Source of the DNA: Candidatus Poribacteria bacterium
Lineage (GTDB): Bacteria > Poribacteria > WGA-4E > WGA-3G
Assembly (NCBI GenBank): GCA_965205025.1
Contig: CBDBFU010000004.1
Coordinates: 1 to 64,000, forward strand
DNA length: 64,000 nucleotides
Direction of reading: 5' to 3'
The position numbers were made by a program, and so were the translations under genes. Below, in pieces: positions 1 to 64,000 of this stretch. A model generated the notes under the pieces. The model was not told the DNA's origin. It was given only the letters and a program-made list of their open reading frames with translations, and did no database searches. Position 1 is the stretch's first letter. Every line of letters begins with the position of its first letter.

Positions 1-548
1 CGAATACCATCAACAGACTGAGTCAGAGTTAGAGTAAAGAAACTATCTTTTGTTTCAATATCCCATAGTTTAATGACCCCTTCTGAATCACCTGATAAGA
101 GAATCTCCCCATTAGGGTGGTAGGAAACTGCCTCCACTCTTGCTGATTGATTGTCAAGAGTAGTTATAAGTTCATCCGTTTGTAAATTCCACAATTCAAT
201 CTCGTTTTGGTTGTACCAATTTCCAATGTCAGCGAAATTCGTACCATCTGGACTTAGCCTAATATATTCATCAGTTTCATCCAAGTATTTAGAAATTAAT
301 CCCAATTCTTTTCCTGTCTGTACATCGTATTTCCAAATCCCTATTGTACTGATTACAAAGAGTTGACTGCTATCAGGAGAAAACTGGTATTGTATTCTAT
401 CAACATAATTTCTTATTTCTCCTTTACCAAATCTATACTTCGCACCCTCAGGTAACTCCCATTGATTGTAGTCATCAGCATAGGTGTTAGAAAGATATAC
501 CATACTAAATATAAACGTTAAGAAGATAAATGCTGATGTAAGTTTCAT
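1..548 (-). CDS. WD40 repeat protein with signal peptide (5' part; continues past window start)
   Basis: Manual translation from ATG at 548: MKLTSAFIFLTFIFSMVYLSNTYADDYNQWELPEGAKYRFGKG...FSPDSSQL...LSPDGTNF...SGDSEGVIKLWD. Absent from ORF track because it is open-ended. Confidence 0.85.
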   Translation of the reverse strand, partial: MKLTSAFIFLTFIFSMVYLSNTYADDYNQWELPEGAKYRFGKGEIRNYVDRIQYQFSPDSSQLFVISTIGIWKYDVQTGKELGLISKYLDETDEYIRLSPDGTNFADIGNWYNQNEIELWNLQTDELITTLDNQSARVEAVSYHPNGEILLSGDSEGVIKLWDIETKDSFFTLTLTQSVDGI

Positions 549-598
549 ACTGTATATTCCTTTAATAGAATTGTTTACAATCTATTGGATATTGCTGT

Positions 599-1018
599 TT
601 ATGGCATCTGATACAACATTAAATAAATAAGCACACCGGTAACGGAAACATATAACCAGATTGGAAATGTAAGCTTAGCAATACGACGGTGCTGTTCAAA
701 TCTCTCTCGCCATGCCAAGTAAAGAGTACGCAGCGCTAATGGAACGATAAGAAATGCTAAGATGATATGCGAGATAAGAATGGTAAAGTAAACAGGTCGA
801 ATCCACCCCTGTTTTGTAAAAGGAGTTGACCCAGCATTCGCATGGTAGATTACATAACTAATTAGGAACAGAACAGATACAGAAAACGCAGCTAACATAC
901 AGTTCTTATGTGCTGATATTTTCTTCTGTCGAATAAACACATAACCCACGATAAGTATAATTGTACTAACAGAATTTAATGATGCATTGACAGTTGGCAG
1001 ATCAGAAATTTCTAACAC
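599..1018 (-). CDS. DUF420 family membrane protein
   Basis: LPTVNASLN...HKNCMLAAF...FLISYVIYH...YFTILISHIILA...HRRIAKLTFPIWLYVSVTG. Likely GTG start at 1018 after GAGGG. Confidence 0.85.
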   Translation of the reverse strand: MLEISDLPTVNASLNSVSTIILIVGYVFIRQKKISAHKNCMLAAFSVSVLFLISYVIYHANAGSTPFTKQGWIRPVYFTILISHIILAFLIVPLALRTLYLAWRERFEQHRRIAKLTFPIWLYVSVTGVLIYLMLYQMP

Positions 1019-1031
1019 GCTTCCCTCACTT

Positions 1032-1910
1032 CTATCGTATCCACCGATAGGCTTGAACACCTTTGGAATTTTCCAAAGCAAACTCCCAACGTTTACACCA
1101 TGTCTCATAATCTGTCTGACACGCTTCAGGTCGCATACGACTCCGCATCAAGAATGCTGGATAATAGGGTCTACCCGTTGGTTGATACACATCATGGTAA
1201 CGTAGATCAAAACTCCACCGCACAGTATCAGATTCATTCGGTCTCGCACTATGAAGTGTATAATTGTGGAACAGGATCACGCCACCAGCACGGATAGGTA
1301 GTTCTTTAGGAGTAAGGTTTGGCGGTTGATGTTCAGGTGGAACTGCTAAACCAGCACTATTCCAAGCATGTTTAAATAGTCCATATTTATGACTACCTGG
1401 GAGGACTTGTAGGCATCCGTTCTCCAACGTAGCATCTACAATCGGAATCCAAACAGTCAACATAAAATACGGATCGGTATCTGGCCAACATACACCAGCA
1501 TCCTGATGCCAAGGTATGGGTTCCTGTTGAGATTCCTTTACTGGTAAAACAGAACGGATATGTTGTATAGGGTTGCACAATATCTCTGAACCAACAAAGG
1601 ATTCAGCAAGATCCAGAATCTTAGGATTCTTCAGAAAATTAAAGGTCGCCTCACCACGAGCACGCATGATATCCAAATCCGCAGTCACCTCACGTGCTTC
1701 TGCTGCAAGATGTAACAAACGCTCTGTAAATGGTTTATCAGCATAGGTGGAAGTTATTTTTCCCTCACTATGCAATTTCTCTGCACGGGTCGCTATAAGA
1801 TCCGAATATTCTTCTATAACCGGACCGAGATCACTTTCATCTAAAACATCCTCAAGGAGTAGATACCCGTTTTCGTGAAAAAATGATACTTCCGACTCTG
1901 TTAGTCTCAT
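1032..1910 (-). CDS. Phytanoyl-CoA dioxygenase (PhyH) family Fe(II)/2OG oxygenase
   Basis: FFHENGYL, PWHQD, TVWIPIVDATLENGCLQVLPGSH, LHSARPN..RWSFDLRY. Confidence 0.92.
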   Translation of the reverse strand: MRLTESEVSFFHENGYLLLEDVLDESDLGPVIEEYSDLIATRAEKLHSEGKITSTYADKPFTERLLHLAAEAREVTADLDIMRARGEATFNFLKNPKILDLAESFVGSEILCNPIQHIRSVLPVKESQQEPIPWHQDAGVCWPDTDPYFMLTVWIPIVDATLENGCLQVLPGSHKYGLFKHAWNSAGLAVPPEHQPPNLTPKELPIRAGGVILFHNYTLHSARPNESDTVRWSFDLRYHDVYQPTGRPYYPAFLMRSRMRPEACQTDYETWCKRWEFALENSKGVQAYRWIR

Positions 1911-1955
1911 AGTATATAATCCTTAATCAATATTGATAAATAGGAAACTATTCTT

Positions 1956-2067
1956 ATACCATTTCTGAAAAATTAAGTCTCTTTATGTAGCATAAACTTC
2001 CAGTTTGTGCAGTATTTCAAGACATACTTTACAACTGTTTATGAGATAGATATTATAGAAATGGTAT
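1956..2067. mobile_element. MITE-like element, family C (ATACCATTTCT...AGAAATGGTAT terminal inverted repeats)
   Basis: Related copies at 11654-11767 and, inverted, at 18019-18261. Internal TGTAGCATAAACTTCCAGTTTG motif. Confidence 0.65.
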
Positions 2068-2071
2068 TAAG

Positions 2072-2875
2072 TTACCCCCATCTCTGTTCAGGAGGATCAA
2101 ACACAAATCCATGAAAAACCTTCCTTTGGTCAGGTGAAAGTTGCGAATTGTAGAATTCCTTTGGATACCCCCAATGTTCCTCAGAAGCAACCATCCACGG
2201 ATGCTCATAGGCGTAATATAACATCTCACGACAACCATCAGATTTTGTAAACATACCTGATGAATGCCACAGCGCATTATGAAATAGAATCGCACTTCCT
2301 GCTGGGGCACACACTTCTAACGCACCAGGATATTCATGCGGATACCGAAGGTCTTCATGGTTAGGGTCATGCATGGCTTTATGACTACCCGGTAACAACC
2401 ATAGATTACCCTGGCCACCCTCGGTCATATCTGTTAAATAATAACCGATTTTGAGTTGCAATAAAGGTATGGGACGTAGATTTCGGTAACCATTATCATG
2501 TCCATCAATATGCCATCCCATTGGACGTTCCTTCAAATCCAAATAATGCTCTATAATTGCATCGGATGCATGATGATGTGGCATCTCATTCAAGATACCC
2601 GTGATAAATGGTAACATCGGTTTCCAATCTAACAGTTCTAAGAACAGTGGATGGTCTCCAAGAATATAGAATATGCGAGTACTCTTCTCACCGTGGATAT
2701 GTGTCATGCCTGTCTGTGTCGACCCTTTTTCTTCACATTCACGACGTTTCTCAATAACCTCAGCAAGCGCACTCCTTAAGTTTTCAACATGGGATGATGT
2801 GAAAAAATCTTCTAAGATAAGATAACCATTATTATCAAAAAAGAATCTCTGAGCATCCGTTAATTCCTCTGACAT
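2072..2875 (-). CDS. Phytanoyl-CoA dioxygenase (PhyH) family protein
   Basis: FFDNNGYL, GWHID, LPGSH, AGSAILFHNALWHS. Confidence 0.9.
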   Translation of the reverse strand: MSEELTDAQRFFFDNNGYLILEDFFTSSHVENLRSALAEVIEKRRECEEKGSTQTGMTHIHGEKSTRIFYILGDHPLFLELLDWKPMLPFITGILNEMPHHHASDAIIEHYLDLKERPMGWHIDGHDNGYRNLRPIPLLQLKIGYYLTDMTEGGQGNLWLLPGSHKAMHDPNHEDLRYPHEYPGALEVCAPAGSAILFHNALWHSSGMFTKSDGCREMLYYAYEHPWMVASEEHWGYPKEFYNSQLSPDQRKVFHGFVFDPPEQRWG

Positions 2876-2900
2876 AGTCCATCCTCTACCAGGTTATATT

Positions 2901-3055
2901 AACTCAAGTTGCTACTAACGGATTTTGATCATTTCAACACAGTTTTTCAGACACTTCCCTCACCCCAGCGGGGTGATATGTCTATAGAAAAGGGTATATC
3001 AACATCCTGCACTCCAGCGGAGTGCTATGTAAGTAAATAGGTGGCAACTTGGGTT
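2901..3055. mobile_element. MITE-like element, family A
   Basis: Inverted ends AACTCAAGTTGCTAC / GTGGCAACTTGGGTT. Near-identical copy at 8189-8460. Internal palindromes CACCCCAGCGGGGTG and GCACTCCAGCGGAGTGC. Confidence 0.75.
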
Positions 3056-3088
3056 AACTTAATTTAGAAATCTTACTCTTACCCTATA

Positions 3089-4063
3089 TTAATCTAATTT
3101 AAACAATTTCTGAGCATTCTTACCAAAAACTTGTGCTTTGTTTACATCTGATATAGACATCTCCTCGATTAACGCCACAAACCTCGGCATATCTACCCAT
3201 GGATGGTCAGTTCCAAACAAGAGACGTTCCGCACCTGAAAACTCAAATGCATATTCCAACGATTGTAGTGATGGTGATACTGTATCCAAATAGATACGAC
3301 GTAGATATACACTCGGCGGTTGTGTGATACGTTCTCGCGCTCTACCCAACACCTCTGTTTGGTGATCTAAACGACCACTCATATAGGGCAAAATACCACC
3401 TACATGTGGCATAACAAGTTGCAAGTTTGGATGTCTTTCAAGAATCCCACTCAAAATCAACCTGAGTAAAGCAAAACTGTTATCCACCTGCAATCCCATC
3501 ATACCTATCATCCAGTGATCTTTGATTGCTGCTCCCCAAGTTGGTACGGTAGGATGCATAACAATTGGCATTTGGCAAGATTCGACATGTGTAAATACAG
3601 GTTCAAATTGTGGAGAATCAACAGGTTCACCCCCAATATGTGAATAGAGCATTATCCCGCGAAAACCCAACTTTTTTACACGATCCAATTCCACAATGGC
3701 TTCATCAGGATTTTGCCATGGTAGACATGCTAAACCCGCAAATCGGTCTGGATATTGATCCGCAAGTTCAGTAATAGCATTGTTAATCGCTTGGGCACCT
3801 TCATTACCGAGTTCACGAGAGAGCATGCAGGGTGGTGGGATATTTGTGCTGAGAAGTGCCATGTCAACATCAGCCGCATCCATATCCTTCAGTTTTCGTT
3901 TCGGATCATATACCTCATCTTGTAGCCGAAATGTTTGTACATCTCCATAGGTTACAATTGCTTCATTCCCTTGACGAATAACTTGTGGTGGATGTGGATT
4001 CTTTTCCAGAACTTCAATATACTCTTTTGGAAATATGTGATTCTGAACATCAATTCGCATCAT
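3089..4063 (-). CDS. Amidohydrolase_2 family protein (ACMSD-like decarboxylase/hydrolase)
   Basis: IDVQNHI, IVMHP, PHVGG..PY, LLFGTDHPW. Confidence 0.9.
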   Translation of the reverse strand: MMRIDVQNHIFPKEYIEVLEKNPHPPQVIRQGNEAIVTYGDVQTFRLQDEVYDPKRKLKDMDAADVDMALLSTNIPPPCMLSRELGNEGAQAINNAITELADQYPDRFAGLACLPWQNPDEAIVELDRVKKLGFRGIMLYSHIGGEPVDSPQFEPVFTHVESCQMPIVMHPTVPTWGAAIKDHWMIGMMGLQVDNSFALLRLILSGILERHPNLQLVMPHVGGILPYMSGRLDHQTEVLGRARERITQPPSVYLRRIYLDTVSPSLQSLEYAFEFSGAERLLFGTDHPWVDMPRFVALIEEMSISDVNKAQVFGKNAQKLFKLD

Positions 4064-4093
4064 ATAGCACAATTAATCTCAACATCCTTATTC

Positions 4094-7000
4094 CTAACTA
4101 AAGGAACTCCACCTAACCATATAATCAGAGGACACCTCACGAACAAACATAGATGTAGAATGCTCCCTATCCCCTTGTCGAAAGACAGTTGTAGACAGAA
4201 ATAATTGTTTCTGGGCGCGGGTCATACCAACATAGAAAAGACGACGTTCTTCCTCAAGTTCCTCTTGCGTCATACTACGTTTCCACATAGGAAAACTACC
4301 CTCTTCCATTCCAATGATAATAACCACAGGATATTCAGTGCCTTTCGCAGCATGTAAAGTCATCAAGGTAACCTGTTCAGATGTATTATCAATCTCATCC
4401 AAATTGGTAAGTAATTTCTGATAATCTAAAAAATCAGTCAAACTATCCCCAGCATCCGCTTTCCCAAATTTTAATAGCAGGTTCTTAAATCTTGCTTCAT
4501 TTTCTAACCAATCTGTGTCTTCTTGAAGAATAGGAGGTCTCTTCTCTTGTAAATGTTTGATAGATTCCTCAACCTGTTCCCTTTCTTCAAGGTCAAGTGG
4601 TAAATCTTCAGGGAAAGGAGTAGGATGCATTTTGACATATCGATAAGCAGCATTTAGATAAGCAATATTCTCAGAGAATTCATTCCGTTCATCAGGTTCT
4701 GATTTTGAAAGTATTCCAATACCAACAAGTGGTAATAATTCTGGTAGTGATTTCGATTCCTGTTTTTTCAGATCAATTTGTACCAATTTCTGGAAAATCT
4801 GCCGATTAACTTCAACATCCTCCATCGCTCTATGTAATATATTATACTCTATACCGAACGTCTCTGCTAATGCTTCTATTCCCCTACGTTGCCTACGTAG
4901 TAATCTACGTGCAGTAACAAGGGTATCATAATATGGATTCGATAAGCTTTGATTCAGAATATCCTTCATGTCACGTTCAAGAATCAAATTATCAAATTGA
5001 GCAATGTTATGTCCAACTAAGATACTGTCTCCGATGAAATCACAAAATTCTGGAAGAATTGTCTCAATACTCGGTTCATTCTCCACATCTTCCATGGTTA
5101 TCCCATGTATTTTTGTAACAGAAGGATGGATGAACCCACCGGGAGGTTTAACTAATCGTTCAAAACACTCAACCTCATCCCCTATTCCATTCAATCGCAT
5201 CGCTGCAATTTCAACGATATTTGCTCTTTTTGTATTGGTTCCTGTTGTTTCCATATCGTACATTACCATATCAGACATATTTGGTGTTTCAAATCTACTT
5301 AAGAGCCGTTGACACAACTTTAAAGCAACGACACTTCTTACTACCGCGTTCCCAAGATGTATCACATCATTCTTATCTGGAACTGAACCAATTGAGATTA
5401 TTCTGGTTCCAACCTCCCTATCCTGAAGATCCAAGAAATCACCTATCAATATATTAACACTATTCTCTTTAAGTATTGGTCTACTGTAGGATACATCCAT
5501 TGTATCCTGTTTAGGGAGATACTGAATATCAACATCCTGATCCAGGTAGTCTGTCAATGTCTGGTTTATAATCTCTGTGGCACAATACTCGTCTATTCCA
5601 TAACTGGCAATAATACGTATAGGTTCACCCAGATCAATAGCACTATAAAGCACATCTTGTACTAACCCCAAGTTTTGTATTTCATCATATTTCTCAATAA
5701 TAGACAATTCTTTGACACGATATGGGGTCCGGGATAACTCTAATTTCTTCAGAAGTTTTTGTCCTATTTCACCGATTGTATCTCCCTGTATATCCTGCTT
5801 CAATTCATTAATTTGCTTCCAAAACATACGAATTTTATACCGCGTTAACGGACCAACATCTTCTCGAAAATCTTCTACATACTCCAATAATCTGGATAAC
5901 TCTATCCCTTTTCGTTTTGCTAACCACTTAAGCCGTACCCATGTCAAATCATCTATACGACGTTCAGGAAAATTAACAGCATATTCAAAATCTCGAGGCA
6001 GTTCCCATTCAAGAAAACAGAGATACGAGAGAATCCCCTTTAAGTTTTCATCATCCAACGCATTGGTAGGACGAATCCGTTGATACTTAATTTCTGTTCG
6101 ATTAAGTTGCTCAGATAATACATCAGCGAGTTTATGTGTTCGATAGAAAATAGCAATATCTCGATAAGAATAACCACGTTGTTTTACCAAGTTACGAATA
6201 AGCCTAATCACACTCCGTGCTTCCTCAGGAGCCGTATAAAAGGTATAGTGAAAGATATCTCGACCCTCATCATTAACAGTTTTAAGTGCACGTTCTTTTT
6301 GCCACTCAGGATTCTTGGCTATAACCTCTTGCGCAGCGCGTAATATCGTTCTGCTACATCGATAGTGATCATCTAATGTAATTATATAAGGAGTATAATC
6401 ATCCGTGAACTTATCTATATATTTTGGATCTGAACCACGCCAACTATAAATCGCTTGGTCCCCATCCGCAACAACCATCAGATTAGACGCTGGTGTGGGA
6501 CATAATTGTTGAAGGAGACGGTATTGGACTTTATTTACATCATGGTATTCATCTACAAGAATATATAAAAGTTGGTTATGATATTCTTCCAATACAATAG
6601 ACGCTTTATCAAACAATTCAACTGTCTTCAAAAGGAGATCATCGAAATCCAAAGCATTATAATCAAATAGTTTTTGTTGATAAGCATCTAATATTTCACG
6701 AATGTTGAATTCAGCATTTTCATCGTCTATATCAAGGAGAATATCCGAATCAATCTCAAATGGCTGGGATTTATCATATAAATGGATCTTAAAATCACTG
6801 AGAACACTCCTGATTCGCCAAGATGGATAGTCAGTTGAGCTAAGTTTTAGATCTTTGACAATTTCCGTCAAGATCTCATCCTGAATTTCTTGATCAAAAA
6901 TCGCGAAGTTCTCATTCAGTTCAATATCATCGGCATGGTCACGCAATACTTTCACACAAAAGGAATGGAAAGTTTTCACATTAACATGTGCTCCGTGAGG

Positions 7001-7231
7001 ATCACCGATTTCTTCAAAAATGCGATCTCGCATCTCTTGGGCAGCTTTATTTGTAAAGGTGATTGCAAGTATGTTCTCAGGTTTTACGCTATGCGTACGT
7101 ATAAGATTGCCAATACGATGCGTAATAACCCTTGTCTTACCAGTGCCAGGACCAGCAATTACAAGAATAGGACCATCCTTCTGTTCTACGGCTTCTCTCT
7201 GTTTTTCATTTAGTTCCTGTAGAATATCCAT
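4094..7231 (-). CDS. UvrD/PcrA SF1A helicase with inserted degenerate RecJ/DHH-like region and DEDDh 3'-5' exonuclease domain
   Basis: Helicase motifs AGPGTGKT, TFTNKAA, LVDEYHD, GDQAIYSWRGS, LMTLHAAKGTE, EERRLFYVGMTRA. Exonuclease motifs YDMETTG, GHNIAQFD, HRAMEDV. Confidence 0.9.
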   Translation of the reverse strand: MDILQELNEKQREAVEQKDGPILVIAGPGTGKTRVITHRIGNLIRTHSVKPENILAITFTNKAAQEMRDRIFEEIGDPHGAHVNVKTFHSFCVKVLRDHADDIELNENFAIFDQEIQDEILTEIVKDLKLSSTDYPSWRIRSVLSDFKIHLYDKSQPFEIDSDILLDIDDENAEFNIREILDAYQQKLFDYNALDFDDLLLKTVELFDKASIVLEEYHNQLLYILVDEYHDVNKVQYRLLQQLCPTPASNLMVVADGDQAIYSWRGSDPKYIDKFTDDYTPYIITLDDHYRCSRTILRAAQEVIAKNPEWQKERALKTVNDEGRDIFHYTFYTAPEEARSVIRLIRNLVKQRGYSYRDIAIFYRTHKLADVLSEQLNRTEIKYQRIRPTNALDDENLKGILSYLCFLEWELPRDFEYAVNFPERRIDDLTWVRLKWLAKRKGIELSRLLEYVEDFREDVGPLTRYKIRMFWKQINELKQDIQGDTIGEIGQKLLKKLELSRTPYRVKELSIIEKYDEIQNLGLVQDVLYSAIDLGEPIRIIASYGIDEYCATEIINQTLTDYLDQDVDIQYLPKQDTMDVSYSRPILKENSVNILIGDFLDLQDREVGTRIISIGSVPDKNDVIHLGNAVVRSVVALKLCQRLLSRFETPNMSDMVMYDMETTGTNTKRANIVEIAAMRLNGIGDEVECFERLVKPPGGFIHPSVTKIHGITMEDVENEPSIETILPEFCDFIGDSILVGHNIAQFDNLILERDMKDILNQSLSNPYYDTLVTARRLLRRQRRGIEALAETFGIEYNILHRAMEDVEVNRQIFQKLVQIDLKKQESKSLPELLPLVGIGILSKSEPDERNEFSENIAYLNAAYRYVKMHPTPFPEDLPLDLEEREQVEESIKHLQEKRPPILQEDTDWLENEARFKNLLLKFGKADAGDSLTDFLDYQKLLTNLDEIDNTSEQVTLMTLHAAKGTEYPVVIIIGMEEGSFPMWKRSMTQEELEEERRLFYVGMTRAQKQLFLSTTVFRQGDREHSTSMFVREVSSDYMVRWSSFS

Positions 7232-7448
7232 CTGTATCGCCTTAATGAATATAATATTTCTTAATGCTCAAGGTGCTACAAAATTTCGCTTTATATGGTT
7301 CAAAGTACTGATAGTACTAAGGTTTACTATAGTTTGGACAATTTCTGAGATGTGCTTCACCTATATTCAAAGTGTTTCTGGTTTTTCACCCCGTTACTCA
7401 CGCCAATTCGACTCTGAGAAAAATAAACTCGGATGGACTAAAGTGTAG

Positions 7449-8000
7449 CCCCAGCGGGGTGAAATGTGTGTAGAAACGTCATACCTCCCAAAGTTCAAGC
7501 CCCAGCGAGGCGAAATGTGTATCGCTTAAAACTGTCCAAACTATACTAAGGTTTAGTATATCTGATGTATTGTGAATTCTCAAGAGTTAATACACAAAAC
7601 ACTGATTATTATACTATTTCTCGTAATTTTACAACGCTTTAAACTTATACTATTTTCAATTGATAGATTTACATTATGATTTACACGATACAAGGATTAT
7701 CATTTACATACTTATGAGTCCCGGGGAATGCCTAATGAGGATTAAGTTTTAAATTCGGCAATTCTCATTATTCCAAACCCTGTAGGTTCGGTTTCCTAAC
7801 CACGGGGAATGCTAAATAGCATTCATACCGTTGATTCGAATTTCCTATCACATTACCGAATTATTATTTTAATCTTCATAATGGCATTCATACCCGGGGA
7901 ATGCTTTATAGCTTTCATACCCGGGGAACGCCATAGGGCGTTCATACCGTTGATTCCTTGATTCCTTGATTTAGTAGGGACGGAATGTCTATAGAAAACA
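7449..8000. repeat. Cluster of short palindromic intergenic repeats
   Basis: CCCCAGCGGGG units (7449, ~7500), GTAG-REP-like hairpin (7782), and GGGAATGC..TAGCATTCATACCGTTGATTC units (~7805, ~7896, ~7922) that recur at ~9911, ~11470, ~11525 and ~47560. Confidence 0.75.
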
Positions 8001-8188
8001 CGGAATACCTAGATTTCTTGTTTCTTTAAGGGGTAAAAGACAAAAAAGTACTAAATTATCGGTTTTTTTTTGAATAAAATCTCCTATTTTCACCACAAAC
8101 TACGTAAGTCCTGTTAAATATGATGGAGCAGGACAAAGAGGGTTATCCATAGTTACATGCATCACTATTTTGTGAATACCTTTAGAAT

Positions 8189-8460
8189 AACCCAAGTTGC
8201 TACTAACGGATTTTGATCGTTTCAACATAGTTTTCAGATACTTACCTCACCCCAGATGAAGTTAAAAAAATAAAATAGGTAATTTGGACACAGAGCTGGT
8301 AGGTGCGGTTTCCTAACCGCACCGGATTCTACAAGAAACTGGAAATTACCCGAATAAATTCTTTAACTTCATGAGGGGTGATATGTCTATAGAAAAGGGT
8401 ATATCAAAATCCTGCACTCCAGCGGAGTGCTATGTAAGGAAATAGGTGGAAATTTGGGTT
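8189..8460. mobile_element. Family A MITE-like element with nested second element (8256-8372)
   Basis: Matches 2901-3055 except for a 117-bp insert with ATGAAGTTAAA/TTTAACTTCAT inverted ends. Flanked by TTAGAATAA direct repeats (8182-8190, 8459-8467). Confidence 0.75.
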
Positions 8461-8721
8461 AGAATAACAATCGGCGGTGGAAACTACTTACACGACGAAG
8501 AAATAGCAAAAATTAAAAGAGCGCATTTTTGAGGAAGTAAGACAAGGTCGCTATAACAACACTGGGGATAACAGATGAGACTTTTTTAATTTTAGGAATT
8601 ATTTGTTTGTGTGTAATCGTTGCATGTGTTATGGTTTACGCAACAAATAGATCCGCCATCAGGTACAACTGTCTTTAAATATGCGTAACCAAGAAACATA
8701 CACAGTAGGAGAAAACGACTA

Positions 8722-9756
8722 ATGTTTTTAAACAACAAATCAAACAAGATTCCACTTCTGTTATTAAGTTTGACGCTATCTTTCCTGTTTCATTATGACA
8801 TCTTTGCATCTGAGAAAGCTGAATCTGGAGGTAGTCTGTTCCCTGAGAGTGAAGTAGAGTTATCCAAAGAAAGCGCGCAATTGTTAGAGAAAATTAAAAA
8901 AGGTGTTGAGGATTATAACAAAAAACTCAAAAGCGGTAAAGTCGAGTTTACCGTCACGCTAAATAAACTTTTAATTAATCAGAAACAGAAACTTACGTTA
9001 AGTAAACTTTTTAAAATTAATCAGAAACAGAAGGTGAAAAAAATAGAGTTCGAAAACGTAGGCACTTGGCACATCGTTTATAATTTTGAGGGACTGCGAC
9101 ATTTTTACGACGTTAGAATACGTAAAAAGATGGAATTCAACGGAAAGCCTCTTCTAAACTGGACAGAGAAACACTACCAATTTCAGATTGATAATGAAAA
9201 AATGTTGATTAGAGAACTAAAAGAGACCGGTTGGGTTCAGCATCCACAACCAATAGATAAACTCATCTTTAAATCAGAGTTTAACCCCCGCAGTTGGGGA
9301 TGGAATCCTGGTGTGTTCAGTTTTGCATTCCTAATCAAGTACGCACCCCCAATTAATGTTGAACTAGTTGTAGTCGATAGTGTTCCACTCTATTTACTTA
9401 CTTTACATCGAGTTCATGGTGAGAAGAGTTCCATGACCGAACAGCTATGGGTAGATCCGATGAAAGGTTACCGTCCGACGCGCAAATTAAAAACTACAAA
9501 ACAGATAGCACAAAGTGGTATTAGACGTTCAGATGGAACACGTATACTCCGACCACCTAAGACTGTCATCAGTCGTATTAATACCGCATTCCACATTGAA
9601 CAGTTTAATCAGGATCTCTGGTTTCCAAAAGCTGCAACCTTATCATTAGGTTACGATCCAGTTACACAACATGGATTCAGAAAAACAACAATGCAAGTAC
9701 ATAATGCTATCTTTAATGTCCCGATTGATGAAAAAGACCTGCGTTTCCCTGATTAA
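8722..9756 (+). CDS. Hypothetical exported protein
   Basis: 344 aa, AGGAG RBS, N-terminal hydrophobic signal, short internal duplication (INQKQK x2). No family recognised. Confidence 0.75.
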   Translation: MFLNNKSNKIPLLLLSLTLSFLFHYDIFASEKAESGGSLFPESEVELSKESAQLLEKIKKGVEDYNKKLKSGKVEFTVTLNKLLINQKQKLTLSKLFKINQKQKVKKIEFENVGTWHIVYNFEGLRHFYDVRIRKKMEFNGKPLLNWTEKHYQFQIDNEKMLIRELKETGWVQHPQPIDKLIFKSEFNPRSWGWNPGVFSFAFLIKYAPPINVELVVVDSVPLYLLTLHRVHGEKSSMTEQLWVDPMKGYRPTRKLKTTKQIAQSGIRRSDGTRILRPPKTVISRINTAFHIEQFNQDLWFPKAATLSLGYDPVTQHGFRKTTMQVHNAIFNVPIDEKDLRFPD

Positions 9757-9986
9757 ATCCAATAGTCTCACATGTTGAAAATCTCAATATGAGAAAAGTC
9801 ATTCCAGTTTTTATAATTTGTGTCTTTTTGATAATAATACCATTTTCAATTGATAGATTTACATTATGACTTACGTGATACAAGGATAATTATATACATA
9901 TTATGAGTCCGGGTAATGCTATATAGCATTCATGCCGTTGATTCAAATACAATAATCTGATTTATCAAACTTACTTTAAAAATACT

Positions 9987-11060
9987 TTAGACATCAAGAT
10001 AATTATACAATTCAGACACAATAACTGTCGCATAACCCCCTACAGGTAAAGTAAAACATACTTTTATGCCATGATTGACTTTTTCAACTTTATGAGATTC
10101 TAATTTCATCCGGAATGCACGCCGAGTTCCAGGCAGCCTAATACCTGCAACTTTGCGAAACGCATCGAGTCTTACACCCTCAGACTTCAGCAAACTATCC
10201 TCCATCTCCTGTATTTTTCCTAAAGGTTGACGCATCTTATATCCAAAAATAGGACCAGATGGACTAATTTCAAATGCATCCGCACGTGGTTGTTCCTTAA
10301 GAGCATCTTTCACAAGAAATGGAGCGTTGTTAATGTGTTTGATAGCGACATCTCCATTACACAACTTACCTAAATCTGGTAACCTCATATCCATAATACA
10401 ATTAAATAGGTATGCTTGATATGCGGAAAGATATAACTTACGCATCCTATGGGAAATAGATGAAATCACCTTATCTATCTTTACTGTATCATCCTGAAGT
10501 ATACCTTCCTCAGTTTTTTCTGTTTTTTGCCGTAAACTATCCGTCCGTATAAATTTTACTAATGTCTTCCAATCCTTTTTTACCAAGGCTTTCCCAATCA
10601 AATGAGTGTCCTGCTTATTTCCAAATCGTTGACCCCCAAACCTATTCGGCACACCTTCTGATTGAAATTTTGTCATTCTCCTTTCTATTTCCGGAATGTG
10701 TATTAGAGGTATGTCACGTAGAGTTATTTCAAACCGATTTCCACGTAGATGTCCTACACGTAATTTATGACCATGTCCAGCTGCCCACAGTATCTCTATA
10801 TCCGATAAATCTATTTCTAATACCTCATTAGGGGTAATCTTATGAACCGATAATATTTGGGTGGTCAGGGCATGCTTATCCTTTAACCCCGCATACCCAA
10901 TATCATTAGGATTTACATTTAACACACCTGCAATCTGCTTAATCGCTTCAAATGTAGTAAGATTACGTTTCCGAATTGCAAAGAAGGTGTGTGTACCAAC
11001 CCCAGTTGGATTATATAGTGGTATCTCTTCAACAATGAAATCTTCTGGTTCAAATCGCAT
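9987..11060 (-). CDS. truD: tRNA pseudouridine(13) synthase TruD
   Basis: PEDFIVEEI, GYAGLKDKHALTTQ, GHLRGNRF, PNRFGGQRFG, LYLSAYQAYLFN, FTLPVGGYAT. Confidence 0.95.
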   Translation of the reverse strand: MRFEPEDFIVEEIPLYNPTGVGTHTFFAIRKRNLTTFEAIKQIAGVLNVNPNDIGYAGLKDKHALTTQILSVHKITPNEVLEIDLSDIEILWAAGHGHKLRVGHLRGNRFEITLRDIPLIHIPEIERRMTKFQSEGVPNRFGGQRFGNKQDTHLIGKALVKKDWKTLVKFIRTDSLRQKTEKTEEGILQDDTVKIDKVISSISHRMRKLYLSAYQAYLFNCIMDMRLPDLGKLCNGDVAIKHINNAPFLVKDALKEQPRADAFEISPSGPIFGYKMRQPLGKIQEMEDSLLKSEGVRLDAFRKVAGIRLPGTRRAFRMKLESHKVEKVNHGIKVCFTLPVGGYATVIVSELYNYLDV

Positions 11061-11653
11061 AATTTCCTCAATCTCATCATAGATCTATTCATATCTAATT
11101 GTCAAGTTTCATGAGGTATGTAAAGTTTTTGCCACTGCACTACAGTGTATCTTATAACTACGCATCGTTCGTACCGATATAATTCCTCTTCGTAAGGGCT
11201 GGGTCTCCACGTCCGATATTTGTATCGCAATCTTCCAGATTGCGTCTTGCGGTATAGCACAAGCTAACAGTTTATACTACAAATTGACGCATAGATTCAG
11301 AAAAAACATCTTTTTGTACCACAAACTTTTAGTTTGTGATCTTTCTCCTTACCCTCTCCAAACACTCTTATCCGCGTAATCCGTGTAATCTGTGATTCAG
11401 ACAACTCAAAACAAACCCAAAAATATACTAATCTAACTACATTGACGCCTATGGTGTGGTTTCTAACCACGGGAAATGCTAAATAGCATTCATACCGTTG
11501 ATTCCGCGCATTCGGCGTTGATTTGGGGGAACGCCAAAAGGCGTTCATACCGTTGATTCCTTGATTCCTTGATTTGGTAGGGACGAAATGTCTATAGCAA
11601 ACATTACGGGTAAAAATCTGGCACTCCAGAGGAGTGTTATGTAACGTTTCCTT

Positions 11654-11767
11654 ATACCACTTTTGATAATAAAAGACTCTTTAATGTAGCATAAACTTCC
11701 CAGTTTGTGCAGTATTTGAAGACATACTCAACAACTCTTTATGGGATAAACATTTATAGAATGGTAT
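11654..11767. mobile_element. MITE-like element, family C copy
   Basis: Similar to 1956-2067 including inverted ends and the internal TGTAGCATAAACTTCC motif. Confidence 0.6.
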
Positions 11768-12181
11768 AATAATAGGGTGTGTAAAGTTTATAGCATTAAC
11801 AAGGATTAAATGAAACCTATCAGACAATTTTAAATAATACATTAAAAAAATATGAAGAAAACACCCACTACTAACAACTAACATACATATATCACAAAAA
11901 CGCAAATACATTTTAATAATATTTGTCAAAATAAAAAATCAAGGGTTAGAATTCAAACTAAAAATCATTAACTAAAAACGAATGAATATCTATAAAAACG
12001 ATCCTAATTACAAAGTTTCATATACGTCAAAAAAACATACTTTTTTAATGGTAGAGAATGTCAAAATCAAAAAGGACAACAAAAACACAAAATCACATTT
12101 TTTACAATTTCTTATAAATCGAGTTCAAAGTGGAATAAAGTCAGTCTATGACAGGCGTTACAGGGATAATTTATGCCAATT

Positions 12182-12213
12182 TCAATGTCACACCGTGTGA
12201 CAAAAAGTGTAAC
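12182..12213 (+). promoter_or_regulatory. Conserved palindromic motif (TGTCACA-N3-TGTGACA), candidate operator
   Basis: TCAATGTCACACCGTGTGACAAAAAGTGTAAC matches the reverse complement of 61918-61949 at 30/32 positions. Confidence 0.5.
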
Positions 12214-12510
12214 TTTTTTCATTTTTTCGACACATAGACGAATGCAACAAAAACACGATCTACTGTCTGAGTATTTAGGATTAAATGTCTATTTTTATAC
12301 ACTATTTTTTCTCTATATATTAGGATTAAATATCTGTTTTATACCTTCTTGACCATCAGAAATATCAGTTATCGAAGAGTAATCTCAAGACCAATATATC
12401 TCCATTTTTTACAAAGCATAACAATGAGATAATATTACAATCTATTGATCTAATACGGGAAAATATGTAATCCACAGAATCCAAACACAAGAAAGGGAAT
12501 TTATGCCAAA

Positions 12511-14118
12511 ATGAATACATCAAAGAACGCTATCAGACTCAAACTTGAGAATACCGCGAAGATTACGGTAAACGGCTACATCGCACCAATTGAACACACC
12601 CTATCCCACTTCCATAAAGATTGGGACACCTTAGCAAATCTACGCGTTACTGAACCAGAAAAAGAGCAACCCCTCTCAGTTTTTCAAGCCTTCCTTCCCT
12701 CAGAAGCAGTATCTGTCGGCGAGTGTTGGCAGCCGAAAAGCGAAGGCATAACAGAATTGCTTCAGCAATTACATCCCACAATAAAATTATTGGACACACA
12801 TACTCCAACCGGATATGCTCCAGGCTTATGGACATGTCTGCGTGCATATAACGATAGTTACGCGGACATTGCTTTTCGTATTCATGCAGCCTTTAGTTTT
12901 GAAGATGGCAGGTTAACACCTTCACAGTTTAAAGGAAATCTCATAATTGACAGAAGTGATGAAAGAGTCTCCTTCTTTAGCACCTATGTCCCTGAGGGTC
13001 CAGTAAATCTTGATATCGTCTGGTATGAAGATAATGATAAACAAAGTGGAATCACTGATGCTGGTCTATGTACACAAATGGAACTCTGGTCTGGTATTGT
13101 GGAACCGACCAATAATATCGAATATACTGAAAGTATAACACAGGAAGAATCAGAACGAGAGTTAATACTCCGTTTCTACGAATCAGAACAGATTAACTGG
13201 GTTTCACCAGAGAAAGCAATAGAATTGGCTGAGGAACAGGTAAAGTTAATACATGTGATCTCTATAGATGGTCCATTACATGATGAATCCTGCTGAGGGA
13301 GCGGAAAAGGATTGAGGGCAGGTGTCCTCTATTGGGATCGATTAATCGAGTATTTAAACCAGAACTTTATTAACACATGGGTATCCAACGTCATATTAGA
13401 ACGTACACCTCGCAAAAAAGCATACATGGCAAAAAGACCAAAGAGTGAATCCAATCAATTCAATAAAAACCACCCATTAGCAAAAGCAATAATGGAAGGT
13501 TGGAAGGAACATTCACCTGTGGATTGTTTAGTTATTGCACCTGAAGGCGATGTAATGGGTAAACTACCACTCAACGACTTCTTCGATGAATGTTATGAAA
13601 ATAACCTTAAAGAAGATGTCTACCTGCAGTTTCTTAAGGATTCATTAGATGCGAAATTTCCAGGTTTCGATGAGGATACTTCAGATCCGTTCTTAACGGG
13701 TTTGAATGTTATCCTAACTGAAGATAATCCTAAACAAGAAGTAATACACATCTACCGAACACCACGTTACGGATATCAAGATTACAATGTCATCACAATC
13801 GATACCACTACTTTTAAAGACGGTGGCAAGTTGACAATAGATATAAATATTGGAAGTGCAAAAGCAGGTGGTTCATTCGATCTGTATGATGGTGATACGG
13901 AATTACCAACAAAAGGATATCCAGATGGAGCAATTGCGTCTGCATGGGATATTCCTACCGGACAAAAAGGTAGAATTGAATACGAATTTGAAGAAGGTAA
14001 GCTCTTTAAACTCGGTGCTACCGGTACATGGTTCAGTGGTAAAGGAAACATTAATGCTTTTCAGGCAAAAATTTCTATAGAGCCAGCAGAAAAGAAGAAA
14101 AGAACTTATAATGAGTAA
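12511..14118 (+). CDS. Selenoprotein N-like selenoprotein, copy 1 (535 aa; Sec at UGA 13294-13296) with one C-terminal beta-rich domain
   Basis: ORFs 12511-13296 and 13312-14118 are in frame. Read-through gives DGPLHDESC-U-GSGKGLRAGVL, compare human SELENON LDDQSCUGSGRTLRETVL. Also FRIHAAF, TPSQFKG, QMEL, LNQNFINTW, YLQFLKD. Hairpin follows the UGA. Confidence 0.9.
13314..13329 (+). promoter_or_regulatory. Bacterial SECIS-like hairpin, copy 1
   Basis: GAGGGC-AGGT-GTCCTC starts 18 nt after the UGA. G at second loop position; 23 nt between UGA and loop. Confidence 0.75.
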
Positions 14119-14210
14119 AACATAAAAATGTTATATTATAGGGATTTGAAAGAATTTATTTATGTCCTATTCTCAACTTCGTATATCTATAACTTTTGAA
14201 AGGTGTAGCG

Positions 14211-14400
14211 ATGCCAGACAAGACTCAAAAATCCCTGAAATACAATGGTACTCCTAAGCAGGTTTCGCGTAAAGATTTTAATCATTATATCAAACCCCAT
14301 CTCAAGAAACGCATCAAAGGTCCTAAACCGAAACTGTCTTTCTATAAGATATTCAACTATATACTTGATAAACTTTCGGGTTGCTTTCAACGATTCTTAG
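14211..14400 (+). pseudogene. Transposase N-terminal remnant (IS5-like)
   Basis: YNGTPKQVSRKDFNHYIKPHLKKRIKGPKPKLSFYKIFNYIL resembles IS5-group transposase N-termini, then similarity is lost. Confidence 0.55.
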
Positions 14401-14510
14401 ATGTTACTCGCTATGAATTCTATATGAAAAATAAATCTCAATTATGCACTTTTTTCACCTTTAAATTGTGTCATGTATTATTGTAAACATTTTGACTATG
14501 GAGTAAACTC

Positions 14511-14861
14511 ATGAATAAAACAGATGTTGAACTTATTAACAGTATCCTATCAGGTGATAATACTGCGTTCACTACCTTGGTACAAAAATACCAAAAGAGT
14601 GTCCATACCATCGCTTGGCAGAGGGTTAAGGACTATCACATAGCAGAAGAAATTGCTCAAGATGTCTTTCTACAAGTATACGATAAGTTGTCTACATTAA
14701 AAGACCCAGATAAGTTTGAAAGATGGCTGTATGTAATTACTAAACGACGATGTACTAACTGGCTCCAGAGGGAGAAAACCAATGTAGAATCGTTAGAAGC
14801 TACGGATAAATTTACACTAGTAAAAGCTGCATATTTTCCTTTTTCTGCTCAATTTGCGTAA
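14511..14861 (+). pseudogene. Truncated ECF sigma-70 factor (region 2 only)
   Basis: DVELINSILSGDNTAFTTLVQKYQKSV...AEEIAQDVFLQVYDKLSTLKDPDKFERWLYVI. No region 4. GGAG RBS. Confidence 0.8.
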
Positions 14862-14954
14862 GTCTTGTCTAAATTTGGTGCTACAGAGGACTGGTACGGC
14901 GAGAAGGGACGTATCAATGCCTTTCAAGCACAAATTTCTGTAGAGGAGAACTGA
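14862..14954 (+). pseudogene. 3' remnant of a gene ending in the same C-terminal domain as the SelN-like genes
   Basis: Translates VLSKFGATEDWYGEKGRINAFQAQISVEEN*, compare copy 2 end FKLGATGDQSSKLGDINAFYLRISVEEN*. Same frame as the sigma fragment. Confidence 0.8.
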
Positions 14955-14955
14955 A

Positions 14956-16908
14956 ATGGAAACCTTAGAAAACAAAATCACACTTAATCTTGACAGTGAC
15001 GCAGAAGTCAACGTCAAAGGCTTCATCACCCCGATTGAATACACCATATCCAATTTCCATGTAAAGTGGGATGCATTGGCGAATCTGCGTGTTGCTGAAC
15101 CGGAAAAGCGGTATCCTGAATCCGTTTTCCAAGCCTTCATGCCGAGCGAAACTGTTTCGGTTGGCGAGCATTGGCAGATTGAAAAGGGCAGTGTGCTAAC
15201 ACTGCTCCGACAACTACACCCCAATCCGAATCTGGATATGAGCATCAATGCCGGTGATTCCCGCGGGTTATGGGCATGCCTGCGCGCGTACAACGATAAA
15301 TTCGCCGACATTGTGTTTCGAATTCACGCCGAGTTCAAGTTTGAAGATGGCAGGTTTACACCCTCACAATTTACCGGACATCTCGTGATGGACCGAACCG
15401 CAGAGAAGGTTGCTTTTTTCGAAATGTACGTCCCTGAGGGGCCAGTAAATTTTGATGTTAGCTGGAATTCTATTGTCGATGCCGGACTTTGCACGCAGAT
15501 GGAACTCCGTGTCGGAACACAGAATCCAGTCCGAGATGCCGAATTCACAGCGGATTCCATCACCCAAGAAGAAGCGGAACGCATCCTGATACAGCGTTTC
15601 TATAAATCCGAACGAATTAACTGGGTGCCGCCAGAGCAGGCGTTAGAAATAGCACAAGCACAACAGAAGCCGATTCATGTTATCTCAATAGATGGACCGT
15701 TCACCGATGAGGCCTGCTGAGGGAGCGGTAAAGATTTGAGGGCAGTTGCCCTCTCTTATGATAAAACTATTGAATTCTTGAATGAGAACTTCGTTAATAC
15801 CTGGGTGTCGAATGTCGTATTAGAGCGGACACCCGCAATGCGTGATTATGCGGCACAGAGATTTGAAGACGGCACCAGGGCACTGTTTAATAGAAAACAC
15901 CCTTTGGCAGAAGTCGTCATGAAGGGGTGGAAAGAACACTCACCAGTAGACTGTTTGATTATCTCATCAGATTCTGAATTGATAGGTAGACAACTCGTCA
16001 ACGAACTCCACAAAGACGGGCGTCGTAGAGGACTCCTATCGAATGAATATTATCTCACATTCCTTAAGGAAGCCTTGGATGGAAAACACCCCGGATTGGG
16101 GAACCTCATTCTCACTAAAGAGTCTCCTTCACAGAAAGTGTTGGACGTTTTTCGGACCCCTACAGTCGGTTATCAAGATTATACTGTTGTCTTGATTGAT
16201 ACCACCGAATTTGAAGACGGAGGCACACTCACTATTGACATTGAAGTTGGCAGAGATGGTGGTGAAGGTGCGTTCTATCTGTTTGATGCCGATAGCGAAC
16301 TTTCTACAGAAGAAGAGACCCCTAAAGACATGCTTGCTCAGAGATGGGTTGAATCCGGTGCCACAAAGCAGCTCACGCATCGTTTCAATCGCGGCCAACG
16401 TTTTAAGTTAGGAACCACCGGGGATTACGAGAGAGAGGAACCGTGTATTAACGCTTTTAGCGCAACAGCTTCCGTACAGGAAAATTCAGATGAAGGCAGT
16501 TCAGATACACCTTCACCCGGTGTGCATGTTGTACTCAATAGTCCGCAGTTAACATGGGAGATATTAGATGTCTTTCGCGCCCCCGGAAACGGTTATCAAG
16601 ATTACACTGTCGTCAATATTGATACCACCGCGTTTGAAGACGGAGGCACACTCACTATCTATGTCAAGGTTGGGAGTGCAGACGCTGCAGGTTCGTTTGA
16701 TCTCTTTGATGGCGATGCCGAACTCCCGACAGAAGGACTACCTGATGCGCTTGTCTCGTTTTGGGGACTTGAACCCGATACAGCGACAACAATCAGACAC
16801 CGTTTTGAGCGAGGCCAAGTTTTTAAACTCGGTGCCACTGGTGATCAGTCCAGTAAACTTGGGGACATAAATGCTTTCTACCTAAGGATTTCTGTGGAGG
16901 AAAATTGA
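14956..16908 (+). CDS. Selenoprotein N-like selenoprotein, copy 2 (650 aa; Sec at UGA 15718-15720) with two C-terminal beta-rich domains
   Basis: ORFs 14956-15720 and 15736-16908 are in frame. Read-through gives DGPFTDEAC-U-GSGKDLRAVAL. Also ACLRAY..FRIHAEF..TPSQFTGH, FLNENFVNTW, YLTFLKEAL. GYQDYTVV.IDTT.FEDGGTLTI occurs twice. Confidence 0.9.
15731..15757 (+). promoter_or_regulatory. Bacterial SECIS-like hairpin, copy 2
   Basis: GAGGGC-AGTT-GCCCTC (15738-15753) at the same offset as copy 1, extendable by AAGA/TCTT across a TTT bulge. Confidence 0.75.
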
Positions 16909-16909
16909 T

Positions 16910-16964
16910 ATGAAAACATTATCAAACAGAATTACGCTTAATCTTGAGTGAGGCAAAAATCAAC
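16910..16964 (+). pseudogene. 5' remnant of a further SelN-like copy
   Basis: MKTLSNRITLNLE*, compare copy 2 start METLENKITLNLDSDAEVN. DNA CTTGA--GTGAGGCAAAAATCAAC aligns to CTTGACAGTGACGCAGAAGTCAAC with a 2-nt deletion. Confidence 0.75.
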
Positions 16965-17171
16965 TCTACCAAAGTTTCATTTTGACTTTTTTCTTGAAAT
17001 AAGATATTATTCCAATAATTGTGTATTGTTGTGCGGACACCGAGCTGCTTTCCTATTTCCGTACCAATTGAAGAAGCACACCGATAAAGTTTATCATCTG
17101 AAATAACTGTGAAGAATGGAAAATTGAATGGAAGGTCTTGTACCTACTACTCCCTCAATAAGGATGAAAAA

Positions 17172-17981
17172 ATGAAAAGTATAAATATCTTTTGCATCAT
17201 CTTAATCCTCGTAACATTGATGTTCATTCCACAAATTCAAGCAAAAATAGACCCTAAAGCCGCCGTTGGCATCTGGCTCTTTGACGAAGGTAAAGGAAAA
17301 ACGGTCAGCGATCTATCAGGTAACAGCAATGATGGAGAAATTATGGGTAATCCCTCTTGGGAGAATGGCAAATTCGGAACTGCCCTACAGTTCGGTGAGC
17401 CATCTGATTGGGTTCAGGTCAAAGATCATCCGTCCTTACGGGTTTCCACAGCATACTCCGTTATGGCATGGGTACATGCTGAAAGATATTTCTTTCCCGG
17501 TACACAATGGCAAGGCATTATTGCGAAAGCAAATAATCCAAGATCCTTTAGTTTCTATACCGATACTTCCAAACGACCTTTAATCGCAATACATTTTGGG
17601 GGTGCACACATCGTCGCATTCGGTACTGAGTTCCCTCTCGAAGAGTGGACACATCTCGCTTTTGTTGTAGAATCAGGGAAGAATGGTGGGAAAATTACTG
17701 CCTACACTAATGGAAAACTTGTAAAGGAAACACAGAGCGCTGCACTAAATGGACTTCCCGGTGATGGCGATACCAAAGATGTCGTTATTGGACGAACACA
17801 TGAAGGTGCACGCTTTTTCGGGGGTATGATTGACGAAGTTGCCCTTTTCAATACAGCACTAACCGAAGATGACATGGCTGATATTGTAGAGGACGGACTT
17901 TCACGGATACTCGGGATAACCCCTGTCGAACCAACACAGAAATTAACTACCACTTGGGCAACGCTCAAAACTCACGAGTAA
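17172..17981 (+). CDS. Secreted LamG/concanavalin A-like domain protein with C-terminal VEPxxKLTTTWA motif
   Basis: Signal peptide, GIWLFDEGKG..DLSGNSNDG, GKFGTALQF, WTHLAF, FFGGMIDEVALFN, VEPTQKLTTTWATLK. Confidence 0.9.
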   Translation: MKSINIFCIILILVTLMFIPQIQAKIDPKAAVGIWLFDEGKGKTVSDLSGNSNDGEIMGNPSWENGKFGTALQFGEPSDWVQVKDHPSLRVSTAYSVMAWVHAERYFFPGTQWQGIIAKANNPRSFSFYTDTSKRPLIAIHFGGAHIVAFGTEFPLEEWTHLAFVVESGKNGGKITAYTNGKLVKETQSAALNGLPGDGDTKDVVIGRTHEGARFFGGMIDEVALFNTALTEDDMADIVEDGLSRILGITPVEPTQKLTTTWATLKTHE

Positions 17982-18120
17982 TTCATAGGGCATGCCTATA
18001 ATTGATCGTTATATAGTAATACCATTTCTATAAATGTTTATCCCATGAACATTTGTAATACATGTTTCTCTAATGTAGTACAAACTGGAAGTTTATGCTC
18101 CATTAAAGAGACTATAATTA

Positions 18121-18240
18121 ACGTGAGTTTGATAATAGGTAAAAATCTTCATTTTTCCCAAAAATATCACTCCTATAGACCCGGTAGGTGCGGTTTCCTA
18201 ACCGCACGGTTCATAAGAATCTGATTTATCAAACTCACGT
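18121..18240. mobile_element. MITE-like element nested in a family C copy (18019-18261)
   Basis: 15-bp inverted ends ACGTGAGTTTGATAA/TTATCAAACTCACGT, 8-bp direct repeat TATAATTA (18113-18120, 18241-18248), REP-like hairpin at 18183-18207. Confidence 0.75.
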
Positions 18241-18290
18241 TATAATTATCAGAAATGGTATTACTTGATAATACTATAAAAGATACCATC

Positions 18291-20192
18291 ATGGAAAGCA
18301 TACTTCGTTCTCTATTACTACTACTGTTAGTATCAAACATTGTCATCCCTTATGTATTCGCTGAATACGAACCAGGCACTCAACTCGCACTTCCAGAAGG
18401 TGCATTAGCACGGCTGGGCAAAGGACGGGTAGAGAAAATCGCTTTTTCTCCTGATGGAAATACACTTGCAGTTGCAAGTTCAATCGGTATTTGGCTATAC
18501 GATGTACGTACTTATAAAGAAGTCTTCCTCCTGACGGGACACACAGCGGATGTTGATTGTGTCTCCTTCAGTCGAGATGGTAAAACCCTCGCCAGTGGAA
18601 GTCAAGACGATACTGTTCGTTTATGGGATATCCCAACAAGAAAACATATTGCTACCCTGCAACATACAGGTATGGTTTTAAGTGTATCTTTTAGTCCTGA
18701 TGGTGATTTACTGGCAACAGGATGTGGTTATATGATGACGGCTGATAGATCAACACCTTTACCCGATCAAGATACTGTTAGATTGTGGAATGTTCATACA
18801 AAGAAACATATTGCAACATTCAATGGACATTCTGACTATGTGGAAAGTGTGGTATTTAGTCCAAATGGTGAAATACTCGTTTCAGGCAGTTGGGATAAGA
18901 CTATCCGGTTGTGGGATATTAAATCCGGGAAAAACATCGTTACACTCGAAAGACATACCGATTCTGTCCATTGTGTTAGATATAGTCCAAACGGTCATTT
19001 CATTGCAAGTGCTGGGAGCCTGGAAGACAAAAATATCCTATTATGGAATGCAAAAACCGCACAACACATCAATACGCTGAAAGGACACACAAGCTTTATC
19101 AGTAGTATCGCATTTACATCAGATGGGAAACTAATCGCAAGTGGGGGTGGTGATAATACCGTACGCGTATGGGATGCCAAAACTGGAAAGAAAAACATCA
19201 CTCTCACAGGACATACAGATTGGGTAATAAGTGTAGCATTCAGTCCAGATAACAACACGCTGGCAAGCGCAAGTCGAGATGGAACTATTCGACTATGGGA
19301 TGCATCCACTATTAAAGGATATACTCAAAATATTTCTTGTGTAGCATTCAGTCCAGATAGTTCCACATTAGCAAGTACAGGTTGGGATAAAAAAATACAT
19401 CTATGGGATGTTAACACAGGAAAACATAAGAAAGTACTCACAGGTCATACAGATTCAGTCTCAAGGGTAGCATTCAATCCTATAAACAACACACTTGTAA
19501 GTAGCGGTAACGATAAGACACTACGACTCTGGGATATTACGACTGGTAAAACCATCAAAATACTCAAAGACAATACATTCCCTATAGCAATTAGTCCCGA
19601 TGGCAAAATATTGGCATGTGGCAGTCCAGACAACACAATACATTTGTTGGATGCAAACACAACGAATCATAAGCATACACTCAAAGGACATACGGACTTT
19701 GTCGATAGTGTGGCTTTCAATCCAGATGGTAACATAATTGCTACAGGTAGTTCGGACAATACTGTGAGGCTATGGAATACCAATACAGGGAAACAGAAGA
19801 GAGTATTAAATGCCAATATACCATCCTTCAATCATCTAATGTTTAGTCCAGATGGTAATACAATAGCAAGTAATAACTACAACAATTCAATACTCTTATG
19901 GGATGTTTCTACAGGTAGTTTGAAGAAAACACTTAAACACAAGCAAAAAGCAAACGGATCTACAGATGGTGCCTTATCTGTTGGGTTCAGTCCTGATGGT
20001 AAATTCTTAGTGTCTGGCAGTTATTCTGGCAAGGTTCATCTATGGGATATTAAAACTGGAGATTTTAAGAGAATACTCAATGGACATACAGGGAATGCCA
20101 CTACTGTAGCAATTAGTCCAAATGGAAAATTCTTGGCTACTGGTAGTACAGACGGCACAATCCTCCTATTTGGTCAAGTATGGAAGGAATAA
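18291..20192 (+). CDS. Secreted WD40 repeat protein
   Basis: Signal peptide, LPEGALARLGKG, many GH...FSPDG..LASGS.D.T.RLWD repeats. Confidence 0.95.
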   Translation: MESILRSLLLLLLVSNIVIPYVFAEYEPGTQLALPEGALARLGKGRVEKIAFSPDGNTLAVASSIGIWLYDVRTYKEVFLLTGHTADVDCVSFSRDGKTLASGSQDDTVRLWDIPTRKHIATLQHTGMVLSVSFSPDGDLLATGCGYMMTADRSTPLPDQDTVRLWNVHTKKHIATFNGHSDYVESVVFSPNGEILVSGSWDKTIRLWDIKSGKNIVTLERHTDSVHCVRYSPNGHFIASAGSLEDKNILLWNAKTAQHINTLKGHTSFISSIAFTSDGKLIASGGGDNTVRVWDAKTGKKNITLTGHTDWVISVAFSPDNNTLASASRDGTIRLWDASTIKGYTQNISCVAFSPDSSTLASTGWDKKIHLWDVNTGKHKKVLTGHTDSVSRVAFNPINNTLVSSGNDKTLRLWDITTGKTIKILKDNTFPIAISPDGKILACGSPDNTIHLLDANTTNHKHTLKGHTDFVDSVAFNPDGNIIATGSSDNTVRLWNTNTGKQKRVLNANIPSFNHLMFSPDGNTIASNNYNNSILLWDVSTGSLKKTLKHKQKANGSTDGALSVGFSPDGKFLVSGSYSGKVHLWDIKTGDFKRILNGHTGNATTVAISPNGKFLATGSTDGTILLFGQVWKE

Positions 20193-20364
20193 AGTATGCA
20201 GCTGACCCTTGAAGGCATTCAAAAATTATGTTATTCTTTTCTCATAATACGAAAATATTAACAGGAGCATTCACATTTAAAAGACAAGACTCTTAACTAA
20301 AATAAAACCTATTTGTAGAAGATTCTTGGATTAAGCTTTAACAACATATTTGAAAGGATAAGAA

Positions 20365-21096
20365 ATGCAAAGCCACGAAGTAGATTATGAAATATTTGGA
20401 AATGACATGCAGGTCGTTGAAGTTGAACTTGACAGAGGAGAAACAATTATCGCTGAAGCTGGGGCAATGAACTGGATGGAGGATGACATTTCCTATGAAG
20501 CAAAAATGGGAGATGGTACAAATCCTGACGGTGGATTAATGGGTAAATTCCTGAGTGCCGGAAAAAGAGCATTAACCGGTGAATCCGTATTTTTGACGCA
20601 CTTTACCAATTCCAGTCCAAACAAGAGGCGCGTTGCCTTCGCTGCACCGTATCCCGGGCATATAATGCCAATTAACCTATCCGCAACAGGTGGCGAATTG
20701 ATCTGTCAAAAAGATGCATTCCTTTGTGCAGCCTTTGGTACACAATTAGATATCGCCTTCTCAAAAAGATTAGGTGCTGGTTTCTTTGGTGGAGAGGGTT
20801 TTATTCTACAAAGACTTCGCGGAGATGGTATGGCATTCATACATGCAGGTGGAAGTGTAGTAAAAAAAGAACTCTCTAACGACATGCTCCGCGTAGATAC
20901 AGGCTGTCTTGTCGCATTCTCATCTGGTGTTCAATATGATATTGAAATGACCAAAGGTCTAAAATCCATGTTCTTCGGTGGCGAAGGATTATTCCTTGCA
21001 ACATTACAAGGCACTGGAACCGTCTACCTTCAAAGTCTACCGTTTTCTAAATTGGCTGATCGGATCATCGCACAAGTGCCACGTTCCGGTGGATAA
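20365..21096 (+). CDS. TIGR00266 / AIM24 family protein
   Basis: [56 protein letters not shown]. Confidence 0.92.
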
Positions 21097-21232
21097 AAAG
21101 TAGACACACACCGTGTGCCGTTAACCCTATTTAGTTCCGTAAAAATATTATAAAAGAATCAATGTTTAGTTCACTGAATATCAGATATTTCGGAAATTCC
21201 ATATTGTCAGGGTGTGGAAATGTGAATTAACC

Positions 21233-21400
21233 CATATGCGTCAGTTTAGGAGAAAAATGTTATACCTTGCCTGGTAGGTGCGGTTTCCTGACCGCACTGA
21301 ATTTGTGCTAAACTTTTGATTGAAAGCCTTTCGTATAATCCGCTTCGGTTAGGAAACCGAAGCTACCGTTCCTAAGATATGCACTAAATTGACGCCTATG
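21233..21400. mobile_element. MITE-like element with two opposed REP-like hairpins and long flanking direct repeats
   Basis: Inverted ends CATATGCGTCAGTTTAG/CTAAATTGACGCCTATG. Direct repeats TGTGGAAATGTGAA(T/C)TAACCCA at 21213-21234 and 21399-21420. Confidence 0.75.
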
Positions 21401-21447
21401 TGGAAATGTGAACTAACCCAAGAATCAGTATAGAATTTGGAGTCTTT

Positions 21448-22551
21448 GTGAAAATCCGTTCCATAAAAGCCTATCAAGTTGACCTACCACTCCACGAAGG
21501 CAGCTATAAATGGTCAGGAGGTAAATCGGTCTCTGTTTTTGACAGTACAATTGTGTCCGTTGAAACAGATGAAGGTATTACAGGATACGGTGAAGTCTGT
21601 CCACTGGGACCATTCTATCTACCAGCCTACGCTAAAGGCACCAGAACCGGCATTGCCGAACTGGCTCCATATTTAATTGGAGAAGATCCAACCCAACTCC
21701 TACCGTTAAATCAACGTATGGATGCTGCTCTTAAAGGACATCCTTATGTCAAAACCGGAATCGACATAGCATGTTGGGATATTCTTGGAAAAGTGTCAAA
21801 TCAATCGGTGTGTACACTACTGGGAGGGAGGTATGGAGAAGACTTCATGCTCTACCGCGCAATCTCCCAACAATCTCCAGATGAGATGGCGGAGAAAGTC
21901 GCAACCTATCGTGCCGAAGGATACCGAAAATTCCAGTTGAAGGTCGGTGGAGATCCAAACACTGATATTGAACGCATTCATGCTGTCTCTGAATTGATGG
22001 AACCGAGTGATGTGCTCATCGCTGATGCCAATACCGGTTGGCACATGCATCAGGCAGCTCGCGTGGTACGTGGTGTAAGTGATGTGGATGTTTACATCGA
22101 ACAACCATGCCTATCTTATGAAGAATGTCTCTCCATTCGGGAACGGACAGACCATCCTTTTGTCCTTGATGAGACTGTTGACAGCATCAATATGTTGCTA
22201 CGCGGACATGCCGATAGGGCAATGGATGTTGTAAACATTAAGATCAGCAAATTTGGTGGTCTGACGAAAGCTAAGCTCGCAAGAGATCTATGTGTTGAAC
22301 TGGGAATTGCAATGACGATAGAGGATAGTTGGGGTGGTGATATTACTACTGCAGCAATAGCGCACCTTGCACACAGCACACCAACGGAATTCCTATTCAC
22401 TGCAACCGATTTCAATAGTTATGTCACTGTCAGCACAGCAGAAGGAGCACCACAACGGGTTAATGGTAGGATGGCAGCCTCTACACAACCGGGGTTGGGT
22501 ATCATCCCAAAAATGGATGTGTTAGGCAAAGCGGTTGTTCATATAGAATAA
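21448..22551 (+). CDS. Enolase superfamily enzyme, cis-3-hydroxy-L-proline dehydratase / hydroxyproline betaine epimerase-like
   Basis: [58 protein letters not shown]. Confidence 0.85.
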
Positions 22552-22637
22552 TTTCTTATTTTCTCTTACCATCACCTATTAAATGTGGTACACTATTTAC
22601 GATGTGAAAGTCAAGTGAAATAAGTATATCTAAGGAG

Positions 22638-23508
22638 ATGCCGAAAATGACTTACATTTGGAGAAAAGAATATAAAGACCACAGCAGAAGCCTTGATAAA
22701 TTCTACACGAAACAGGAAGTCGTCAAAAGGTGTTTAGATGAAATAACTAAATTACCTTACATATATGATTGTGTGATAGAACCGTCTGCGGGGGATGGTG
22801 CGTTCTATAAGAATATCGAACATGACACTAAGATAGGTATTGATATTGAACCGCAACATGATGACATTATCAAAGGTGACTGGTTCAATTACAAAATTAG
22901 CAACCAATACGAGCGCGTATTGGTTATTGGGAATCCGCCATTTGGTCAATATCAGAAACTCTCTTCAAAATTTATATCCCACGCTATCTCATTTCGTAAT
23001 GTCCAAACAATTGCTTTTATTTTACCAGATGTTTATAGAAAACATACCCGGCAAAAAATATTGCCCAATAATTGGAGAATAGTCTCTATCACTGAATTAG
23101 GAAGGGACTGTTTTACATTAAAAGGAAAAGCATATCATGTACCTGCAAGTTTTTTTATTTTTGATAAATCAGAGGGAAAAGATCTAAGAGTTAATCCTAA
23201 TGCCTACACAGAAACGAATGATTTTAAATTCTCCAATAAAGACGACTTTGACATATTTGTATTTGGTGCTTCTCCAAAAAAGATTACAAAAACGCCGACA
23301 ACAAATAATAGAGGCTACTTCCTTAAGTCAAAAAATTCCAGTCGAAGATTTGATATCTAAGATCAAAGCAGTTGATTGGAATGGAAATTCTTGTGCAAAC
23401 GGCGGTGTATATTGGTTAACAAAATTTGAATTTTTGGAACAATATATAAAATGCCATGAACCAGATAGAACTGAAGAAAGCCAATGGAGTTTGTTTGATC
23501 TCCTTTAA
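22638..23508 (+). CDS. Putative N6-adenine DNA methyltransferase (apparent 1-nt insertion in the A run at 23330-23335)
   Basis: DKFYT, VIEPSAGDGAF (SAM binding), VIGNPPFG (motif IV). The C-terminus continues in the frame of ORF 23200-23508 (KIPVEDLISKIK...). Confidence 0.8.
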
Positions 23509-23556
23509 CTCAAATGTGTCAAGAAAAGACTACCTACATCTTTACCATAAAATGCC

Positions 23557-24135
23557 ATGAACCAGATAGAACTAAATAAAACACTAAGTTTCATCTTAGA
23601 CAACATAGATGAAAGTAGAAAAGTGCTGAATAGCGTAGTAAGTATTCGGAAGAAATTAATTGATTTAACCATTGAAGAACAAGTTATTTCTGAACAAGAC
23701 TTCTACAAAATTAGTAGCGTTTTGTCCACACAATCAAGGAGTCCATTGTGGGAAAATTATTTCATAAAAAAGCACCATTGTGAAAGAGTTAATAAAAGTG
23801 AGGATAGAGGGGATTGTAAAAAGAACGGCAGATACTATGAGTATAAAAGTTCTGGTTACAATCAAGAAAATGCTGTTCATATTCTTCAAATTAGACCGTG
23901 GCAGGATTGCGATTACATTATTCAGTCAATCTCCGATGATGGGGCAACTACATTTGTTTTAACCCATGCAGAAATGATGTTAGAAATGAATAGACTTAAA
24001 GCCACTCCCGCACATGGAACTCGAAAAGCATTAGAAGATAACAAAACTATAGAATACATGATGATGCTAAAAAGAAATTCTGCGGGTTGGGATAGGTGGA
24101 TTAACAACTATCCCAAAGAGGGTGATATTTTTTAA
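23557..24135 (+). CDS. Putative restriction endonuclease (PD-(D/E)xK-like)
   Basis: Directly follows the MTase. RGDCKKNGRYYEYKSS fits D...ExK; also LQIRPWQ. Confidence 0.6.
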   Translation: MNQIELNKTLSFILDNIDESRKVLNSVVSIRKKLIDLTIEEQVISEQDFYKISSVLSTQSRSPLWENYFIKKHHCERVNKSEDRGDCKKNGRYYEYKSSGYNQENAVHILQIRPWQDCDYIIQSISDDGATTFVLTHAEMMLEMNRLKATPAHGTRKALEDNKTIEYMMMLKRNSAGWDRWINNYPKEGDIF

Positions 24136-24179
24136 TGTTCTACGTCTTTATCGATTGACGAAGGAGACACTGCACAGAC

Positions 24180-25154
24180 ATGATCATTAAGAAAATTAGA
24201 ATCCTTACTGCTAAGGATGTCCGAGCAGCCCTCCCTATGTCCAAAGCAATTGACGCAATGCGGCATGCATATGGGCAACTTTCCGCAGGTACAGCAATAG
24301 CACCACCAAGACAGCATATTACTTCCGATAAAGGTGTCACACTTATCATGCCGGCTTACCTACCCAAACGAAGTGAATTCGGCATAAAAGTTGTATCCGT
24401 CTATGACGAAAACCCAGATATAAACCTACCACGTATCACTGCCACCGTATTAGTACTTGATCCCTATACAGGAGCACCAAAAGCATTTATGGATGGCACA
24501 AGTCTTACAGCTATTCGAACAGGTGCAGGTGGTGGGTTAGCTGCAGATTTACTTGCACGGAAGAATTCAAAAACGGTTGGACTCTTTGGGGCGGGTGTTC
24601 AAGCAAGAGCACAGTTACAAGCGGTCATGGCAGTCAGAAAAATAGAATGTGTAAATCTCATCAGTCGCACCCAAATATCTGCAGAGAATATTGCTACTGA
24701 AATCTCTAATTGGACAGATGCCCCAAAAGTGAATCTTGCTACCTCTCCACAAGAAGTAGTAGAAAACGCAGATATTGTTATCTGCGCAACGACATCCGCA
24801 ACCCCGCTTTTTGATGGGAACGACATAAAAACTGGTACACATATCACAGCCGTAGGAACATTTGCACCAGAAAAACGTGAAGTGGACACAGAAACCGTTA
24901 CACGTGCAAATCGAATCGTCGTGGATTCACGAGAAGCATGTCTTGAGGAAGCAGGAGATCTGATAATTCCAAACGCTCAGATTGACACAGAAATAGGTGA
25001 AATCGTTAACGGAGACAAACAAGGACGGCAGTCAGAAGATGAAATCACTTTCTTTAAATCGGTTGGGGTGGCAGTACAAGATGCAGTCGCAGCATCAGCT
25101 GTCCTGAAAGAAGCAGAAACTGAAGGATTGGGAACTGTTATTGAAATGACATAG
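24180..25154 (+). CDS. Ornithine cyclodeaminase / mu-crystallin family (possible pyrroline-2-carboxylate reductase)
   Basis: LIMPAY, GIKVVSV, LTAIRTGA, FGAGVQA, FFKSVGVAVQD. Confidence 0.92.
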   Translation: MIIKKIRILTAKDVRAALPMSKAIDAMRHAYGQLSAGTAIAPPRQHITSDKGVTLIMPAYLPKRSEFGIKVVSVYDENPDINLPRITATVLVLDPYTGAPKAFMDGTSLTAIRTGAGGGLAADLLARKNSKTVGLFGAGVQARAQLQAVMAVRKIECVNLISRTQISAENIATEISNWTDAPKVNLATSPQEVVENADIVICATTSATPLFDGNDIKTGTHITAVGTFAPEKREVDTETVTRANRIVVDSREACLEEAGDLIIPNAQIDTEIGEIVNGDKQGRQSEDEITFFKSVGVAVQDAVAASAVLKEAETEGLGTVIEMT

Positions 25155-25545
25155 TGTAAACAAAGGTAGAAAATATTCGGCACTGTTTACATTTAGATAG
25201 AATTGGCATAATACGATACATTTACTGTTGTATCAACATGGAAACTAAAGAAGCAGATGTATCTCAACATTTACTTCATTCAATCAGTGATAACGCTTGG
25301 AAAGTCTATTGCCTTTCCTTGATTCGTATCCAAACATTTATGGCAATAGGGTTTATACCTGTTAATACCGGTGTGTTGAGTGTAAAAAAAACCTACAGTG
25401 GTTCAAAATCCAAAGAAGTTGATACAATCTAATCTAAACTTAGTGACATCATATACCAACCAGACCTTTCATTACGTATTGACATTGACATCCGCATATA
25501 AACAGGCTATAATTGTTCACACATTACCAAAGATAACACCATATA

Positions 25546-27849
25546 ATGCGTTTCTCCTATTTTTGGCCTTTGTGGGCTATTATCCTTGCAATCGTAATTG
25601 CAGTTGGCATTACGATATTCTTTTATTTTAGGCTAAAACACCCATTAAGCAAAATACTAAGAACAACTCTTATAACACTCCGTTTTGTTGCTATCACTAT
25701 CCTACTTTGTTGTTTATTAGCACCGGTTATTATAGAAAAGAAGGATGTTACCCCACCAACACATTTTTCTATTTTAGTTGACACATCCAGTAGTATGCAG
25801 TTAGAAGATAATTACAAGGGGGTTTCTGATATTTCAAGGATGGATCAGGTCAATCAACTACTTTTTAGTGAATCAAATCAATTCCTTCAAAGATTACAGA
25901 AACAATATAGTATACATCTTCATGGGTTCGATGCTTCGCTCAACCAGAGTCATATAGTAGGAGAAGATTTTGTTGCAGATGGCAAACTTACTGATCTCTC
26001 TAAGGCAATTGCAGAAGCAGATAAAGCCACAAAAGGTCATCCAAATGCTGGAATCCTTCTGATTACAGATGGTTCACACAATACATCTAAGTTTCCATTA
26101 GAGATAATTGTAGATTTAAGTGTGCCGATTTATGCTATAGGAGTTGGTTCATTAATACCTCCAAAAGACATACAAATTCAGAACATTGAAACACCACCCA
26201 TAGCACATACTGGGCACGAAACTGTCGTGCGGATAACTGTTATTCAATCAGGATATACAACGAAATCCACACGCTTGTCTCTACGAGAAACTAATACTAA
26301 TAAACTAATTGATGCTGAGATACTCACATTTGAAGAGGGATCGTCAAATGAAAACATTACACTAAAAGGACAAGGTGTTATTCAAGGAACAAGACATATT
26401 GTCGACATGAAAATTACACCTGATACTGAAGGTACATTTCAATATAAATTAGTTATCCCTGCTTATGAAGATGAGCTAACACCCGAAAATAATGAAAAGA
26501 CCTTTTCACTAAAAGTTATAAAAGCAAAACTTAACGTCTTTTATTTAGAAGGACGACCAAGATGGGAATATACATTCCTAAAACGGATATTAGAAAGAGA
26601 TCCAGATCTAAACCCAACATTTGCAGTACTGTCAAAAAACATTAGACAGAATACTATACTTTTAAAAGAAGAAGGATATTATCCACAACAAAATGAGAAT
26701 ATTACCCAATTGCCGGATACTCTGCAAGGATTATCAAAATATGATATAATCATCTTAGGGGACCTAACAGACCAACATCTTACACCTACTCAACAACAAT
26801 CCATAATTGAGTTTATTGAAGTTCGTGGAAAGGCAGTTGTTTTTCTTCCTTCACACAATGCACTTGGCAAAAGTGGGTATAAAAATAGTAAAATTAATCA
26901 GATTCTACCTATCCAAATTCCATCAAATGGTTGTATGGAACGGGATGTTGACTATACATTGAATCTGACGCAATTCGGCACTTATCATCCAATGATGCAA
27001 CTTTCAGAAACTTTAGAAGGCAATTATAATATATGGAATAATCTACCACCATTATCTAAAGTATTCCAAGGTTTTCAGCTGAAAGCAGGTGCAACACCAC
27101 TCATCGAAATACAAGATGTTGGACCTATCCTGATTTTTCAACGCGTTGGATTGGGAAAGAGTCTACTTTTTACAGCTGAAGGTTTATGGAACTGGCACTT
27201 TGGAGTCAATGCATATAAAAACGAAGCCTTACAGAATACATATCCACGTTTGTGGGCACAAATACTAAGATGGATGGCACAACAATCAGATGATAATACA
27301 ATCTATATTTCATCTGATGCTCCAACTTATAATCAAGGGAATACCGCAAAAATTAAAGTTAATGCATATTCACCTACATTTCAACCACAAGAAAACGCAG
27401 ACATCCAAGTATCTGTAACCGCTCCTAACGGATCACAGTTTCCTCTTCAGATACAACCTGAGATTGATAATGCCATTTCACAAGGGAATAGTTATATTAC
27501 AGAATTAACAGTTGATGAAATAGGAACATACCATCTATCAGCAAAGGGATCACTTGGGAACATACCACTTGGAGAAGATAAAATAGAGATCACTGTTCAA
27601 CCTCAGTTAATAGAATTAGAATCCCCACAACTGAATGAAACTCTATTAAAACAATTGGCTCAACAAACAAATGGTGCCTATCTCACAATAGATGATGCGA
27701 ACAAATTACCTGACAGCATTAATAGTGAACAAAAACCTGTTTTTGTCGATGAAGAACGCGATTTATGGGCACATCCCCTCGTATTAATTTCAGTTGTAGG
27801 ATTGTTAAGCACTGAGTGGTTTTTACGAAAAAGGATAGGTTTGACCTAA
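25546..27849 (+). CDS. Membrane-anchored vWA-like + Ig-like + glutamine amidotransferase-like protein
   Basis: N-terminal TMs, LVDTSSSM, LITDG, YLEGRPRWEYTFL, C-terminal TM with EWFLRKRIGL. Confidence 0.8.
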   Translation: MRFSYFWPLWAIILAIVIAVGITIFFYFRLKHPLSKILRTTLITLRFVAITILLCCLLAPVIIEKKDVTPPTHFSILVDTSSSMQLEDNYKGVSDISRMDQVNQLLFSESNQFLQRLQKQYSIHLHGFDASLNQSHIVGEDFVADGKLTDLSKAIAEADKATKGHPNAGILLITDGSHNTSKFPLEIIVDLSVPIYAIGVGSLIPPKDIQIQNIETPPIAHTGHETVVRITVIQSGYTTKSTRLSLRETNTNKLIDAEILTFEEGSSNENITLKGQGVIQGTRHIVDMKITPDTEGTFQYKLVIPAYEDELTPENNEKTFSLKVIKAKLNVFYLEGRPRWEYTFLKRILERDPDLNPTFAVLSKNIRQNTILLKEEGYYPQQNENITQLPDTLQGLSKYDIIILGDLTDQHLTPTQQQSIIEFIEVRGKAVVFLPSHNALGKSGYKNSKINQILPIQIPSNGCMERDVDYTLNLTQFGTYHPMMQLSETLEGNYNIWNNLPPLSKVFQGFQLKAGATPLIEIQDVGPILIFQRVGLGKSLLFTAEGLWNWHFGVNAYKNEALQNTYPRLWAQILRWMAQQSDDNTIYISSDAPTYNQGNTAKIKVNAYSPTFQPQENADIQVSVTAPNGSQFPLQIQPEIDNAISQGNSYITELTVDEIGTYHLSAKGSLGNIPLGEDKIEITVQPQLIELESPQLNETLLKQLAQQTNGAYLTIDDANKLPDSINSEQKPVFVDEERDLWAHPLVLISVVGLLSTEWFLRKRIGLT

Positions 27850-27954
27850 TAACTGAAATCATACTGAGTAGGGTGGATTCGACTTACCTATTGAATCACA
27901 AGATAGAATGATTATATACTGAAAAGCAGATATTGATTTTAGAATACTTCCATT

Positions 27955-28644
27955 ATGAAAAAAACTGTAGTTAATCACATTTATAGAGCATATTTATTAA
28001 TTGTCTGCAGCATACTTTTTTTGAGTATAATTACTATTCCTGATGCTGGTGAAAAATTCACAATAGCACAAATACAATATGGTGGGGGTGGGGATTGGTA
28101 TGGTGATCCTTCATCTATAAAAAACTGGCTCCGTATATTACATGAACGTACAGATATCGATACAGGAGATGATAGAGTAATCCTCAAATTAACGGACCCA
28201 ATTCTATTCCAATATCCTATGTTATACATTGTTGGACATGGGAATATACGACTTACTGAAAATGAGGTGGTGAACCTAAAAAGATATCTTGAAAATGGAG
28301 GATTTCTATTCGTAAATGATGATTATGGATTAGACGAAAGTTTCCGAAGAGAAATTAGTAGGGTGTTTCCATCACAGAAACTACAACCTATTCCGAATAC
28401 ACATCAGATTTATCACTGTTATTATGATTTACCCGGACTTCCTAAGATTCATGAACATGACTCAGAACCAGCACAAGGATATGGATTATTCCATGATGGA
28501 CGGATGGTTGTATATTATGTATATAGTGCTGATATAGGTGATGGATTAGAAGATCCAAGAGTACATCCAGAAGATACACCAGAGGTTAGAGAACTTGCTG
28601 CGAAGATGGCAGTCAATATTGCCGTGTATGTGCTAACTCATTAA
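27955..28644 (+). CDS. DUF4159 family protein
   Basis: YGGGGDWY, YIVGHG, YLENGGFLFVNDDYG, LPKIHEHD, DIGDGLED. Confidence 0.88.
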   Translation: MKKTVVNHIYRAYLLIVCSILFLSIITIPDAGEKFTIAQIQYGGGGDWYGDPSSIKNWLRILHERTDIDTGDDRVILKLTDPILFQYPMLYIVGHGNIRLTENEVVNLKRYLENGGFLFVNDDYGLDESFRREISRVFPSQKLQPIPNTHQIYHCYYDLPGLPKIHEHDSEPAQGYGLFHDGRMVVYYVYSADIGDGLEDPRVHPEDTPEVRELAAKMAVNIAVYVLTH

Positions 28645-28655
28645 AAAGGATTCAA

Positions 28656-31600
28656 ATGTCAAACCAAGATTTTAACAGGAATTATCAATCCATCTTATCA
28701 AAATTAAATTCTGTTCGTAGAAATTGGAGATGCCTTATATTCTGTGAACGTTTATTGTTCTTATTAAGTGCTTTAGCACTATTATTGACATTTGTCTTAA
28801 TCTGTTTCCAATTACCCCTTCCTTATATCATACGCATAAGTATTGTCTCACTATCCACGATTCTCGTAATTTACCTTGTCATCAGGATACTCATTCGACC
28901 CTTGTTTCGTAAATTAACCTATGTAAATGTGTCCGCGTATCTTGAAAAAACGTATACAAATATCGAAAATCGAATTCTAAGTGCTGTCCAATTGAAACCT
29001 GTCTTAGAAGACAATAGATTTGGATATGCCCGGGATTTTGTTGAGCAACTTATTACCCAAACATATAATGATATTGAGAATATCAAATCAAGTAAAATTT
29101 TTAGCAATGAATTCTATAAGATTAAACGGAATGCAGCTTTTATGGGAATATCTTTAGGAATCTTCTTATTATCTTATTTTTTCTTACCATCATCATTGAA
29201 AGGTATTACACGAACATTTGAATCAATTCCTAAAACTACCCAAAACGGTTTTACAATCCAAATTGATGATGTTCAACCCGGTGATATACAAATCAGACAA
29301 GGTGATGATGTAAGAATAACTGCTTCAGTCAGTGGACATCTGGATGCACCGCTCAATATTTTTTATCAAGTAGCTCATACAAATAGCAATGCTGATGTAG
29401 AAAATATAGAAGCACCATCAATTGATATTAAAGATTGGGAATCTCTTTCAATGGCACGTGAGTCAATAGATTCGCCTTATTCAGCCACTTTACAAAGTGT
29501 AAATAGATCACTCCAATACTATATTTCAACAAAAGATGTGAATTCACCACATTATGAAATTACTGTTGGACATGATCCTCTTGTGAAATCATTTCAAATT
29601 CAAATCAATTATCCAGAATATACACAGTCACCTTCAAAAGTCCTTGATCAGAATATCGGTGATATACGTACATTATACGGTTCAGAAATTATTTTCTCAG
29701 GTAGTAGCAATAAATCATTGTCTGATGCAAACTTAGTTTTTGAAGATCTTGAACCTGTTAAGTTAGAAATACAGGAAAACACTACCATAAATGGTAGTTT
29801 TATAGCAAAACAAGCAGATAGATATCACATACAATTACTGGATACGACTAATCTTACAAATATTGAACCCTTGATTTATACCCTGGACATATATAAAGAT
29901 ACACCACCCCAAGTTGCCATCATTGTCCCTGGTGAAGATAGAGTATTAGATGATGATATGTTGGTGGAATTAAAGGTCGAAACAACGGATGATTATGGCA
30001 TTCAAGCAGTGGAATTGGTATATGCAATACAAAAAGAGAATGCTACTAACCAAACTATCTCCCTTAAACGAATACCTTCGGATACTTCACCACCACATTC
30101 ATCAATGTTCTTAACATATACTTGGGATATTGATCCAATAGGTCTATTCCCAGGTGAATCTATCTCATACTATGTTCAAGCAATTGATACTGATAATGTC
30201 TCAGGTCCAAATATAGGTAAATCGCGAACCTATATTCTTAGATTTCCCACCCTTGATGAATTATACGAGGAACTTTCTGCAGATCAGGAAACAGAACAAA
30301 CCGATATAGACGAACTATTTGAGGAACAAACTGAAGCTACGGGAGCGGTTGATCGTATTTTGGATAAAATACGTAAATTCAGAGAGTTTTCAATCACCGA
30401 CAAAAAACAGATGCAACAAGTGATTGAAACACAGAAGGATATTGAACAGAAAGCAAATGAACTCCTAAGTAAAATGCAACAGACCACTTCTGAAATGGAA
30501 AAAAATCAGCTATTTGATCCTGAAACTATACAGAAATATCAAGAACTTCAAGAATTGATGAAAGAGGCACTCTCTGAAGAACATCAAGAACTCCTAAAGA
30601 AATTGTCTGAAGCATTGGCACAACAAGAATTGTCTGAACAAGAAATGGCTGCAACTGAAGCCAATTTCAATCAGGAACAATTTCAACAACAGCTTGAACG
30701 GTTGAAATCATTATATCAGCAGCTTATTTTACAACAGAAACTTGAAGCAGCAGCAAAGCAGGCGCAAGCACTGGCTGAGGAACAAAAACAACTCATTGAT
30801 TCTATAGATCAACCTCCTGATGAGATAAATCAAAACACTTCTGGCATACAAACAGCAAAATTAAATGATGCTGCCAACAATGAAGAGCGTATTCAGAACG
30901 ATTCAAATAACCTTAGTGAAAAATTAGACAATCTCGGTAATGAAATGAGTGGACTGTTTGAATCACAGGATAATGCTGCACCGCAGTTAAAAAAGATAGC
31001 TGACGAAGTTAAGAGACTCAACCAGTATACTCGTGATGAAAAACTACAGGATAATCTTCAACAAACAAGTAAGAATCTTCGTAATGCAGAAAAACAAGAG
31101 GCTGTTGAAACAGGAAGATATGCAGAACAAACTATGACCGAACTGGCTCAAGGTCTTGATAACGCAATGGAATTCTTTGAAGGGGCAAACAGTAATGAAG
31201 CTTTAACTGCAATGAAAGAGGCAGTAAAAAGTGGACTATCCTTATCACACCTTCATGAAAAGGTCATTGATAATTCAAGAGTTCTCCTTACGACAAACCC
31301 TGGTGATTATATCAATAGTGAGATATTACAACTTCAACAACTCGCGGCTGATGAACTCAGCGCAGCTAAAGGTATTGAGCAAATTGCAGATAAATTGTGG
31401 GAACTTGGAAAACAGCAGATGCAAGTGGATCCTAAGATTGTTTGGCAAATGAACTCTGGAAGTGATGCTCTTCGGCGCGCTGCACGCGCTCTTGAAGATA
31501 GACAAGTAATGCTGGCAATTCCTATACAACAGTCTGGTCTTGCAGATATAAATCAAGCTGTATTTGATCTACTTACCGCTATATCACAGATGAATCAACA

Positions 31601-32174
31601 GATGGGGGGTGGTGGACTTGAAAATATGATGGAGCAACTTGAACAACTCGCACAAAGTCAGGAACAATTGAATCAGATGGCACAAACTCTCAGACAACAA
31701 ATGCGAGAGAGGGGACAAACACCTGGTCTGCAACAAAGATTGGATAGACTCGCATCACAACAACAAATGATACGGGAAGCAACTGAGAAATTGGCTGAAA
31801 TTGCTGAGAAAGCAGCAGAAATGCTCGGAAGCTTAGAGAATGTTGCTGAAGAAATGAAAGAGGTTGAACGAAAACTTGAAGAGGGTGTACTGAATGATCA
31901 GGTGATTAATCAGCAAGAACGAATTGTTACCAGAATGTTAGATAGTTTGAAATCCTTACATCAACGCGATTTAGGTAGAAAAAGAAAAGCACAGGTAGCA
32001 AAGAAAACCACACCAACTGCCCAAGATATACCCGCCCTACATCCTGAGTTGCTGGAAATAGTCCGTAAACTTGAAACAACTCCAAATGCCAAAGAATTTG
32101 AGAATATACCTTTCCAATATCGTGAAAAACTTAGACAATATTTCAAGGCTTTATCAACAAAAACTGTAAAGTAG
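28656..32174 (+). CDS. Large membrane-anchored coiled-coil protein (DUF4175-like)
   Basis: N-terminal TMs, TDDYGI, AIDTDNVSGP, long Q/E-rich coiled coil, RIVTRMLDS, YREKLRQYF. Confidence 0.78.
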   Translation: MSNQDFNRNYQSILSKLNSVRRNWRCLIFCERLLFLLSALALLLTFVLICFQLPLPYIIRISIVSLSTILVIYLVIRILIRPLFRKLTYVNVSAYLEKTYTNIENRILSAVQLKPVLEDNRFGYARDFVEQLITQTYNDIENIKSSKIFSNEFYKIKRNAAFMGISLGIFLLSYFFLPSSLKGITRTFESIPKTTQNGFTIQIDDVQPGDIQIRQGDDVRITASVSGHLDAPLNIFYQVAHTNSNADVENIEAPSIDIKDWESLSMARESIDSPYSATLQSVNRSLQYYISTKDVNSPHYEITVGHDPLVKSFQIQINYPEYTQSPSKVLDQNIGDIRTLYGSEIIFSGSSNKSLSDANLVFEDLEPVKLEIQENTTINGSFIAKQADRYHIQLLDTTNLTNIEPLIYTLDIYKDTPPQVAIIVPGEDRVLDDDMLVELKVETTDDYGIQAVELVYAIQKENATNQTISLKRIPSDTSPPHSSMFLTYTWDIDPIGLFPGESISYYVQAIDTDNVSGPNIGKSRTYILRFPTLDELYEELSADQETEQTDIDELFEEQTEATGAVDRILDKIRKFREFSITDKKQMQQVIETQKDIEQKANELLSKMQQTTSEMEKNQLFDPETIQKYQELQELMKEALSEEHQELLKKLSEALAQQELSEQEMAATEANFNQEQFQQQLERLKSLYQQLILQQKLEAAAKQAQALAEEQKQLIDSIDQPPDEINQNTSGIQTAKLNDAANNEERIQNDSNNLSEKLDNLGNEMSGLFESQDNAAPQLKKIADEVKRLNQYTRDEKLQDNLQQTSKNLRNAEKQEAVETGRYAEQTMTELAQGLDNAMEFFEGANSNEALTAMKEAVKSGLSLSHLHEKVIDNSRVLLTTNPGDYINSEILQLQQLAADELSAAKGIEQIADKLWELGKQQMQVDPKIVWQMNSGSDALRRAARALEDRQVMLAIPIQQSGLADINQAVFDLLTAISQMNQQMGGGGLENMMEQLEQLAQSQEQLNQMAQTLRQQMRERGQTPGLQQRLDRLASQQQMIREATEKLAEIAEKAAEMLGSLENVAEEMKEVERKLEEGVLNDQVINQQERIVTRMLDSLKSLHQRDLGRKRKAQVAKKTTPTAQDIPALHPELLEIVRKLETTPNAKEFENIPFQYREKLRQYFKALSTKTVK

Positions 32175-32189
32175 GAGTAAATACTTGAT

Positions 32190-33860
32190 ATGCGTAACTC
32201 ATTAATTCCTCTTATTTCGCTTAGCCTCGTTGTCTTAACTACATTCTCCGTCAATGCCCAATCACATATTACAAAGGCTGATGCTGATATTGAGGCACTT
32301 GTGTCTACTATGACAATAGATGAAAAAGTTGGACAACTCCTTATGTTCGGTATTGGAGGTACCAAAGTTGGACAAGTTGCTGAAGCACATATTACAAAAC
32401 GCCTTGTCGGTGGTTTAGTACTCTTTGGTAAGAATGTAAAAGATCCTGTACAGTTGGCTAATCTAATTGCTGGCTTACAACAACTTTCATTACAAACACA
32501 GAAAGGTATTCCATTGTTAATTGCAATGGACCAAGAAGGTGGAACAGTAGTTCGCATGAAAAAAGGTGCAACTGTACTACCGGGGAATCTTGCATTAGGG
32601 GCTACAAGATCTATTGTATTAGCAGAAAAAGCTGGAAGACTCACCGCGGTAGAATTGTCTGCTGTTGGGGTAAATATGAATTTTGCACCGGTAATTGATG
32701 TAAATACCAATCCGAAAAATCCGGTTATCGGTGTCCGCTCTTTTGGGGAATCAGCAGATCTTGTCGCGCAAATGGGAACTGCATACATACGTGGACTTCA
32801 ACGGAATGGTGTTCTCGCAACTGCTAAACACTTTCCTGGCCACGGGGATACGACTGTTGATTCACACAAAAAACTGCCTATCATAACTCATGACAATAAA
32901 CGTATTGAAACTGTTGAATTACGGCCATTTCGTGCGGCAATAAAAGCAGATGTTGCAGCAATTATGTCCGCACATATCCTTTATCCTGAACTTGATCCTG
33001 AATTACCTTCAACACTATCATACAATATCCTAACAAAACTTCTAAGACAGAAGTTAGGATTCAATGGTGTCATTATTACAGATGACATTGAAATGCAGGC
33101 AATAGATGCAAATTACGAATCTGGTAAAGCAGCTGTGATGGCAATTCAGGCTGGAGCAGATATAGTCCTTGTACCATGGAACTTAAAAAAACAGCAACGG
33201 GTTTATAATACCTTACGTCAGGCAGTACGGAACGGAAGAATTACCGAAACACGATTAAATCAATCTGTTAGACGCATCCTAAAAAGCAAGAAAAATTGTA
33301 ATGCCTTCGAAAAAAGAGAGGAATATAGGTACGCATCAAATCCAATTGACGGTCCAATTGAAATAGTAGGGAATTCAAAGCATCGAGAAACTGCTCAAAT
33401 TATTGCATCACAAGCAATAACTCTATTAAAGAATGATGACAATATCCTACCTTTAAGTACTGATTCAAAAGATCCATTACTACTGCTTAGTCCGTCACGT
33501 TTATTCTCAAACACTTTCCTAAAGGCACATCCGGAATTGGAACACATTACACCAGTTATTATTCCACCAAAAGTTAACCCTGAATATATATTACCTATAT
33601 TATTAAAGAATAATGCCAAGTTAATCGTTGCTGGCATACAAAATGCTCAACAAGCAGATCTAATTCACCAATTTAGCCAGAAAACTGACACACCAATCAT
33701 AGTGATATTGCTTTCATCTCCCTACCTTTTTGGAAAATGTCCTGATGTATCGGCTGCTATCGCAGCCTATGATGACAACTATTATTCATTACTCGGTGCA
33801 ATAGAAATCTTGTTAGGAAAGAAACAAGCAGTTGGTAAATTGCCTGTCACAATACCTTAA
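32190..33860 (+). CDS. nagZ: GH3 beta-N-acetylhexosaminidase
   Basis: DQEGGTV, APVIDVNTNPKNPVIGVRSF, KHFPGHGDTTVDSH, ITDDIEM. Confidence 0.88.
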   Translation: MRNSLIPLISLSLVVLTTFSVNAQSHITKADADIEALVSTMTIDEKVGQLLMFGIGGTKVGQVAEAHITKRLVGGLVLFGKNVKDPVQLANLIAGLQQLSLQTQKGIPLLIAMDQEGGTVVRMKKGATVLPGNLALGATRSIVLAEKAGRLTAVELSAVGVNMNFAPVIDVNTNPKNPVIGVRSFGESADLVAQMGTAYIRGLQRNGVLATAKHFPGHGDTTVDSHKKLPIITHDNKRIETVELRPFRAAIKADVAAIMSAHILYPELDPELPSTLSYNILTKLLRQKLGFNGVIITDDIEMQAIDANYESGKAAVMAIQAGADIVLVPWNLKKQQRVYNTLRQAVRNGRITETRLNQSVRRILKSKKNCNAFEKREEYRYASNPIDGPIEIVGNSKHRETAQIIASQAITLLKNDDNILPLSTDSKDPLLLLSPSRLFSNTFLKAHPELEHITPVIIPPKVNPEYILPILLKNNAKLIVAGIQNAQQADLIHQFSQKTDTPIIVILLSSPYLFGKCPDVSAAIAAYDDNYYSLLGAIEILLGKKQAVGKLPVTIP

Positions 33861-34153
33861 TGTCAATTCTACAGGACACTATCCTTCCCATCCAGATTTA
33901 CCGTTGTTTTTCCATGCCCATATAATCTTCACTTGGTAGATCAGGTCACCTATTATATGCAATACACGCATCTGGTGTTGAATTAATAGAAACCGAACCT
34001 TTATAGAACAGGTTTGAGGTAAAATATTATCTTTATACTCTTACATTTTGACAACAATTACTTTCTGATTATTGCCAATTTTCCTTATCAATTATACGAT
34101 TTTATCACAAACCTATTTGATAATATTGATATTGACAAATGGAGACATGATCC

Positions 34154-36022
34154 TTGATTTCATTACATTCTTTAGACTCAAGTACAGCTATGCAAGATTA
34201 CACACAATGGAATCTACCCACAGGTGTGAAAGCCCGTCTGGGGAAGGGTAGGATAAGTGATGTATTAAATCCATCTGAAATAGCATACTCTCCCGATGGA
34301 CAGTGTTTTGCTGTAGCAAGTGCCAATGGTATTTGGATATACGACGCACAGACGGCTAAAGAACTTAACCTCCTAACAGGACATACATCTGATAACACAA
34401 CCGTATCTTTCAGTCCAGATGGGGTTATCTTGGCAAGTGCGAGTGGGGACAATACCATCCGTTTGTGGGAAATTCAAACTGGAGCACATGTCGGAACATT
34501 GAAAGAGCATACATCTCGTATTAATAACATCGCATACAGTCCGAGTGGCTTATTATTAGCAAGTGCAGGTGATGACAATACAATTCGTCTGTGGGATGTG
34601 CAAACACATGATATGATTCGGACACTCAGAGGTCATACAGACAGGGTTACCAATGTTGTATTCAACCCAGACGAATCTATCTTGGTTAGCGCAAGTTGGG
34701 ACAATAACATATGTCTTTGGGATGTGCATTCTGGCACCTTGCTTCAAACACTCACAGGGCATACATCTACTGTCAGTAGAGTATCGATCTGTGCAGATGG
34801 AAAAACACTTGCAAGTTCAAGTTGGGACAAAACTGTGCGTTTGTGGGATATGCAAAAAGCAATGCATATACATACTCTTATAGGACATACGGGGAGGGTT
34901 ACCAACGTTCTATTTAGCCCAAATGGTGAATTACTTGCAACCACTGCGATGGATCATGATACAGATTTACGCTTGTGGGACATGCTGACAGGTGGTACAC
35001 CTCTTAAGATACTAAAAGGACATACGAGAAAAGTTACAAGTCTTGTGTTTAGTCCGGATGGGTCTACTTTGGTAACTGGAAGTGGGGACTGCACTGTCCG
35101 TCTGTGGGATGTGGCAAGTGGTACATCACGTCAGATAATTACAGACCATACCTTTCGTGTCGCAAGTATCGCCTACAGTCCGGATGGATCAATGTTAGCT
35201 AGTTCTGGATGGGATGAAACTATACCTATATGGAACACGTATACCGATGAATTACTTCATCGACTTAAAGGACATAAGGCTGATGTCGTAGACCTTGCGT
35301 TTAGTCCTGATGGAAAGACAATCGCAACTTCAAGTTGGGATAGAACAGCACGTTTATGGGATGTGAAGACAGGTACATCTTTACACATACTGACAGAGCA
35401 TCGTGACTTTGTCAATTGTGTAATTTTCAGTCCTGATGGCAAGACCCTTGCCACTGGGTGTGCTGGGAGTGCTGACAATGATGTGCGTTTGTGGGATGTA
35501 GCGAAGGGAAAACTCATATTGACATTGACAGATCATACGCGGAGTATCAATAGCGTAGCGTTCAGTCCTGATGGCAAGACTCTTGTGAGTTCAAGTGATG
35601 ACAGGACAGTCCGTTTTTGGGATGTAGAAACTGGAGCACATATTCGAGTACTTAATGAGCATACGAAATCTGTTTATAGTGTTGCATTCAGTCCTGATGG
35701 AAAGATACTTGCAAGTTCGAGTGACGACAGGACAATACATTTATGGAATATACAGACTGAAACATATTCACACCGTCTCACAGGACATACCGATGGTGTA
35801 AGGTGCGTTATATTCAGTCCAGATGGAAAAACACTCGCAAGTGGGAGTAGAGACAATGATGTGCGTTTATGGGATACTCAAACAGGTAAACACCTAAAGA
35901 CATTGCAGGGTCATACAGGACTGGTTTATACAGTTGTATTCAGTCCAGATGGAAAAACACTCGCAAGCGGGAGTCGTGACGGCAGCTTGCTGTTTTGGGA
36001 CCTTGATTCACAAAACCAGTAG
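34154..36022 (+). CDS. WD40 repeat protein (start uncertain)
   Basis: QDYTQWNLPTGVKARLGKG followed by many GH...FSPDG...LWD repeats. Confidence 0.93.
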   Translation: MISLHSLDSSTAMQDYTQWNLPTGVKARLGKGRISDVLNPSEIAYSPDGQCFAVASANGIWIYDAQTAKELNLLTGHTSDNTTVSFSPDGVILASASGDNTIRLWEIQTGAHVGTLKEHTSRINNIAYSPSGLLLASAGDDNTIRLWDVQTHDMIRTLRGHTDRVTNVVFNPDESILVSASWDNNICLWDVHSGTLLQTLTGHTSTVSRVSICADGKTLASSSWDKTVRLWDMQKAMHIHTLIGHTGRVTNVLFSPNGELLATTAMDHDTDLRLWDMLTGGTPLKILKGHTRKVTSLVFSPDGSTLVTGSGDCTVRLWDVASGTSRQIITDHTFRVASIAYSPDGSMLASSGWDETIPIWNTYTDELLHRLKGHKADVVDLAFSPDGKTIATSSWDRTARLWDVKTGTSLHILTEHRDFVNCVIFSPDGKTLATGCAGSADNDVRLWDVAKGKLILTLTDHTRSINSVAFSPDGKTLVSSSDDRTVRFWDVETGAHIRVLNEHTKSVYSVAFSPDGKILASSSDDRTIHLWNIQTETYSHRLTGHTDGVRCVIFSPDGKTLASGSRDNDVRLWDTQTGKHLKTLQGHTGLVYTVVFSPDGKTLASGSRDGSLLFWDLDSQNQ

Positions 36023-36202
36023 AACTCTACTTTATATGTTCTACTACATAGTGCTATTTTACGGTGATAGTTGCGAAACCACCAAAACGAAAATCGAATA
36101 AAGTTGACAGTATAAATTTGATTGTGTATACTTAATACATTTAAGGTAAATGGGTTGAATATATTATGTTATGAAATTGAACATCAATACAAATTGATTA
36201 TC

Positions 36203-37243
36203 ATGGCAAAGAAAAAAAGCAGATCTGTTAACGTCGCTCGCAAACGAGAAAAACGGAATAGGGACCGAAAATCAAAGAGCAAGAAAATAGCTGCTGAAAA
36301 ACACCATAAATTACCTTTAGAGAGGATGGATGAGGAACGTTTACATTCATATCTATTGAAAAGTTATGATCTGCTTGATGAACCAGAAATTCAAAAGCTC
36401 CATTTTGATCTGGATATGGTAGAAATCGAATTATTAGATTTAATCAGGAAAACAGAACATCAAGGTTCAAATGCGGAAGAAGATGCAGCATTAGTATTTC
36501 AAACGTTTGAAGTCTATGAAACAGATATCTTATCTCGGTTAATTACCACACAATTCAGAAAACAACTGCTGTGGTCGTTAAATGCATGTGAAAATAGGTT
36601 AAAAAAGTATGGCAAACATGAACGAGCTGAAGTCGCATACGTAGCACGGGCTTTATTTGAAATAGTGCCAGCAGATGTTATGGCAGGACATCCAATCATA
36701 CAATGCATCGGTAAACAGAGCATACAACTACTTGTTGAAGATAGAATTAATTCTGATGATTTGTCTCCAGTGAGTGATTATCTACCAGAAGTACAGGAAA
36801 TTGATTATTCTGAATTTCAACAGAATGAATCGTTTCAAAGCCTGTTTTCTGATGCAATATCAAAAAAGTCAAACGATATTGAAGAAAACCAACAGGAATC
36901 GATCGTTAACATACCATCCTTAGTTCAAGAGCAAGAGAGTGAATTATATCCAGAAACTCTACCAGCGAAGGCTTTATACAAGAATTTTGATGGATTAAAA
37001 ATCAGAGATAGTCTAATTAATTGGAAGGGACAATTCCTTGAAAAAGAAACTGAAACTCAACTTGATTTTATCAATAGGGATTGCGAGTTATATATAACAG
37101 TTACTGAGAATCGATTACAGTTACATGCTGAGAGTGAAGAAAAACTAAATACAGCTATGGCAAATTTAGAGATGCACTGCCAATCGGCGGTGATGTATCT
37201 TGCTAAGACTTTTGATGAAGGAGGTGAAACCGATGCCACGTAG
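36203..37243 (+). CDS. Hypothetical protein with basic N-terminal tail
   Basis: MAKKKSRSVNVARKREKRNRDRKSKSKK followed by an acidic body. No family recognised. Confidence 0.75.
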   Translation: MAKKKSRSVNVARKREKRNRDRKSKSKKIAAEKHHKLPLERMDEERLHSYLLKSYDLLDEPEIQKLHFDLDMVEIELLDLIRKTEHQGSNAEEDAALVFQTFEVYETDILSRLITTQFRKQLLWSLNACENRLKKYGKHERAEVAYVARALFEIVPADVMAGHPIIQCIGKQSIQLLVEDRINSDDLSPVSDYLPEVQEIDYSEFQQNESFQSLFSDAISKKSNDIEENQQESIVNIPSLVQEQESELYPETLPAKALYKNFDGLKIRDSLINWKGQFLEKETETQLDFINRDCELYITVTENRLQLHAESEEKLNTAMANLEMHCQSAVMYLAKTFDEGGETDAT

Positions 37244-37346
37244 TAAAAGCGGACAGGTTAGACGCAGAACACAAATTCGACAACGTCAATTACGACGAAA
37301 AAAAAGAAAAAAAGCCCAACTTAAAGAACTTTTAGCAAATAAGTAG
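37233..37346 (+). CDS. Small highly basic protein (37 aa)
   Basis: Strong RBS AGGAGGTG; MPRSKSGQVRRRTQIRQRQLRRKKRKKAQLKELLANK; overlaps the upstream stop. Confidence 0.65.
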   Translation: MPRSKSGQVRRRTQIRQRQLRRKKRKKAQLKELLANK

Positions 37347-37552
37347 TAAGATTTCATTAATTCATAACGGGTAAACATTGATATCTTCTATTAATAGTAT
37401 TCGGGAAAATTACCTATATATCATTTACAAGAATATCTACGGTTTGATATCCGCTGGACAGGAGTTATTCTATTCTGAATAAATGACTTGTTTTTTGTAC
37501 ACTAATAAACCTTAGATTCATCCAATAAAATAGAAAACATTACAAGAATAAT

Positions 37553-37708
37553 TTGACATTCAATCTATTGTGATATTATAATTACTTCTATAAATTAAGA
37601 CCAGCAATATCCATGATATTGAGATACAATATCACAACAGATTAAATCTACAAGAAAATTATGTTGAATCAGTCAAAGTAAATATATTTGATATTGTGTC
37701 TCATTATC
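37553..37708 (+). promoter_or_regulatory. sigma70 promoter with two Fur-like boxes
   Basis: TTGACA (37553) and TATAAT (37577); GATATTGAGATACAATATC (37615-37633); GATATTGTGTCTCATTATC (37690-37708). Confidence 0.7.
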
Positions 37709-37730
37709 ATATTTTCTTCTGAGATATATT

Positions 37731-38942
37731 ATGAAGTTATTTCGTGTTCTAATATTGATATGGACCTGCTTATACATTACTATCACTGCCAATGCTGATG
37801 AAAAACCATTTTCTGTATCTGGTTATGGTGTAATAAACTACTCACATTTTAATTGGGACCTTGATCCAGATAGACGGGCTGCATTGGATTTAGAAAGATT
37901 GGTTGTTGCCCCAAAATACCGCATTAACAACACTATTCGTCTTGAAGCTGAGCTTGAATTTGAACACGGTGGTACTGGTAGTACGATGGAATTTGATAAA
38001 TTTGAGGAATTTGGTGAATTTGAGTTTGAAATAGAAAAAGGTGGGGAAGTTATTGTTGAAAAACTTGCAGCGGTTTTCTCAATAAAACCTTCTTATAACT
38101 TCCGTATCGGACATATCATCGTCCCTATAGGACTTGTGTCTAAACGTCATCGACCACAACACTATTTTACAACAACCCGTCCAGAAGCCGAAACACACAT
38201 CATTCCGACAATTTGGCACGAAACTGGAGTTGAAGTTTTTGGTTCATTTGGTCCAGTAAGTTACCAAGCACAAATTGTCAATGGATTAGACTCTACTGGA
38301 TTTAGTTCAAGGTACTGGATTGTGCGAGGACATCAATTACGATTTGAAACTGTAAATGCTGAAACCCCTGCTTATGTTGGAAGACTCGATTATAACTTCC
38401 AGAAGAATGGAACCATCGGTGTCTCAGGTTATTATGGAGATACCGCTGCAAATCGACCTAAACCTGATGTTGACTTCAATGCAAACGTCGGGATTATAGG
38501 TCTGCATGGTTTTTATGAGGAAAATGCAATTATACTACGTGGATTGTTCCTAATGGGAACTTTGGAAAATGCACATCTACTTTCAAAAGTCAATCGGACA
38601 TTATCCAATAATCTGAATGTTAAACGCACACCAATAGGTAGTTCAGCAATAGGATGGTATATTGAAGCAGGTTATGATGTCCTCTCTTTCTTAAAGAAAA
38701 ATAAAGAAACACACCAAAGACTTGAGGTTTTTGGACGGTACGATTATTACGATACTATGGCAAGTGTGGAAGGCGTTATTTTTGATAATCCCCGATGGGA
38801 ACGAAGAACTTGGACAATGGGTTTAAACTACCATGTCCACCCGCAATTAGTTTTCAAGAGTCATTATTCTTTACGAAGGTTAGCTACCAAGGAGAAAAAC
38901 AAAGAAGATACATTTTCACTTGGTTTCGGTTTTCAATATTAA
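37731..38942 (+). CDS. Outer-membrane beta-barrel/porin associated with imelysin locus
   Basis: Signal peptide, GYGVINY, ELEFEHGG, IPTIWHETG, C-terminal FGFQY. Confidence 0.75.
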   Translation: MKLFRVLILIWTCLYITITANADEKPFSVSGYGVINYSHFNWDLDPDRRAALDLERLVVAPKYRINNTIRLEAELEFEHGGTGSTMEFDKFEEFGEFEFEIEKGGEVIVEKLAAVFSIKPSYNFRIGHIIVPIGLVSKRHRPQHYFTTTRPEAETHIIPTIWHETGVEVFGSFGPVSYQAQIVNGLDSTGFSSRYWIVRGHQLRFETVNAETPAYVGRLDYNFQKNGTIGVSGYYGDTAANRPKPDVDFNANVGIIGLHGFYEENAIILRGLFLMGTLENAHLLSKVNRTLSNNLNVKRTPIGSSAIGWYIEAGYDVLSFLKKNKETHQRLEVFGRYDYYDTMASVEGVIFDNPRWERRTWTMGLNYHVHPQLVFKSHYSLRRLATKEKNKEDTFSLGFGFQY

Positions 38943-38986
38943 TTTTTCAATTACTGAATAAAATGGAAATTCATAAGGAGGATATA

Positions 38987-40075
38987 ATGAATTTCAATAA
39001 ATGGATATCAATGTTGTCATGCCTGTGTGTTTTGGTATTTCTTTTGGGTTGTGGCGCTGAAGATGATACAGATGGAGACGACGAACCAAAGGCTGAAGCA
39101 TTCCAATCCAGTACAATGCTAAATGATTTCGCGAATACTGTCGTTTTAGCAACCTATACGGAATTGGATAAGAAAGCAGGAGAACTATTGGATGCAGTTA
39201 AGGTATTGGAAAGTGATACCACACAATCAAATCTTGTGAAAGCACAAGAGGCATGGAAAGCCACACGTACACCGTGGGAACAGAGCGAAGCATTCTTGTT
39301 CGGACCGGTTGATACACAAGGTCTCGACCCCGCATTGGATAGTTGGCCAGTTGACCACGTTAACCTACAATCTGTGTTAGATAGCAATGACAACCTAACA
39401 GTAGATTATGTCAATGGCTTAGAGGATACACAAAAAGGTTTTCATACAATTGAATTTTTATTATTCCGAGATGGAGATCAACGGAAAGCCTCAGATATAA
39501 CGGATCGTGAATTGGAATATCTTGTCTCAACAACAGAAAACCTTAAGGCAAGTACTTCACAACTACGATTAGCATGGGCACCAGAAGGTGAGAATTTCAG
39601 TAGTTCTGTTGCTCAAGCTGGAACAGGAAGTATTATTTACACATCTCAGAGCGCGGCTGTTCAGGAAATGGTTAACGGTATGATTACAATCGCCGATGAA
39701 GTCGCAAACGGGAAAATATCCGACCCCTATAATGAATCAAACACCACACTTGTGGAATCACAATTCAGTTTTAATTCTATCTCTGATTTTCAAGATAATA
39801 TTAGAGGTATTCAAAATGTCTATCTCGGTAAATATATGAATGATGGACAAGGATTAAATGAATTTGTAAATACCAAAAATGCAGAATTAGATTCACGGTT
39901 TCAATCTGAAATACAAAATGCGATTGACACCATTGGGGCAATCCCTGATCCTTTCCGGGATTCTATTACTAAGAGTCGAAGTTCTGTACAGGCAGCAATT
40001 GATGCCGTAAGTAAAGTTCAGTTAACTTTGGAACAAGATATTCTTCCACTTGTACAATCAAGTGAGTTCAATTAG
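38987..40075 (+). CDS. Imelysin (peptidase M75) family iron-regulated lipoprotein, IrpA-like
   Basis: Lipobox LLGC, PWEQSEAFLFGP, DPALDSWP, KGFHTIEFLLF (GFHxxE), ESQFSFNS. Confidence 0.9.
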   Translation: MNFNKWISMLSCLCVLVFLLGCGAEDDTDGDDEPKAEAFQSSTMLNDFANTVVLATYTELDKKAGELLDAVKVLESDTTQSNLVKAQEAWKATRTPWEQSEAFLFGPVDTQGLDPALDSWPVDHVNLQSVLDSNDNLTVDYVNGLEDTQKGFHTIEFLLFRDGDQRKASDITDRELEYLVSTTENLKASTSQLRLAWAPEGENFSSSVAQAGTGSIIYTSQSAAVQEMVNGMITIADEVANGKISDPYNESNTTLVESQFSFNSISDFQDNIRGIQNVYLGKYMNDGQGLNEFVNTKNAELDSRFQSEIQNAIDTIGAIPDPFRDSITKSRSSVQAAIDAVSKVQLTLEQDILPLVQSSEFN

Positions 40076-40104
40076 ATAGATTTCAATACCCAAAACTCTA
40101 TGAC

Positions 40105-40152
40105 TATTACTATTGTTGGGAATAGATTTTCTACTTTCCAACAATAGTTTTA
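40105..40152 (+). terminator. Stem-loop between imelysin and di-heme oxidoreductase genes
   Basis: ACTATTGTTGG...CCAACAATAGT followed by TTT. Confidence 0.55.
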
Positions 40153-40212
40153 AAACAAAATCTTATATTTTCACTTGTTTTAGAACTAAGATTCAGCAGT
40201 TTTTAAAATTAT

Positions 40213-41611
40213 ATGAAGTATTTCAATGTAGTATTACTTTTTTCTATGATTTTCTTCATCAGTGGTTGTGAAACAGACCGTGAGACAGACAATTTAAACA
40301 ACACACAAACGAATTCAACCATTCCTCTGGCTGGAGGGGAAACAACTGTTTTTGATGCATCAAGTCATGCATTCTCCATCCCAGCACCAAATCTCTCAGC
40401 GGATGCTTTGAATAAACACCTTGAAGGGGATGTAGAATTTGAAGCTGTCTTTGTTACCTCCCCAGCAGTTGTGAATCCGGGATTGGGACCAATATATAAT
40501 AACGTCTCTTGTATTAATTGTCATTCTCGTGATGGACGTGGACGACCTCCCACTGTTAATGAAGAACTCGTTTCTTTACTATTCAGACTTAGTCTTCCCA
40601 ATCCAAATAACATTGTAAATGGAAAACAACCTATACCTGTCCCCGGGTATGGCACCCAACTGAATAATCGGGCAATTTACGGAACACCTGCTGAAGGAAA
40701 TGTTGACATTACCTATACAGAACAACCTATAGTAACATCAGATGGAACGAAAATACATCTACGATATCCAAGTTATTCTATAACAGATGCTTATCATCCA
40801 CTACCTGAAGACATTGAGGTATCCCCACGAGTAGCTCCAGTGGTATTTGGTCTCGGTTTGTTGGAAGCTATCCCTCAGGAAGTTATCCTTTCAAACGCAG
40901 ATGAATCAGATGTTAATCAGGATGGTATATCAGGAAAACCTAATTTTGTTTGGGATGTAGTAAAAAAGCAATACGTCTTAGGACGATTCGGTTGGAAAGC
41001 AAACCAGCCAAACCTACTACAACAAGTAGCTTCAGCCTATCATGATGATATGGGGTTAACAACTTCACTGTTCCAGATGGAAAATTCAAAAGGACAATCA
41101 CAACATACTGAAGTAAGTACATCACCAGAAATAAGCGATGAGATATTGGATGTAGTGACATTTTATGTTCAAACATTAGCAGTACCAGCACGACGTAATG
41201 TGGATGATCCTAAAGTAATTCAAGGAGAACAACTTTTTACACAAGCACAATGTGGTACATGTCACACCCCAACACACAGAACTGGTTTATTCCAGGGTAT
41301 ACCATCAGTAAGTAATCAAACAATTCATCCATACACCGACCTATTACTTCACGATATGGGACCCAGATTTAGCAGACAATCGTCCTGATTTTCAAGCAAC
41401 TGGTACGGAATGGCGAACACCACCCTTATGGGGAATAGGTTTAGTACGGACTGTCAATGGCCACACCAATTTCCTACATGATGGTAGAGCTCGTGATCTT
41501 ATGGAAGCTGTTCTTTGGCACGGTGGTGAAGCTGAAAAATCTCGCAATATTACATTAGAGATGTCCCAAACTGAACGAAATGCATTAATTGCATTCTTAA
41601 ATTCATTGTAA
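40213..41611 (+). CDS. Di-heme oxidoreductase (DHOR/IrpB-like) lipoprotein, with apparent extra C near 41363
   Basis: GLGPIYNNVSCINCH, GRFGWKA, CGTCH, YTDLLLHDMG. The shifted frame continues DLADNRPDFQATGTEWRTPPLWGIG...FLHDGRAR...WHGGEA to TAA at 41609-41611. Confidence 0.88.
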
Positions 41612-41630
41612 TTCAATTCCACAAAAGGAT

Positions 41631-41888
41631 ATGGGAATGAATCTAACTATAATGACCATTAATTGCAGTATATTAATAATAATGTTTTTAATTGGACTTT
41701 GCTTTTGTGGTTGTGAAAGCGACCCAATACTATCTCCTCAAGTTGAAGTATCTGAGGAATCGGGTAGTTACGGAAATACAAACATTGAGATTAATGAATC
41801 TGAAACCAGTTCAAATAAAGTGAATAATCAACAGAAAAGAAGAATTCGTAGCAAGTTTAACAAGAATACAAACCCTAAACTCTTCTAA
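41631..41888 (+). CDS. Small putative lipoprotein
   Basis: Hydrophobic N-terminus with FCGC lipobox-like motif, inside the operon. Confidence 0.45.
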   Translation: MGMNLTIMTINCSILIIMFLIGLCFCGCESDPILSPQVEVSEESGSYGNTNIEINESETSSNKVNNQQKRRIRSKFNKNTNPKLF

Positions 41889-41906
41889 GGTACAGGATTA
41901 TCTTTT

Positions 41907-44417
41907 ATGTATATTTTTACAGGTGTAGTTAACATATCAAAAACATGGAATAGATCCGTAATAATGATCTTGATGGTTACACTTCTCATGTGTATAGTCC
42001 ATAGTTCCGAGGGAACAAACATAATTAGTGGTAAGGTCGTAAATAAAGAAACAAAACTCCCAATTTATGGAGCGACTGTTAAAATTGATTCAAAAGGACA
42101 TACCATACAAGAAACTTCAACCGATAGAGAAGGCAACTTTCATTTTACGCAAGATTGGCATGAGGATCAACAACTTCATGTCAATTCAGAAGGTTTTAAT
42201 TTCTACAAGCAAGTACTATCATCTACTGGAGAGTTAGATGGTTTGGAAATAATGTTAACACAACAGCCTTTTGAGCTTGCACCCATCGAAATCATAGGTC
42301 AATCTTTACTGGAACATAAGAAATTACCGGGTACAATGACTAAGTTAGAACCAGAGACTGTTAATTTAATCAATCCTGTAGGAACCCAAGAATTACTTGA
42401 ACTAATACCTGGAATCAATGGATATGCAGATGATGGTTTCGGGAACTCACGATTGAGTATTGGCATACGTGGTTTAAACCCGCGAAGAAGTGCCCGTGTG
42501 CTTTTGCTTGAAGATGGTGTCCCAATTCAACCCGCCGTATATATCTATCCAAATGCTTATTACAACCCACCAGCAGACCGTATTGATGCAGTCGAAGTTA
42601 TTAAGGGTAGTGGAGCTATCCGCTATGGTCCACAGACTATGGGGGGTGTGATAAACTATACAACCCGAAAACCAACAGGAATACAAGGCTTAGCTAATCA
42701 AATTACTTTGGGAAACAATGGATATTATAGTGGATTCTCAGAAATCAGAGGAATTGGAAGTCCTGATATCGTTGTCTCAGATGTACAACTTCTATATAAA
42801 CATGGGGATGGATTTAGAGATAATAATACTTTTGATCAATTCAATGGTACAGTGAAGACATTATTCCAATTGACTGAAGAAAAAACACTATACATGAAAT
42901 TAAATGGGAATTATGAAAATTCAAATGCAACATATACAGGATTGACAGAGTATTCTTTTAGGACAAATCCGAATTTCAATCCAAAGAATGATGACAATTT
43001 TAAAGTCATACGTACTTCACTTGACCTAATTTATACCAACAAGATATCAGATAACATAGTTAGTAATTCGACCCTATATTCAAGTCTTTTTGATCGTAGA
43101 TGGTGGCGTGAGGATGATATTTTTGTTCGACCATCCTCATTTGACACAGGTAAATTAACACCAGTACCGTATTTCCAAAACGGAGACCTTATCAGAACTG
43201 GTAATGGAAAGAGTAATTTTGGTATTCTGCGTACATTCTATGTTGGTGGAGTGGAGCAAAATTACGCATGGAAACATGGAATTGGTAGCAATTCAGCAAA
43301 TGTAGACATTGGGGGCAGATTACATTGGGAAAGGTTTATTGACGATAGGAAAGTTGGTAATGCCCCTGATGCACGAGATGGAGTTTACTATACTGGTGTA
43401 CAGGATTCAACTAAAGACCCTGTGAAGATTGTTGGACAAAGTCATCATTACGAAACTACTGCATTGGCACTCTACGCAGAAGAACAGATTGAATTTCAAA
43501 ACTTGACTCTGATAACCGGTGTTCGGTATGAGCTATTTAAACAAGACCGTGTTGATAGATTACGCGGGTCAGTACTCGCTGATAAAGTATCTTCTGTATT
43601 ATTACCAGGTATTGGCGTAAATTATGAAGTAGGACATTTCAACTTTTTTGGGGGTATTCATAGAGGTTATACTGCACCTTCCAGCGGGGCATTAAAGATA
43701 ACTAATTTTGGACAGAATGTGGAATCTGGTGGACTTGACCTTGAACCTGAGAAAAGCTGGAATATGGAAGTTGGTGTTAGATCCTGGATACCGGGGATTA
43801 TCCTAGAGACATCCACCTTTTTGATTCAGATTGAAGATTTAGTCGCAGCGGGAAGAGGTACGGCATTTAAGAATTTAGGTAAGGTCAATCTATCTGGACT
43901 CGAATTTGCAATGAAATTAGGTATATCAGAATTATCTTCAATTCTTCCAGATTTCAACTTTACATATACATACCTTCAAACAGAAATTATTGATGGAATT
44001 ATAAAGTCTGCTACTATAGCAGGTAATGTTGATGTAGATATAAATGGTAATGAATTACCCTATGCTCCACAACACACCTTTACAATAGGTTTGTCAAAAT
44101 ATTTATGGGATTCTATCCGTATGCGTGCAGATATGCGGTTTGTTGATGAAGTATTTACTGATTTTGAGAATCTACAACAAACCTTTAACCGAGGAGACAC
44201 TGGACCTATTCCAAGTTATTCAATTGTTAATGCAAGTATAGATTACAAAGTTTCACAACAATGGCAGCTATTTTTTACTGTCAAAAACCTATTAGATCAA
44301 GTTTATATCGGGTCACGACTGCATTCAAATGCTGGTCAACCTGAAGCAAATCTAAGCTCAGGAATCTTAATTGGTCCGAGAAGACAGATATTATTTGGTA
44401 TAAAACAAGGTATATAA
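41907..44417 (+). CDS. TonB-dependent receptor (FecA-like) with N-terminal carboxypeptidase-regulatory-like domain
   Basis: IGIRGLNPRRS, LLEDGVPI, EVIKGSGAIRYGPQTMGGVINY, LEPEKSWN, KNLLD. Confidence 0.92.
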   Translation: MYIFTGVVNISKTWNRSVIMILMVTLLMCIVHSSEGTNIISGKVVNKETKLPIYGATVKIDSKGHTIQETSTDREGNFHFTQDWHEDQQLHVNSEGFNFYKQVLSSTGELDGLEIMLTQQPFELAPIEIIGQSLLEHKKLPGTMTKLEPETVNLINPVGTQELLELIPGINGYADDGFGNSRLSIGIRGLNPRRSARVLLLEDGVPIQPAVYIYPNAYYNPPADRIDAVEVIKGSGAIRYGPQTMGGVINYTTRKPTGIQGLANQITLGNNGYYSGFSEIRGIGSPDIVVSDVQLLYKHGDGFRDNNTFDQFNGTVKTLFQLTEEKTLYMKLNGNYENSNATYTGLTEYSFRTNPNFNPKNDDNFKVIRTSLDLIYTNKISDNIVSNSTLYSSLFDRRWWREDDIFVRPSSFDTGKLTPVPYFQNGDLIRTGNGKSNFGILRTFYVGGVEQNYAWKHGIGSNSANVDIGGRLHWERFIDDRKVGNAPDARDGVYYTGVQDSTKDPVKIVGQSHHYETTALALYAEEQIEFQNLTLITGVRYELFKQDRVDRLRGSVLADKVSSVLLPGIGVNYEVGHFNFFGGIHRGYTAPSSGALKITNFGQNVESGGLDLEPEKSWNMEVGVRSWIPGIILETSTFLIQIEDLVAAGRGTAFKNLGKVNLSGLEFAMKLGISELSSILPDFNFTYTYLQTEIIDGIIKSATIAGNVDVDINGNELPYAPQHTFTIGLSKYLWDSIRMRADMRFVDEVFTDFENLQQTFNRGDTGPIPSYSIVNASIDYKVSQQWQLFFTVKNLLDQVYIGSRLHSNAGQPEANLSSGILIGPRRQILFGIKQGI

Positions 44418-44480
44418 TTTAGTGTATACAGATATAGAAATGTATTATAACATTTCTATATCTTGTATCTTCAAACTTAA

Positions 44481-44509
44481 TTTTGGATAATGAGATTCAT
44501 TATCCAAAA
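44481..44509. promoter_or_regulatory. Fur box-like palindrome
   Basis: TTTTG-GATAATGAGATTCATTATC-CAAAA, close to the Fur consensus GATAATGATAATCATTATC. Confidence 0.85.
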
Positions 44510-44524
44510 AATGTAAGGTGATTT

Positions 44525-45841
44525 ATGATAAATATTTCAAATAAACTACAATGGTTAACAGTTTTTCTAACAATTTCAATCCTATTTATTTGCGGATGCG
44601 GTAGTGACGAAGATGATGATACTATAGATCAAACTGGTGAAGGGAAAATCCAAGTTCCTCAAGCGTATGTATTTGACAGTCGTTTCCAAGAGGGAGAAAG
44701 TAGTGTATCCTATTCTGGACAAGTTGTTCGAAATTTACTACTACAGGATCTGAAAGCAGTTACAGATAGTGTCGGAAAAGATAGTGGGAAAGCTGCATCT
44801 GTAGATGATATGTTACAATTATATGAATACGACGATGCTTTGAACCTAAAAACAATTACTACCACTGGATCCGTACCTGCCCTTGAAAGTCAGTACTCTT
44901 CTCTATCAACTGGTAAGAATCTCGTTGGTAAAATCTCCGATGCTCCTGTTATCGGTTATAACCGGTCTGCCGATGATTTAGTACGAGAATGGTTCAAAGG
45001 AATATCGGACAACTCACAAGATTCGGATAAACTCGGTACTGCAATGGCTTATACTACCGAAGATGGTGTTGACATGTCTCAGATGATAAACAAAGTCCTT
45101 ATTGGTGCTGTTCCCTACTATCAAGCAACTGGCGTTTACCTTGATACTCTACTTGAACGTGATAATAGTGAAGCAAGGGATGGTACAAAACCGTATACTG
45201 CAATGGAACATGCATGGGATGAAGCTTTTGGTTATTTCGGGGCAGCTCGGGATTATGCTCGATATACCGATATACAACTGGCTGGATCAGTTGATGATTT
45301 TACTTTTGATTCTAATGGTGATGGATCAATAGATTTCAATTCCGAGTACAATTTCGGTCTATCCAGAAATGCTGCTAAACGGGATAAAGGAGGTACAGGC
45401 GTTGATTTTACTACTGAAATCTTCAATGCATTCCTTGCCGGTCGGACTGCTATCACAAATCAAGGATCTGTCTCAGAAATAAGTGCACACAGACAAGCTG
45501 CTGCAAATGGCATGGAAAAAGTAATCGCCGCAACTGTTGTTCATTACATCAATGATACACTTAGTGATATGTCAAAGTTAGGGACAGACGAAGAGAATCT
45601 TGCTAATCTAAATAAACATTGGGCAGAAATGAAAGGATATACAGTTGCATTACAGTATAATCCTTTCAAGTTAATTAGTGATGGTCAACTTAGGGAGTTA
45701 CATGGTATCATGGGAACGGCTCCGAAGTACGATACACCCGGAACAGATGCCTATAAAACTCAGGTCACTAATTATCAACGAGCAAAAGATGTAATGCAGG
45801 CTGCTTACGGATTCTCAAATTCAAACATGGAGAACTGGTAG
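44525..45841 (+). CDS. DUF4856-like (imelysin-related) lipoprotein
   Basis: Lipobox CGC, SSVSYSGQVVR, EHAWDEAFGYFG, HWAEMKG. Confidence 0.78.
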   Translation: MINISNKLQWLTVFLTISILFICGCGSDEDDDTIDQTGEGKIQVPQAYVFDSRFQEGESSVSYSGQVVRNLLLQDLKAVTDSVGKDSGKAASVDDMLQLYEYDDALNLKTITTTGSVPALESQYSSLSTGKNLVGKISDAPVIGYNRSADDLVREWFKGISDNSQDSDKLGTAMAYTTEDGVDMSQMINKVLIGAVPYYQATGVYLDTLLERDNSEARDGTKPYTAMEHAWDEAFGYFGAARDYARYTDIQLAGSVDDFTFDSNGDGSIDFNSEYNFGLSRNAAKRDKGGTGVDFTTEIFNAFLAGRTAITNQGSVSEISAHRQAAANGMEKVIAATVVHYINDTLSDMSKLGTDEENLANLNKHWAEMKGYTVALQYNPFKLISDGQLRELHGIMGTAPKYDTPGTDAYKTQVTNYQRAKDVMQAAYGFSNSNMENW

Positions 45842-45885
45842 GTAATACTCTAAGTTCGGACCCATATAAGGTTGAGTAGTTAAAC

Positions 45886-45923
45886 AAAGGAAGATTATCC
45901 ACGTAATGGTTAATCTTCCTTTT
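45886..45923 (+). terminator. Intrinsic terminator-like hairpin
   Basis: AAAGGAAGATTA...TAATCTTCCTTTT. Confidence 0.55.
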
Positions 45924-45948
45924 TACATCTCTTGAAACGTCCAAAAAG

Positions 45949-47439
45949 ATGAACAAACAGGAACAAACAAACCATCTATTCACATGGGGATTTATCTTAC
46001 TCTGTTGTATTGTTTCCCGTTTGTTAAGTACTATCTATTACATTGAAGATATAGACAGTCTAAGATTTGCATTGAGTATGCTGGAATATGATGTAGAAAA
46101 GTTACAACCTCATTTTCCAGCATATCCCGTCTTCTGTTTCCTAGCAAAATTCATTTATATCTTGACTGGACGGTACTCTATAGCATTTTCAATTATAGGA
46201 GGTATATCCACTTTTCTGATAATCTTCTTTACCTTAAAGATTGTTAAGATCAAATGCACTTCTCAATTGGGAATAATCGCTATCTTGATTTTATTCATGA
46301 ACCCTTTATTGTGGTTAATGAGTAATCGTTATATGCCAGATATTTTAGGTCTTGCATGTCTATTAGGAGCATTCTATTACATCTTAAAATCTATACACAA
46401 GGATGGAAACAACTCATCATTTTATGGTTACATTGGATATTTTCTTGCAGCAATTTTGTCGGGAATAAAAATCTCATATATCCCATTATTGATACCAGTC
46501 CTATTAATCGGATTAAAAAACAATAATAGAATAAAGTTAATTATCGTAGGATGCATAGGGCTATTATTGTGGCTAATACCATTATTGTGGATGACAGGGT
46601 GGAAGACACTCTTAGGAAGTGCTCTGAACCAGACACAAGGGCACTTTACAGATTTTGGGGGTACAGTTTCAACAAATCCGGATTTATGGCTCCGTTTGAG
46701 TAAAATTATCGAGAGTATCGTTGCTGATGGGTTTGGATTATATTGGCTGGGACGTCATCTCATAACAGCTGTAAGCACTATCCTTCTCTTAGTTATAATT
46801 TTCTCAAATTGGAAATCAATAGTAGGTAGAACTGAACAGAGTCTGTTTGGACAGAATCATATATACCACCAATCACTATTGATTGGTTGCATAATTTATT
46901 CTGTCTGGTTATTTGTAGGACAGAATGTGATATATAAGAGTCGACATATAATACCATTATTACCTTTTTTCTCTATAGGAATAGCCATCGCATGTAATCA
47001 AATGTTAATAAATGCGAAGAAGCAGACTGATTCAATACGTATGGTATTGAAAAGATGGTATCAATACAGCATTGGAATTCTTGTATGCTTTCTTCTTTGT
47101 TATAGTTTCGTTACAATACATACCGTCATTCAACATACAAGACCTACCGCAATAGCACAAATACAAAGATACTTACTCGAAAAAACATCTCAATCTAACC
47201 ATGAACTCAAAATTGTATCTGTTCCACTAATTAAATATTATTTGGTGTCCCAAGGAGTGAAAGCAGAATATATACCTATAAAATCTCCAAAAGATATACA
47301 ACAACTTAATGATCTGAACAGTAAATATGTAGCAATTGGAACAAATTTACCTAATCGCAATCCAAAAAAGGAATTTACGTTTTACCATAACCCTTATGTG
47401 AACAGAATGTGGTCAGAATTACATGTATATGAATACTAA
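45949..47439 (+). CDS. Polytopic membrane protein, GT-C glycosyltransferase-like
   Basis: DIDSLRFALS, QPHFPAYPVF, NPLLW..SNRYMPD, about 10 hydrophobic segments. Confidence 0.6.
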   Translation: MNKQEQTNHLFTWGFILLCCIVSRLLSTIYYIEDIDSLRFALSMLEYDVEKLQPHFPAYPVFCFLAKFIYILTGRYSIAFSIIGGISTFLIIFFTLKIVKIKCTSQLGIIAILILFMNPLLWLMSNRYMPDILGLACLLGAFYYILKSIHKDGNNSSFYGYIGYFLAAILSGIKISYIPLLIPVLLIGLKNNNRIKLIIVGCIGLLLWLIPLLWMTGWKTLLGSALNQTQGHFTDFGGTVSTNPDLWLRLSKIIESIVADGFGLYWLGRHLITAVSTILLLVIIFSNWKSIVGRTEQSLFGQNHIYHQSLLIGCIIYSVWLFVGQNVIYKSRHIIPLLPFFSIGIAIACNQMLINAKKQTDSIRMVLKRWYQYSIGILVCFLLCYSFVTIHTVIQHTRPTAIAQIQRYLLEKTSQSNHELKIVSVPLIKYYLVSQGVKAEYIPIKSPKDIQQLNDLNSKYVAIGTNLPNRNPKKEFTFYHNPYVNRMWSELHVYEY

Positions 47440-47752
47440 TAGAAATGCAGAAGAGAATTAGTAGGTATGTGGTTCTCTAAACGACTATATAATAGTGTAA
47501 TTTAAGACATATACACTTACATACCTCGGTAGGTGCTGTTTCCCGACGAATTCCTATCGGGAATACCTTAATGGCATTCATACCGTTGATTTGACGGATT
47601 CGGTGTTGATTCCCCGCATTGGTTTTTAGTGTATCATAAACTTAAAATCTACCATATTATGACTTAATCACACAAACTGATTTTGTGAATCATTGTTCAG
47701 AAATAACATAAGACATTATCAATCTATTTTTGGTATCGGAGAAAAATTCATA

Positions 47753-49084
47753 ATGGAAATTCCTGATCTTCATATACTCGGTGGTGGGCCTGCAGGTTTA
47801 ACGACAGGATATTATGCCAAGAAACACAATATCAATTTCCTTATATATGAAGCGGGGGAACAAGTTGGAGGGAACTGTCGTACACTTCAAATTGATAACT
47901 TTTTGTTTGATACTGGAGCACACAGATTTCATGATAAAGACCAAGAAGCAACAAAAATAGTTAAAGAATTACTTGGAAATGATCTACAAAAGGTTGATGC
48001 CCCAAGCCAGATTTACTTTAAGAGTAAATATTATTGCTTTCCATTGGTACTAAGTGATCTGGTTCAGAAACTGGATAGAAAAACTCTACTAAAAATCATT
48101 TTTGAGAAACTGCAAAGTGGACAGATAAGGCATTTAGATAATTTTAAACAACTTGCACTGAAAAAGTATGGCAGTACGTTAGCAAACAATTTTCTACTTA
48201 ATTACTCTGAAAAACTATGGGGTGAGACACCAGAAAAACTATCTACATCAATTACTGGCAACAGACTAAAAGGATTAAACCTTTGGAGTTTTCTACAATC
48301 TACCGTTCTGGGTACTCCAAAGAATCCAAAACACTTAGACGGAACATTTTTCTATCCAAAATACGGGATTGGAATGATTCCTAATAAACTCTCTGAATTT
48401 ATAGGTAAAGAACGGATTCACTTAAATCATAGAATTAGTCGTATTAATCATAATTATGAAAAAATTGAAAGTGTAATATTAAATGATGATCTGGAGACAC
48501 AGATTAAGTATGTTGTGAATACATTACCTTTAACATTATCAATTCGTTTGATGAATCCAAAACCCCCATCTGAATTATGTGAAGTAGCAAATTCAATAAA
48601 ATTTCGACATCTTGTTCTTTCAATATTCTGCTTAAATCGAGAATATTACACACACAATGCTTCACTTTATTTTCCAAGTGAAGACTTTCCATTTACACGT
48701 TTGTATGAACCAAAAAACAGAAGCATTCACATGGCACCAGTTGGACAAACAGTAATTGTATTGGAAATCCCATGTTACACAGAAGATCCAATCTGGTCAA
48801 TGGAAGACAATACTATTGAAAAAATAGTATGGGACGCTTTAAGTAAAGTTAAGACAATAGATGCAGAGGAGGTAATCCACAGTCAAATATATAGACTTCC
48901 TTTCGCTTATCCTGTTCTTGAAGTAGATTTCGAAGATAAAGTTAAGCAGCTGGTGTCTTATTTCGACCAATTTAATAATTTACTTCTGACCGGCAGGAGT
49001 TCGCTGTTCAGGTATCTACATCTACATGACCTTTTTCATGCAGGCAAAGATGTAATAAGTAAATTGCAACAATCAAACATATAA
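47753..49084 (+). CDS. FAD-dependent oxidoreductase (protoporphyrinogen oxidase / UDP-galactopyranose mutase-like)
   Basis: ILGGGPAGL, VGGNCRT, FDTGAHRF, YSEKLWG, FFYPKYG, AYPV, GRSSLFRY. Confidence 0.82.
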   Translation: MEIPDLHILGGGPAGLTTGYYAKKHNINFLIYEAGEQVGGNCRTLQIDNFLFDTGAHRFHDKDQEATKIVKELLGNDLQKVDAPSQIYFKSKYYCFPLVLSDLVQKLDRKTLLKIIFEKLQSGQIRHLDNFKQLALKKYGSTLANNFLLNYSEKLWGETPEKLSTSITGNRLKGLNLWSFLQSTVLGTPKNPKHLDGTFFYPKYGIGMIPNKLSEFIGKERIHLNHRISRINHNYEKIESVILNDDLETQIKYVVNTLPLTLSIRLMNPKPPSELCEVANSIKFRHLVLSIFCLNREYYTHNASLYFPSEDFPFTRLYEPKNRSIHMAPVGQTVIVLEIPCYTEDPIWSMEDNTIEKIVWDALSKVKTIDAEEVIHSQIYRLPFAYPVLEVDFEDKVKQLVSYFDQFNNLLLTGRSSLFRYLHLHDLFHAGKDVISKLQQSNI

Positions 49085-49157
49085 ATAATAATATAGATAA
49101 TAAATACCAATTTAAGTTGTAAATTACAAATTAAACTGAGAATATTGAAAAATAAAT

Positions 49158-49265
49158 TTGACATTAATTAATAATTATAGTATTCTATCAATGCAGCAAC
49201 CGTAATAAAGCATCTACTGCTTCAAAAACAGCCTCTATTATGATAATGAGATTCATTATCATAAT
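49158..49265 (+). promoter_or_regulatory. sigma70 promoter and Fur box upstream of heme operon
   Basis: TTGACA-N17-TATTCT (49158-49186). GATAATGAGATTCATTATC (49242-49260) is identical to the box at 44486-44504. Confidence 0.82.
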
Positions 49266-49511
49266 TAAAGGTTCTTTTGAATACTCCTTAGGAACAGACG
49301 GTATAATACGAGGATAGGATTCTAACTACAACCGACTATACCTTAACTCGAATTTACCTTTGTTGAACAATGGTTCTGTTAGATGAATATGTCACAGAAT
49401 CTACAAGGTCGTTTATTCAGTACATATTCACTACGTTTGGTAGGGAGGTATATCCCTACCAAACCTACTGACATGTCATTATAATCTATTTACTAATGTA
49501 GGAGACAGTTA

Positions 49512-49877
49512 ATGATTACTGTAGCAAATCGTATTTATGTAGCAGAAGACTATAAGGACGAATTTGAAAAAAGGTTTCGAAATCGAGCTAAACTTGTTGA
49601 TGGAATGCCAGGGTTCATCTCAAATCAGGTGTTGCGACCTGTGAATGATGGTGATCCTTATATTGTCTTTACACTCTGGGAATCACGCAAAGATTTTGAG
49701 AACTGGGTTGATTCTGAGGAATTTCGGAAAGGGCATGCACAATCAGGAACGCTACCAAATGAAGCCTTCACACAATCAAACAAACTGGAACTACATGAGG
49801 TGTTTTTATATTCTGAGGAACCAGATTTGAAGGATGAACCATCAGGTGGTCCCTTCAAGATTCACCAAGAAGGATAA
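49512..49877 (+). CDS. IsdG/HmoA-like heme-degrading monooxygenase (ABM family)
   Basis: ITVANRIYV, FEKRFRNR, MPGF, TLWES..FENWVDSEEFRKGH; heme uptake context. Confidence 0.85.
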   Translation: MITVANRIYVAEDYKDEFEKRFRNRAKLVDGMPGFISNQVLRPVNDGDPYIVFTLWESRKDFENWVDSEEFRKGHAQSGTLPNEAFTQSNKLELHEVFLYSEEPDLKDEPSGGPFKIHQEG

Positions 49878-50096
49878 TTATACGCAGAAAAAGCGGCGAG
49901 TAGAACAAGGCATGCTCCAACTGGCAATTGATAGCAAATGCCGATGTTTCTAATGGAAATGATACATCTGGACTGATGATCTACAATCTCTCGCGTTTGA
50001 TGGATCACACGCACAAGGTATGAACGTAGTCACCCTATGCCTTTTCTGCATTTATAAGAATACAACATTAGTATCTCAACTGTCAAGGGGAATTCA

Positions 50097-50819
50097 ATGG
50101 ACAACAATGTAAATACTTCAAATAGGCATTCTGTAGGTAAAGATAGTAAAAAACCTGTAAAACGTAGAAGACGTTCACCATATTCCTTCTTACCGCTTAG
50201 ATGGAGTCGAGGGAGTTTCCTAAAATGGCTTCGGAGAACGCATGCATGGTTAGGTCTTTGGGGAGCAGCATTAGGAATTCTGTTTGGTGTGACCGGGATC
50301 CTTCTTAATCATAGAGGAAAGTTACAGATCAACGCAGCCCATACCGAACAGACAGAGCATGAATTGACTCTTCCCAAACAAAAACCAGAAAATATCGAAG
50401 AATTCGCATTATGGTTGAAGACAGAACTTAATATCAATAAGGAATGGAGTCGTATTCGTTCACAAAAGCCTCGTGAAATAAGTTGGGGTGGAAAATCTGT
50501 GACACAACCGGCAAGATGGAGTGTCAGTTTTAGTAATCCTAAAGGAGGTTACAGTGCAGATTATTGGGTCGGTAATACCTATACATCAGTACGACATTTT
50601 AATAGGAATATATTTGCTTTTCTAAACCGATTACATATGGCAAGTGGATTAGGAGTCGGTTGGATTCTTCTTGCCGATACAATCGCAGGGAGCTTAATTA
50701 TCCTATCACTCTCAGGCATATTACTTTGGACCCGTTTACATGGTCCAAGACTTCTGGCAGCCAGCCTTGGTATAGGATCTATATGTATGGCAGTATACTT
50801 CGTCTGGAGAGCCTTCTAA
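50097..50819 (+). CDS. PepSY-associated TM helix protein
   Basis: LRRTHAWLGLWG..FGVTGILLNH, LNRLHM, WILLAD..LSGILLW. Confidence 0.85.
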   Translation: MDNNVNTSNRHSVGKDSKKPVKRRRRSPYSFLPLRWSRGSFLKWLRRTHAWLGLWGAALGILFGVTGILLNHRGKLQINAAHTEQTEHELTLPKQKPENIEEFALWLKTELNINKEWSRIRSQKPREISWGGKSVTQPARWSVSFSNPKGGYSADYWVGNTYTSVRHFNRNIFAFLNRLHMASGLGVGWILLADTIAGSLIILSLSGILLWTRLHGPRLLAASLGIGSICMAVYFVWRAF

Positions 50820-50837
50820 AAAGAAAAGGATCAACAC

Positions 50838-52832
50838 ATGCATTCAAGCAATTCGCTATATTTCTCAGGAGTAAATCGTCTTCAAAATTATGTTTCAGTA
50901 ATATTGGTGAATTTATTCGTTGGAATGATTTTTTCCGTATCACCTATTATCGCAGAAATTGAATCCAATTCCTCAGAAGATATTGCTGTTGAATTAGATC
51001 CTGTGGTCGTTACAGCAACAAAAACACCGCATCGTCTATCAGATTCACCTGTTATTACAGAACTAATTACTCGCGAAGAAATTGAAGCAACTGGCGCAGA
51101 AAACGTTGGTGAAGTATTAGAGTACAAATCAGGGGTAATCATACATCGAGATGGACATGGGGATGGTGTACAACTTCAGGGACTTGATTCTGAGTATGTA
51201 TTAATTCTCATAGATGGTGAACCACAGATTGGACGTATAGCTGGCAAACTGGATTTGGCACGACTCAGTATTGAAAATGTCGAAAGAATTGAAATAGTCA
51301 AAGGGGCAACTTCATCACTATTTGGCAATGCTGCACTCGCAGGAGTCATAAATATAATCACTCGAAAAGCTACCGGACCATTGGCAATTCAAATCTCTCA
51401 AAATATAGAACAATACAATAATTATGATAGTAGAGGAACTATTGAATTACATCAAGGGAATCTCAATGGGTTACTTTCATTAAGTGCCAATAGCAGAAAT
51501 CCTATAGATTTTGATACATCTGATCTTACAACAACAATTGACGGATATGCCAATATCACAGGTTCATTACGCACAGAATATACCGTAACACCTACTACAA
51601 ATATACTGTTATCAGGACAATACTTTATTCAAGACCAAGAAGGTATTAGTGAGAACGGTCCAATTGTATTTGACAGACTGGGTGATATCGAGAACATAAG
51701 TGCAACTTTAGGTATAATACGAGAATTTGACTTTGTGAGTATTGAAAATGTGGCTACTTCATTTTTCACAGGGAAAATATATTTAACACGATATGATGAT
51801 GTATCTACAGTAATCAATAGGAATACAGAGGAAACAACATCACAAAATATTAATATCCAAGATCTTATCAAAGGTGAAATCCAATTCGACACAACACTAT
51901 GGCAGAAACATCAATTGACCTTTGGTAGTGAGATAATTCTTGAGAATTTACAGTCGCAACGTATAAATGGAGGCGAACGTGAAATACTAACAAATTCGCT
52001 CTTCCTACAAAATGAGTATAGACCCTTCACTCCGGTTGCTGTTGTCATCGGAGGACGTTTAGATCATCACTCAGAATTCGGTAGTCATTTCAGTCCAAAA
52101 TTGAGTTCGTTGTATAAAATCACAGATAATCTTCGGATACGTGCTTCCTATGGACAGGGTTTTCGAGCACCAGATTTTAAGAATCTATATCTCAACTTTA
52201 CAAATGTCACATCCGGATATCAGGTATTAGGAAATGCATACCTACAACCCGAATCATCACATAACTGGAATATCGGGATTGACTATCATTTCTCAAGAGT
52301 CCTTATGGGTAGAATACACATGTATAGAAATGACTTACATAACCTGATTGAGGCAGAACGTATAGGTCAGAGTGTGTTAGGTGGAAGTAAATTTGAATAC
52401 CAAAATATTAACCAAGCATATACAGAAGGTGTTGATGTTGAAATCCTGTTAGGTAGTCTTGGGGGGTTCACATCAACAGTGGGTTATGCCTATCTCAGAG
52501 GGGCAGATAAAAACACAGGACTTCCTCTGCTCAACCGTTCTACACATAGCACAACCCTTAAATTTTCATATTTCCATCTCAAAAGTGGTTTTCGTGTTGA
52601 CTTACGTGGCCGATATGCAAGCAAATGGGGTTTCTATGATGATGGGGACAAAATACTTGAACCCGAAGAACTCGCCCCAAGTTACTGGTTATGGAACGTC
52701 CGAACTTCAAAAAGCCTTTTCAAATTGTTAAAAGTTTCAATAGGAATAAACAATGTTTTTGACTTCAAAATTCCCAGATATTATACATTTATCGGCCGTT
52801 CATTCTATGGTGGTTTATCACTGGATTATTAA
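50838..52832 (+). CDS. TonB-dependent receptor, probable heme receptor (HmuR-like)
   Basis: VVVTATKT, LILIDG, ERIEIVKGATSSLFG, GFRAP, GNAYLQPE; adjacent to hmuY genes. Confidence 0.88.
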   Translation: MHSSNSLYFSGVNRLQNYVSVILVNLFVGMIFSVSPIIAEIESNSSEDIAVELDPVVVTATKTPHRLSDSPVITELITREEIEATGAENVGEVLEYKSGVIIHRDGHGDGVQLQGLDSEYVLILIDGEPQIGRIAGKLDLARLSIENVERIEIVKGATSSLFGNAALAGVINIITRKATGPLAIQISQNIEQYNNYDSRGTIELHQGNLNGLLSLSANSRNPIDFDTSDLTTTIDGYANITGSLRTEYTVTPTTNILLSGQYFIQDQEGISENGPIVFDRLGDIENISATLGIIREFDFVSIENVATSFFTGKIYLTRYDDVSTVINRNTEETTSQNINIQDLIKGEIQFDTTLWQKHQLTFGSEIILENLQSQRINGGEREILTNSLFLQNEYRPFTPVAVVIGGRLDHHSEFGSHFSPKLSSLYKITDNLRIRASYGQGFRAPDFKNLYLNFTNVTSGYQVLGNAYLQPESSHNWNIGIDYHFSRVLMGRIHMYRNDLHNLIEAERIGQSVLGGSKFEYQNINQAYTEGVDVEILLGSLGGFTSTVGYAYLRGADKNTGLPLLNRSTHSTTLKFSYFHLKSGFRVDLRGRYASKWGFYDDGDKILEPEELAPSYWLWNVRTSKSLFKLLKVSIGINNVFDFKIPRYYTFIGRSFYGGLSLDY

Positions 52833-52929
52833 GACCTTCGGTAGGACGTGTCATGGCGTTCCTACCGAATAATAGGGCGAAAAAACTACATTCAATAGTT
52901 ATTTGCCTAAACACAAAAGGAGCAACTTG

Positions 52930-53577
52930 ATGAAAAGGTTAATGTGCATACACAACTTCATTCTTAGCACAACCACTCTTTTTATCTTAACATTCAGTAT
53001 TTCACAATTAAATGTAAGTGCTGAAATTAACCACAAATCTTTGACTGTTGATGCGACTGATCGAGAGCAATGGGTATATTTTAACCTGTCTGAATCAGAT
53101 GTTGTTGACATCAAAGATCCAACCACATCCCTCAAATGGGATATCGGATTTAAAAGGACTGCCATTATTACAAATGGTGGTATTAATGGTCCAGGAGAAT
53201 CCGCTACATTGATATTAACTGACACATCCTTTGAAAGTGTTGATGTTGCCCCTGAGGGAGATTACATCTCAGATACCGATCAGATTGCTACATTTGCTCG
53301 TGGTGATGGGTGGTATACCTATACTGGTCCGCCAAATCACTGGATATTGGTAAATGATAAAATCTATATACTACGGACTGCTGCAGGTAATTATGCAAAA
53401 CTCCGTTTTATCGGATATTATGAAAATAATGATACAAAAGAAGGTTCAGGATATATCAGTTTTGAATATGTCCTGCAGAATAATGGAAGTCGATTTTTTA
53501 TTGACATATCCCCAGCTGATATAAACGCTATAAAGAAGTTAACTATCACGTGGGCAGAAGTTAAGAAAAATCGATAA
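52930..53577 (+). CDS. hmuY: HmuY family heme-binding protein with C-terminal KLTITWA motif
   Basis: VDAT..QWVYFNL, WDIGFKR, GWYTY, YILRTAAGNYAKLRFIGYY; tail KKLTITWAEVK. Confidence 0.82.
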   Translation: MKRLMCIHNFILSTTTLFILTFSISQLNVSAEINHKSLTVDATDREQWVYFNLSESDVVDIKDPTTSLKWDIGFKRTAIITNGGINGPGESATLILTDTSFESVDVAPEGDYISDTDQIATFARGDGWYTYTGPPNHWILVNDKIYILRTAAGNYAKLRFIGYYENNDTKEGSGYISFEYVLQNNGSRFFIDISPADINAIKKLTITWAEVKKNR

Positions 53578-53583
53578 GTCTAT

Positions 53584-53617
53584 ATGTGCGAGGAATAACT
53601 ACAACTCCTCGCACATC
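53584..53617 (+). terminator. Stem-loop after first hmuY
   Basis: ATGTGCGAGGA...TCCTCGCACAT. Confidence 0.5.
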
Positions 53618-53700
53618 TCAAATATGTCTTACATTAGTTTCAATAGAGGAATTAAACGAATTATCTAATTTACAACTTATCCCGTAAACAGGAGTGACTT

Positions 53701-53931
53701 ATGGGTCAGAAAACAAAATACCTATCACATGACGAAATCTGTGCAGTTTATTCATGTCTTCAAGGTCATATACACGTTAGATTCCGATCCTTGGATATTA
53801 CAATGGAACCGGAAGAATTTTCTCAATTTACGAGTGTATTGTTTGATGCTTTCAAAACCCTGCGTGAGGCAAACAAACCTATTAACGAAGAGGTTAATTT
53901 GGAAGATATTGAAGTCTTACCTAAAGTCTAA
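53701..53931 (+). CDS. Small hypothetical protein
   Basis: AGGAG RBS, 76 aa, CAVYSCLQGHIHV (possible metal-binding C/H residues). Confidence 0.65.
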   Translation: MGQKTKYLSHDEICAVYSCLQGHIHVRFRSLDITMEPEEFSQFTSVLFDAFKTLREANKPINEEVNLEDIEVLPKV

Positions 53932-53977
53932 ATTTTATTTGACGGTCAAAGTATCGTCCATTAGAGGTTATTTAATC

Positions 53978-54664
53978 ATGGATATTATCAAAGATTACTT
54001 CACTTGGCGAATTGTTGTTTGGATTATGTTATTTCTGGGTATATTCATTCTCTTTAGTTGCAGGGCAGCTGATAACGAAGGACTTGAGCAAGTCCTTATA
54101 GATTCAAAGGCAACCGATGATACAAACAATATTTCTGTAACCCCAGATAATAATGAACCATTGGATGAACCAATTAAGTTAGATACATTGACATTTACCG
54201 TTGATGCAACCAGTAGAGAACAATGGTCATACTTCTCTTTTCAGTCAGGAAATATCGTAGATATTGAGGATCCACTCAATTCGGAAGAATGGGATATCGG
54301 TTTTAAACTAACACAGGTTAAATTAAATGGTGGAGTCAGTGGTCCAGGAATGGGAAGTGTTGTCATGCTTACAGAGACTACCTTTGAAGAGGTAACAATT
54401 GCCCCAGAAGATGGATACCGTTCCGACTCAGAAGACACCCTCGCTATCGTACCACAGAGTGAGAAAGGTTGGTACGTTTATACTGGACCACCTACACATT
54501 GGGTATTACCGCTTGAGGATCGTGTATTTGTAATGAAAACTGCAGATGGTACATATGCGAAAGTTCGTTTCGTTGGATACTATAAAGATAACGAAAAAAA
54601 AGAAGACAGCGGATTCGTTACCTTGGATTATGTACATCAACCAGATGGAAGTCGGAACTTTTAA
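53978..54664 (+). CDS. hmuY: HmuY family lipoprotein
   Basis: Lipobox LFSC, VDATSREQWSYFSF, WDIGF, GWYVYTGPP, KTADGTYAKVRFVGYY. Confidence 0.85.
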   Translation: MDIIKDYFTWRIVVWIMLFLGIFILFSCRAADNEGLEQVLIDSKATDDTNNISVTPDNNEPLDEPIKLDTLTFTVDATSREQWSYFSFQSGNIVDIEDPLNSEEWDIGFKLTQVKLNGGVSGPGMGSVVMLTETTFEEVTIAPEDGYRSDSEDTLAIVPQSEKGWYVYTGPPTHWVLPLEDRVFVMKTADGTYAKVRFVGYYKDNEKKEDSGFVTLDYVHQPDGSRNF

Positions 54665-54871
54665 AATTAATCCATTTAGTGATTAATACATATGTAAGAG
54701 GGAAGAAGCATAGGTCTTTACTTAGTATATACAGAAAAACTGAACAATGAGTTCATGAAGGGTTGGATATGAAACTTGTATAAAACAATATGCTGTAGCA
54801 TATTGGCGCACAAAATCTCCTTAATTAAAACAGATTTCATATCCAATCAATCATCTTCAAGAGGAATAGAA

Positions 54872-55840
54872 ATGGATATAATAAAATCTGATTTGTTCAA
54901 AGTATGGATATTAACTGTTTTCATTTACATTCTATTAACATTTGTACTTTGTTTCGTTGTTGCCGATACACTTGAGGTGACAGATGCAGAGGGCAAAACC
55001 ATCGTTATTGATTCTTCTGCCCGTATAGTAAGTCTAAATGGTAGTACAACAGAGATTCTTTTCGCACTTGGTGTCGGTGAAAAAGTCGTTGGATGTGATG
55101 CTTCATCAACATATCCAAAAGGTGTAAGAGAAAAACTACCAAGTGTTGGATACCAATACGGTCTTAATGCTGAAGGAATCTTATCTTTGAAACCAACATT
55201 AGTCATTGGTAGGAATGATGTCAAACCACCACAAGTTGTAAAACAGCTACGTATGGCAGGTGTAACGGTATTATTGCTTGAGGAGCCTCGTAGTTTTGAG
55301 ACTGCAAAAAAGAGATTACACATTATTGGTAAAGTGGTTGGAAAAGAGAAAAAGGCTAAGGAGTTAATAAAAATATTAGATGCCGATATCAAAAAATTAG
55401 AAACTAAACTTGCATCACGTAAAGATAAAACCAAGCAAAAAGCACTGTTTCTCTATCTCCGTGGAACCCAAACTACATTGGTATTAGGTAAGGATACTGC
55501 TCAAGCTGCAATGTTAGAAATAGTAGGTGCAGAAAACGCTGCAGGTAATATAAAAGGTAACAAACCTATGACAGCTGAAGCGGTAATTGCAGCACAGCCA
55601 GATGTGTATGTATTATTCACAACTGGTTTAGAATCAGTTGGCGGAGTGGAAGGGTTACTAAAATTACCTGGATTAGCTCATACACCTGCGGGGAAGAATA
55701 AACGGGTGGTTGCAATGTCAGGACAGTACATATCTGGGTTTGGCCCTCGAAGTGGTAAGGCTGCGCTTGATTTATTCCAAGGTATCCATGAGGAAGTAGG
55801 AACTTTCATTGCTGAAGGTGAAGAAAGAGAATTAGAATAA
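54872..55840 (+). CDS. hmuT: Heme ABC transporter substrate-binding protein
   Basis: RIVSLNGSTTEILFALG, DASSTYP, VGYQYGLNAEGILSLKP, GFGPR. Confidence 0.9.
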   Translation: MDIIKSDLFKVWILTVFIYILLTFVLCFVVADTLEVTDAEGKTIVIDSSARIVSLNGSTTEILFALGVGEKVVGCDASSTYPKGVREKLPSVGYQYGLNAEGILSLKPTLVIGRNDVKPPQVVKQLRMAGVTVLLLEEPRSFETAKKRLHIIGKVVGKEKKAKELIKILDADIKKLETKLASRKDKTKQKALFLYLRGTQTTLVLGKDTAQAAMLEIVGAENAAGNIKGNKPMTAEAVIAAQPDVYVLFTTGLESVGGVEGLLKLPGLAHTPAGKNKRVVAMSGQYISGFGPRSGKAALDLFQGIHEEVGTFIAEGEERELE

Positions 55841-55854
55841 GAACATTCCAGAAC

Positions 55855-56850
55855 ATGCAAAAACGTACAAAGCTAATTCTATTACTCACCATCTTACTCC
55901 CGGCATCAATTTGTGTTGCAGCTGGAATTGGGGCATATCGTATATTACCATGGAAAATACCAAAAATACTACTCTTCAAAGAGGAAGGTTTTCCAATCTT
56001 GCTATACGTGCGGTTTCCACGCGTCCTGTTAGCTGCTCTCGTTGGTTCTATGTTAGCTATTTCGGGAACTACTCTCCAAGGTATCTTTCGTAATCCACTC
56101 GCAGATCCTGGACTCATCGGAATAACAGCAGGTGCTGGTTTAGGAGCTTCAATATGGATAGTTTTAGTTGGTGGTGGTAAAATAGGGTTATGGGGACTAC
56201 CTATCGCAGCTTTTGGCTGTGGGATGTTTGTAACCTTAGCAGTCTGGAAAGTATCAGAAATACAAGGTAAAGTCCATACTGTAACCTTACTGTTAGCAGG
56301 AATTGCGCTCAACAGTCTCGCCGGATCAGGTATCGGGTTAATGACCTTTCTTGCTGACGATGAACAACTGAGGAGTCTTACTTTCTGGCTACTTGGAGGG
56401 TTTGGCGGAGCAACATGGACGGTTCTATTAGTAACACTACCGATAGGTATTATTGGCTTATTCTTATTATTAGGACAAGGTTCGGCACTCAACACATTAA
56501 ACCTTGGTGAATCTGAAGCATACCATCTCGGTGTTCCCACAGAATCAATAAAACGTGTATCAGTTTTTGGTGTTGCTTTAACTGTTGGAGCAGCGGTTTC
56601 TGCAGCTGGGGGAATTGGGTTTGTTGGACTTGTTGTCCCTCACCTTCTACGACTTTTGGGAGGGGCAGATCATCGGTTTGTCTTACCAGGTTCGGCACTT
56701 GGTGGAGCAATTTTGTTGATTTTAGCAGACCTATTTTCACGGACTATTGTAGTTCCCGCAGAATTACCGGTTGGCATTGTTACTGCACTACTCGGCGGAC
56801 CTTTCTTCTTATGGCTTCTAATCAGATTTAAACGACAGATTCTTCTTTAG
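55855..56850 (+). CDS. hmuU: Heme ABC transporter permease (FecCD family)
   Basis: RFPRVLLA, QGIFRNPLADPGLIG, LGESEAYHLG, IGFVGLVVPH, ELPVGIVTALLGGPFF. Confidence 0.93.
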   Translation: MQKRTKLILLLTILLPASICVAAGIGAYRILPWKIPKILLFKEEGFPILLYVRFPRVLLAALVGSMLAISGTTLQGIFRNPLADPGLIGITAGAGLGASIWIVLVGGGKIGLWGLPIAAFGCGMFVTLAVWKVSEIQGKVHTVTLLLAGIALNSLAGSGIGLMTFLADDEQLRSLTFWLLGGFGGATWTVLLVTLPIGIIGLFLLLGQGSALNTLNLGESEAYHLGVPTESIKRVSVFGVALTVGAAVSAAGGIGFVGLVVPHLLRLLGGADHRFVLPGSALGGAILLILADLFSRTIVVPAELPVGIVTALLGGPFFLWLLIRFKRQILL

Positions 56851-56902
56851 ATAAATGTCAGTAATTGGATTTAAATTTAATTTAGTACATTGAGGTGCTT
56901 TC

Positions 56903-57672
56903 ATGATAGAGCTGGAAGATGTCGGATACAAGGTCAATGAAAAATGGTTAGTCCGCGACATTAACCTTACAATAAAAAACGGTGTGTTTTGGGGATTTAT
57001 TGGACCAAATGGTGCTGGGAAATCAACCCTCTTACGACTAATCTCAGGCGAACTTACACCAACAAATGGTGAAATTCGATTTTTTGGCAAACCAATAAAT
57101 AGTTATCAACCCACAGAACTCGCACGACTCCGAGCATATTTACAGCAACAAAGAGAAGTTAATTTTCCTTTCACTTCATTAGAGATAGTGTTGTTTGGAC
57201 GATACCCATATTTAAATGGAACAAAAGAGTCTGAGAGTGATATAGGAATTGCACGAAAATCATTAAAACGGGTTGAAGCTGAAATGTTTGAAGATAGACA
57301 TTATCCAACCTTATCTGGAGGTGAGGCAGGTCGTATTGACATAGCTCGAATTCTCGCTCAAGCTCCAGGGTTATTGTTATTAGATGAACCAACGAATCAT
57401 CTTGATCCAAGACACCAAGTACAAATATTAAACCTATGCAAAGGTATCTGTGAACAAGGTAAGACCGTAATTACCGCAATACACGATCTTAACCTCGCAT
57501 CAATGTATGCTGATCAAATATTAATGTTGAAAAATGGAGTTTCTATAACGTCTGGTCCTCCAGAAGATGTATTTAAAAAAACATGTTAACCAAAACCTAT
57601 GGTATATCGTTTAATATTCTAAAGCATCCTGATGGATATCCATGGGTGATGCCGAATCTCAATTGTCTATAG
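56903..57672 (+). CDS. hmuV: Heme ABC transporter ATPase (apparent 1-nt deletion in the A run at 57575-57581)
   Basis: GPNGAGKS, LSGGE, LLDEPTNHLD, HDLNLA. The shifted frame continues MLTKTYGISFNILKHPDGYPWVMP to TAG at 57670-57672. Confidence 0.9.
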
Positions 57673-57758
57673 ATTCATTTACTATTATCATCTTTAGATT
57701 TGTTGATTCTATAGATGATTGATTTGCGGACGTTCAACATATTAAGATTGGAGACAGA

Positions 57759-58214
57759 ATGGAACAAGCGAAAATAGATACAATCATAGAGGAACTTATT
57801 AAAGCATATTGGTTAGAATTAGAGGCTACAATTAATTTTTTGGCAATATCCGTTGATTTGGATGGAATCCGAGCGGAAGAGATTAAGAAATCTTTGGCAG
57901 CTGATATTCAAACAGAAATTGATCATGCACAGCAGCTTGCTGCACGTATCAAAGAGATAGGCGGACGTGTTCCGGGTTCATACGATTTTGAACCGAGACA
58001 GGCTTCACTTCAACCACCTGAAGATACAACAGATGTCGTAGTGGCTATACATGGCGTTATTGAGGCTGAAAATAGTGCAATAGAACAATACAACAAAATT
58101 ATCCGTTTATGTGATGGGTTAGACTACGTCACACAAGACCTTTGTATTAGACTTCTTGCAGACGAAGAAACACATCGAAGAGAATTTAGAGGATTCCTTA
58201 AAGAATACGAATAG
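57759..58214 (+). CDS. Ferritin-like (Dps-like/bacterioferritin-related) protein
   Basis: AYWLELE, EIDHAQQLAARI, EAENSAIEQY, DYVTQDL, DEETH. Confidence 0.88.
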   Translation: MEQAKIDTIIEELIKAYWLELEATINFLAISVDLDGIRAEEIKKSLAADIQTEIDHAQQLAARIKEIGGRVPGSYDFEPRQASLQPPEDTTDVVVAIHGVIEAENSAIEQYNKIIRLCDGLDYVTQDLCIRLLADEETHRREFRGFLKEYE

Positions 58215-58234
58215 GATTTCACATTTATACAGAT

Positions 58235-58279
58235 ATAAAAAGAGAGCATCGGATTTATTATTCGATGCTCTTCTTTTAT
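58235..58279. terminator. Bidirectional terminator between convergent genes
   Basis: ATAAAAAGAGAGCATCG...CGATGCTCTTCTTTTAT. Confidence 0.75.
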
Positions 58280-58305
58280 GTTATGTTTTATTGATGTACA
58301 TATTA

Positions 58306-58944
58306 CTATTTCTCAAGCACCATGCTCGATTCTGCTGTACCCGTGGATTTAAGAGTAAGTGTTCCATCAGTCACAGTAAAATTAGTTTTTTCGAATGCCT
58401 TTAGAAGATGCATATTGAACTTATCCATCAGGTCTTTTCTCGCAGCAATTTCTCCACCTTCAGCAAACTCATCCAAAAATTCAGGTGGGCTAGAAATTAA
58501 CTTTATATCTTTTTCCAATGTAATCAAGGATAAGACAGAATTGTTAATCGTATAGTTCCCAGACCATGCACCTGTCACTTCAATCTTACCAGCCTTCTCA
58601 GCGTCCCCTCTATTCGGATCTTCAGGAAAATCAAACATTTCAAATTCAAGGTTTACGATCCAAGAACCCTCATCAGCAAAATCATAAGTAAATACAGATA
58701 TTTCTTCTTTCGGTCTATCTTCTATATCCGGTTCCTCAGCATTAATAAAGGCTAAAGGAGGACCGTCATTGATGGATATAACATCCCAGATGCCAAGTAA
58801 TTCGGTAGGTGCAACCTCAGGTTCCGGTATTACGGGTTCGGTTATCTCCTTATCCGGTTCTACTTCAGCACTTCCACAACCGCTGATGATTAATATAGAT
58901 ATTAAAATTAGTATAAACAGACTTGGATATGTCTTTCTATTCAT
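58306..58944 (-). CDS. Lipoprotein (lipocalin-like beta barrel)
   Basis: Lipobox ISGC, LLGIWDVISIN, GNYTINNSVLSL, DGTLTL. Confidence 0.7.
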   Translation of the reverse strand: MNRKTYPSLFILILISILIISGCGSAEVEPDKEITEPVIPEPEVAPTELLGIWDVISINDGPPLAFINAEEPDIEDRPKEEISVFTYDFADEGSWIVNLEFEMFDFPEDPNRGDAEKAGKIEVTGAWSGNYTINNSVLSLITLEKDIKLISSPPEFLDEFAEGGEIAARKDLMDKFNMHLLKAFEKTNFTVTDGTLTLKSTGTAESSMVLEK

Positions 58945-59028
58945 AATATCCTTAAATAATCTGAAATCTGGATTAAAAGATGCTGTAAATAGGAACTAAA
59001 GAATTAGAATGAAACAGTTAAAGAAACA

Positions 59029-60093
59029 TCACTTTGTCTGATAAACCTTGTCACGGGAATGGAATCCATCCGTAATCACGACTTCATCAAGATTGGCTTT
59101 GTCAACTTGGATTGGTGTAAGTAGAATAGAAGAGACGTCAACTTTTCCATTATTTACTTTCTGCTTCGCTTTTTCAATTGTCTCACCCTTTGCTAAAGCT
59201 ACAGCAGCGATCGCAGCTTCCTTGGCAATGAGACGTATCGGTTTATATACAGTCATCGTCTGTGTACCTTTAACAATCCGTTGACATGCAGCAAGTTCAG
59301 CATCCTGTCCAGAAACAAGTACAGTTCCAGCTAAATTTTGCCCTTCAAGTGCCTGAATCACACCGCCTGCAGTTCCATCATTCGAAGCAACAACAGCATC
59401 TATCTGGTTATTTGTTAGCGTCAATACCTGTTCAGCTTTGTTAAGAGCATCATTCGGATCCCAATTTACCGCCCAATGCTTACCATCTGCAACTAATTTT
59501 ATATCTCCATTATCAATTGCGGGTTGTAAGGCACGGAGTTGACCTTCACGAAGAAGTTGAGCATTATTATCACTGGGGGCACCACCAAGTAAGAAGTAAT
59601 TCCCTTTCGGTTTATGTCGAAGGATATATTCGGCTTGCAAATAACCGACCTGTTCATTATCAAAAGAAATGTAGAGATCAGGTTCACTTTCACGAATTAA
59701 TCGATCATAAGCGACAACTTTAATCCCCTCAGCATGTGCAGAGTTTACTATTTGGGATGCAGCCACACTGTCCTTCGGTATCACAACCAGAACATCTACC
59801 CCTTGTGTGATCATATTCTCTGCCTGTTCGTTCTGTTTGCGCTCATCCCCATCAGCAGATTGTACAATGACTTCTGCACCCAGTTTTTCTGCCTCTTCAA
59901 TAAATATATCTCTATCCTTCTGCCAACGTTCAACACGCAATGAATCCATGGACAATCCAATTTTAATTTTCTGGGATGAGTCATCACAACTAAAGATTAG
60001 AATAGTGCAAAATGCTATCATCAGCAGATGAAATGATAGTTTAAGAACTGGATACTTTGGGATAATCAGACCAAGACTTATTTTTATTTTCAT
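59029..60093 (-). CDS. xylF: D-xylose ABC transporter substrate-binding protein
   Basis: IGLSMDSLRVERWQKDRD, VVAYDRLI, YISFDN, GGAPSDNNA, ASNDGTAGG, SGQDA, TVYKPI. Confidence 0.9.
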   Translation of the reverse strand: MKIKISLGLIIPKYPVLKLSFHLLMIAFCTILIFSCDDSSQKIKIGLSMDSLRVERWQKDRDIFIEEAEKLGAEVIVQSADGDERKQNEQAENMITQGVDVLVVIPKDSVAASQIVNSAHAEGIKVVAYDRLIRESEPDLYISFDNEQVGYLQAEYILRHKPKGNYFLLGGAPSDNNAQLLREGQLRALQPAIDNGDIKLVADGKHWAVNWDPNDALNKAEQVLTLTNNQIDAVVASNDGTAGGVIQALEGQNLAGTVLVSGQDAELAACQRIVKGTQTMTVYKPIRLIAKEAAIAAVALAKGETIEKAKQKVNNGKVDVSSILLTPIQVDKANLDEVVITDGFHSRDKVYQTK

Positions 60094-60108
60094 ACGACTT
60101 CTCCAACG

Positions 60109-61359
60109 TTATTCTTCCATTTGATCTTCATCTGTCGTTACCACTTTCAGTAAATCACCACGCTTAATATCTCTACTCTTATCAATAACCTTAACTATAG
60201 AAAGTCTGTCGTTTCGGATTTCAATAACTGCCACAGTTGCAATTTTGACAGGGATATAATCAAGTACTTCACCTGTGTCAATATCACGGATAGGTTTTCC
60301 GTCTGTAAAAACATCAAACTCTTGATTAATTGCTAATCCACGTGCGGAACCCGCATTGATATATATCATGTCGGGATTTTCACTATCGACATAGGTAATC
60401 TTAATCGGTTTGTCAGAAACCTGTTTTACAACTTTTTCTTCATTCTTATCAGAGACGACTGCTGCCTCCCAAGGTGTAATAAAGTTTGGACCATAGTTGT
60501 CTCTTAGTGCTAAAATAACCTTAATAAGAGCGTCATTGGTTACCATTCCAAAAAGTGTTCTGTCGTATTCTGCGGATGCGAATTTTATTTTATTTAGTTC
60601 TGTAGGTTTTACAATTGGTCGCGTGTTTTTGCCATGTTGTTCTGACATCTGTCCAAATCTCAGGTGTGAACCAGTTTCAGTTATACTTGCTTCTAAACCA
60701 GAGACTTGTGTCCCGGCAAGACTATGATAGCGCGTAGAAGAAACTGGAACAGTTGCTATTTCATTACCAGAGTCATCATATATTTCCATTTTTAATTCTA
60801 CTACTGCCCGATGTCGATAGCCAATAACCCCTATACCCGTCATATAACTTGCAGTTATTGATGTAGACGGTGCTTCTCTTCCTCCCTCTCTCAAACTACG
60901 GGATGCATTTGCTTTCATTCGTGAGAGTGAAAACTTCTTAATCTCTCCTAAAACAAGGACATCAGCATTTAGATGCTTTGCTAATGCAGAACGTTGCTCT
61001 TGATTTAGTTTCTTCAACCTATGACGAGGTAAGGTCAACTCTGCCATCGCATCCAACAATTCATCCTGCGAAACAGGAACATAGACTACGGTTTCGGCGA
61101 GTTTACGATTAAGCATTGTTTGAAACCCAACTTCCAAATCCCACTTTTTTTTTGTCCCGAAGATCGCGCCAATAAAGTTAGGGACGCAACCACACCCAGT
61201 TGAGGAGTCAAAACGGCTGTTATCCTCGAAATATAAAACCCCCACTCTTTTTGCTGATGGGTGTTGTTCTTCTGTATTTGAATAGCAATTTGATATATTT
61301 CCGTATAAGAAACTTATAGAGAAAACGATAATAATTATTCGTATAATATCTCGCACCAT
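60109..61359 (-). CDS. Exported protein with CsgG/TolB-N-like domain and FlgT C-terminal-like domain
   Basis: AAGGAGG RBS, signal peptide, RVGVLYFED, ADVLVLGEIKKF, IYINAGSARGL..FDVF..IRDIDTGEVL..IKRGD. Confidence 0.7.
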   Translation of the reverse strand: MVRDIIRIIIIVFSISFLYGNISNCYSNTEEQHPSAKRVGVLYFEDNSRFDSSTGCGCVPNFIGAIFGTKKKWDLEVGFQTMLNRKLAETVVYVPVSQDELLDAMAELTLPRHRLKKLNQEQRSALAKHLNADVLVLGEIKKFSLSRMKANASRSLREGGREAPSTSITASYMTGIGVIGYRHRAVVELKMEIYDDSGNEIATVPVSSTRYHSLAGTQVSGLEASITETGSHLRFGQMSEQHGKNTRPIVKPTELNKIKFASAEYDRTLFGMVTNDALIKVILALRDNYGPNFITPWEAAVVSDKNEEKVVKQVSDKPIKITYVDSENPDMIYINAGSARGLAINQEFDVFTDGKPIRDIDTGEVLDYIPVKIATVAVIEIRNDRLSIVKVIDKSRDIKRGDLLKVVTTDEDQMEE

Positions 61360-61917
61360 ATTCCTCCTTGATATATTGAGTTCTCTTTCACTTATAACGA
61401 AAATCACTCATCAATAGTTTACCAACTAATTGGATTTTACTCAATGTAAAACAATGAACGTGGGGTGTAATGTTTTTGGCATGAATACCACGAATCATAT
61501 AGTTTTAGTTTATAGTTTTTAGTTGTTTCAGAGTAACAGTGTAATTTTCAGAGCAAATGCTGTTAGATGATGTTTTATATTTTCTATAAAGTGAGTTATA
61601 GTCTGGATTCCTATGTATTTTCTAAATAGGTCATACCTCATAATTATTATATTAACGTGTGTTTGATAAGACACATTGTAACCCGAACTTTTAGTTAACA
61701 CCAGAGTGCACAAACTGGAAAGTTTGTGCTACAAAGACTATTTTCAAGACAAAATTCTGTTTATCGATCTGACATTTTTTATTATCAAACTGACGTTATA
61801 TTAAGAGTACTTTGTTCCTTACGATGTACTATATATTGAACCCAGTATTATTCTGTAAATTTACTGTTTTTTAGTTGTTCACAATAGTAATATAATTATT
61901 ATCTAATCGTTTAAAAT

Positions 61918-61949
61918 GTTACACTTTTTGTCACATCGTGTGACATTGA
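61918..61949 (-). promoter_or_regulatory. Second copy of the TGTCACA-N3-TGTGACA motif
   Basis: Reverse complement matches 12182-12213 at 30/32 positions. Confidence 0.5.
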
Positions 61950-63184
61950 TAAAATCCCTCTCTCGTTAGTACTACACTATGTTTACAGCCGCTTTTTTAA
62001 GGTTACAAGAATTTACAAAAATGAAGAATTTGTGTCTTTTTTCTATTCTTCTGGTCCATTGAATTGGTATTGTATGGATGTGAAATATCTTGTCTATCCA
62101 TTTTGATAAGATATTGAAATATATCCCATAAATCATATATTTGGAGGATTCTTTGGACGTGCCATTTGCTATATTTTGAACCAACGGGGAGATCCCGTTT
62201 TTACGAAGATTCGGACGGGGAGACCCCGTCCCTACGAAGAGGAACTGTCTTAATATGATACTCTTTAGTAAAACGAAAGAGAGTAAAATGAAAAAGTTAC
62301 ACTTTTCGTTACATGGTGTAACTTTGTAATATTGCTCTAATCCCTGTGGTGGACTGGGTTTATTGTAATTATCTTGAAATTTTAGAATTTTGAGTTTTGT
62401 GTCATTTTCTGGTTTTTCTGAATTTTCTGAGCACTGAAGCCATTCGCTATTTTTTCTATGTCTAATTGTATTTTTATGAATATTTTGGATTGTCATTTTT
62501 CATCTTCCTATTTATTGCTCTATGCTCTATCTTCTTTCTGTAGATGTGAATAACGATTCATATTTATGAGATACACCATAGTTTTATTTTCATAACACAA
62601 TTTTTAGATGCAAGATTTCAAACTGGTTTAAAATCAGTCCCAGAAAGGGTTTATAGATAATCCTGAAAATTGCGTTATTTTTATTTTTTTTTTAATATTT
62701 TCATACTATGCACTTGTTTAAACTACTCTAAACCTTGTTCTGGTATGGGTTTGTAGGCATATCAGATTTTAATTTTACTTGCATAACTGTTATGCAAGTT
62801 TCATAACAACAATTTAGCTATGCTTTTACTGTGATATGTATAGTAACATAATAAGATGTATGTGTGAAGACAAAAATTATATATTGTGATATATTTAATT
62901 ATTTTATTTACTATTGTCATTTTGAAATTATGGATATTTCTATAATATTATATCTTTAGTTGTGTTATGGTTTGGTTTTCTTCAATAATTCTTCAATTAT
63001 TATTGGTTATTATATTTTTTGTTTTATTTCTCTATGTGTTATGTCATTAATTCTGAATTATGGATGGTGGGTTGTGTATGATGAATGGGAGGGTGGAAGG
63101 ATGGAAGAGGAGAGGGATGTTTTGTTTTTTTGATTCTATAAATGTCTATTCCATGAATTGTTGTTATACATGTCTTTAAAATAT

Positions 63185-63250
63185 ACTGCCCACACTGGAA
63201 GTTTATGCTACATAAAAGAACTGCCCACACTGGAAGTTTATGCTACATGA
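63185..63250 (+). repeat. Tandem copies of ACTGCCCACACTGGAAGTTTATGCTACAT
   Basis: Two direct copies; same motif as the internal part of family C elements (reverse orientation at ~1985 and ~11685). Confidence 0.75.
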
Positions 63251-63502
63251 AACGCGAGTTTGATAACTTATAACTTTGGATTAGGTGTAGTCAGAAACCC
63301 TACCTAACGTGTAAGAAAGTGTATAATATTTTCAATATTCATCATAGTAAAGTTTACACGCCCTGATAACTCCAAACACCTTGATTCTCATTGTAAAATG
63401 TGTTAAAATATCCACTTATTATTGCTCATTCGTTACACTGATTATTGTAAGATCTCTCCGTTCTGTCACACAACTTCCTACTAACCTTCAAGGAAAACTG
63501 AG

Positions 63503-64000
63503 ATGAGAAAAGTATTATCAGACTATATAAAAACACAGGAAGATTTCGAACGATTCTGTAATTTGTTCTTGAAAAAGGAAATATCTCCCCTTGTAAAGGT
63601 TTACAACACATCAGGACCTGATGGGGGTATTGATGCGGAATACTGTGGGACATACGCCGGGAAAAATGGTCGTTGGGTGTTTCAGTGCAAATTCCGTAAC
63701 TTACCAAATACAGAGAAAACGCGACGCAACATCATTTCTGTTATGAAAGGTGACAAGAGAAGAAAAGACAAAAGAGGGGAGTTAGACAAAGCAAATGAAT
63801 CGAAATGTGATCATTATATCCTAATAACCAACGTCTCGCTGACTTCAGGGAACATTGGTGAAATCAAGGGTATTCAAAGTCAGAAAGGCTATACTTTTTC
63901 ATTAGACGTTTGGGATGCTGAAGACCTGATTACAATGATCGATGAATTTCCCTACATACTAAATTCATTCCGAGATCCGCATCTACCTGTATTCCTTTCT
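63503..64000 (+). CDS. Mrr-like restriction endonuclease domain protein (5' part; continues past window end)
   Basis: Manual translation: MRKVLSDYIKTQEDFERFCNLFL...SGPDGGIDAEY...WVFQCKF...YILITNV...VWDAEDL. 166 open codons, absent from ORF track. Confidence 0.8.
   Translation, partial: MRKVLSDYIKTQEDFERFCNLFLKKEISPLVKVYNTSGPDGGIDAEYCGTYAGKNGRWVFQCKFRNLPNTEKTRRNIISVMKGDKRRKDKRGELDKANESKCDHYILITNVSLTSGNIGEIKGIQSQKGYTFSLDVWDAEDLITMIDEFPYILNSFRDPHLPVFLS

Follow-up and report, generated by a model that had tools for sequence, protein, structure and literature searches.

Bacterial SECIS elements (bSECIS), for which the hairpins of Escherichia coli fdhF and fdnG serve as prototype, are notoriously variable, and the annotation of selenoproteins is limited thereby. 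The eukaryotic UGA-proximal element, the SRE, was characterised in SELENON, a human muscle-disease gene of as yet unclear biochemical function. According to the bSECIS consensus model of Zhang and Gladyshev (2005), in the version given by PMC13188914, the apical loop comprises 3-9 nt with at least one G in its first two positions (mostly G[G|U]), the upper stem has 4-16 bp, 16-37 nt separate the UGA from the apical loop, and the minimum free energy (MFE) is -7.5 kcal/mol or lower. The SRE of vertebrate SELENON (SEPN1) was described by Howard et al. (2005, 2007; as reported in PMC4561486, PMC8704476, PMC1440920, and PMC12839072) as a hairpin in the coding sequence shortly after the UGA, and by the account in PMC1440920 it starts less than 10 nt after this codon. 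For selenophosphate synthetase genes, Mariotti et al. (2015), as presented in PMC4561486, suggested an origin of SRE/HRE hairpins from bSECIS.

Two SELENON-like genes and their hairpins

The window, i.e., the 64,000-nucleotide stretch of a Candidatus Poribacteria contig that was analysed, carries on its forward strand two paralogous genes in which a UGA lies in frame within a long ORF, each time in the context ...DE[S/A]C-U-GSGK.... Gene A (12511..14118, joined across the in-frame TGA) encodes a SELENON-like selenoprotein of 535 aa when read through U262, with the putative Sec codon of its C-U-G motif at 13294..13296. Gene B (14956..16908; Sec codon at 15718..15720, U255) encodes a second such protein, with 54% identity to the product of gene A and a duplicated C-terminal domain (second match at 16486-16902). 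Family paralogs are arranged in tandem arrays. The host proteins matched marsupial SELENON in a phmmer search of 1.84 billion proteins (E = 3.2e-6 and 1.2e-4), and BLASTP aligned gene A with wombat SELENON over 346 aa (1e-24, 27% identity), colinear across the Sec site. These protein comparisons establish genes A and B as bacterial homologs of animal SELENON. Pfam, NCBIfam, and PDB sequence searches with both proteins returned no family; the literature searched describes no bacterial SELENON counterpart, and the host gene family is absent from the bacterial selenoproteins listed there.

Hairpin A (13314..13329) reads GAGGGC-AGGT-GTCCTC, with stem 13314-13319/13324-13329 and loop AGGU at 13320-13323, and hairpin B (15738..15753) reads GAGGGC-AGTT-GCCCTC, with stem 15738-15743/15748-15753 and loop AGUU at 15744-15747. 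Each consists of 6 bp and a 4-nt loop. The gap between the UGA and the first stem base is 17 nt in both genes (in gene A, 13297..13313, covering codons G-S-G-K-G and the first two bases of Leu), and the loop begins at +24, separated from the UGA by 23 nt. At the fifth pair, gene A has G-U (Val, GUC) and gene B has G-C (Ala, GCC); the encoded residues are AGVL and AVAL, respectively. An earlier note, made from the letters of this stretch, had recorded the same hairpin sequences and positions, with the stem beginning at the 18th nt after the UGA, as well as the exchange of G-U for G-C between AGVL and AVAL; both observations hold in the window. The isolated hairpins have energies of -7.7 (A) and -10.4 kcal/mol (B), while RNAfold z-scores for whole windows of 60-90 nt after the UGAs are unremarkable (-0.39, -1.14, -0.16, and -1.25; not significant). 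Comparative evidence, and not stability alone, is therefore what carries the case.

A lower stem or a pairing that involves the UGA, as suggested by the MFE fold of gene B, was rejected, for RNAalifold (223-240 sequences) retains the hairpin only and finds no conserved pairing nearer to the UGA than the 17-nt spacer. A cmscan of positions 13200-15900 against Rfam release 15, up to E = 10, returned only a chance match to CRISPR-DR25 (E = 1.9). As chance controls, we counted hairpins with a stem of at least 5 bp, a G[G/U] loop, a loop start at +17 to +38, and E <= -5. Of 385 long ORFs with an ordinary TGA stop in the same genome, eight had such a hairpin after the stop, and 18 of 1418 coding windows drawn at random contained one; the two hairpins far exceed chance. 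The exact motif type GAGRNC-N4-GNYCUC, with all six pairs intact, has nine occurrences in the genome (5.66 Mb). Six copies are on the sense strand, each 17 nt after the TGC-TGA of a family gene; of the other three, two are palindromic copies read as their reverse complement, and the third is unrelated.

Codon choice and base pairing across the family

The family set comprised 252 distinct UGA-containing relatives (Sec contexts) from Poribacteria-like genomes; out of 264 distinct family contexts, 252 have TGA at the position aligned to the UGA of gene A. All but two of the 252 Sec contexts (250) carry a G[G/U]-loop hairpin, which has E <= -5 kcal/mol in 246, and the energy of the isolated hairpin reaches -7.5 in 207/252. 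Stems in the 250 contexts are 5-9 bp long; the usual first position of the loop is +24 (233 contexts), with +25 in 11 and +19 in six. The two Sec contexts without such a loop are a frameshifted pseudogene and an LRAGIL variant with the G deeper in a longer loop. A scan of metagenomes yielded two loci only, L167 (Sec) and L168 (Cys).

Codon use was counted in the first 216 family contexts. Codons +6 to +11 show a near-fixed choice, including the rare codons AGG, GUC, and CUC. Leu+6 is YUG in 204/205 (genome 23%); Arg+7 is AGR without exception (216/216) and AGG in 193 (genome 8%); Ala+8 is GCA in 184/191, Gly+9 GGU in 123/124, Val+10 GUC in 133/142 (genome 17%), and Leu+11 CUC in 204/212 (genome 12.5%). 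In the flanking parts of these genes, too, the hairpin codons are rare. At the conserved flanking residue Gly-8, the choice is spread over GGA (98), GGT (70), GGC (30), and GGG (18), and all six codons are in use at the conserved Leu-6. When synonymous codons were resampled with the protein held fixed, a hairpin with E <= -5 appeared in a mean of 12.65 of 216 contexts (maximum 20, 20 replicates), i.e., at a rate of about 6%, compared with 211 (98%) observed.

The residues L-R-x-x-[V/A]-L are conserved in animal SELENON too, and conservation of the hairpin sequence is therefore partly protein-level. A reading without any RNA function takes this further and regards the inverted repeat as a by-product of the L-R-A-G/V-V/A-L motif, combined with inherited codons or with gene conversion between tandem paralogs. 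Persistence of the motif as far as animals agrees with this reading, gene conversion is plausible in tandem paralog arrays, and in L168, a GC-rich and independent Cys lineage, an equally stable hairpin arose in 575 of 2000 codon resamplings, so that its hairpin is no better than chance. However, the protein-fixed resampling falls far below the observed hairpin rate, the codons concerned are rare both in the genome and in the gene flanks, conserved flanking residues vary freely at synonymous sites, and, as described below, paired changes preserve the pairing between distant subfamilies. The by-product reading is already disfavoured on these grounds, and we regard it as very improbable.

Covariation, which the earlier note had suggested analysing across homologs, is evident in the pairs of the hairpin. 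In the set used (150 of 223 distinct 48-nt segments), 96.7% of cells are paired compared with 93.6% after shuffling, 21 cells are changed on both sides compared with 4.0, and the covariation score is 0.175 compared with 0.114; each observed value is reached in 0/500 shuffles, although such counts overstate significance, as the sequences are related paralogs and orthologs and not independent samples. Only 46-79% of cells are paired in slid-register controls. At Arg+7, AGA faces C in 0/26 cases; the base opposite AGG is C in 178 and U in 28. In L079, a G-C pair has become A-U via two synonymous changes. Where a variant departs from the canonical register, a hairpin is formed anew at the same site (GAGRGC-AGKUGA-GCUCUC, GAGGGCG-GGUC-CGCUCUC, and GAGAGUG-GGUC-CACUCUC), and the paired changes that preserve pairing span subfamilies at 35-45% protein identity as well as another lineage, L167.

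Pair 5 is G-U in 152/252 contexts, from which it follows that the hairpin exists in sense-strand RNA only. The G-U pairs also speak to the possibility that the repeat acts in DNA, as a palindromic site for a protein, a hotspot of recombination or gene conversion, or a restriction-like target. Two of the genome copies are indeed perfect palindromes, as this possibility would have it, but a G-U pair is a mismatch in DNA and in the antisense strand, and the distance to an in-frame UGA is constant for all sense copies in the genome. Because of the G-U pairs a DNA-level explanation is already disfavoured, and we give it hardly any weight.

Bacterial SECIS features and homologs that lost Sec

Hairpins A and B agree with all sequence criteria of the bSECIS model as summarised in PMC13188914. 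They are located in the coding region directly 3' of an in-frame UGA; the 4-nt loop, the 6-bp stem, and the 23 nt from UGA to loop lie within the given ranges (16-37 nt for the latter), and each hairpin alone reaches the energy limit of -7.5. Their resemblance to bSECIS thus lies in a coding-region site 3' of the UGA, a short stem, and a small GG/GU apical loop. They differ in that each is a bare 6-bp hairpin without a conserved lower stem that has no Rfam match, and binding by SelB is predicted. Cysteine aligns with the UGA in the Cys-containing homologs (P0134, P0140, P0143, P0152, L168, and L182). The genome encodes selA (599 bits), a full-length selB (366 bits), selD with its own in-frame TGA, and, adjoining selB, a tRNA-Sec (selC; 78.5 bits, ARAGORN anticodon tca). 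A reassignment of UGA in the genetic code was ruled out by the presence of tRNA-Sec and by TGA ending 385 ORFs of at least 300 codons.

Ten other genes of the same genome have an in-frame UGA at the position of an active-site Cys, followed by a hairpin of 4-9 bp. These are one thioredoxin-like, four AhpC/TSA, three HMA, one GRDB-like, and one ArsC-like gene, the last with a match below the Pfam curated cut-off. Their loops (UGGAU, GGA, AGG, GUU, AGGUA, or GUA) start at +17 to +24, and the combination of short stems with 3-5 nt loops containing GG or GU is common to them and to hairpins A and B. The three HMA genes share the stem start at +17 and the loop start at +24 (C-A-GGA-U-G versus C-AGGU-G here), and the loop AGGUA of the ArsC-like gene resembles the AGGU of gene A. 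Stem sequences and host proteins are, however, unrelated, and spacings differ by as much as 7 nt. In selD the hairpin, whose loop CGGGU starts at +17, is a weaker one of 4 bp and lies nearer to the UGA; the SECIS 'house style' of this genome is therefore loose.

The earlier note had proposed that the hairpin is the recoding signal, and this proposal is strongly supported by the synonymous constraint, the covariation, the fit to the bSECIS model, and the likeness to other hairpins of the same genome. From this comparative evidence we consider it highly likely that hairpins A and B are the bSECIS of their respective genes, and we infer SelB binding and actual Sec insertion at both UGAs. In this reading, the mRNA would fold into the 6-bp stem and its AGGU or AGUU loop, 17 nt downstream of the in-frame UGA, as the ribosome nears this codon. 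SelB, loaded with Sec-tRNA(Sec) and GTP, would bind the hairpin through its C-terminal domain and deliver Sec to the A site in place of release factor 2. The stem is made of the Leu-Arg-Ala...Val/Ala-Leu codons for residues that the protein also needs, and selection on the RNA is visible as forced codon choice and paired changes.

Homologs that lost Sec allow this assignment to be weighed against a functional mRNA structure that is not a SelB-binding SECIS, such as an SRE-like element for anti-termination or pausing, or an element of mRNA stability or folding, with SelB reading something else. The stem is intact in all 11 non-Sec derivatives (nine Gly, one Ser, and one Cys), as expected of such a structure. 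Consistent with it are also the lack of any other conserved structure near the UGA in RNAalifold and the SRE of the homologous animal gene, which, as described in PMC4561486 and PMC2248747, stimulates read-through of any stop independent of a SECIS. Yet all 11 derivatives are young by their sequences, with the Gly forms diverging from the nearest Sec ortholog by 18-26% at 4-fold sites and the single Cys derivative having eight Sec orthologs at 85-88% identity, and they include the sole intact forms in which the loop G was lost. It is missing in 4/11 of them and present in 250/252 Sec forms, the two exceptions being the frameshifted pseudogene and the LRAGIL variant, which has a G in its longer loop. 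The loops lacking G are AACU in L069-71 and AUUU in L182, whereas all eight L182 Sec orthologs have AGUU. Equal conservation of the hairpin in Cys homologs had been named in the earlier note as evidence against a recoding role, and the outcome is split between a stem kept in every derivative and a loop G lost in four, all young. Moreover, loop motif, UGA distance, and stem length fit both the bSECIS model and the unrelated selenoprotein hairpins of the same genome, and RNAalifold shows no alternative SECIS candidate in the 78 nt after the UGA. We consider a structure other than a SECIS improbable.

The search for further Cys forms in species genomes gave no relative in a profile scan, and a degenerate DNA pattern gave 13 loci, only one of which (L174 = L182) is a true relative. 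A check of five entries for Poribacteria genomes with Cys forms alone gave three full-length matches, all with TGA.

Relation to the SRE of SELENON

Judged by their sequences, hairpins A and B very probably belong to an already known class, the bacterial SECIS, and their evolutionary angle is interesting; Poribacteria are sponge symbionts. Like hairpins A and B, the SRE lies in the stretch encoding the shared motif SCUGSG[K/R]xLRxx[V/A]L of a homologous gene, and in all of them stem, loop, and spacer are expected to matter. As the host proteins were shown by phmmer and BLASTP to be SELENON homologs, and the host gene is thus the one expected of an SRE, a link between the bacterial hairpin and the SRE becomes more meaningful. 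The distance from the UGA differs, as the SRE is placed less than 10 nt after the UGA in PMC1440920 and the bacterial stem begins after 17 nt. In the published descriptions cited above, the SRE is a helper to a kink-turn SECIS in the 3'UTR, SBP2, and EFSec and aids read-through of other stops too, whereas the bacterium has SelB.

It is tempting, albeit speculative and on balance unlikely, to propose that the bacterial hairpin and the SELENON SRE are one element by descent. SELENON would then have moved between bacteria and early animals together with its hairpin, which would be a complete SECIS wherever it is read by SelB and a 'downgraded' SRE helper where a 3'UTR SECIS took over; conversely, the SRE could have been pre-adapted to become a bSECIS. 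The proposal for SPS/SelD, as outlined in PMC4561486, shares with SELENON a family of bacteria and animals with a UGA-adjacent hairpin in both, and SELENON would differ from it in being a second, independent family for the bSECIS-to-SRE idea. A bacterial SELENON homolog with a predicted SECIS in the same coding stretch offers a concrete test case for an origin of SREs from bSECIS. If the proposal is true, bSECIS-to-SRE homology would here be traceable codon by codon for the first time in any gene family. For the bacterial family itself, a single compact SECIS type with very good support flags hundreds of mis-split genes.

Two SELENON-like genes and their relatives

The paralogous gene A (12511-14118, forward strand) and gene B (14956-16908, forward strand) each contain one in-frame TGA (13294-13296 and 15718-15720, respectively), embedded in the motif ...DGP.xDE[S/A]C-U-GSGK.LRA... 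as read from the window. A hairpin with a 6-bp stem and a 4-nt loop lies 17 nt 3' of each TGA, namely GAGGGC-AGGU-GUCCUC in gene A (hairpin A, 13314-13329, forward strand) and GAGGGC-AGUU-GCCCUC in gene B (hairpin B, 15738-15753, forward strand). Pair 5 is G-U in the former and G-C in the latter. The earlier note had described both hairpins correctly in sequence, coordinates and this pair difference.

Searches of Pfam, NCBIfam and PDB sequences with the two proteins found nothing. When residues 201-400 were compared by phmmer with 1.84 billion representatives, 76 matches were returned, mostly fragments that stop at the UGA or begin just past it. Those spanning the site included Sarcophilus harrisii selenoprotein N (E = 1.2e-4) and the wombat ortholog (E = 3.2e-6), as well as animal-like fragments (...WGALDDQSC[W]GSGRTLRE...). 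In a pairwise BLASTP comparison, gene A aligns with the wombat protein (1e-24, 27% identity, 346 residues) and is colinear with it through the selenocysteine (Sec) site, which identifies the family, as judged from sequence, as a bacterial branch of SELENON. Further bacterial lineages with SELENON-like proteins are represented by L167, L168, P0140, P0143, and P0175. We found no literature on bacterial SELENON homologs or their selenocysteine insertion sequences (SECIS) in literature listings and in passages of PMC13188914, PMC12013277, and PMC13326102.

The Sec machinery was sought in the whole 5.66-Mb genome, of which the window is C4:1-64000. The genome encodes tRNA-Sec (78.5 bits; ARAGORN anticodon tca) directly adjoining a full-length selB (366 bits), selA (599 bits), and selD (C4:104148-105074, reverse strand, outside the window). 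In selD, too, a UGA lies in frame (CAG-U-ASKL), with the weak hairpin GCUC-CGGGU-GAGC 3' of it. The names carried by protein matches point to Candidatus Poribacteria. TGA is otherwise a normal stop codon, terminating 385 ORFs of at least 300 codons in the same genome.

The gene occurs in this genome in six intact copies and a broken one, all with TGC-TGA and a hairpin at equal distance. In the broken paralog (contig C7, about 45300-46900, reverse strand, outside the window) a 1-nt insertion in the loop (GAGGGC-CAGUU-GCCCUC) shifts the frame; the stem stays whole. Matches occur in 48 of 61 related genomes, and almost all of the matches listed have exactly one TGA. A second subfamily was matched in 110 of 151 genomes of the order. 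Members from a more distant family within the order are shorter and have diverged further, and they too carry TGA. Among 264 distinct 180-nt contexts of the aligned position gathered from fetched loci, 252 carry TGA, nine Gly (GGA/GGC), one Ser (TCA), and one Cys (TGC); one is a spurious alignment.

Gene B contains a second copy of the C-terminal beta-rich domain (16486-16902, forward strand), to which gene A residues 386-525 correspond. The intergenic region holds a 116-aa ORF (14511-14861, forward strand) that looks like a truncated sigma-factor gene and by eye resembles the ECF-sigma portion at the N terminus of P0200, a sigma-fused member of the family; ECF-sigma domains are fused to or adjoin other family members (P0152, P0200). 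A 25-codon stub (14877-14954, forward strand; ...GATEDWYGEKGRINAFQAQISVEEN-stop) stops 1 nt ahead of the gene B ATG. In sequence it corresponds to the C terminus of the last domain in the family, and it was probably left behind by another tandem copy.

RNA-level constraint on the hairpin

Hairpins A and B are real, far above chance. Taken in isolation, the hairpins have energies of -7.7 kcal/mol (A) and -10.4 kcal/mol (B). RNAfold, suggested as a check in the earlier note, gave unremarkable z-scores for surrounding windows of 60-90 nt (-0.39 to -1.25), so stability by itself is no proof. Across the family, a stem of at least 5 bp with a G[G/U] loop is present in 250 of the 252 Sec contexts, i.e., distinct sequences with TGA at the position aligned to the UGA of gene A or B. 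Among these 250, E <= -5 was obtained for 246 and E <= -7 kcal/mol for 227, and the loop starts at nucleotide +24 after the UGA in 233, at +25 in 11, and at +19 in six. Of the two contexts that depart from this pattern, one is a frameshifted pseudogene whose loop has an additional C, and the other is an LRAGIL variant whose stem is 5 bp long. Controls from the same genome yielded a hairpin with E <= -5 at 8 of 385 TGA stops and in 18 of 1418 coding windows.

Codon choice within the hairpin, counted in the first 216 contexts and numbered in codons from the UGA, is almost invariant: Leu+6 is YUG in 204 of 205 (genome usage 23%), Arg+7 is AGR in 216 of 216 with AGG in 193 (genome usage of AGG 8%), Ala+8 is GCA in 184 of 191, Gly+9 is GGU in 123 of 124, Val+10 is GUC in 133 of 142 (genome usage 17%), and Leu+11 is CUC in 204 of 212 (genome usage 12.5%). 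Equally conserved residues outside the hairpin are free in their codons (Gly-8: GGA 98, GGT 70, GGC 30, GGG 18); Leu-6 appears in six codons and Arg+15 mainly as CGA. This variation in the flanks serves as the internal control for simple inheritance of codons. When each protein was held fixed and its codons were redrawn from the family's own flank usage, hairpins with E <= -5 arose in a mean of 12.65 of 216 contexts (maximum 20 in 20 replicates), as compared with 211 observed.

Covariation across homologs, which the earlier note had proposed as a check, was analyzed in the first 150, by list order, of 223 distinct 48-nt segments and revealed paired changes above the shuffled level on all three measures. 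Paired cells amount to 96.7% (shuffled 93.6%), cells altered on both sides to 21 (shuffled 4.0), and the covariation score to 0.175 (shuffled 0.114), each reached by 0 of 500 shuffles, although these counts overstate independence because the sequences are kin. Slid registers paired only 46-79% of cells.

Individual substitutions follow the pairing. Arg+7 AGA faces C in 0 of 26 cases, whereas AGG lies opposite C in 178 and opposite U in 28; Thr (ACA) at +8 co-occurs with Val, giving an A-U pair; the outer G-C pair is A-U in one homologous locus (L079) through two synonymous changes (UUA, CUU) and C-G in one copy. In register-breaking variants the hairpin is re-formed at the same place. In the ..EL-S variants, a 6-nt loop separates GAGRGC from its partner GCUCUC. 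The hairpin is GAGGGCG-GGUC-CGCUCUC in the divergent CUANGK..RAGPL subfamily and GAGAGUG-GGUC-CACUCUC, with U-A in place of C-G, in LRVGPL. The LRSGEL subfamily has a candidate hairpin, GCCUG-AGGU-CAGGU, 4 nt upstream. Of the 252 contexts, 152 have G-U as pair 5, hence the structure exists only in sense RNA. RNAalifold retained only the hairpin and found neither a lower stem nor pairing of the UGA.

Next to the UGA, GGG encodes Gly+1 in 148 of 196 contexts, against a genome usage of 14%, and 213 of 216 contexts use TGC for Cys-1. TGC-UGA-GGG may be a preferred UGA context; no conserved pairing that would explain it was found.

Bacterial SECIS features and homologs that lost Sec

The bacterial SECIS (bSECIS) model comprises a loop of 3-9 nt on a stem of 4-16 bp, a G at loop position 1 or 2 that mostly has G or U after it, a UGA-to-loop distance of 16-37 nt, and an MFE <= -7.5 kcal/mol (2026 review PMC13188914, Fig. 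2 legend). Hairpins A and B agree with the model as given in that legend on all four counts (4-nt loop on 6 bp, AGGU/AGUU, 23 nt, -7.7/-10.4 kcal/mol). No Rfam model matching the hairpins was found.

Ten more genes of the genome have an in-frame UGA at a canonical active-site Cys and a Pfam match across it: one thioredoxin-like, four AhpC/TSA, three HMA, one GRDB-like, and one ArsC-like, the last with a weak match under the curated cut-off. With selD, these make eleven genes, and all eleven have a short hairpin 3' of the UGA, with the loop starting at +17 to +24 (loops UGGAU, GGA, AGG, GUU, AGGUA, GUA, CGGGU). The HMA genes (L216 and L217, C23:110621-111487; L214, C15:368039-368809) read GMT-U-xxC where GMTCxxC is usual. 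Their hairpins are almost identical, (N)AGUGCA-GGA-UGCACU(N), and the loop at +24 (C-A-GGA-U-G) is very near the C-AGGU-G of hairpin A. Such likeness would be expected of eleven genes that are all read by one SelB.

Codon constraint, covariation, fit to the bSECIS model, and the hairpins of the other selenoprotein genes in the genome together make it very probable that the hairpins are the recoding signal, as the earlier note had proposed. Hairpins A and B are, in all likelihood, the bacterial SECIS of two SELENON-like selenoprotein genes.

An equally conserved hairpin in homologs without Sec would argue against this role. The 11 non-Sec forms compared, all young and with no old Cys-only lineage among them, gave a divided answer: the stem is kept in 11 of 11, whereas the loop G, present in 250 of 252 Sec forms, is lost in four of 11, in two independent events. 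Cys forms were seen at the protein level (P0134, P0140, P0143, P0152), and DNA of Cys forms was compared at two loci, L182 and L168. L182, a Poribacteria gene fused to an ECF sigma domain, combines TGC with a perfect stem (GAGGAC-AUUU-GUCCUC). TGA and the loop AGUU are seen in every one of its eight orthologs (85-88% identity), which marks L182 as a recent Sec-to-Cys change that lost the loop G too. The hairpin of L168 (CGAGCG-GGUC-CGCUUG), a Cys form on a GC-rich metagenome contig, is without evidential weight, as an equally stable one arose in 575 of 2000 codon resamplings.

In one secreted subfamily, Gly took the place of Sec on at least five separate occasions; on the tree, the resulting forms lie scattered among Sec orthologs. 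These forms (L069-L074, L081, L082, L085; genus g9 orthologs of family protein P0003) changed TGA to GGA/GGC, not to Cys, and diverge from the nearest Sec ortholog by only 18-26% at 4-fold sites; in L085 the preceding Cys is gone as well. The replacements suggest repeated loss of redox activity with the protein retained. All nine Gly forms keep the stem; the loop is AACU in three, probably through one event, and AGUC in one. The hairpin is unchanged in the single Ser form (TCA). The stem is partly held by needed residues, given that even animal SELENON conserves L-R-x-x-[V/A]-L. Loss of the loop G fits a relaxed Sec-specific constraint on the loop, which at these small numbers is suggestive only.

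Comparison with the vertebrate SELENON hairpin

The Sec redefinition element (SRE) of vertebrate SELENON is described as a coding-region hairpin 3' of the UGA of which stem, loop, and spacer all count for recoding (PMC8704476, PMC12839072). It begins <10 nt past the UGA (PMC1440920) and promotes read-through even without a SECIS (PMC4561486). Mariotti et al. (2015) proposed that SRE/HRE hairpins, at least in SPS genes, derived from bacterial SECIS (PMC4561486). With SELENON homologs now in bacteria, the positional parallel drawn in the earlier note becomes a concrete second test case for such descent. The single feature comparable with PMC1440920, the spacer, differs (17 nt in the bacterial hairpins, <10 nt in the SRE); a long SRE could overlap the same codons as the bacterial hairpin. 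Common descent of the bacterial hairpin and the animal SELENON SRE is, in our estimate, rather unlikely.

The kind of element is already known, and a SECIS is to be expected 3' of a bacterial Sec codon. What gives the finding its value is an unusually clean comparative proof, a hairpin that marks an apparently undescribed bacterial SELENON family, and the opening it offers to test the hypothesis that leads from bacterial SECIS to SRE.
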